NCBI GenBank assembly: GCA_029775955.1
Contig: JARVJW010000087.1
Span: 1-33,747, forward strand
Length of the DNA: 33,747 nt
Origin: Nitrososphaeria archaeon
Lineage (GTDB): Archaea; Thermoproteota; Nitrososphaeria; Conexivisphaerales; UBA164
Reading direction: 5' to 3'
Shown: positions 1 through 33,747 of the stretch, piece after piece
Layout: each line of letters begins with the position of its first letter
Position numbering within the stretch: position 1 is the stretch's first letter
The notes under the pieces: generated by a model
The model's input: only the letters and a program-made list of their open reading frames with translations
Database searches by the model: none
What the model was told of the DNA's origin: nothing
Made by a program: the position numbers and the translations under genes

Positions 1-68
1 CAACTTGACACTTATGTCAACTATTTCTGTCATCACCTGATTTATAGTGTTTGTCATCAAGTGTTGTC

Positions 69-873
69 ATGCCCATTGATATATCCTGGCACGACTATAA
101 CGAAGCATTAGTGGAAAGGGGAAGCATGATCCTGTACTCCTGGAAGGAGGAGCTGCGAGAGATGAACGGCAGCAATAAGGTAGGTTCGTGTACCCGGATT
201 CGTACATCGAATTCCCCTCGTACCTCAAGGTTGGCCTTGACATACAGGACCGTACAGGGGATTACCAGGTCGCTCTCCGAATACTTTAAACCCATGCAGG
301 AAATACGCTTCACTCATATAATTATGCTGTCCATGGTGAAGAAAAGGAAGTTAGGGCCGATCATGGCTACAAATGACAAGGAGGGGCCATAGTTGTGGAC
401 TCGGCATATCCACCACAAAGAAGGGCCCCTATATAGAGCAGATGTGGAGGAGGAAGCTCATCAAGCTGCACATAATGGCCGATAGGAAGGGCAAGGTGGT
501 CGGGTTCAGGGTCACCTCTGAAAGGACCGGCGACACCAAGAAGTTCGTGCCCCTCGTAAAGGAGACAGTAAGGAAGAAGGGGAACGTAACGAAGGCCTAC
601 GCCGCCTACGACTCAAAGAAGGAGCGGCTGGGCATAGAGCCGGCCATAAACCTGAGGGAGAACGCTGTAGCCAACTCTGAGGGGTCCTATGCCAGGAAGC
701 GGGAGGTCTTTAACAGGCTAGGACGTGAGGGATGGAAGCGGGCTAAGGAGTACGGTGGCTGGTGGAGATATTCTTCTCTGTATCAAGAGGGTGACAGCGT
801 AAGCTCTAGACGATTTTAGAAGGCTGAGCTGTCGCTAAAGGTGTTACTGTACAGCAAGTTTCAGTCCATGTAG
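69..873 (+). pseudogene. IS5/ISH-type DDE transposase, disrupted by frameshifts (copy 1)
   Basis: ORFs 51-392 and 373-819 lie in different frames but together read as one transposase. The N-terminus has 'DISWHDYNEALVERGS', the W..YN..L..RG motif of IS5-group transposases. The core has 'KLHIMADRKGKVVGFRVTS..TGD' and 'KAYAAYDSK'. The C-terminal pieces 'VEIFFSV' and 'LKVLLYSKF*' appear only in other frames at about 775-873. This implies at least 3 frame changes. Confidence 0.65.
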
Positions 874-947
874 GGAAGGAAGGAACTCGCCTGCTGGACC
901 CGTCCTACGGAGAGGAATTGCATTAACAGGAGTTGGGCTACAAGCTA

Positions 948-1019
948 CCTCTACTGCGAAGGCTGATAAGTTTGTTCCCATGTTGCAAGAAGTCCCGTCC
1001 GCGGGGCTGGGTAGTTCAC
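948..1019 (+). repeat. Non-coding 3' tail of the IS5-like element, repeated at 27144-27212
   Basis: 'cctctactgcgaaggctgataag---tttgttcccatgttgcaagaag...ggtagttcac' aligns with 'cctctactgtgaaggcggataagcaagtttgttcctatgacgcaagaag...ggtaattcac' at 27144-27212. Weaker homology continues upstream (about 890-947 versus 27100-27143). Confidence 0.7.
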
Positions 1020-1029
1020 TGCGAAAAAA

Positions 1030-4000
1030 TCATATTTTTATGTAGATGTCCTTTTCATCCAAGTTCATTTTTATGAATGCCTCATCGTTTGGCTTTCCCT
1101 GATGCGAGGTCACTTTCCTGACCCTCGTTAAACCCCCAAGAACGCTCTCCACGTTATGAATTACCTCATAAAGTTCTGCATCATCGATGTAAAGTTCTGC
1201 ACTACCAATTATGTCCGTCGGGTTGTATCCCCTTTCCTTCCTAGCATACTGAATTCTTCTTGCCACATCCCTGACGTACCCTTCTTTTACAAGCCCTACA
1301 TCCCTATCTAGGCTCAGGACCACAATCGTGTTTCTGTCAGCTGCCAGTTCATAGCCCTCCTTTGGCAGGTACTTTATATCAAACATGTATGCTGGAACAG
1401 TATATTTTCCAGCAACAACAAAACCAGTCATTATTATCTGTTCAATTAGGCTGCCCTCAGGAGTGCTTTGAATGGCTTTTTCCACATCAAGGGCCTCCCT
1501 TTTGAATGCCCTTCCAAGCTCCCCCTTCCTGACAGTAACCATAATGTCGATTGGCAGTTCACCCGGCGTTTTAACTGCAATTATTTCTTTCACATTTGAC
1601 AATTGGCTAATCAGTTCAAAATGTGATTTATTCATGCCCTCCTTGGAGAAGAGGAGCATTTTATTTAACGGCCACCTCCTCTTGAGCCTGGCCTTCATCC
1701 TTGCGCTGTTGGACAATGACACGATGTTCCATACAAAACTGTACTTATCTATCAACGACCTGTCTACTAATGCTGAATCAATGGGCTCAAATCCATAAAC
1801 AATTATCGATTCCCTTGCCCCAAATGTGCTTTCAAAAATGCTGTCAGTCAAATAGGGTGCAATCGGATGCAACAGTATATCCAATGACCTGAGCAGCTTT
1901 CCCATGGTCCAGTAAATTCCATTTCTCCTTTCGCTCATTTCCAGCGAATCGTCCCACAGTTCGTTCCTTATTGTTGGCACGTACTTTTGGCTCAGTTCCT
2001 CTATTAGAAATCTATCCAGTATCCTTACCATTTCGTTTATTTTTCTCTTTTCATAAAACTCCATGTAGCTTTTGACAACTTCGCTGAGTTCGCTGATTAT
2101 CCATCTTTCCTTCTCGGAAATTTTTCCCCTGTTTTCCTCAGACCATCTGTATCCATCGTACTTCGAATTTATTGAATAGTATATATGAAGGTTGTTAAGC
2201 GTGTTCAGTATCTGATAGGGCCTTTCCATCATTTCTTTTCTGTCAAAATTAAGCGTATCTATTGGGCTTGCCTTCCATATTAGGTATAGCCTCACAAGGT
2301 CAGCTGGGTACTTGCTGAGAATGTCTCTTGCGTAAATTACATTGCCCTTGCTCTTGCTCATTTTCTCCCCCTTTTCGTCAACAACATGGCCAGTAAATAG
2401 AAATGACCTATATGGCGACTTGCCATTTAACACCACACCCTCGATCAGGAGGGTATAGGCCCATCCCCGTGTCTGGTCTATAGCTTCTGTTAGGAATTCT
2501 GCAGGCACCAAACTGCTATATTCTTCTTTGTTAAGTGAGGCATATGGCGCCGCCCCGCTGTTGTGCCAGGTGTCCAGGACAAATGGCTCCCTGTATGCAC
2601 TTCCACCGCAATATGGGCATTTAATAATCACCCTATCTATCCATGGCTTGTGAAGCTCAAAGTCCACACCATCAGGGAGGCTTACCGCGTTGCCTATTAT
2701 TTCCTTCTTACTGAAGAGATAAATCTTCTTACCACAGTTTTTGCAAACCCATACTGGCAGGGGCGTGCCCCAAACCCTCTCCCTGCTTATACACCAGGGC
2801 TTCCTCTCCCTTATTATGTCAAGAAACCTGTTCTTTGGTTGTTCGTAAAAATATTCAACCTTGGAAGCTTGGTCCAGCGCTAGTTCCCCTATCTTTCCTA
2901 TGTCGTAAAAGTACTCCTTCCTGGCAACATATATAAGCTTGTGTCCAGACCTCCAGCATGTGGGATATGAGTGCTTTATTTTACCGTATTTAACCAGAAG
3001 CCCCTTACCCTTAAGGTCTTCAGCTATTATATCATCGGCGTCTCTTACAAATAACCCGGTATATTTTCCCGCCTGGTCGGTGAATCTCACCTGGTCGTCT
3101 ATTGGATTAAATACCGGCAAATTTCTCTTTTTGCCAACTTCGAAATCATCTTCGCCATTTGCTGGGCTGAGATGCACTATGCCACTTCCAGCAGCAACAT
3201 CTACGAATTCCTCAGCCAGGACAAAGTGAGCCTTTCCTTCCTCAAACATCTTTTTCTGAGCCGGAATCTGTTCAAGGAGAGGAGGCACATACCTGTTACC
3301 TTCAAGTTCGCTGCCCTTAAAATCACCCAATATCACCGGTTCGATTTTCACTGTTTTTATGAACGAGTCAAGTGAAGTGCTGCCTACAAGCCAAGTTTCA
3401 TTCCCTACCTTTAATTTTTTGTATATCTCATCAGGATTAACTGCAACAGCCTCATCAGTTACAATTGTAAAAGGCATAGTTGTCCAAACTATAAGGTATA
3501 GGTCCTTGTCCATAAGCTTTACTTTATAGAACAGGCTGGGGTCTGTTACTTCCTTGTAACCCAGGGCAACTTCGCTGTTGCTCAAGCTTGTCTGGCAGCT
3601 TGGGCAGTACGCTACAACCCTGTAGTCCTCATAAAGCAGACCCTTTTCATTTGCAGCCTTCAGTATTTCCCATTCCCTTTCAATGTACTCATCATGGTAG
3701 GTCCAGTATGCCAAGCTATAATCGAACATCATGCCAAGCGCATGGTCTGCTATTACCCATGATTCATTGTATTTGTGCACTACTTCCTTGCACTTTTTTA
3801 CTAATTCATCCTCACCAATCCTGCTGAGAACCTGATTTTTGTTGCCGGTTATGCCCAATTCTTTTTCTGCCTCCAGCTCCACTGGAAGCCCCTGCGTATC
3901 CCAACCGGCCCTGAAAACTACCCTTTTCCCCTTTAGCACCTCAATCCTGTAAAACATATCCTTAATTACTCGCCCCCTGACGTGGCCTATGTGAGGTTCG

Positions 4001-4140
4001 CCGTTCATTGTCGGAGGTCCCTCAATGAATCCCACAGCTTTCCTGCTAGTGTTATCAACAATAGCTCGTGCCCTTTTCCACTTCTCCCACTGCACACGCT
4101 GCATATTTTCGAAATTATCCAGCAAATTTGATGATTGCAA
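1030..4140 (-). CDS. ileS: Isoleucyl-tRNA synthetase (class I aaRS)
   Basis: 1036-aa ORF. It has the HIGH motif 'PHIGHVRG', the KMSKS motif 'KMSKSKGN', 'GWDTQGLPVE' and 'WCISRERVWGTPLPVW' (IleRS-type CP1/Zn region), and an archaeal IleRS length. Confidence 0.88.
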   Translation of the reverse strand: MQSSNLLDNFENMQRVQWEKWKRARAIVDNTSRKAVGFIEGPPTMNGEPHIGHVRGRVIKDMFYRIEVLKGKRVVFRAGWDTQGLPVELEAEKELGITGNKNQVLSRIGEDELVKKCKEVVHKYNESWVIADHALGMMFDYSLAYWTYHDEYIEREWEILKAANEKGLLYEDYRVVAYCPSCQTSLSNSEVALGYKEVTDPSLFYKVKLMDKDLYLIVWTTMPFTIVTDEAVAVNPDEIYKKLKVGNETWLVGSTSLDSFIKTVKIEPVILGDFKGSELEGNRYVPPLLEQIPAQKKMFEEGKAHFVLAEEFVDVAAGSGIVHLSPANGEDDFEVGKKRNLPVFNPIDDQVRFTDQAGKYTGLFVRDADDIIAEDLKGKGLLVKYGKIKHSYPTCWRSGHKLIYVARKEYFYDIGKIGELALDQASKVEYFYEQPKNRFLDIIRERKPWCISRERVWGTPLPVWVCKNCGKKIYLFSKKEIIGNAVSLPDGVDFELHKPWIDRVIIKCPYCGGSAYREPFVLDTWHNSGAAPYASLNKEEYSSLVPAEFLTEAIDQTRGWAYTLLIEGVVLNGKSPYRSFLFTGHVVDEKGEKMSKSKGNVIYARDILSKYPADLVRLYLIWKASPIDTLNFDRKEMMERPYQILNTLNNLHIYYSINSKYDGYRWSEENRGKISEKERWIISELSEVVKSYMEFYEKRKINEMVRILDRFLIEELSQKYVPTIRNELWDDSLEMSERRNGIYWTMGKLLRSLDILLHPIAPYLTDSIFESTFGARESIIVYGFEPIDSALVDRSLIDKYSFVWNIVSLSNSARMKARLKRRWPLNKMLLFSKEGMNKSHFELISQLSNVKEIIAVKTPGELPIDIMVTVRKGELGRAFKREALDVEKAIQSTPEGSLIEQIIMTGFVVAGKYTVPAYMFDIKYLPKEGYELAADRNTIVVLSLDRDVGLVKEGYVRDVARRIQYARKERGYNPTDIIGSAELYIDDAELYEVIHNVESVLGGLTRVRKVTSHQGKPNDEAFIKMNLDEKDIYIKI

Positions 4141-4164
4141 TTTTATCTCTTATAACCTAGCTGA

Positions 4165-4173
4165 TTTAAAAAT
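4165..4173 (-). promoter_or_regulatory. TATA-like box for ileS
   Basis: The minus strand reads 'tttttaaat', 25-33 nt upstream of the ileS ATG (4140). This is typical archaeal TATA spacing for a short or leaderless 5' UTR. Confidence 0.35.
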
Positions 4174-4186
4174 ATTTGCAGTTCAC

Positions 4187-4324
4187 TGCTTTGTTGCATT
4201 AATTAAAAGTTGGGCTAATTATTTAAAAATTAGGATAAATTACCCATTTAAAATAAATAATTCCTTTAATTTAAATTTAGAACTATTAACAAATTAACTA
4301 TTTTTTGATATATGCAACAAAGCA
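4187..4324. mobile_element. MITE-like 138-bp non-autonomous element (13-bp perfect TIRs, 8-bp TSD)
   Basis: 'tgctttgttgcat' at 4187-4199 is the exact reverse complement of 'atgcaacaaagca' at 4312-4324. Both are flanked directly by the direct repeat 'cagttcac' (4179-4186 and 4325-4332). The interior is AT-rich and non-coding. Confidence 0.6.
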
Positions 4325-4328
4325 CAGT

Positions 4329-6740
4329 TCACTTGCTGGTCAGCTTTTTAAGCATAATTATTTTTATGAAATCATTCACGATTAACGAGAATATCACTGA
4401 AAATCCTATGACGTACAGAACATCGATCGCGGGGATTGGTGCCAGCCCTGGAATTCCTGTAATTGATATTGTGCTACTTAAAATTATGTCTGCAATGATT
4501 GCCCCCAGCAGCACGTTGCTTGGCTTGGAGCTCCAGAAATGACCCCTCTCTCTCACGACAAATATGGTGAACATCCCGGAAAGCAGCAGTATGTCAAACC
4601 CAAATGTATGCAGCCTGCTTAAATTGCTCAACAGGCCAAAATATTTTATCCCCAGGTATTCCATCAGCAGAGATTCAAGTACAACGGCTATGCCCAAAAT
4701 TATTGAAACCCTAACCAGCCAGTTTACATCCCACCTGTCCGGCTTCTTTGACCACCTAACATGATCAGTTGAAATGGATAATGTTACAAAATCTATCAGG
4801 AACAGCAGGAGCAGCACGTCAAAGGTTCCAACTATAAATTTACCCCATATGAAAAATGCGGCAACTACGAATACAACTATCTGAAACACTTTAACTACCT
4901 TGTTAAATATCCAAGTAACTATTCTCTGGAATATCATCCTTCCGATTTTTACCAAGTCCACTATGTTGATTAGGCCATCTTGTGTGAGCACTACGCTGGC
5001 CGCTCCTTTGGCCACATCCGTAGCGCTATTTACCGCTATGCCAACTTCTGCCTGCCTTAATGCAGGCGCATCATTTACTCCATCTCCTGTCATGCCGATT
5101 ATGTGCTTTTTGAGCTGCAACGATTTGACGATCTTGTACTTATCTTCAGGGTATATTTCTGCAAAGCCGTCACTTTTTTCTATAACCTCTGCCAGCTTTG
5201 TTTCATCTGTTATTTTTCTAAACTCAGGTGCTTCAGCCACATTATCCCCAAGCCCCACAAGGCTTGCCATCCTTCTGGCAATTGGTGCCGCATCGCCAGT
5301 CAGCATTTTTACAGCAACGCCTAAGCTTCTTAACTCTGTAATCAGTTTTGATGAATCAGCCCTAGGCTTATCATAAAGACCAACAACTCCCACAAGCTCA
5401 GTTTTGTTTCCATCAATTAAACCAACGCCAAGGCTCCTGTATCCATTATTGGCCATCTTATCAACTGCATCATTGACCTGCTCCTGCATCCCTTTGTCCA
5501 TCTGACACAGCTGTGATATGATATTGACAGCCCCCTTTAAAATTTTGATTTCATGGCCATCAAAATTTACTGTCGCTTCAGTTCTTTTTGTAGCCGGGTC
5601 AAATGGAACAAACTGCTTTACAGTATATTTAGAAAAATTCAGATTCCTGCTTTTTGCATTATTAATGAATGCCATGTCTATTGGGTCCTGGTTGGCTTCC
5701 TCAGAGGCAAGTGTGCCGTATACAATTACGTCATCCTGAGTGTGGCCGTTCAGGGGCACAATATCAACTACTGATAGTGTGTTGTGAGTTATGGTTCCGG
5801 TCTTATCAACACACAGCGTATCCATGCTTGCGGCATCTTCTGATGCGCTTAGCCTAGTCACAAGCACGCCTTTTTTTGAGAGTTCCATTGAACCCAGGGC
5901 CATGGTTATTGTGAACATGGCAGGCAGCGCAACCGGTATTGCAGATACAATAAGGACAAGTGCCAGAGGCAAAAGGTCAAACAGGTTCTGCCCCTTTAAT
6001 ACGGAAAATGCAAGTGCAGCTCCTAGCAAAATAATAACTATGACAAGTAACCACTTTACTACCTGCGAGATTACCTCTTCCATGTGTAGCTTTGGTTTAG
6101 CTATCCTCACTAGTTCCGTTGTTTTCCCGAAAAATGTGCGAGGCCCTGTGCCAACAACCACTCCAGTTATTTCTCCCCTCTTGATAACTGAGCCGGAGAA
6201 TACCTGGTCCTCCTTTTCCTTGGAGACAGTCAAAGATTCTCCTGTAAGGGCTGATTGGTCAACTTCGACGTTACCTTCTATTATCCTCACGTCAGCGGGG
6301 ACAAAGTCCCCTGCCCTAACCCTTATTATATCTCCAGGAACAAGCTCCCTTGCCGAAACTGATTTCCAAGCTCCACCCCTTATCACCTTGGTCATCACGT
6401 GCAGTTTCTGCTTTAGCGCCTCAAGGGCAGAGCTGGCCCTCTGTTCCTGCGCGAATCCCAAAATGACGTTTAGAAGCAGCAAGCCGGTTACGACATAAAA
6501 ATCCAGGTCCCTGTGGAGAACAAGGGTAAGCACCATAGTGATTTCGAGCATCCACGAAGTGAGCCCCCAGAATTTTTTTGCTAAACGCTTTATCGATGAT
6601 TGCTTCTTTTCTTCTATTTCATTATACCCATATTGCTCAATGCGCTTTTTAATTTCGTCCTCTGAAAGGCCTTTATTCACATCGGTGTTCAGTTCAATTA
6701 TAACATCCTTGACCGGTTTTGGTGTATTATTGGAGCTCAT
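4329..6740 (-). CDS. P-type ATPase, plasma-membrane H+-ATPase-like (type IIIA)
   Basis: 803-aa ORF with 'LTGES', the phosphorylation site 'CVDKTGTITHN' and the hinge 'MTGDGVNDAPALRQAEVGIAV'. The N-terminal 'GLSEDEIKKRIEQYGYNEIEEKK' and the membrane-helix layout are typical of H+-pumping type-III enzymes. Confidence 0.8.
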   Translation of the reverse strand: MSSNNTPKPVKDVIIELNTDVNKGLSEDEIKKRIEQYGYNEIEEKKQSSIKRLAKKFWGLTSWMLEITMVLTLVLHRDLDFYVVTGLLLLNVILGFAQEQRASSALEALKQKLHVMTKVIRGGAWKSVSARELVPGDIIRVRAGDFVPADVRIIEGNVEVDQSALTGESLTVSKEKEDQVFSGSVIKRGEITGVVVGTGPRTFFGKTTELVRIAKPKLHMEEVISQVVKWLLVIVIILLGAALAFSVLKGQNLFDLLPLALVLIVSAIPVALPAMFTITMALGSMELSKKGVLVTRLSASEDAASMDTLCVDKTGTITHNTLSVVDIVPLNGHTQDDVIVYGTLASEEANQDPIDMAFINNAKSRNLNFSKYTVKQFVPFDPATKRTEATVNFDGHEIKILKGAVNIISQLCQMDKGMQEQVNDAVDKMANNGYRSLGVGLIDGNKTELVGVVGLYDKPRADSSKLITELRSLGVAVKMLTGDAAPIARRMASLVGLGDNVAEAPEFRKITDETKLAEVIEKSDGFAEIYPEDKYKIVKSLQLKKHIIGMTGDGVNDAPALRQAEVGIAVNSATDVAKGAASVVLTQDGLINIVDLVKIGRMIFQRIVTWIFNKVVKVFQIVVFVVAAFFIWGKFIVGTFDVLLLLFLIDFVTLSISTDHVRWSKKPDRWDVNWLVRVSIILGIAVVLESLLMEYLGIKYFGLLSNLSRLHTFGFDILLLSGMFTIFVVRERGHFWSSKPSNVLLGAIIADIILSSTISITGIPGLAPIPAIDVLYVIGFSVIFSLIVNDFIKIIMLKKLTSK

Positions 6741-6806
6741 TGACGCAACCTTACCATTTTAATATTATTTATTTGTTGTCAAAAAATCATGCAGTTATTT
6801 AGGCCT

Positions 6807-7889
6807 TCAGTTGCTTTTGATTGTTCGCCTAAGTTCTTCCAGCAACTCCCTTTGCCTATCATTCAAATTAGTTGGCATAACCACCTTCACCTTAAAAATT
6901 AGGTCCCCTCTGCCAAGTCCGTGTGGCTTCGGTAATCCTTTCCCCCTTACCCTGATCACATCATCGGACTGCGTATACGGCTTTATCTTCAGTTTAATTT
7001 TTTCACCGTTCAATCCCTCTACTTCAATTTCATTTCCCAAAATTGAATCCAGAAAATTTACGCTCAAGGTTGCGATCAGGTCCTGCCTGTCCTTCCTGAA
7101 TATCTGGTTAGGTAAGATGTGCACCATAAGGTAAAGGTCACCACGCCTTCCGTTACCATAATTGCCCTCGCCCTTGATCCTGAGCTGGTCGCCGTCCTCT
7201 ACACCTGCGGGTATTTTGACCTCTATTTTTACATTTTTCCTGACCTTGCCTGTGCCTCCGCATGCCCTGCATGGCTTATCTGCAATTTTTCCAGTCCCAT
7301 GACACCTTTCACATGTGCTAACCGTTACGAAACTTGCGAAGCCAGCCCTCTTTACAACCCTCTTCTGACCGGTCCCATTGCATTCAGGGCATGTCACCCA
7401 CCTTCCGCCAGCCTCAAGGCCTGTGCCTTTACATACAGGGCACGGATCAACTCTGTCAATCTCTATTATTTTAGGCCTATCTGACATAAGGTCCTCAAGT
7501 GTCAGGTCCAGGTCATAGCCTATATCCAGGCTTTCCTGCCTGTATCCACTAAAATTTCCAAAGAAATTCTTGAATATGTCATCAAAATTAAATCCAAATC
7601 CTCTGAATACATCATCAAAATTTACGTTTCTGAAAAGGTCCTCCTCTGAGTACTGTGCATGTATGCCTTCTTCCCCGTACATGTCGTATTTCTTTCTCTT
7701 TTCTTGGTCTGAAAGGACTGCATAAGCTTCAGTTATCTCTTTAAATTTTTCTTCTGCGTCCCTTGATTTATTTACATCGGGATGGTATTTTAGTGCTAAT
7801 TTTCTGTAGGCGTTTTTGATCTCCTCTTGGCTTGCGCTTTTAGAAACCCCAAGTATTTCGTAATAGTCCTTCTTTCTCTGATAACTCAT
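6807..7889 (-). CDS. dnaJ: Chaperone DnaJ (Hsp40)
   Basis: J-domain 'DYYEILGV...[11 protein letters not shown]', a G/F-rich linker and four CxxCxGxG zinc-finger repeats ([32 protein letters not shown]). Confidence 0.95.
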
Positions 7890-7895
7890 TCAGAG

Positions 7896-9755
7896 TCAGG
7901 ACACCTTTTCGCCGCTTACATCATAGGTTTTTTTATTATCTTCCGGTGATTGCTGCGCATTAGCCTGCTGACCTGCAGCCTGCTGGGAGCTTGACTGATA
8001 CATGTTGGAACCTATTTTTCCCATAAGTGATTTTATGCTTTCGATTTTTAACTTTATTGCCTCGGAATCATTTCCTTTGAGCGTTTCGCTTAACTCATTC
8101 TCAGCCTGTTCCAGGCTTTTAGCGTCAGGCTCGCTTATTTTGTCCTTCATGTCTGACCTCATTTTCCTTGAGGTGTACAAAAGCGTGTCAGCCTCATTTT
8201 TTAGCGTTGCTAGCTCTAGTTTTTTCTTGTCCTGCTCTGCATATTCCTCTGCCTCTTTAATCATTTTTTTCTTTTCATCTTCTGAAAGCCTCATTCTTGA
8301 TGTTATGGTTATTTTTGATTCCTTTCCACTTGCAGTGTCCTTGGCTGATACATGTAATATGCCGTTTGCATCAATGTCAAATGTCACTTCAATCTTTGGA
8401 ACACCACGCGGGGCAGGAGGTATACCGTCTAAGTTGAACATTCCTAATGATACATTATCTGCCGCCATAGCCCTTTCACCCTGGAGCACGTGTATCGTTA
8501 CCGTGGTCTGGAAGTCAGCTGCAGTAGTAAATATCTCAGACCTTTTTGTTGGAATTGTTGTATTCTTTTCAATCAACTTGGTAAATATTCCGCCAAGCGT
8601 CTCCACTCCTAATGATACTGGTGTTACATCAAGCAATACTATGTTTTTTATCTCACCTGCAAGGACTGCCCCCTGTATTGCTGCACCTATGGCCACAGCC
8701 TCCATGGGGTCTACACCCCTTTCTGCAGGTTTACCCATGGTGTCCTCCACGAACTTCCTCACCAGTGGCATTCTTGTCATCCCTCCTATCAGTATTACCT
8801 TATTTATGTTCTCAGGGGTGAGCTTTGCGTCTGAAAGCACTCTATCTATTGTTGGCTTTATTTTTTTTACAAGTGGCATTGCCAGCTCTTCCAGTTTGGC
8901 TCTGGTAAGGGTGTAATGCATATGCTTTGGCTGGCCGTTAACGGTCGCTATGAACGGAAGGTCGATGTCAGTAGTCAGCAAATTTGAAAGCTCTATCTTG
9001 GCCTTTTCCGCAGCCTCTCTTAACCTCATCATTGCCATTGTATCTGAATGTAGGTCTATGCCCGTATTTTTCCTAAATTCTTCCAGGAGGTAGTTCACCA
9101 GCGCCTTGTCTATATCCGAACCCCCTGTTTCATTATCACCACTGGTGGCCAATACCTGAAACACACCACCCCCAAATTCCATTATTGTTGCATCGTGAGT
9201 TCCACCGCCAAAACTGAATACGAGAATTTTCATTTCACTTTCCTGCTTGTCAATGCCGAAGGCCAGGCATGCCGCAGTTGGTTCATTGATTATCCTCATA
9301 ACTTCAAGCCCAGCTATTTCTGCGGCATCCTTCGTGGCCTGCCTCTGATTGTCATTAAAGTGAGCTGGAACGGTTATTACTGCCTTCTTAACAGGATATC
9401 CTAAATAGGTTTCTGCATCCTTTTTTATCTTTTGCAGAATAAATGACGAAATCTGCTGCGGGCTAAATTCTTTACCATAGATTTTGAATTTAAAATCTAG
9501 GCCCATTTTTCTCTTCGCTTCAAATATTGTCCCATCAGGATTAGTGACAGCCTGTCTCTTTGCGGATTCGCCTACAAGCAGCTGGTTGTCCTTCGTAAAT
9601 GCAACAACCGATGGAAACATCTTTCCAGCAATTGTAGGTCCCTCAGCGCTAGGTATTATTAAGGGCCTTCCCCCCTCCATTATGGCAGCAGCTGAATTAG
9701 TAGTGCCTAAATCTATGCCAATGATCTTTTCCTTTTGACCCTGCGAAGATGCCAT
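7896..9755 (-). CDS. dnaK: Chaperone DnaK (Hsp70)
   Basis: 619-aa ORF with '[10 protein letters not shown]', '[10 protein letters not shown]', 'DLGGGT'-type 'FSFGGGTHD' and '[10 protein letters not shown]'. It sits 6 nt upstream of dnaJ. Confidence 0.97.
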
Positions 9756-9757
9756 TT

Positions 9758-10276
9758 TTAATCACCCTTTATTACTCCCACTTTAACCACAGCTGCCCTT
9801 ATCAGCTTTCTTTTTACCATATAACCTTTTCTTAAAACTTCCACTACAGATCCTTCGAGCTTTGGATCGTCAACGTGTACCGTTGATATAGCTGCGTGAA
9901 ATGAGGGATCAAATCTCTTCCCTTCAGGGTTAATGGAGGTTACCCCCAGATTTTCCAGCTTTTTATAAAATTTAGATATAATTATACCTAGGCCGTCAAC
10001 GAATTCACCGTTATTGACTTTATCCTTTGCCCTTTGATAAGTAATCTCTAGCTCATCAAGAATTTCTAGCATTTCTGATATAACTTCAATTTCTTTTTTT
10101 TCAACAAGCTCCTCTGTGTTCCTCTTGCTCCTGTTTGTAAAATTCTCAAAATCTGCCTGCAGGTACAACAGCTTTGAACTTAAATCGTTCTTTTCCATTA
10201 TAGCCCTCTTTAAGGCATCCCTCAGTTGATTTATTACTTCATTACATCTTTTTGCGTCTTTGATCATGAGCTGCAT
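9758..10276 (-). CDS. grpE: Nucleotide exchange factor GrpE
   Basis: 172-aa ORF with '[16 protein letters not shown]', '[10 protein letters not shown]' and '[17 protein letters not shown]'. It lies 2 nt upstream of dnaK, giving a grpE-dnaK-dnaJ operon. Confidence 0.9.
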
Positions 10277-10299
10277 AAACAGCTTAATCCTGAAAATTT

Positions 10300-10800
10300 A
10301 AACGTAACGCAATTTTGACACTCTCTCAGCTAGAGATCATTGCTGACATAGTTCCACTTCAGGGTCTGCCAACAGCTACCAACATAGGTCTGAGAGAAGC
10401 CTGTTAACGACTTTAATTATGCTGACAGCTTGGTATTGACCTGCTTACAAACTATCAATCTACAGTTGTGCTTTCTGTACAGCATGTCTTCTAGGCATTT
10501 AGCTTATGCAGCCATTCTTCTCCCAATTTGTAAATCCTTTTTGTAATCAAGCCCAGAATTTAGAGGTTTCAGGTTCCCCTTTCTCCATGATTTGCTACTT
10601 TGCTATTACATTGAGGTCCCCGATTATTAGTCCTGCATTTTTTGCGAAAGCAGCACATTATAGCATTTCATAGTTAGTTGTTAGACGCTTCCGCTAGTTG
10701 TTGGAACTGCATTTCGTACTAAGTATCGATGAGCATTATCGATGTCCTCTCCAAGCCTCAAAGCATCGCCTAAAGGATCGAGGCTCGCGCTCAGCTTTTA
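10300..10800 (-). pseudogene. Possible heavily decayed tnpB (IS200/IS605 OrfB) relic, C-terminal half only
   Basis: There is no ORF of 60 aa or more in 526 bp. Minus-strand fragments in mixed frames include 'DIDNAHRYLVRNA', 'KNAGLIIGDLNV' (RuvC-II-like, about 10606-10645) and 'FTNWEKNG..PRRHAVQKAQL'. These appear in the order expected for a TnpB C-terminal half. Confidence 0.3.
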
Positions 10801-10802
10801 GG

Positions 10803-11183
10803 TCACTTGATATGACGCATCATGTATTTAAGAGCTTCATCGTTTAGCACAAGATATATTGGTCCCAGCGGTGACTCCTGGGGGTCATCACACATGATTA
10901 TCCGGCCAGCATGAGCGGCCTGCCTGTTAAACATGAGCTTATGAACGCTCCCCGTGTCCGCATTTACAAGTTTCAAAAACATTGGAATCATGTTCTTGTC
11001 CTTTGCTGATTTTACTATACGACTCAGAGTGAGCTCACTGACTTTGACAGTTACCATGTCGCCCTTAAGGCTAACCTCTGGCGCGTCACCAGGGTCAACT
11101 ATATTTAGGATGGATTGTTTGACCTTCTGCGGGTCCTCTGAGGGATGTATCGTCGCACTTAAAATTGCTTCCACAACTAACAT
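10803..11183 (-). CDS. UPF0201 / COG1931-type predicted RNA-binding protein
   Basis: 126-aa ORF. The N-terminal 'VEAILSATIHPSEDPQKVKQSILNI' matches the 'v.v.PTED.eKV..ai.ni' signature I recall for archaeal UPF0201 proteins, and the size fits. Confidence 0.55.
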   Translation of the reverse strand: MLVVEAILSATIHPSEDPQKVKQSILNIVDPGDAPEVSLKGDMVTVKVSELTLSRIVKSAKDKNMIPMFLKLVNADTGSVHKLMFNRQAAHAGRIIMCDDPQESPLGPIYLVLNDEALKYMMRHIK

Positions 11184-11224
11184 TTAAAGTTAATATTTTT
11201 AAGCGCTTTGTTTAAAGGTATACC
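11184..11224. promoter_or_regulatory. 41-bp divergent promoter region (UPF0201 gene / aconitase)
   Basis: 'taatatttttaagc' lies 23-32 nt upstream of ATG 11225. On the other strand 'cctttaaac' lies about 26-35 nt upstream of start 11183. Both look like TATA boxes. Confidence 0.35.
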
Positions 11225-13837
11225 ATGGATAAAGGACAATTTCTGAGGGAATTTCAGGTACCTGGAGGCGCAAGGGTAAAGTACTATTCAATAATTGAGC
11301 TGGAAAAAATGGGGTACGGCAAGGTTTCCCGCCTACCATATTCTTTAAAGGTTGTACTTGAATCAATGCTCAGAAATTTTGATGGCAAGGCCATAACATG
11401 GGACGATGTAGTATCGCTTGCAAACTGGAACCCTAGAAACCCTGAGGACAGGGACATACCGCTTGTTGTGTCCAGAATTTTGATGCAGGACTTCACTGGG
11501 GTGCCTGCACTTGTGGATCTTGCTGCAATGAGAGATTACATTAAATCAAGGTCGGCAGACCCAGGGATCATAAGGCCTAGCGTGCCCGTTGACCTCATCA
11601 TTGACCATTCAGTTCAAGTGGACCAATACAATTCTACTGAATCGTTCGAGACTAACCTGGACTATGAAATAAAAAGAAACAGTGAAAGGTACACTTTCCT
11701 GAAATGGGCTGGGCAGGCATTTCAGGGATTAAGGATCTTTCCACCCTCAGCTGGCATATGTCACCAGATAAACCTGGAATACCTGGCCAAGCTTGTGATG
11801 GTTTCGCCTGATGGCTTGGCTTACTTTGATTCGCTAGTTGGGACGGATTCTCACACTACAATGATCAACGGAATTGGTGTAGTAGGCTTTGGCGTAGGAG
11901 GAATAGAAGCAGAGGCTGCAATGCTCGGACAACCTATCTCATTTATCATGCCACAGGTTGTTGGAGTTAAATTGATTGGCAAACTCAACGACGGCGTAAC
12001 AGCAACTGACTTGGCGCTTACGTTGACCAGGTTGCTGCGTGAAAAGGGTGTTGTTGGAAAATTTGTTGAGTTCTTTGGTAAAGGGGTGGAAAGCCTTAGC
12101 GTTCCTGATAGGGCTACGGTTTCAAATATGTGCCCCGAATACGGTGCCACTGTTGCGCTCTTCCCGGTTGACAAAATGACTGTTAAGTACCTGAAGCTAA
12201 CGGCCAGAAGTCAGGAGCAGATACAGCTTATAGAGCAGTACTACCGAGAACAGGGCATATATGAAGCTGCTGAATACAGTGAAGTTATAGAGCTGGACCT
12301 TGGAAGCGTCAAACCAAGCCTATCTGGCCCCAGCCAGCCAAAGCAGCAGATGGAACTGAAAGGCGCGCCTGAAAGCTTCGTAAAACAGGTGCTGCAAAGC
12401 CAGCAACCTAGATCATTAAAAGGCATGAAAGATGGTGATATAGTTATAGCTTCAATAACTAGCTGCACAAATACAAGCAACCCTTCGGTCCTCATCATGG
12501 CAGGGCTTGTGGCTAAAAAGGCTGTGGAAATGGGGTTGCATGTTGACACCAGCAAGGTAAAGACTAGCCTTGCCCCAGGGTCCAGGGTTGTCACAGAGTA
12601 CCTAAAAAGGACTGGACTCCTGAGATACCTTGAAGAACTTGGTTTTTATGTCGTTGCATATGGGTGCACCACCTGTATAGGCAACAGTGGACCGCTTGCA
12701 GATGACCTGAGCAGGCTTGTAAACGAGGGCAATATGGCTGTTGTAAGTGTCCTTTCCGGCAATAGGAACTTTGAGGGTAGAATACACAACGATGTAAGGG
12801 CAAATTACCTGATGTCACCACCCCTGGTCGTGGCCTATGCCATTGCAGGAACCATCTTGAAGGACATCACAAAAGAACCGATTGGCATCTCAGATAATGG
12901 GAAAGAGGTTTATCTGCAGGATATATGGCCCTCGACAAATGAGGTAAATGAAATAGTAAAAAATTCCCTTGATGAAGATCTTTTCAGACAAGTGTACAAC
13001 CAAGGCATTTTTAGCATAAATCCGTTGTGGAACAGGTTGGAGACACCCTCAGGCATGACTTACAGCTGGGACGAAAAGAGTACTTACATAAGGAAGCCAC
13101 CATTTTTTGAAGGTATTACAAAAGGACAAAATATAGAGAAAATATCAAACGCTGCAATTCTGGCAATTTTTGGAGATTCAATATCCACTGACCACATATC
13201 ACCAGCTGGAGCAATAATGCCTGAAAGCCCAGCCGGCAGATACCTTAAATCTCTGGGCGTTCCCATAACTGAATTCAACACATATGGTGCTAGAAGGGGT
13301 AATCATGAAGTGATGATGCGTGGCACTTTTGCAAACAGGCACATAAGGAACCTCCTCCTTGAAAATACAGAAGGCGGGCTTACGCTTCATTTTCCTGATA
13401 AACAGCTAATGAGCATATATGATGCTGCAATGAAGTACAGGGATGAAGGCCGCCCGCTTGTGATTATAGCTGGCAAGGAATACGGGTCAGGTAGTTCCAG
13501 AGACTGGGCAGCCAAGGGACCTGCGCTTCTTGGTGTAAGGGCAGTTATGGCTGAAAGCTTTGAAAGAATACACAGGTCTAACCTTATCGGCATGGGCATA
13601 ATTCCACTGCAGTTCAAGTCAAACTATAAGAGCTTGGACATCGATGCATCTAAGCCACTCTCAATAACTATAGAAAAGAGGCCCAGAGGGAGGGCTGTCA
13701 TGATGTACTGCAAAAAGGATGGCCAAGATGGAAAAGCCGAATTGATTTCAAGAATAGATTCCGAGCTTGAAATGAATTATGTAACAGCGGGTGGTATATT
13801 GAACTTTGTAGTGTCCAGAATCGCCGGGTCCTTATAA
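11225..13837 (+). CDS. acnA: Aconitate hydratase (aconitase A / IRP family)
   Basis: 870-aa ORF with 'MQDFTGVPALVDLAAMRD', 'ICHQINLEYL', 'GTDSHTTMINGIG', 'ITSCTNTSNPSV', 'GCTTCIGNSG' (Fe-S cysteines) and 'GSGSSRDWAAKG'. Confidence 0.95.
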   Translation: MDKGQFLREFQVPGGARVKYYSIIELEKMGYGKVSRLPYSLKVVLESMLRNFDGKAITWDDVVSLANWNPRNPEDRDIPLVVSRILMQDFTGVPALVDLAAMRDYIKSRSADPGIIRPSVPVDLIIDHSVQVDQYNSTESFETNLDYEIKRNSERYTFLKWAGQAFQGLRIFPPSAGICHQINLEYLAKLVMVSPDGLAYFDSLVGTDSHTTMINGIGVVGFGVGGIEAEAAMLGQPISFIMPQVVGVKLIGKLNDGVTATDLALTLTRLLREKGVVGKFVEFFGKGVESLSVPDRATVSNMCPEYGATVALFPVDKMTVKYLKLTARSQEQIQLIEQYYREQGIYEAAEYSEVIELDLGSVKPSLSGPSQPKQQMELKGAPESFVKQVLQSQQPRSLKGMKDGDIVIASITSCTNTSNPSVLIMAGLVAKKAVEMGLHVDTSKVKTSLAPGSRVVTEYLKRTGLLRYLEELGFYVVAYGCTTCIGNSGPLADDLSRLVNEGNMAVVSVLSGNRNFEGRIHNDVRANYLMSPPLVVAYAIAGTILKDITKEPIGISDNGKEVYLQDIWPSTNEVNEIVKNSLDEDLFRQVYNQGIFSINPLWNRLETPSGMTYSWDEKSTYIRKPPFFEGITKGQNIEKISNAAILAIFGDSISTDHISPAGAIMPESPAGRYLKSLGVPITEFNTYGARRGNHEVMMRGTFANRHIRNLLLENTEGGLTLHFPDKQLMSIYDAAMKYRDEGRPLVIIAGKEYGSGSSRDWAAKGPALLGVRAVMAESFERIHRSNLIGMGIIPLQFKSNYKSLDIDASKPLSITIEKRPRGRAVMMYCKKDGQDGKAELISRIDSELEMNYVTAGGILNFVVSRIAGSL

Positions 13838-13839
13838 AA

Positions 13840-14868
13840 TTGTGGAAAGTAGCTGTAATTGAGGGAGATGGGATAGGCCCTGAGGTGATTTCCGCTACAG
13901 TTAATGTTATAAATGCTATAAATGATATTTACAAGCTTCCGATTGAACTTGAGTTTTTGGAAGCCGGGCTTGGTGCCTATAAAAAGTATGGCACAAATCT
14001 GCCAAAGCAATCTATGGATAAGCTATTTGATTCAGATTGTGCCCTGAAGGGGCCAACCACATCCCTAGAGGGGTTTGGAACTGAGCTTGGAGTGCCTGTA
14101 AAGATAAGAAAGATGTTTAACCTGTATGCAAACATAAGGCCCTTTAAACCCCTCCCAAGGTCAAGCAGCTTGGCTAAGCTTGATGTGCTTATAGTGCGGG
14201 AAAACACCGAAGGCTCATATTCTGGGCTTGAGTACAGGGTTTCAGACCAGGTTGCGTTTGGCATTAGAATAACCACCAGAAGCGCGGCTGAAAAAATTTT
14301 CAAGGTAGCATTCAGCATGGCAGAAAAACGCAAAAAAAAGGTAACATTAGCCCATAAGGCCAATGTATTAAAGGCAACTGACGGGCTTTATAAGGAAGTT
14401 TTCCTGAATGAAGCCAGAAGGCACCCCGAAGTTCTAGCAGAAGATGCTCATGTAGACGCCCTTGCCCATTGGCTCATTTTAAAGCCAGAATTTTACGACG
14501 TAATAGTTACTGAAAACCTGTATGGGGATATAATTTCTGATGAGGCAGCTGCACTCGTTGGGGGGCTTGGGCTTGCAGCTTCCGCAAACCTTGGCGACAA
14601 ATATGCCATGTTTGAACCGGTTCATGGCTCTGCACCTGACATTGCAGGCAAAGGAATATCAAATCCTGTGGCTGCCATGCTGTCATTTAAAATGATGCTG
14701 GAGTGGATGGGTTACCCTGAAGTTGCGTGGGCCCTGGAATCTGCCATAAATCAAACGCTTACGGAAGGCGAAAAATTGACGCCTGACATGGGTGGCTCAG
14801 GAAAAACTGAAGATATTGAAAAAAAGGTAATCAGTAACTTGCAGAAAAACCTTCATAACATTGGTTAG
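13840..14868 (+). CDS. Beta-decarboxylating dehydrogenase of the isocitrate/isopropylmalate/homoisocitrate family
   Basis: 342-aa ORF with 'VAVIEGDGIGPEV', 'LIVRENTEGSYSG', 'NLYGDIISDEAAALVGGLGLAASAN' and 'FEPVHGSAPDIAGKG'. It has a TTG start 2 nt after the aconitase stop. Substrate (isocitrate or IPM) cannot be decided by eye. Confidence 0.85.
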   Translation: MWKVAVIEGDGIGPEVISATVNVINAINDIYKLPIELEFLEAGLGAYKKYGTNLPKQSMDKLFDSDCALKGPTTSLEGFGTELGVPVKIRKMFNLYANIRPFKPLPRSSSLAKLDVLIVRENTEGSYSGLEYRVSDQVAFGIRITTRSAAEKIFKVAFSMAEKRKKKVTLAHKANVLKATDGLYKEVFLNEARRHPEVLAEDAHVDALAHWLILKPEFYDVIVTENLYGDIISDEAAALVGGLGLAASANLGDKYAMFEPVHGSAPDIAGKGISNPVAAMLSFKMMLEWMGYPEVAWALESAINQTLTEGEKLTPDMGGSGKTEDIEKKVISNLQKNLHNIG

Positions 14869-14935
14869 TATTGACGTAGGCTACAGTTTCAATGTAGATA
14901 AATTTAAATATTGGTAAATATAGAAGTATATCTAA

Positions 14936-16103
14936 AGTGATAATCGCTTATGAAGACAGGCTTGCAAGGTTTGGTATTGAAACTTTAAAGAAAACGTTCA
15001 CAACTTTCGGAACAGAAGTAGTGAACCATGAAGACTCAAGGAGAACTTGTTGAAGACTTAATTACGACAGTTTCTCACTTTGCTGGAAGGCTCTATGGAA
15101 TGAGAAGCCATAGGTATGGGGAGGTTATTGATGGTGTCAAGAAGCTTGTTGGTCAAAGCATCAATGCCACATGACCTTGAGGTAAATGGGCTTATAGAGG
15201 ATTACATGCACAAACTCTATCCTGGATGAGTTATGGAAGAGGAAGGATAAGGCTTTTGGAAAAAGGCTTAGTACCTTGAAGGATGGCCCTATTCCAAGCA
15301 TTACGTGGACTCAGCAATAAAACAGGCTTATTCCGTGCTTAAATCGTGGAGGAAAGGATACATTCGTGGGCGAGCAGGAAGAAATAGGCCTGAACTGAAG
15401 ATCCGTTAGAGTCAATGAAACGCTTTACAGTTACAGGAATAGGATTCAGTGAAACCTTACGAAGAGAGTATAGATTTGAGGAGGGCGTGGTGTTGGGATA
15501 AATGGCTTAGGCGAACTCATACAGCCTAACCGTTAGAAAAAAAACAGGACTAAAGGTTGAAAAACCGATATCATGGGACACAAACCTCCTAGATGGCTAT
15601 GATGGCGAAAGGCATCATTCAATAAATTTGAAGGAAATTTACACTATACACAGAACATATGAGCTGAAGAGAAGAATTATCCAGAGGCTTCCAGAACTAA
15701 AAAGAGGTTCCTTAATACAGTTCAAGGAAGAACAGGGTCAATAGCATTTTGCATAAACTTGCAAAACAATTATCAGATGGGACAAACGTGTTCGAGGATT
15801 TAAGAAACTTCAAGGGAAAAATAGCTAGGACAAAAAGCAGAATAGCAAACACGATTATATAAAGCTCTGTAGAATATAAGTCAGCATTGAATGGGTATGA
15901 GACTGGCTTATGGTACATCAAAAACCTGCTCCAGATGCGGGTATTATAATAAAGGGGGGCAAGCACATTCAAATTGCGGGCTTATAATCGATAGGCAGGA
16001 AAATGCATCAATAAACATAGGAACAAATTCCTTTGTGGGGAGTTATGGGTTCCCCCCGAAAGGAGCCAAGCTCGATGAGTTCTCCGATGAACCCAGAGGA
16101 TGA
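14936..16103 (+). pseudogene. tnpB: tnpB (IS200/IS605 OrfB) pseudogene, copy a
   Basis: Multiple stops and frameshifts. Recognisable pieces are 'HYVDSAIKQAYSVLKSWRKGYIRG', 'IHRTYELKRRIIQRL', 'NSILHKLAKQLSDGTNVFEDLRNFKGK' (RuvC-II E) and 'YGTSKTCSRCGYYNKGG..NCGLIIDRQENASINIG' (Zn finger plus RuvC-III D, ORF 15891-16103). Confidence 0.8.
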
Positions 16104-16128
16104 TAAGAGCGATGAGGCTCAGGGACTG

Positions 16129-16155
16129 AGTATGGATTCCATGTATATCCATACT
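16129..16155 (+). repeat. Perfect 9-bp stem / 9-nt loop hairpin just 3' of dead tnpB copy a (candidate IS right-end hairpin)
   Basis: 'agtatggat' (16129-16137), loop 'tccatgtat', then 'atccatact' (16147-16155). The hairpin starts 25 nt after the tnpB stop. Confidence 0.5.
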
Positions 16156-16251
16156 TAATTCAGAATCCATCATTGAATATATTTTTGTAGTTTCTTGAAA
16201 TTATTGATGTTTTGTTTCATGTTCTATCTATCTGCCCTCAATTGTTGAAGG

Positions 16252-16975
16252 CTACACTAGCAGCTTCGGCGTTTGTCCCAATTCATGTGGAATGCCTGCA
16301 CTGGTTTTTCCAGCCTGTCGAGATCCAATGGCATATGCAGGCCTTCTTTCATTATAGTATGTGATGTACTTCACTGAATAGAAGTGTTTGACCCTGAACT
16401 GTAGAAAGCCTTTCCATTTGATTGAGGACACCCAACCCTTTCCAATATATGCCCAGTTTGACAAGGTATTCCTGGAATTAGGTTATGCCAGGTGCCTTAT
16501 TATCTTTATAGTTTGCGAAAAAACGCAAAATATATCTGTAATTATTGCCCAAGGCTTGCTCCATGTTGCTATTGCTTTATTAAGCATTGTCATTTGTGGC
16601 CTCGTAAAATAGGCCTCGATGCGTCGTGTAGGCTAACCACTTATCCTTTAACCTGTACATCATAATTTATGTAGCGGAGTGCTTTCATATTTTCACCTTT
16701 CTCAGATGCAGCAAGCCCGTTACCTTCGTGCTGTGTATGTGATAACTCTACGTTGTTAGTCATCTGCATGGTAAGGCGCTTACGAACATAAAGTGGTTTC
16801 AGATTTTTCCAATTGTGAAGTCATTTTAGGGCTTCGTGTGCGGGCATTTTGCAAGCGTTCATAAATACTGGCAGTCTAATCCTTGACTGGTCACACCATG
16901 CAATGCTGCCTGTGCCATTATTCCGTCTACCTTTCTTCTGATTATCCAACGTATCTTGGCATCTGTAAGCTTCAT
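16252..16975 (-). pseudogene. rve-type (IS481/IS3-like) integrase-transposase pseudogene
   Basis: The minus strand starts with the HTH-like 'MKLTDAKIRWIIRRKVDG...' (ATG at 16975) and then hits stops. Later fragments are 'PQSNGKAF..' and 'KHFYSVKYITYYNERRPAYAIGSR' (ORF 16252-16464), the conserved C-terminal 'YN..RPH.alg' block of rve integrases. The remnant is too short and too interrupted to be functional. Confidence 0.65.
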
Positions 16976-17037
16976 TGCGGGCCTATGGTAGCAGCGCGTT
17001 AATAATAAAAAGATAAATTGAACATATTTTAGAAATA

Positions 17038-17045
17038 TTTATTAA
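17038..17045 (+). promoter_or_regulatory. TATA-like box 'tttattaa'
   Basis: Lies 22-29 nt upstream of ATG 17067. The same octamer sits at equivalent spacing before 20585 and 30073. Confidence 0.35.
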
Positions 17046-17066
17046 ATAAGCTGTTGAATAATCTGT

Positions 17067-17300
17067 ATGCCAATAGCTTTTGTACTTTTGACTGTGGAAC
17101 CTGGAAAAGAGGAAGACGTTTTGAATAGGCTTAAATCATTGCCTGAGATTATGGAAGCTCATAGGGTTTATGGCGTTTATGATACAGTAGTTAAGGTAAA
17201 TGCACCAACTCCAGAGAAGCTCAAGGAAATTATTACATGGAAAGTTAGAAAAGTAGAGAATGTTAAATCTACCCTTACAATGCTAGTTGTAGAACAGTAA
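17067..17300 (+). CDS. Stand-alone Lrp/AsnC ligand-binding (RAM) domain protein
   Basis: 77-aa ORF. 'AFVLLTVEPGKEEDVLNRLKSLPEIMEAHRVYGVYDTVVKV' shows the beta-alpha-beta-beta-alpha-beta RAM pattern of AsnC_trans_reg domains, and there is no HTH domain. Confidence 0.65.
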   Translation: MPIAFVLLTVEPGKEEDVLNRLKSLPEIMEAHRVYGVYDTVVKVNAPTPEKLKEIITWKVRKVENVKSTLTMLVVEQ

Positions 17301-17307
17301 CAAAATT

Positions 17308-18237
17308 TTAACCCAGATATTGGGATGGAACTTGCTTAAGGTTGCTTTTTATTGCTTCTATGCTTTCATTGAACTTCTTCTTCTGTTCCTGAGTTAGGTC
17401 AACTTCGACAATTTTTTCTGCACCACCTTTCCCTAGCACAACTGGAACCTGGGCAAAGATGCCCTTAATTGAATATTCACCATCCAGGTACACGCTTGCC
17501 TCCACTACTGTTTTTCTGTCCCTTTTAATGGCGTCAACCATCACCAGAAGACCTGCTGCCGGACCCCAGTTGCTGCTGAACTTTCTCAGATTAGTTATCT
17601 GAGCCCCAGCTTCGACTGTGTCCTTCACAACGCTATTATATTGTTCCTCTGACAGGAAGTTCTTCAGGTTCTTGCCATAAACCGAAGAAAGCTCTGGAAC
17701 TGGGTACATGTTCTCTCCATGCTGTCCCAGCACAAGCGGTATTATTGAAGATGGGGAAATTCCAATATAACGTGATGCATTGTACGCCATCCTTCTCGAA
17801 TCCAGAACGCCGCTAAATCCTATCACCCTGTTCCTGGGAAACTTTAACCTGTTATACAACACTGTTACCATCGCATCAAGTGGATTTGTTGTAATAATGA
17901 CTGTTGCATTTGGAGCGTTTTTGCGAACCTGTTCAGCAACTCCGGCTATTATTTCTGAGTTCTTTGCTGCAAGCTCTTCACGGGTCATGCCAGGCTTCCT
18001 AGCAAGGCCTGCTGTAATTATCACTATATCGCTTCCTTTTATATCTTCGTAATTATTTGAGCCTATTACGCTTACTGACCTTCCTAGTATCGCTGCAGCA
18101 TGATTTATATCGAGGGCCTCGCCCTGAGGCAATCCCTCAACAATATCCACCAAAACTATTTTGCTGTCTGCTTCACCCATCATGAGAAACGCAGCTGTAG
18201 TCGCTCCTACCTTACCGGCACCTATTACAGAAATCAT
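17308..18237 (-). CDS. mdh: Malate dehydrogenase (LDH-like MDH family)
   Basis: 309-aa ORF with the Rossmann motif 'ISVIGAGKVGATTA', then 'VIITAGLARKPGMTREEL', 'ITTNPLDAM' and 'GQHGENM'. Confidence 0.9.
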   Translation of the reverse strand: MISVIGAGKVGATTAAFLMMGEADSKIVLVDIVEGLPQGEALDINHAAAILGRSVSVIGSNNYEDIKGSDIVIITAGLARKPGMTREELAAKNSEIIAGVAEQVRKNAPNATVIITTNPLDAMVTVLYNRLKFPRNRVIGFSGVLDSRRMAYNASRYIGISPSSIIPLVLGQHGENMYPVPELSSVYGKNLKNFLSEEQYNSVVKDTVEAGAQITNLRKFSSNWGPAAGLLVMVDAIKRDRKTVVEASVYLDGEYSIKGIFAQVPVVLGKGGAEKIVEVDLTQEQKKKFNESIEAIKSNLKQVPSQYLG

Positions 18238-18285
18238 GTCAAATGTTTGCCCGTTGCTCGTTATATATGTTTCTGCAATAGCAAG

Positions 18286-20433
18286 TTAAGAAAATTCAGA
18301 TAAGGACAGCTGATTGTCGGATTTAAGCATGCCCTGAAACCTTTCCAGAATCAATTCTACCTCTTCCTTTTCATCGTTTTCGAGTTCCTCAGCAATATTT
18401 CTCAAAGATATTATAATTGCATTAAGCTGTTCTGTGTCAAATTCAGGTGACAGTTCTGAACCGCATTTGGGGCAACGATAACTTATTGGTGGAATCGAAA
18501 AATGTAATCCGCACTTTTGACAAAAGTGAGCCTGATTGTTGTACATTCTCTCCACTGCCATGAGCGTTTTTACCAGGTTAGGAACGGCGGATTTTTTATC
18601 CTTTAATGACAGGATGAGTTGCATGAGCGATTTAGAAAGGTCAACAATATTTTCTGCGGATTGCTTGGCAGGGTAATCAATTCTAATTTTGGGTAGCGTT
18701 TTAAGCAAACCAGCGTCATACACGTTGAGGTATCTTGGCGGAGCGCAATATTTTCCAGAATAATTTAAAACTACATCCTCTTCAAGAGAAATGTATAAGC
18801 TGTTGTTTCTAAGGCCCATGCATAGCGCTCTCATAATGCCAGGATTTACAAGAACTTCGCTACCTATTTCCCTGACCTTTAATCTTATTCCTGCACTTAA
18901 ATCCCTGTTAAGTAAAATGATGTTATGGCCTTTAAGTTGGTCAGGTGAATACTCGTAAAATATCTTCTTCCCACCATATATTTCCTCAATTTCTGCATCA
19001 ATTAACTTTGCTACATCCAACAAAGAAGATGCCAGCCGATGGGGTATTATTATTTCATCTCCATCCAGGTCTGCCGCCTCCACATGAATGGGAAATGCAC
19101 TTATCCCGCACTCTGAAGCCATTATTGATGCACGACGCCTTAAAATAGCCTTCCTTATGTCCTCTATTTCTCCAACTGATTTATCAGGAAAAGCTAGATC
19201 AAGGCGCATGTCTATGTTGAGCTTTTTATTTGCCAACCTTAGCGATTCCGACAGAATTGCGTCATTTTTGGGCATATCGCTGGCAGTGGAACCACAAATG
19301 GGGCATATCTGTGAAACAACAGGTTTGCCGCATTTACTACAAAAGTAAAGCTTTTCTGTCCTTGAGCCGCACTTTTCACATATTTTGAACGGCGTTGCCC
19401 TTTGGCACCTGCTGCAGTACCTGATTGTGACCTCAGAAATCAACTGTCCCCTGACAGGCACTATGCCGTGATACCTGTTTATATCCTTCCCATTGTCATT
19501 TTGTTCTACTATTTCAATTGGACCAATGCTATTATTCAGTACCTTTACACCAACCAGCTTTCCATCAAGCATTGCTTGTAGTATTGGGCCAAAAGATTTG
19601 TCTGTTACAACAATTGATTCATTTTTTGAAGATGCCAGCATGCCTGAATTTATAAGGTATGCGTAAACCACTGGCGATGGTTGAAATTCAAGGTTCCCTT
19701 TACTAAGTTTTAGGATCTCAGGTGGAGGTGGAGGGATTGAGTAGTTTGGATGAAGTGTTCTATTTTTAAGTCCCAAGTTTATCGCTTCGTCAGGCGTATC
19801 AGGTATTTTCCCCTTTATTCTGTACCCAACAATTCTACCAGCCAGTTTTGCAGGAAGAATTATGTTTCCTAAATTTATCAACTGTGACCCCTTTTCACAT
19901 GGATATATATCATAATTTGAACTGCATAGAGGACCCCTCACATCAGGTGAAAAATACAGTCTAAGGCCAACTCCACTAATTTTGATATAATATGAAGTTG
20001 ATTTGAGGTTCATGCGATGCGCTATGTCTGAATTCATAAATGCTGCATCCGCGCTATAATCCATAAATGTCGCCCTTAGCAAGCCTGGCAAGTAAATCCT
20101 GTTTGCAGGCCTAAACGTTGTCTGAAAAGCTGCCGTGGGGTACAACTTACTGATTTTGCCGGCTATGAAATGCAGGGAAGGGCCGAACAATTTTAAAGTT
20201 CTCCTGGAGGCACCCCGTTCACTGAAATATATCTTATTTTCATAGTGGCCCCCAGTTATCTTCTCAAGCTCTTGTGTGAGCCAAACGTTAAGTTCATTTA
20301 TATTCTGCACGTCCTTTATTTCATGATTTCCAATTTCATTTTTTCGCTCATAGAATGATTTGTAGAATGATAAGTTGGGAGCTGGATCAGCCATTGCTTT
20401 TTCACGCATTTTTATAAGTTCATCATACCCCAT
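18286..20433 (-). CDS. PolD large-subunit (DP2)-like Zn-ribbon protein, N-terminally short and apparently lacking the catalytic acidic motif
   Basis: Intact 715-aa ORF with AGGTGA 3 nt before the ATG. It has four tandem CxxC pairs at aa 340-380 (CSRC..CEKC..CSKC..CPIC) and a C-terminal Zn-ribbon at aa 638-657 ('FCQKCGLHFSIPPISYRCPKCG'). The block 'LLDVAKLIDAEIEEIYG...GHNIILLNRDLSAGI' resembles my recollection of Pyrococcus DP2 ('LLKVAKFVDDLLEKFYG...GHLVIGLAPHTSAGI'). The terminal 'QLSLSEFS' is PIP-box-like. Confidence 0.6.
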   Translation of the reverse strand: MGYDELIKMREKAMADPAPNLSFYKSFYERKNEIGNHEIKDVQNINELNVWLTQELEKITGGHYENKIYFSERGASRRTLKLFGPSLHFIAGKISKLYPTAAFQTTFRPANRIYLPGLLRATFMDYSADAAFMNSDIAHRMNLKSTSYYIKISGVGLRLYFSPDVRGPLCSSNYDIYPCEKGSQLINLGNIILPAKLAGRIVGYRIKGKIPDTPDEAINLGLKNRTLHPNYSIPPPPPEILKLSKGNLEFQPSPVVYAYLINSGMLASSKNESIVVTDKSFGPILQAMLDGKLVGVKVLNNSIGPIEIVEQNDNGKDINRYHGIVPVRGQLISEVTIRYCSRCQRATPFKICEKCGSRTEKLYFCSKCGKPVVSQICPICGSTASDMPKNDAILSESLRLANKKLNIDMRLDLAFPDKSVGEIEDIRKAILRRRASIMASECGISAFPIHVEAADLDGDEIIIPHRLASSLLDVAKLIDAEIEEIYGGKKIFYEYSPDQLKGHNIILLNRDLSAGIRLKVREIGSEVLVNPGIMRALCMGLRNNSLYISLEEDVVLNYSGKYCAPPRYLNVYDAGLLKTLPKIRIDYPAKQSAENIVDLSKSLMQLILSLKDKKSAVPNLVKTLMAVERMYNNQAHFCQKCGLHFSIPPISYRCPKCGSELSPEFDTEQLNAIIISLRNIAEELENDEKEEVELILERFQGMLKSDNQLSLSEFS

Positions 20434-20552
20434 GGTTCACCTAATGGGGTTTGGTGTTAAAAAGGCAACGGGAGCTGCTGCGGGTGTTTAAACCGTTGTC
20501 CAACATCTAACATATAGTTATAAACTAGAATCATGAAAAGCTACTGGATAAG

Positions 20553-20560
20553 TTTATTAA
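20553..20560 (+). promoter_or_regulatory. TATA-like box 'tttattaa'
   Basis: Lies 25-32 nt upstream of GTG 20585. The 10-mer 'agtttattaa' is identical to the one at 30041-30050. Confidence 0.35.
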
Positions 20561-20584
20561 CGGCCTGTTGATTTTAAAAGGTTT

Positions 20585-22093
20585 GTGAAATTTAACACTG
20601 TAGTGCTAGATGTAAAGGCTGGAAAGAAATCTATTATAATTAATGAAGATGATGCAAACGAAATTGGGCTTGAGCTCAATGAAAGGGCAAGGCTAATGGT
20701 TGATGACAAAAGCGTGGTGTGCATTACGGAGACGACAAAGACTCTGGTAAAGCGCGGAACTATAGCAATTTATAAGGACATTGCAGAAGCGCTTGAATTG
20801 GAGAATGGTGGATATGTAGATGTGTCCTACGAACCGTCACCAAAGTCAGTTGAAGTCATAAGAAAGAAGATGAGGGGGGAAAAGCTGAGTGAAAACGAGA
20901 TAAATGGCATAATAGGGGATCTGATTTCTAATGAGCTAAGCGACCTGGACATTGCATCATTTCTTTTTTCAGTGCACTATAAGGGCCTGGATATGGAAGA
21001 AATCAGGAACCTCACGCTCGCGATGCTTAACTCTGGTGAAAAGTTGGAACTAAGTGGTTTTGTTGTTGATAAGCATTCAATAGGCGGCGTGCCCGGCAAC
21101 AAGGTTTCCCTGCTCATAATTCCAATTGTAGCATCCACTGACCTCTTTATACCGAAGACCAGCAGCAGGGCCATAACAAGCCCTTCAGGAACAGCCGATA
21201 CAATGTCCGTGCTTGCAAATGTTAAATTTGACCTTAAGGAAATAAAAGAGATAGTAGAGAAGACGCATGGTTGTATTGTTTGGGGCGGTGCCCTTAACCT
21301 GGCCCCGGCAGATGATATTTTGATTCGTGTTGAAAATCCACTGAGGGTGAACCCACGTGGCCTGATGCTGGCAAGCGTAATGTCAAAAAAGCTTGGCGTT
21401 GGCGCCAAAATAGTCGCCCTTGACATGCCATTGGGAAGAGGAACAAAGGTCACGGACATTACAGACGGGGAGAAACTTGCAAGAGACTTTGTAGAGCTTG
21501 GCAGGAGCCTGGGAATCAACGTAAGGGCAGGCCTCACCTATGGAGGGCAACCTGTAGGGAGGGCAATAGGCCCTGCGCTTGAGGCTAGGGAAGCGCTTGC
21601 AGCATTGATCAATCCCGATGCAGCTAGCATGAGCCTTCTGTCAAAGTCAGCCTCACTTGCGGGCATCATTCTGGAAGCATCAGGCATAAGTCAGCAGGGA
21701 CAAGGGTATGACGCAGCCATGGACGTACTTAGGTCCAATAAGGCACTATCAAAGATGAGGGAGATAATTGGAGCGCAGGGCGGAAACCCAGATATAAAGC
21801 CAGATGATCTTCCTGTTGGTACGTACAGGCACCAAGTGGTAGCAGAAAACGACGGCTACGTTACGCTTGTTGACAATGAATCTCTTGTCCAAATAGCTCG
21901 AGCCGCAGGCACGCCAGCAGACAGGGGTGCCGGAATTGTGCTCCACCAAAAGCAGGGATACAAGGTCAGGAAGGGGGATGTGCTATTTGAAATATATGCT
22001 GAAAGAAGTTCAAGGCTTTCTGACGCTGTAAATCTTGCAAGCTACTCGCCACCTATAATGCTTGAGGGAATGCTGCTGAAGTCTTACCCATAG
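20585..22093 (+). CDS. deoA: AMP phosphorylase (archaeal thymidine-phosphorylase family, about 500-aa type with extra N-terminal domain)
   Basis: 502-aa ORF with a GTG start. It has 'DKHSIGGVPGNKVSLLIIPIVAS', 'SSRAITSPSGTADTM' and 'VWGGALNLAPADD', plus an N-terminal beta-domain of about 85 aa preceding the glycosyltransferase fold, as in the archaeal AMP phosphorylases. Confidence 0.85.
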   Translation: MKFNTVVLDVKAGKKSIIINEDDANEIGLELNERARLMVDDKSVVCITETTKTLVKRGTIAIYKDIAEALELENGGYVDVSYEPSPKSVEVIRKKMRGEKLSENEINGIIGDLISNELSDLDIASFLFSVHYKGLDMEEIRNLTLAMLNSGEKLELSGFVVDKHSIGGVPGNKVSLLIIPIVASTDLFIPKTSSRAITSPSGTADTMSVLANVKFDLKEIKEIVEKTHGCIVWGGALNLAPADDILIRVENPLRVNPRGLMLASVMSKKLGVGAKIVALDMPLGRGTKVTDITDGEKLARDFVELGRSLGINVRAGLTYGGQPVGRAIGPALEAREALAALINPDAASMSLLSKSASLAGIILEASGISQQGQGYDAAMDVLRSNKALSKMREIIGAQGGNPDIKPDDLPVGTYRHQVVAENDGYVTLVDNESLVQIARAAGTPADRGAGIVLHQKQGYKVRKGDVLFEIYAERSSRLSDAVNLASYSPPIMLEGMLLKSYP

Positions 22094-22343
22094 TCAACTA
22101 CCCAAGATTGAAATCGAGGGCTTGCCCCCTCCCAGGACTGGCATAGCTTCTACATTGGTGCTAATGTATGAGCCTGGGACTTTCTTCTGGCGCTAATCTG
22201 GAATCAATTATAGTTAAATAGACTCTGCGACACCATAGCCTCTCTCAGCAATGATGAAACTAATCTAAACAACTCACAATTCCTCTTCCCAAAGCGTGTG
22301 AGCTTATTGGTGATTTCCTGAAACTGAGATTAAACTTTTATCC

Positions 22344-23183
22344 TTGGAAGAACGTTATACAGTATTGGTCAGGCCACTAAAGGAAATTCTAAAGGAAGAG
22401 CTTGGAAATGAAGCTAGCAGAGCCTATGGCTCATTTGACCTGATAGGTGACCTTGCAATCATAAGAGTTCCGGATGGCTTTCAGGATAAGTTAGAAATAG
22501 TTGGTAATGCCTTAATGAAATTGAATAAATCTATCCATGGCGTGTGGGCTCAGGTTGGGCCCGTGGAAGGAGATTACAGAATAAGAAAATTGATGCATGT
22601 TGCTGGCGAAGAGAGAAGTGTTACTGTTTACCGAGAATCAGGGTGCAGATTTGAACTGGATATAACCGCAGTTTACTTTTCGCCAAGGCTTGCCCATGAA
22701 AGGCTCAGGATTGCCCAACTCGTAAGTGATGGCGAAACAGTGTTCAATATGTTTGCCGGGATAGGGACATTTTCAATCATCATTGCAAAAAGGAAGCGGG
22801 TAATAGTCCACAGCAGCGAGATAAATCCAGCAGCATACCAGTACATGGCCAGGAACATTGAACTTAATAAGGTCAAGGAAAGGGTCATACCTTACCTGCG
22901 TGATGCCTGTGATGTATCAGCGCAGTTACATGGCAAAGTGGATAGGGTGCTGATGCCACTACCAGAAAAGGCACTTGAATTTTTCAGTTGTGCCCTCAGG
23001 AGCCTCAGAAGTTCAGGCTGGATTCATGTTTACATGCATGTCCCCTATTTAAAGGGCGAGTCTGCAGCTGATGCGGCAGCCAAGTCTTCGGCATCCATAA
23101 CATCAGGGAAGGTCGTAAACACAATAATTGTTAGGGAAGTCGGACCAAGGCTGTTGCAGGTTGTGCATGATGTCGTTATATGA
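22344..23183 (+). CDS. Met-10+/Trm5-Taw2 family SAM-dependent tRNA modification enzyme
   Basis: 279-aa ORF with a TTG start. It has 'FDLIGDLAIIRVP', 'VYFSPRLAHERLRIA', 'VFNMFAGIGTFSI' (SAM motif I), 'SEINPAAY' and 'RVLMPLP'. The length is closer to Taw2 than to full-length aTrm5. Confidence 0.75.
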   Translation: MEERYTVLVRPLKEILKEELGNEASRAYGSFDLIGDLAIIRVPDGFQDKLEIVGNALMKLNKSIHGVWAQVGPVEGDYRIRKLMHVAGEERSVTVYRESGCRFELDITAVYFSPRLAHERLRIAQLVSDGETVFNMFAGIGTFSIIIAKRKRVIVHSSEINPAAYQYMARNIELNKVKERVIPYLRDACDVSAQLHGKVDRVLMPLPEKALEFFSCALRSLRSSGWIHVYMHVPYLKGESAADAAAKSSASITSGKVVNTIIVREVGPRLLQVVHDVVI

Positions 23184-23197
23184 TTGTTCCTGCATTG

Positions 23198-24262
23198 CTA
23201 ATTTGATATATGTGTGCTCCAGTTGCAAAGTGGATCATTAGCGTAAATTGTGTTAAATGCGTTTAGGGCCCTGGCAGGACACCCACCCTGGCAACTTGCC
23301 CTAAACATGCAGAAAGAGCATGGCTTAAACGTGACAGATTTCCTCTCATTAAGGTCACTGAACCTTTTTTCGATTATGTGTCGCATGTCAATCGATAGTG
23401 CATTTCCAACAGCAATCCCCTTTACCATAAGCAGGTCACAACCGTAAACTTTCCCGTCTGCGCCCACAACTATATAATTTTTTCCTGCTGGGCAAGTGAG
23501 CTTGTTGCCGATGCTGGCTCTGAAAAACTCATCCGGTTTAAGGTAGAACCTGAATCCGTTGGCAGTAATTTTCAAAGGCCCCTTATAGGCAAGCATCTGA
23601 GCAATCGCAACCCTGGCATTCCTATAAGAAAGAGATAAATGGTTTATTTCTGCGTTTCCAAAGCTCTGGACTGCTATAAAGTTCATGCCTCCAGCACCGA
23701 TTTCTTCTGCAAACATCAGCGCTCCGTTAACATCATTAAAATTCCTGTCAGAAACAGTTGTGGAAATATTAATCGGTATTGCAAGCTTTCTGAACTCCCT
23801 TACAGCCTTAATGGCCATCCTAAAACTGCCAGCGCCTCTCAACTCATCGTTTAACATCCAATTAGAAGAATCAAGGCTTACCTGCACGTGTTCAAGGCCT
23901 GATTCTGCCAGTTTTCTGGCAATATTTGATGAACCTGCAAGTCCGTTTGTTGACAACGATGGTGATAATCCAAGTTCACTTGAAAATTTTATAAGTTCAG
24001 GCAGGTGCGGGCTCATAGTTGGCTCTCCACCTAGAAAGTAAATGTACCTGGCGCCTGCTTCATCAAGTTCCCTTATTATATGCTTCCACTGATAAATGCT
24101 TAACTCTCCCCTGCCAGAGCCTGCAGAAACATAGCATGCTGCGCAACGCATATTACATCTGTTTGTCAAATATACTGTTGCGACAAATTCAGATGTCCCT
24201 CCTGAGATGTGAGGCAACGGGTATGCAGGACAATCATATGCAAAAAGATCACTAATATCCAT
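23198..24262 (-). CDS. Radical SAM enzyme with C-terminal SPASM/twitch domain
   Basis: 354-aa ORF with the radical SAM cluster motif 'NRCNMRCAACY' (CxxxCxxC) and 'FLGGEPT'. The C-terminal 'CPAGKNYIVVGADGKVYGC' plus 'CSFCMFRASCQGGC' (Cx2Cx5Cx3C) is the SPASM signature. Confidence 0.85.
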   Translation of the reverse strand: MDISDLFAYDCPAYPLPHISGGTSEFVATVYLTNRCNMRCAACYVSAGSGRGELSIYQWKHIIRELDEAGARYIYFLGGEPTMSPHLPELIKFSSELGLSPSLSTNGLAGSSNIARKLAESGLEHVQVSLDSSNWMLNDELRGAGSFRMAIKAVREFRKLAIPINISTTVSDRNFNDVNGALMFAEEIGAGGMNFIAVQSFGNAEINHLSLSYRNARVAIAQMLAYKGPLKITANGFRFYLKPDEFFRASIGNKLTCPAGKNYIVVGADGKVYGCDLLMVKGIAVGNALSIDMRHIIEKRFSDLNERKSVTFKPCSFCMFRASCQGGCPARALNAFNTIYANDPLCNWSTHISN

Positions 24263-24348
24263 TGCTAACAGCCTGTCTGATTTTTCTGCTTAAACGGTTG
24301 GAATATAGCAACAATTGAATCTTTTTTACTAGGTTTTTGAAATTCCAA

Positions 24349-24459
24349 TCACTCCCTGCTATCAATACGGAATAAATCTTTTGCGAGCCAATTGACAAAT
24401 AGCGCGCTTAATTTATCAATTATAATTGGAATCACGGCAATACCACTAACAATGCCCAT
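24349..24459 (-). CDS. Candidate 36-aa small ORF upstream of the radical SAM/SPASM gene (speculative)
   Basis: It reads MGIVSGIAVIPIIIDKLSALFVNWLAKDLFRIDSRE, on the same strand as the rSAM start and 87 nt upstream of it. 'ttttatattt' (reverse complement of 24484-24493) sits 25-34 nt upstream of its ATG. It was absent from the supplied track because it is shorter than 60 aa. Confidence 0.2.
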   Translation of the reverse strand: MGIVSGIAVIPIIIDKLSALFVNWLAKDLFRIDSRE

Positions 24460-24501
24460 TAATGATTATTATTTAATTGCCCAAATATAAAAGCTCTTTT
24501 G

Positions 24502-25290
24502 CTAATCTAGGGTGTGGGACACTATTATTGCATGGTTACCTATCAAAGTTGAATAGATTATGAACTGGTGCATAGTTTTCAATTCTCTCATCACGCCTCT
24601 GGGCAAACCAGCATCTTCTGCAGCAAAGCGTCGGAATTGCTCCTCTGATGATATTGTTCAAGGTATTTTATTTAGTTACAAACTCTTTCATAATGTCCCA
24701 CTTCTGGGAACCATTTAACATTGAATTTGGAATTATGTACACCTTCCCGCAAACATGTCATGTAGTGCCTGTCATGCCTTGCTGTATCAATGTCAACATG
24801 TCAGCATTGCCCTGTCAAAGACATTCATTTCTGGCTTGAACATGTACATCATTCAGGTCCATTATGGCGAACATGTAGGTAAAGAGCTGCTTTTTTCTTA
24901 TTGACCTTTGCCATACCCTTCTGGGCATAGTTGATGGTCAAGGAGTAGCCTGTGCCGTCACGCATCAGATGTTGTGATTCCCTTCTTACTTAACAGCAGG
25001 ACATGCAGGTTGTGAATAGCTATCATTACCTCAGGGTCAGAGCTTCTCAATTGTCTTGCAGGAAACTTCTTACGTCATTAAAAATATTACCAATATATCC
25101 TGTTTGACCAAGCTGATTAATCAGGAGAAGCTTGACCCATCTTAAAGAGAATGGCCTGCTCTATCTAGATTACGCTGACAGCTCAATGCACCAGAGGTCT
25201 GAGCATTTTCATTGCTTCTCCGCAAAGTCCTCCAATCCCTTTTTTGGATTGCTCAGTTTGCTGATATAATCATTGATTTCTGGATACCGT
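24502..25290 (-). pseudogene. DDE transposase (IS5/ISH-like, with InsH-type N-terminal region) remnant
   Basis: Minus-strand fragments in mixed frames read 'GRPFSLRWVKLLLINQLGQTGYIGNIFNDVRSFLQDN', 'MRDGTGYSLTINYAQKG', 'FAGRCT.FQIQC' (the DDE 'aDkgYds' position) and 'EEQFRRFAAEDAGL...MRELKTMHQFIIYSTL'. Many stops are present. Confidence 0.5.
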
Positions 25291-25631
25291 CGCTGTGCAG
25301 CCTGCTATGTATATAAACTGGGAAGTTCGTCTCTCTATATAGCGAATAACGTTATGTTTTTTTGTTATGGTAAAATACCCTTACAGCTTGATTTTTTTAT
25401 CCTTGCTAAATAATTTTTTCACTTATATTATTGCTATTTATCATATACAATGCATATACTGCGTTCTTTTATAATTTACACGGCGTCATTATTATTTTAC
25501 AAATGCAACTATAAAGAGCCTTTTACTCGCTTTTATCCAAGTGACTTTGTTAAAATATTGATAAAATGTTTTAATGATATGCGGCATACAAAGCTGTACA
25601 TTTAATGATAAAATTCAAAAAAAGCGTTAAT

Positions 25632-26129
25632 TTATGTGTGTTTTGGCTTCCTTAGTTGTGCTATTTCCCAAAGTGAAGTAATAAATAGGAAAATGCCAAA
25701 CCCTAAACTAATTCCGAACAGCATATCATACACGTGATAAGAAACGTAGTAAGGAGTGTGCGATATGAATACAGGAATTATATAAAGGTGATATGTTTCT
25801 AATGCTGGAAAATCATAGGGGTCAATATATTGAAACATAAGGATGAAGGAAAATATGAATAAAATCACTGGCCATATTATGTGCCCCTTGCCTTTCCTAA
25901 GCGATGCATAATCTATCACCGCTACGACGATTATAATTAGGGCAATTATAGAACTGATGCCGACATCGAGGAAATTATATGTATGAGGATAATAGTTGTA
26001 ACTTTCTAACATTGCGATAGGCACTGAAATCAATAAGAGAATGCCTATAATTATGTTTGCAATAGAAAGTGTACGTACAGAAATGTTATGGAGTTCGGGT
26101 TCATAATTATTACTACTGCTCATAGTCAT
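25632..26129 (-). CDS. Hypothetical integral membrane protein (about 5 TM helices), AT-rich ORFan
   Basis: 165-aa ORF with hydrophobic stretches (IANIIIGILLLISVPIAML, ISSIIALIIIVVAVI, IIWPVILFIFSFILMF, LYIIPVFI, ISLGFGIFLFITSLW). It is Tyr-rich, and I recognise no family. It sits in visibly AT-richer DNA than the flanking genes. Confidence 0.55.
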   Translation of the reverse strand: MTMSSSNNYEPELHNISVRTLSIANIIIGILLLISVPIAMLESYNYYPHTYNFLDVGISSIIALIIIVVAVIDYASLRKGKGHIIWPVILFIFSFILMFQYIDPYDFPALETYHLYIIPVFISHTPYYVSYHVYDMLFGISLGFGIFLFITSLWEIAQLRKPKHT

Positions 26130-26479
26130 TCATAATTTATGATAATTATAATATATAAGCTTTTATATTTGTATCAGTACTTCCGCAAGTATAGCATTTC
26201 ACTCTTTTAGAGCAATTCATTTAGGGCATCATTAGCTTATAGATTTTAGAGATGAACAAACCAATGAGGTCCAACAGGAAAAGTTATCCTCTAAAGCCTT
26301 GAATCAGAACTTTGTCGTACCATTTCAAATATACAACAGATAGCATAATAAGATCTCTGAATTACATGTAAGTTAACAATCAACCTTAACTGGCTCAAAA
26401 GCGCAACATTGATGCTCCATCTCCTGATTCTCCGCAGGCTTGGATTATGCTGTAAGAGCATTAACAGACAAAAGCATTA

Positions 26480-27215
26480 TGTTAAAGATGATGGTTATAG
26501 ACTGTACAGAGACATGACAAGATCGACAGAGATGTTACTGGGGGCAAGATAAACACCGACAAACTTTGCCACAATAAGCGCTGTTGGCAAGGATGAAGGC
26601 ATGAGGCTGACGCTCTTCCAGTTACCAGGCTCGATATCAAGGAGAACGTTGTAATTGCTTGAGAATTCACCAAGGCCTTCACCTTTCCTCATGGACAGGG
26701 GGGTTCTTCACCATTGAAGGTTGCTGGAGGGGCTTAAGATAAACTTCATAATTCCAGCAGTGAAGAATGGAAGGGTCATAAGGCATACATAGTGAGCTGC
26801 CTGCTGTAATTGATTACCCCATGGAGGTAGGCTTGGTAATAGCAAAGATGAACTGTAAGAATGATGGCAGGCCGGAGGACAGATATATGGCATTTGTTAC
26901 AAATTTTTGATAGCGCTGAACAGATGATAAGTGCAATCCCTGAGGAGTACAGGTGGGGCAAGGATAATGCATGTAAGATGGGTTTGAGGTCATCAAGCAG
27001 GAATTTCGTTGTAAGGGTTGTTTACTTGCAATAATCTGTACAATGCTTGTACCGAGGGAGCAATCACAGACTGTCACTGCATATAAATTCAGGCGCGCCG
27101 TTGGAAGGCTATAAGGGAGGAAACTAGCCCGTGCGGAGGAACTGCCTCTACTGTGAAGGCGGATAAGCAAGTTTGTTCCTATGACGCAAGAAGCTTAAGC
27201 CGTAGGTAATTCACA
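26480..27215 (+). mobile_element. Internally deleted IS5/ISH-like remnant (copy 2) ending about 65 nt from tRNA-Ser
   Basis: Fragments 'SSYQARYQGERC' (the W..YN..L..RG position) and 'PEEYRWGKDNACKMGLRSSSRNF' (the C-terminal 'Y..Rw.vE..Fs.iKr.fg' position) are present. The 3' tail at 27144-27212 is homologous to 948-1019. The DDE core is missing, leaving only about 500 bp of coding remnant. Confidence 0.55.
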
Positions 27216-27281
27216 TTGACAATTCATTTCCTGTCTTATGCCATGGGACTTGTAAAACCTTTTTGTTACTGGCTGCAAAGG

Positions 27282-27366
27282 CGCCGGGGGTGGGATTTGA
27301 ACCCGCAGGGCTGAGACAGCCACAGGCTCTCAAGGCCTGCCCCATACCAAATTAGGGGACCCCGGC
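27282..27366 (-). tRNA. tRNA-Ser (anticodon UGA), class II with long variable arm
   Basis: 85-nt cloverleaf folded by hand. The acceptor stem is GCCGGGG/CCCCGGC and the D-stem is 3 bp with GG in the loop. The anticodon stem is CAGGC/GCCTG with loop CT-TGA-GA. The variable arm is GGCTG-tct-CAGCC. The T-arm is GCGGG-TTCAAAT-CCCAC, which has one C-A mismatch. The discriminator is G and CCA is not encoded. Confidence 0.85.
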
Positions 27367-28730
27367 TACATCCATTCCTTAAGGTTAGCCCTACTTAAAA
27401 GTTCAGCTGCGAACTTGCCTGATTTTTCATATACTTCATTTTCATCTACAGTTAAAACTTTCCCGCTCTTTTTCAGGAACCTGCCATCAACAATCAGGTC
27501 AGTGCAATCCATACCCGTGCCTGCATAGATAAGGTTGGAAACTGGGGCCACAGGGGGGACAAGATGAGGTGCCCTCAGGTTGAAAATTGCAATGTCTGCC
27601 CTTTTCCCCTTTTCAATTGACCCAGTGAGTTGTTCTATCCCCATAGACCACGCGCCGTTTATTGTAGCGATCTTTATCATGTCAAACACGCTAATTGCCT
27701 GAGGATTCAGGCTGTTTACTTTCTGTAGAAGCAAGGCTAACTTCATCTCCCTTACCAGGTCATAGTCGTCATTGCTTGGTGCACCATCTGTGCCTATCGT
27801 AACATTTACGTTCTTCTCCATCATTCTGGTGATTGGAGCTACGCCAGAACCAAGCTTGCTGTTAGATGATGGGTTGTGTGAAACGCTTGTGCCGCTCTGT
27901 GCAAATATTTCCATGTCATCATCGTTCAACCATACTCCATGTACGTAAACGTAGTTTCTACCAACCATCCCCAAATCTTTTAGAAACTTGCCAGGCGATT
28001 TGCCCCTGCTGGCAAAGTACCTGATGTCGTCCCTTACTTCAGCTAGATGCATTGTTACGCCTGACCTATGCTCCCTCACTGTGTCCGCTATTCTCCTGAA
28101 CAGTTCGTCGCTTACGGCACCCGGCGTTCTGGGCGAAAACCATATCCACACCCTGTTGTCCCTACTATGCCACTTCCTGTACATGTGTTCATAAATTTTG
28201 AAGGATGTTTCAACATCTTCAACCAGCCCCTGGTGCAGTATCTGTGGCTTATCAGCGTAGCCAGGTGTATCCATTACCTGCTTGCCTATAGCTGCCCTCA
28301 TACCGCTCTTGTAAACGTTTTCGATCGTCCTATCTGTGTTATATCTGGCATTTATTGAAGTAGCTATAAACGATGACGTTCCGCTGTTTATCATCTCCAG
28401 AAGTGTCAACTTTGTGCTTATGTCCATTATATCCTCGCTCATGCTGCCCTGCAGTGGCCAGACATAATCTTTAAGCCACTCTATAAGTGCTACATTGTCA
28501 GGCACAAGCCCCCTCAGTATCCCCTGTGCCAAATGCACATGGGTGTTTATAAATCCAGGAAACACGATTTTATTTTTTCCATCAATCACAAACTCCGCCT
28601 TTCCCTGGACTCGTTTGCCCACGTCTACTATTTCTCCGTTTTCTATAAGAACAGAACCGTCCTTTATTATTTCATTTTTACTGTTGGCGGTGACCACAGT
28701 GGAATCCTTTATAAGAATCGTGTCGCTCAT
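27366..28730 (-). CDS. Amidohydrolase of the ATZ/TRZ family (MTA/SAH-deaminase MtaD/DadD-like)
   Basis: 454-aa ORF with metal-binding 'FPGFINTHVHLAQGILRG', then 'EWLKDYVWPLQ', 'HLAEV', 'VHGVWL' and 'TIGTDGAPSNDDYDL'. GGAGGT sits 6 nt upstream of the ATG. Confidence 0.8.
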   Translation of the reverse strand: MSDTILIKDSTVVTANSKNEIIKDGSVLIENGEIVDVGKRVQGKAEFVIDGKNKIVFPGFINTHVHLAQGILRGLVPDNVALIEWLKDYVWPLQGSMSEDIMDISTKLTLLEMINSGTSSFIATSINARYNTDRTIENVYKSGMRAAIGKQVMDTPGYADKPQILHQGLVEDVETSFKIYEHMYRKWHSRDNRVWIWFSPRTPGAVSDELFRRIADTVREHRSGVTMHLAEVRDDIRYFASRGKSPGKFLKDLGMVGRNYVYVHGVWLNDDDMEIFAQSGTSVSHNPSSNSKLGSGVAPITRMMEKNVNVTIGTDGAPSNDDYDLVREMKLALLLQKVNSLNPQAISVFDMIKIATINGAWSMGIEQLTGSIEKGKRADIAIFNLRAPHLVPPVAPVSNLIYAGTGMDCTDLIVDGRFLKKSGKVLTVDENEVYEKSGKFAAELLSRANLKEWM

Positions 28731-28829
28731 ACATTTACCTCCTATGCATCATTTAAAATATTATCGTAGCCGTTTTAGACCAAGGGTTAGAAACAGCCAC
28801 GATGATCTTTATAAGGGGCTATAATATAT

Positions 28830-30002
28830 ATGAAGATAAAGGAAATACTGAAGGTGATAAAGCCATGAGCCATCCATGGAAATCCAGGGGGCAATTGTCG
28901 GGTACTATAAGCCACAGGAGGAAGTACCTCACGGACATGCAGAGCGCGATAAGGTATGCTATTGAAGTTGCCTATGAAATGGCTATACATATTGCAATAG
29001 GATGCCTTTGCCAATTGCATTGAGATCAAGCCACGGTTCGTGTCAAACTACGATTATGCGATTCACAACCTCAACCCCGTTTCTGCCGTTGCCTGATAAT
29101 ATAAGAAGAACCATTATGGCGAGCTGAGGATACCTGATGTGAAGAAGCTTGAAATGAGGATTGATAGCTAGATGTTCAAAGTGACAAAGTGAGGGTAACG
29201 CTCCAGCCCGGGCATTACGCTTACGTCCCAATAAACACTGAGAACAAGCACTTCCTGGAATACGGCAAGGGCAAAACTTCAGAGCTCTTGCTGACTGACA
29301 ATTTTGTGTGTGTTAACCATATCGGAAAAGGAAAGGAGCCTAGCTTCGTGGCGCAGGACTTCACGATAGATTCCACGTTTGCTGGGTGATGGCAGGCTGC
29401 GCTGAAAGGAACTTATACACAGAGCATTTCTAACATAGCGCACATACAGAACGACTCAGGGAGGAGAGCCTGCAGAAGCACAATAAAGAGAAGTACAGGA
29501 AACTGCGCCAGGCCAGAGGTAGGCAGAAGAACCGTGTCAATGATGCCCTGCAAAAGCTAACTACGGAGATGGTAAAGGAAAACCCAGGCGCGTCATTTGT
29601 CTTTGAAGACTTGAACGGAATAAGGACTGGTGGAAACAACAAGGGCAGGAAATTCAGGACAAAGTTGAACAGGTGGCCATACAGGCTTGCTTTACCAAAA
29701 GATGATTGAATACAAGTCCTCATTCAAGACCGTTTATGTGAACCCAAGAGGGACCTCCTCGGAGTGTCCTGTCTGTGGTGATAAGCTGAAGCACCCTGCT
29801 TGGGGGATATCGAAATGCGAAACCTGTGGTGTGGACTACGACAGGGATAGGCTGGCCTCACTTGCCATAACCCTGCGTGGCCTGCGGCTACCCGTTTACC
29901 GTGAGTGCGGATGCCTCTTGGCCTTCTTTGAAGGATGAATACCTGTACACCGGTCATGAGCCTAGTAGGCGGAGCGGGCTTGAAGGTCAACGCTCCAAAT
30001 GA
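28830..30002 (+). pseudogene. tnpB: tnpB (IS200/IS605 OrfB) pseudogene, copy b
   Basis: Frameshifted pieces are 'MKIKEILKVIKP', 'AIRYAIEVAYEM', 'KNRVNDALQKLTTEMVKENPGASFVFEDLNGIR' (RuvC-II) and 'MIEYKSSFKTVYVNPRGTSSECPVCGDKL...CETCGVDYDRDRLASLAI' (Zn finger plus RuvC-III, ORF 29687-29938). It is followed by the hairpin ggttata-agaaat-tataacc (30004-30023). Confidence 0.8.
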
Positions 30003-30042
30003 TGGTTATAAGAAATTATAACCTTTTAGAAACGGGAAATAG

Positions 30043-30050
30043 TTTATTAA
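30043..30050 (+). promoter_or_regulatory. TATA-like box 'tttattaa'
   Basis: Lies 23-30 nt upstream of the ubiX ATG at 30073. Confidence 0.35.
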
Positions 30051-30072
30051 TCATCATGCAACTTTCTGGTTT

Positions 30073-30645
30073 ATGAAATACATTCTGGCAATCACCGGCG
30101 CCAGTGGCATAATATATGGTGTAAGGTTAGTAGAGGAACTTGGAAATATGGGACACGATGTTTACTCTATATTTACCAACGGCGCAAGGGCAACCGCTAA
30201 GTATGAGCTAAGTGATGCTATGGAGAGGATTGGCAGGTCGTCAAAGGCAGTTTTTGGCGAAAATGAACTTGATGCGCCAATGGCTAGCGGCTCAGCTAAG
30301 TTTGACGGCATGGTCGTTGCGCCGTGCAGCATGAAGACTCTGGCCTCAATAGCAAATGGTCTTGAGGAAAACCTTGTTTCACGTGCAGGACTTGTCCAGC
30401 TGAAAGAAAGGAAGCCCCTGATACTGTTGCTTAGGGAGACGCCTCTTTCCACACTGCACATAATTAATATGCTGAAGGCTTCTATCGGGGGTGCTATAAT
30501 AGCTCCAGCTTCCCCCGGCTTCTATGGAGCTCCAAAAACCCTGGATGACCTGATTAACTTCCAGGTAGGAAAGGTGCTTGACCTGCTGGGGATACAGCAC
30601 AACCTGTTCAGAAGGTGGTCAGGCCCTGAAGGCAGTGGGAATTGA
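30073..30645 (+). CDS. ubiX: Flavin prenyltransferase UbiX (prenyl-FMN synthase)
   Basis: 190-aa ORF with 'ILAITGASGIIYGVRLVEEL', 'VVAPCSMKTLASIANG' and 'LLLRETPLS', and a typical UbiX/Pad1 length. Confidence 0.9.
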   Translation: MKYILAITGASGIIYGVRLVEELGNMGHDVYSIFTNGARATAKYELSDAMERIGRSSKAVFGENELDAPMASGSAKFDGMVVAPCSMKTLASIANGLEENLVSRAGLVQLKERKPLILLLRETPLSTLHIINMLKASIGGAIIAPASPGFYGAPKTLDDLINFQVGKVLDLLGIQHNLFRRWSGPEGSGN

Positions 30646-31213
30646 CTTAGCCGCTTCCATTCACAGGCCAACAGGAGTTGCCATAGTTGACCACTTACTT
30701 AGGTGCACAGTGTCAACAGAATACAGCGACGACGATATCATTGGTTTTGTTACCTCTAGCCTGCCTGATGTGGTTGTCATAGATGCTCCACTTAGCGTGC
30801 CAAGTGGCAGGTCAAATATAGATGACAAAGCTGGTCCCCATTTCAGAGAATGCGACCTTGAACTCAGGCGCCTAAAAATCAAGTTCTTCCCAGTAACGCT
30901 TGGACCCATGAGACAACTTACAAAGAGGGGTATCTCACTCAAGCTAAGACTGCATGGGCTGGGCTTCGATGTGATAGAATCCTTCCCTGGTGGAATACAA
31001 GACGTCCTGGGGATACCAAGGCACAAGGACATGGCTGGCCTGCTCAAAGGCCTTATAAAAAATGGGTTAAATGGGTGCACTAATATAAACAACGAACATG
31101 AGCTTGACGCCGCCACCATGGGGTATTTGGGTCAGTTGTATCTAGAAAGAAAAGCTGTTGCGCTTGGCGACCCGGATGAGGGGCTCCTCTATCTGCCTAA
31201 AATCCCCGGCTGA
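30578..31213 (+). CDS. DUF429/COG2410-like predicted RNase-H-fold protein
   Basis: 'AVGIDLAAS..PTGVAIV' and 'VVVIDAPLSVP' give an RNase-H-like start with acidic residues, and 'ELDAATMGYLGQLY' is the C-terminal conserved Asp. The true start is more likely GTG 30635, an 11-nt overlap with ubiX, than the ATG at 30578. Confidence 0.55.
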   Translation: MTCWGYSTTCSEGGQALKAVGIDLAASIHRPTGVAIVDHLLRCTVSTEYSDDDIIGFVTSSLPDVVVIDAPLSVPSGRSNIDDKAGPHFRECDLELRRLKIKFFPVTLGPMRQLTKRGISLKLRLHGLGFDVIESFPGGIQDVLGIPRHKDMAGLLKGLIKNGLNGCTNINNEHELDAATMGYLGQLYLERKAVALGDPDEGLLYLPKIPG

Positions 31214-31269
31214 TTATTCAATTCATCTAATTGATCCCCAAAACATTTTATTATGCCAAATGATAGCTA

Positions 31270-32610
31270 ATGCCATTGAACAGAGAGCTTGTAGTTAAGA
31301 ATGGAATCATAATTACGATGAACAAGGAGAGGGAAGTTTTTGAAGGTTCATTGCTTATTGAAAACGGCAAGATAGCCGACATCTACAGAGGCAAATTGGG
31401 CCCGAAGGCTGATATTGAAATCGATGCTAAAGGTGGCATCGTTGCACCAGGATTTATATGCGCTCACACTCATCTATATGGCATTCTCCTGAGGGGGGCA
31501 TCCCTAAATATTGTTCCCCCCACTGACTTCACCCAAAACCTTCAGAGAATATGGTGGCTCATGGATGAGGAAATGAATGAGCATGATGCTTATATAAGTG
31601 CCCTCATGGCCTCACTTGAGCTCTTGAGATCTGGTACAACAACATTTGCCGACACCTTTTCTGGTCCCAACGCGATCAAAGGCGTGCTTGACTACATAAA
31701 CAGAGGTGTCAGTGAAACCGGAATCAGAGGCATACTTTCCTTTGAATCAACTCAGAGGAGAACCCTAGAGGAAGGGTATAAGGGCCTAAATGAGAATGTG
31801 CGCTTTATAAAGGGCTCTGGCAGGGGGATGATAAGCGTACATGCCTCGTTTACCGTAAAGGATGAGCTTCTCAGGGAGGCGGCGGAAACTGCATCTGAGT
31901 TGGATGTCCCGTTCACTATTCATGCATCTGAAGGAAGGTGGGACCTGTACCATAACCTTGAGAGGTATGGCAAGAGGACTTTTGAGAGGCTTAACGACCT
32001 AGGTGTGCTAAATGAAAGGGCTGTGGTCGCACACGCTGTTAATGTGAACGAAGACGAGTTGGAAATAATTCGTAAAACCCACACCAATGTCGTTCACAAC
32101 CCTCTGAGTAACATGCTTAATGCAGTTGGGGTAGCTCCAGTTCCTGAAATGAAGAGGATGGGTATAAACCTGAGTTTGGGTAACGACGGTTACATATTTG
32201 ATACTTTTGAAAATATGAGGGCAGCGTTCCTGATGCACAAACTTAACAAACTCGATCCACGTGTCATGAACTTTATGGATGTGATTGAAATGAGCACAAT
32301 CAATGCAGCAAAGGCCTATGGACTGGACAAAGAACTTGGATCACTTGAGGCAGGCAAGGCTGGCGATGTGGTAGTGATAAGGCCGCAGGTCAGGCCAACG
32401 CCTCTTACGCCCGCGACATCGTACGCCTACCTTATAAATAGTGTTAATGGAAAGGATGTAGACACAGTGATAGTAAATGGTGAAGTCGTTCTTGCAAACG
32501 GGGTCCCGATAAAGTTAGACTTAGAAAGGGCTAACAAAAAGGCGGCTGACATGGTCAATGATTACTGGAGAAGGCTGTCAAAGGCCAAAGAAAGGATCGA
32601 AATGCTCTGA
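31270..32610 (+). CDS. Amidohydrolase of the ATZ/TRZ family (SsnA/chlorohydrolase-like), paralogue of 27366-28730
   Basis: 446-aa ORF with 'APGFICAHTHLYGILLRG', 'HASEG', 'AHAVNV' and 'SLGNDGYIFD'. It has the same fold signatures as the other amidohydrolase but is clearly diverged from it. Confidence 0.8.
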   Translation: MPLNRELVVKNGIIITMNKEREVFEGSLLIENGKIADIYRGKLGPKADIEIDAKGGIVAPGFICAHTHLYGILLRGASLNIVPPTDFTQNLQRIWWLMDEEMNEHDAYISALMASLELLRSGTTTFADTFSGPNAIKGVLDYINRGVSETGIRGILSFESTQRRTLEEGYKGLNENVRFIKGSGRGMISVHASFTVKDELLREAAETASELDVPFTIHASEGRWDLYHNLERYGKRTFERLNDLGVLNERAVVAHAVNVNEDELEIIRKTHTNVVHNPLSNMLNAVGVAPVPEMKRMGINLSLGNDGYIFDTFENMRAAFLMHKLNKLDPRVMNFMDVIEMSTINAAKAYGLDKELGSLEAGKAGDVVVIRPQVRPTPLTPATSYAYLINSVNGKDVDTVIVNGEVVLANGVPIKLDLERANKKAADMVNDYWRRLSKAKERIEML

Positions 32611-32639
32611 TTTAACCTTGCGAGCGAGAAATCCCCTTG

Positions 32640-33540
32640 ATTTAGTAAGGAAATTTCTCACTAATTCACAGTGTTTAAACAGAAAAAAGCTCTAACTGCC
32701 TTCAGTCACGGCGACAAGTTCCTTCCCTCGGTTCACTCCCAAGTTTTACAATGGTCTTTTGGCTAGATAAAGTGCACAGTGTATTTTTCATTGATCTTGA
32801 AAGGCACCTCAAGTTTAAACGGAATGGTAAACATAACTCATACCCACAAAGTGGGTTCAAGGTAATTGAGGAAAGGAAAAAACCAGATTTTCAAAGATTG
32901 AACTTACCAGAGTTAAGTTTCATCGGTACATCGAAGGGACAGTGAAGAGAGTCGTACTAATTCGCGACATCGACAAGTAGTTTGTGGCATTACTTATAGA
33001 AAACACTGGCGAAACCAACCCGGTCGGCATAGATGTCAGCGCCTCTAACATCATGGCGCTCAGTGATGTAACGTTAGTCAAAAATTCACGCATGCTAGCC
33101 CATTCGATAGAGCGCATCAAAAGCCTTCAGAGGCCACTTTCAAGTAAGCAAAAATGCTCAAAGAATAGGGAGAAAGCCTGTATCTGGCTAAAAGCATGGC
33201 TGGAAGTCAGGAAGCAGATGGATGATTTAGCTCATAAGCTCTCTTATAAGCTTAAGGGGAATCAGCTGATAGCTTTTGAAGGCTTACAGGTCAAGAATAA
33301 GGTGAAAAATCACAGCCTAACGCGGACAATAATGGACTCCTGTTTGGGTAAGGGCCGTACTTATAAGACGAATAGGCGTGGTGTACATGTAATACTCGTC
33401 AACCCGTCTGGGATGTCATAGATATGCCCATGGTGTAAAAAACGGTTTCGGAGGAACTCTAGGTTAGGATGCACAAATGCCCATACTGTGGGCTCTTGAT
33501 AGACCAAAACGCCGTAGGCTACAGTTTCAATATATGCTCT
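32640..33540 (+). pseudogene. tnpB: tnpB (IS200/IS605 OrfB) pseudogene, copy c, 5'-truncated
   Basis: Pieces are 'HSQVLQ', 'KFKRNGKHNSYPQSGFKV', 'NPVGIDV' (RuvC-I D), 'IKSLQRPLSSKQKCSKNREKA', 'DDLAHKLSYKL..LIAFEGLQVKNKVKNHSL' (RuvC-II E), 'CPWCKK' and 'DQNAVGYSFNI' (RuvC-III region). They lie in several frames with stops, and the N-terminal 60 aa or so are absent. Confidence 0.75.
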
Positions 33541-33747
33541 GTTGAACAAATATCCCTGAAAGTGCTTATCATTCTCAGATCTCTTCTAGGATTTCTGATC
33601 AGTTCATAGCTTTCACCAACTGCTTTGCCCTCTGGTTTATGTAGTATGCCCAGAACCTCTGGTATCCCTCTGCTTCCAGTCCTGTGGTACATCGGCTTAC
33701 GCAATTCTCCCCAAACTTCACAGCGGAGAATATTCCTTCCGTGCCTG
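33519..33747 (-). pseudogene. Possible 3' end of an IS200-type Y1 transposase (tnpA), running off the window
   Basis: The minus-strand frame is open to the window edge and reads '..VWGELRKPMYHRTGSRGIPEVLGILHKPEGK..'. This resembles the TnpA C-terminus as I recall it from Sulfolobus ('[33 protein letters not shown]'). The match is degenerate and the frame runs about 34 aa past the usual end. Confidence 0.3.

Follow-up and report, generated by a model that had tools for sequence, protein, structure and literature searches.

A miniaturised and catalytically inactivated DP2 homologue (PolD large subunit) in a Conexivisphaerales archaeon

The window, i.e. the whole stretch of 33,747 nucleotides of archaeal DNA analysed here, harbors on its minus strand an uninterrupted open reading frame of 715 codons plus stop (positions 18286–20433), described as intact in an earlier note made from the sequence alone. 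It encodes a homologue of DP2, the large subunit of PolD, that is miniaturised and catalytically inactivated and is denoted mini-DP2 in the following; all features given below for this gene and its upstream region are likewise read on the minus strand. The product is an exact match to NCBI entry QXY52_01125, a "hypothetical protein" from a Conexivisphaerales archaeon (Nitrososphaeria), and therefore does not originate from a member of the Thermoplasmata as supposed in that note. An intergenic region of 151 bp (20434–20584) is common to the mini-DP2 gene and a divergently oriented AMP-phosphorylase-like gene, the neighbour that had been described at this distance. An SD-like AGGTGA, also recognised previously, is found 3 nt upstream of the ATG (20437–20442), and two candidate TATA-like boxes, TTTAAA (20487–20492) and TTTATAA (20518–20524), are predicted as promoter elements; all three were read from the sequence. 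The divergent gene pair is kept in orthologues as far as 29% identity, and the synteny check proposed earlier depicts a conserved surrounding, in which the constant neighbours are metabolic, namely the AMP-phosphorylase-like gene and mdh. The same locus also contains genuine IS debris.

None of the family members examined has a DP1-like, PCNA, PolB or other replication gene closer than approximately 10 kb, and the genomic context thus provides no functional support. DP1 was found neither by tblastn of the window and 29 related loci with the canonical DP1 from the Cdc6-DP1-DP2 operon of locus L024 nor by Pfam scans of the flanking ORFs in the window and related loci, and the gene tables of loci L030 and L031 are without a DP1 domain. 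A 469-aa protein encoded near the mini-DP2 gene in locus L001, which has no Pfam match, is not DP1-like. Past both ends of the window, the sister assemblies contain Topo IB and no replication polymerase genes. A mobile or defence origin of mini-DP2 was rejected because neither PHROGs (phage) nor PADLOC (defence) yielded a meaningful match.

The 715-aa product is a true homologue of DP2, with a similarity well past chance. It is matched by the NCBIfam model PRK04023 (E = 5.6e-20), aligns to DP2 in hhalign with a probability of 98.2% (E = 2.8e-14), and is matched by the DP2 chains of the PDB in three collinear pieces (phmmer/hmmsearch, E = 1e-9 to 2e-20; best hmmsearch value 2.3e-20). At the same time it scores below the NCBIfam equivalog cut-offs (70.6 vs 1,269 bits for PRK04023 and 32 vs 702 for TIGR00354) and below the Pfam gathering scores of PF24844 and PF24846 (19.7 and 19.2 vs 24.3). 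The AlphaFold2 model reaches a pLDDT of 86.7 and a pTM of 0.83, and is biased towards the DP2 fold since canonical DP2 sequences were contained in the underlying 60-sequence alignment; an earlier model from 7 close orthologues alone (pLDDT 41.7) was discarded in its favor. In a Foldseek search with this model the top eight matches are all PolD DP2 (E = 1.7e-31 to 6e-20), the best being P. abyssi DP2 (E = 1.7e-31, TMq 0.54).

In comparison with canonical DP2 (P. abyssi; PDB codes 6hms, 6t8h, 9f2a) mini-DP2 is homologous over its whole length and displays the same order of modules, namely DPBB-1, central domain, Zn-I/Zn-II, DPBB-2, Zn-III/helical CTD and a terminal PIP-like motif. The architecture with two double-psi-barrel scaffolds, three zinc modules and a C-terminal helical domain is therefore kept, while about 40% of the canonical length (approximately 1,100–1,270 aa vs 715 aa) is gone by absence of the N-terminal domain and by trimming of the central, clamp and accessory regions. 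A short helical region (aa 1–104, 20122–20433, model pLDDT 56–88) stands in for the canonical N-terminal domain of approximately 300 aa (PF03833, PolC_DP2_N). This domain gives no Pfam match in mini-DP2 even at E <= 1, and the alignment is gapped opposite canonical residues 1 to approximately 300, in accordance with the missing N-terminal region already pointed out. The following DPBB-1-equivalent β-rich region (aa 105–200, 19834–20121) was delineated by alignment; its strands (E112–194) are modelled with a pLDDT of 87–95, and local Foldseek matches to RNAP barrels are observed. The earlier note had identified SGVGLRLYFSPDVRG (aa 153–167) as the barrel motif of this region. The canonical element GGFRLRYGRSR aligns instead to aa 116–127, PGLLRATFMDYS, and residues 151–167 align to the b-motif strand K..ERPGKA...EGP.

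The central domain, likewise placed by alignment (aa 201–330, 19444–19833, pLDDT 90–97), is reduced and retains the canonical element DEA..L.....LHPNY. It is followed by the tandem modules Zn-I and Zn-II (aa 331–390, 19264–19443), which align to residues 697–760 of P. abyssi DP2 and contain the cysteine pairs C340/343, C352/355, C365/368 and C377/380. Six of these eight cysteines are invariant in 15 short and canonical sequences, and for C355 and C380 the conservation is 90% or more. The DPBB-2-equivalent region, the former catalytic domain (aa 456–600, 18634–19068, pLDDT 80–96), was assigned by hhalign and by a HMMER match to P. abyssi DP2 864–1001; the block for which a match to Pyrococcus DP2 had been suggested earlier is confirmed, with aa 455–520 aligning to P. 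abyssi residues 864–938. The C-terminal domain (aa 601–715, 18289–18633) aligns to P. abyssi DP2 1104–1146 and consists of Zn-III (C638, C641, C654 and C657, 18463–18522) and a helical bundle. The last of these cysteines is located 58 aa from the C-terminus, so that the Zn-ribbon layout of four mid-protein CxxC pairs and one near-terminal ribbon is as previously described. All 12 zinc cysteines are invariant within the short family, and nearly all are kept in canonical DP2 too. The zinc modules look like the zinc ribbons of Nop10, RpoP and TFIIE (cf. PMC7544198). In canonical DP2 the CTD is the DP1-binding module (PMC4996933, PMC7544198). That of mini-DP2 is homologous to the CTD of Pol epsilon by local Foldseek matches to 5vbn_B, 7pfo_B and 6hv8_A, with E = 7e-3 and an rmsd of 3.3 Å over 94 columns for the CTD/B-subunit complex 5vbn_B.

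As judged from the aligned sequences, all three active-site motifs of PolD have been lost, a loss that was overlooked in the earlier note. The acidic a-motif of the second barrel, canonically [ND]-C-D-G-D-E-D, has degenerated to GLRNNSL (aa 540–546, 18796–18816), the segment RR[ND]CDGDED being changed to CMGLRNNSL. R542 and N544 stand where P. abyssi DP2 has D956 and D958, the catalytic aspartate pair (Sauguet et al. 2016, PMC4996933), and no family member carries Asp at these positions. The basic b-motif of DPBB-1 (K-x-x-R-x-x-K, canonically K-x-E-R-P-G-K) is reduced to KISGVG (aa 151–156, 19966–19983). In the alignment of LK.ERPGK with IKIS--GVG the dispensable first lysine alone survives, and mini-DP2 is without counterparts of R395 and K398 (9°N numbering), the latter being the essential lysine at the primer 3'-end in 9°N PolD (Zatopek et al. 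2020, PMC7708050). The s-motif, which confers nucleotide selectivity and reads GLAPHTS canonically, has become LLNRDLS (aa 507–513, 18895–18915), with Pro, His and Thr replaced by Arg, Asp and Leu (APHT to NRDL); PHT is invariant across all PolDs and its histidine acts as steric gate (Zatopek et al. 2020, PMC7708050). The three motifs are disrupted in every member of the family, and no substitute acidic cluster is conserved throughout its wider membership. With all three motifs destroyed, a conventional two-barrel polymerase is ruled out.

At the very C-terminus, at the position of the PIP box of canonical DP2, a PIP-box-like segment QLSLSEFS of the type Q-x-x-L-x-x-F is found (aa 708–715, 18289–18312), where serine takes the second place of the aromatic pair in the PIP consensus. 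Within the family Q708, L711 and F714 do not vary, and over 60 DP2 sequences L711 is conserved to at least 90%. A terminus of the form Qxx[LIMV]xx[FYW] is kept in 24 of 27 inactivated DP2 forms vs 21 of 33 active ones. Because of this invariant motif the PCNA-associated accessory role contemplated in the earlier note appears plausible, and the retention of motif and domain suggests that mini-DP2 may bind PCNA as well as DP1.

The gene is under purifying selection. In the seven full-length orthologues, which comprise 712–722 aa at 58–76% identity, the frame is intact throughout, and dN/dS amounts to 0.12–0.15 overall and also in unsaturated pairs (dS 0.30–0.45). MAGs carrying the gene are GCA_038876515.1, GCA_038878015.1, GCA_038883315.1, GCA_029776015.1, GCA_053486515.1 and GCA_029784635.1. 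Regional values lie between 0.08 and 0.26 in six of seven regions, the outlier being a short region with 0.38 at very low dS, and the barrels are constrained to the same degree as the CTD. The earlier description as a maintained gene is borne out by these data. The length is conserved as far out as 29–33% identity, and the wider membership of inactivated short DP2 forms falls into classes of 715, 685–705 and 829–837 aa, the distant short forms having been obtained by exact cluster look-up and missed by the alignment-based homologue search. Two proteins of 725 aa (P0161 and P0162) have intact catalytic motifs and were excluded from the family. A relative is encoded in Thaumarchaeota archaeon UBA164 (locus L016; 33% identity over residues 42–714, E = 2e-98). 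This homologue, P0012, matches the family profile with E = 3.7e-108, groups with the family in a neighbor-joining tree and is devoid of the same active-site motifs.

The relative from UBA164 connects the family to published work, in which the Nitrososphaeria group around GCA_002499005/UBA164 was reported to be without an active DP2 and to possess a DP1 that is inactivated (Kazlauskas et al. 2020, PMC7544198). There, the MAGs UBA160 and UBA164 are considered, with NAY82641 as DP2 homologue and NAY82623 as DP1; the inactive DP2 appears in the supplementary alignment only, and conclusions are called "premature". Mini-DP2 belongs to the same family as UBA164/NAY82641; it is distantly related (33% identity) and comes from a Conexivisphaerales MAG. 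Miniaturisation, retained PIP motif and CTD, selection, structure and wider membership of the inactive DP2 are not part of that study. Hence, of the earlier statement that no short DP2-like family had been described, one part stands, as the miniature family itself was never characterised or recognised, and the other does not, as the inactive state was glimpsed in the 2020 supplement.

Since the family includes the UBA164 homologue and the group is reported to be without active DP2, mini-DP2 is probably the sole, degenerate DP2 orthologue and not a paralogue as proposed in the earlier note, a reading that relies on the literature for a relative of 33% identity. Every residue for DNA synthesis is lost and nevertheless the gene is preserved; its product is therefore probably still a component of the replication machinery, without taking part in catalysis. 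Specifically, we consider it rather likely that mini-DP2 is a catalytically dead DP2 orthologue retained as a scaffold of the replisome that binds PCNA and DP1. DNA synthesis in this thermoacidophilic Nitrososphaeria lineage would then have been taken over by a family B polymerase, comparable to Crenarchaeota and Nitrosocaldus (Nitrosocaldus cavascurensis is without both PolD subunits), and selection would maintain the non-catalytic function of DP2. Mini-DP2 would dock on PCNA via its PIP-like motif and pair through the Zn-III/helical CTD with a DP1-like small subunit, itself inactivated in the group according to the literature. The outcome would be a "pseudo-PolD", a structural or organising module of a replisome or repair complex.

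Such an arrangement would be analogous to eukaryotic Pol epsilon, whose C-terminal half is essential and catalytically dead and is paired with the inactivated DP1 homologue Dpb2. In both cases a dead polymerase module is retained with a Zn-containing CTD, which binds, or in mini-DP2 would bind, an inactivated DP1-type subunit, and a role of mini-DP2 as replisome scaffold is putative; the dead module of Pol epsilon, however, is of family B (palm-fold) origin, whereas mini-DP2 derives from the two-barrel DP2. A further parallel is provided by inactivated archaeal PolB2/PolB3-type polymerases, conserved homologues that persist although their catalytic motifs are disrupted, in the account of Rogozin et al. 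2008 given in PMC7281927. These belong to the palm/RRM polymerases, an unrelated fold and family as compared to the double-psi barrel of mini-DP2.

Alternatively, mini-DP2 could be a true paralogue, acting as an additional PCNA-associated accessory or regulatory factor next to a canonical active DP1-DP2 pair in the same genome. The retained PIP-like motif would suit this reading, as would the position of the gene, which adjoins neither DP1 nor Cdc6, in contrast to the classical operon seen in L024. It is nonetheless unlikely, given that the family contains the UBA164 homologue and the sole published study of that group describes an inactivated DP1 and the lack of an active DP2, and that no second DP2-like gene is present in any of the related loci examined. 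Among the organism-labelled canonical DP2 matches, a minority of all matches, the closest stem from DPANN (Woesearchaeota) or Bathyarchaeia and not from the Conexivisphaerales lineage; as candidates for the lineage's own DP2 they are uninformative.

It is also improbable that the DP2 scaffold has been repurposed outside replication, e.g. as a Zn-ribbon factor that binds nucleic acids during repair, transcription or RNA metabolism and no longer partners with DP1 or PCNA. The conserved pairing with genes of nucleotide and central metabolism in place of replication genes, the resemblance of the zinc modules to Nop10, RpoP and TFIIE, and the constraint on the barrels, which suggests that these are still functional, are consistent with such a shift. 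Archaeal replication genes are often dispersed, however, so that missing linkage is weak evidence, and the CTD and terminal PIP-like motif, interaction modules specific to a polymerase holoenzyme, are conserved at least as well as the rest of the protein.

A non-canonical two-barrel polymerase, as suggested in the earlier note, or another enzyme with a new active site is very unlikely. Both barrel scaffolds are kept under purifying selection and an acidic segment SLEED (E551, E552, D553) directly follows the former catalytic loop, but D553 is a structural aspartate of all DP2s, and E551 and E552 are not conserved in P0012, P0013 and P0014 (ALSAD, ALSED and ALLAD). Moreover, the former catalytic loop is variable within the family (LRNNSL, LRNIGF, PKSNMI), unlike an active site, and the a-, b- and s-motifs were lost jointly. 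A decaying, functionless relic, as might be suspected from the missing catalytic residues, the large deletions and the real IS debris in the locus, is effectively refuted by the selection analysis, with intact frames in all orthologues, low dN/dS even at dS 0.30–0.45 and a length conserved to 29–33% identity.

PolD is taken to be the ancestral replicase of archaea, and its CTD together with DP1 is thought to have been passed to the eukaryotic replicative polymerases after replacement of the catalytic part. Against this background the replisome-scaffold reading may tentatively be extended to the non-ammonia-oxidising thermoacidophilic Nitrososphaeria in general, where PolB would replicate the genome and a pseudo-PolD of dead mini-DP2 and dead DP1, bound to PCNA, might be an indispensable organiser of the replisome. 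If this were true, pseudo-PolD would represent an archaeal, two-barrel-derived counterpart of the C-terminal half of Pol epsilon with Dpb2, and thus possibly an archaeal parallel to its essential non-catalytic role. It would furthermore offer a living intermediate in which the structural role of a replicase has outlasted its chemistry, as has been proposed for one step in the emergence of eukaryotic replicases. If the lineage indeed maintains such a strongly conserved yet chemically inert and reduced DP2, as it appears to do, the protein would serve as a natural "minimal DP2", revealing which parts are important apart from catalysis, and as a test case inside Thermoproteota for the replacement of a PolD by a PolB replicase. 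At present, members of the family carry annotations such as "hypothetical", "zinc ribbon", "Nop10" and "rubrerythrin", and genome surveys therefore count these organisms as being without DP2.

The ORF at 18286-20433 on the minus strand is uninterrupted and encodes 715 aa, as the earlier note had stated, and the SD-like AGGTGA noted there lies 3 nt upstream of the ATG. The product is identical to the NCBI entry 'hypothetical protein QXY52_01125 [Conexivisphaerales archaeon]', found on 26 contigs, which replaces the formerly presumed Thermoplasmata host by the Conexivisphaerales MAG of which the window is one complete 33,747-bp contig.

Similarity to DP2, the large subunit of archaeal PolD, extends beyond generic Zn-ribbons. 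A Pfam search yielded DP2 matches below threshold only, and the NCBIfam DP2 equivalog models matched with E = 5.6e-20 (70.6 bits, cut-off 1,269 bits). Against PDB sequences, phmmer and family-profile searches retrieved PolD DP2 chains exclusively (E = 1e-9 to 2e-20) in three collinear pieces, namely aa 332-449, 451-528 and 630-662, corresponding to P. abyssi residues 697-826, 864-938 and 1114-1146. The profile and structural comparisons proposed in the earlier note recover the same relationship. Alignment of the family with canonical DP2 by hhalign gave a probability of 98.2% (E = 2.8e-14). An AlphaFold2 model built from the seven orthologues alone had a pLDDT of 41.7, and a 60-sequence alignment including distant relatives gave a pLDDT of 86.7 and a pTM of 0.83, the latter model being biased towards the DP2 fold because its input contained canonical DP2 sequences. 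Its eight best Foldseek matches in the PDB are PolD DP2 (E = 1.7e-31 to 6e-20, TMq ≤ 0.54), followed by weak local matches to RNA polymerase double-psi barrels and to the Pol epsilon CTD/B-subunit complex 5vbn_B (94 columns, rmsd 3.3 Å).

Aligned with canonical DP2, the protein retains the first barrel region (DPBB-1, aa ~105-200), a portion of the central domain in which the 'DEA...LHPNY' element lies, the Zn-I and Zn-II modules, the second barrel region (DPBB-2, aa ~456-600), Zn-III and the C-terminal helical bundle. The N-terminal domain of ~300 aa is absent, as had been recognized. Further losses comprise ~160 aa separating DPBB-1 from Zn-I, ~37-45 aa that follow the 'DGT.R.D' element, and a portion of the accessory region. 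The barrel motif previously placed at aa 153-167 has to be shifted: canonical 'GGFRLRYGRSR' pairs with aa 116-127 (PGLLRATFMDYS), and aa 151-167 pair with the strand bearing the basic motif.

The exhaustive profile search, covering 1.84 billion representative proteins, returned 173 hits. Close relatives are few and confined to Nitrososphaeria (Nitrososphaerota) MAGs from hot-spring or acid-mine sites, with lengths of 712-722 aa, 685-705 aa (P0012, P0013) and 829-837 aa (P0014, P0212), and are annotated as 'hypothetical', 'zinc ribbon', 'rubrerythrin' or 'Nop10'. A GTDB genome scan located seven family loci, among them L016 of 'Thaumarchaeota archaeon UBA164', whose protein is 33% identical over residues 42-714. 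The inactive state of the UBA164-lineage homologue, visible in a supplementary alignment of Kazlauskas et al. 2020 (PMC7544198), is mentioned nowhere else in the literature searched. The family has thus been glimpsed yet is uncharacterised, and the earlier belief that no short DP2-like family was known holds in part: the miniaturisation, joint loss of three motifs, purifying selection, retained PIP motif and CTD, and family extent appear to be undescribed. The protein had been called a paralogue, which is improbable: literature on UBA160 and UBA164, a group reported to have an inactivated DP1 and no active DP2, favours a sole orthologue, as we infer for the window genome, and nothing in the loci examined pointed to an additional DP2 gene.

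Twelve metagenomic full-length DP2 homologues (~1,000-1,150 aa; P0015, P0020, P0021, P0026, P0029, P0031, P0035, P0036, P0044, P0048, P0054, P0059) have also jointly lost the a-, b- and s-motifs; most carry a C-terminal PIP-like motif and at least one bears the annotation 'DNA polymerase II large subunit'. Dead DP2s may have a wider distribution than the three groups the literature names. A second short inactivated class (P0017, P0022, P0068; cluster of 46; 701-757 aa; 'Nitrososphaeria archaeon' MAGs) has its catalytic loop entirely deleted and is annotated by JGI as 'rRNA maturation protein Nop10'. Outside the family, P0161 (L023 10001-12178) and P0162 are 725-aa DP2s with intact catalytic motifs lacking the N-terminal ~400 aa. 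P0161, whose gene adjoins an intein-containing MCM gene, may represent an active DP2 that is split or truncated, and an unannotated 339-aa gene upstream could encode its missing N-terminal part.

Of the three published active-site motifs, the acidic a-motif provides the catalytic D956 and D958 of P. abyssi DP2 (PMC4996933), the basic b-motif comprises K392/R395/K398 with K398 essential, and the PolD-specific s-motif GLAPHT contains the invariant PHT with His as steric gate (PMC7708050). All three are lost in the window protein and every orthologue; in the window protein RR[ND]CDGDED is replaced by CMGLRNNSL, K.ERPGK by KIS--GVG and APHT by NRDL. The putative interaction modules are retained. 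The CxxC pairs reported earlier (four at aa 340-380, two at aa 638-657) are real and invariant across the family, with 12/12 Zn-ligand cysteines conserved. The CTD, in DP2 the DP1-binding module and homologous to eukaryotic replicase CTDs (PMC4996933, PMC7544198), is kept and confidently modelled by AlphaFold2. The protein ends in QLSLSEFS, eight residues with a Q-x-x-L-x-x-F pattern located where canonical DP2 has its C-terminal PIP box, and Q708, L711 and F714 are invariant; a C-terminal Qxx[LIMV]xx[FYW] occurs in 24/27 inactivated DP2-like proteins versus 21/33 active ones. The window protein is a catalytically dead, reduced DP2, held under selection, in which the Zn modules, the CTD and a PIP-like tail are preserved.

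The invariant tail is compatible with the PCNA-associated accessory role suggested earlier, and the protein may dock on PCNA. [quoted passage not shown] Repurposing outside replication is unlikely. No DP1, PCNA, PolB, MCM or Cdc6 gene was found within ~10 kb of family genes in the loci examined, in contrast to the classical Cdc6-DP1-DP2 operon at the canonical locus L024, so that context argues neither for nor against a replisome role. Still less probable is a new active site. The formerly catalytic loop differs between family members (LRNNSL, LRNIGF, PKSNMI), and the more distant P0012, P0013 and P0014 show no conserved replacement acidic cluster in the alignment; with the three motifs gone, the protein, judged by its residues, cannot be a conventional two-barrel polymerase, and the non-canonical variant once proposed loses its footing. 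That the gene is a relic is highly improbable, as the reading frame is full-length in seven orthologues (712-722 aa, 58-76% identity) and overall dN/dS is 0.12-0.15 (Nei-Gojobori), including unsaturated pairs at dS 0.30-0.45. Regional values are 0.08-0.26 in 6/7 regions, among which are the CTD and the two barrels, the one outlier of 0.38 falling in a short linker region with very low dS. The gene is maintained, as first surmised, and not decaying.

The previously named neighbours were found in place: malate dehydrogenase (mdh) follows 48 bp downstream, also on the minus strand, and a divergent AMP-phosphorylase-like gene of the thymidine phosphorylase family (20585-22093, plus strand) lies 151 bp upstream. 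Downstream mdh is conserved among closer orthologues, and the head-to-head AMP-phosphorylase-like gene persists even beside DP2-like orthologues of only 29% identity (L015 8410-9990, L027 8326-9840), implying a long-conserved shared promoter region.

At 14900-17000 a frame-broken IS605-type TnpB remnant, with fragments including 'GTSKTCSRCGY...IDRQENASINI', separates isocitrate dehydrogenase and AsnC-type regulator genes. These are nearly adjacent in the orthologous loci L001-L006 and L009, hence the TnpB remnant stems from an insertion specific to this lineage that later decayed. Transposase debris occupies both contig ends (373-819 and 32984-33421; a DDE transposase fragment and a 145-aa OrfB_IS605 fragment), and since the breaks in sister assemblies fall at comparable positions, fragmentation of these MAG assemblies is probably due to IS elements. 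A tRNA-Ser(UGA) gene (27280-27366, minus strand) directly abuts the start of an amidohydrolase gene (27366-28730, minus strand), whose true start codon may lie further downstream than annotated. The stretches 24262-25632, 26129-27280 and 28730-30073 are devoid of ORFs ≥120 aa and may hold more pseudogenes or small genes.
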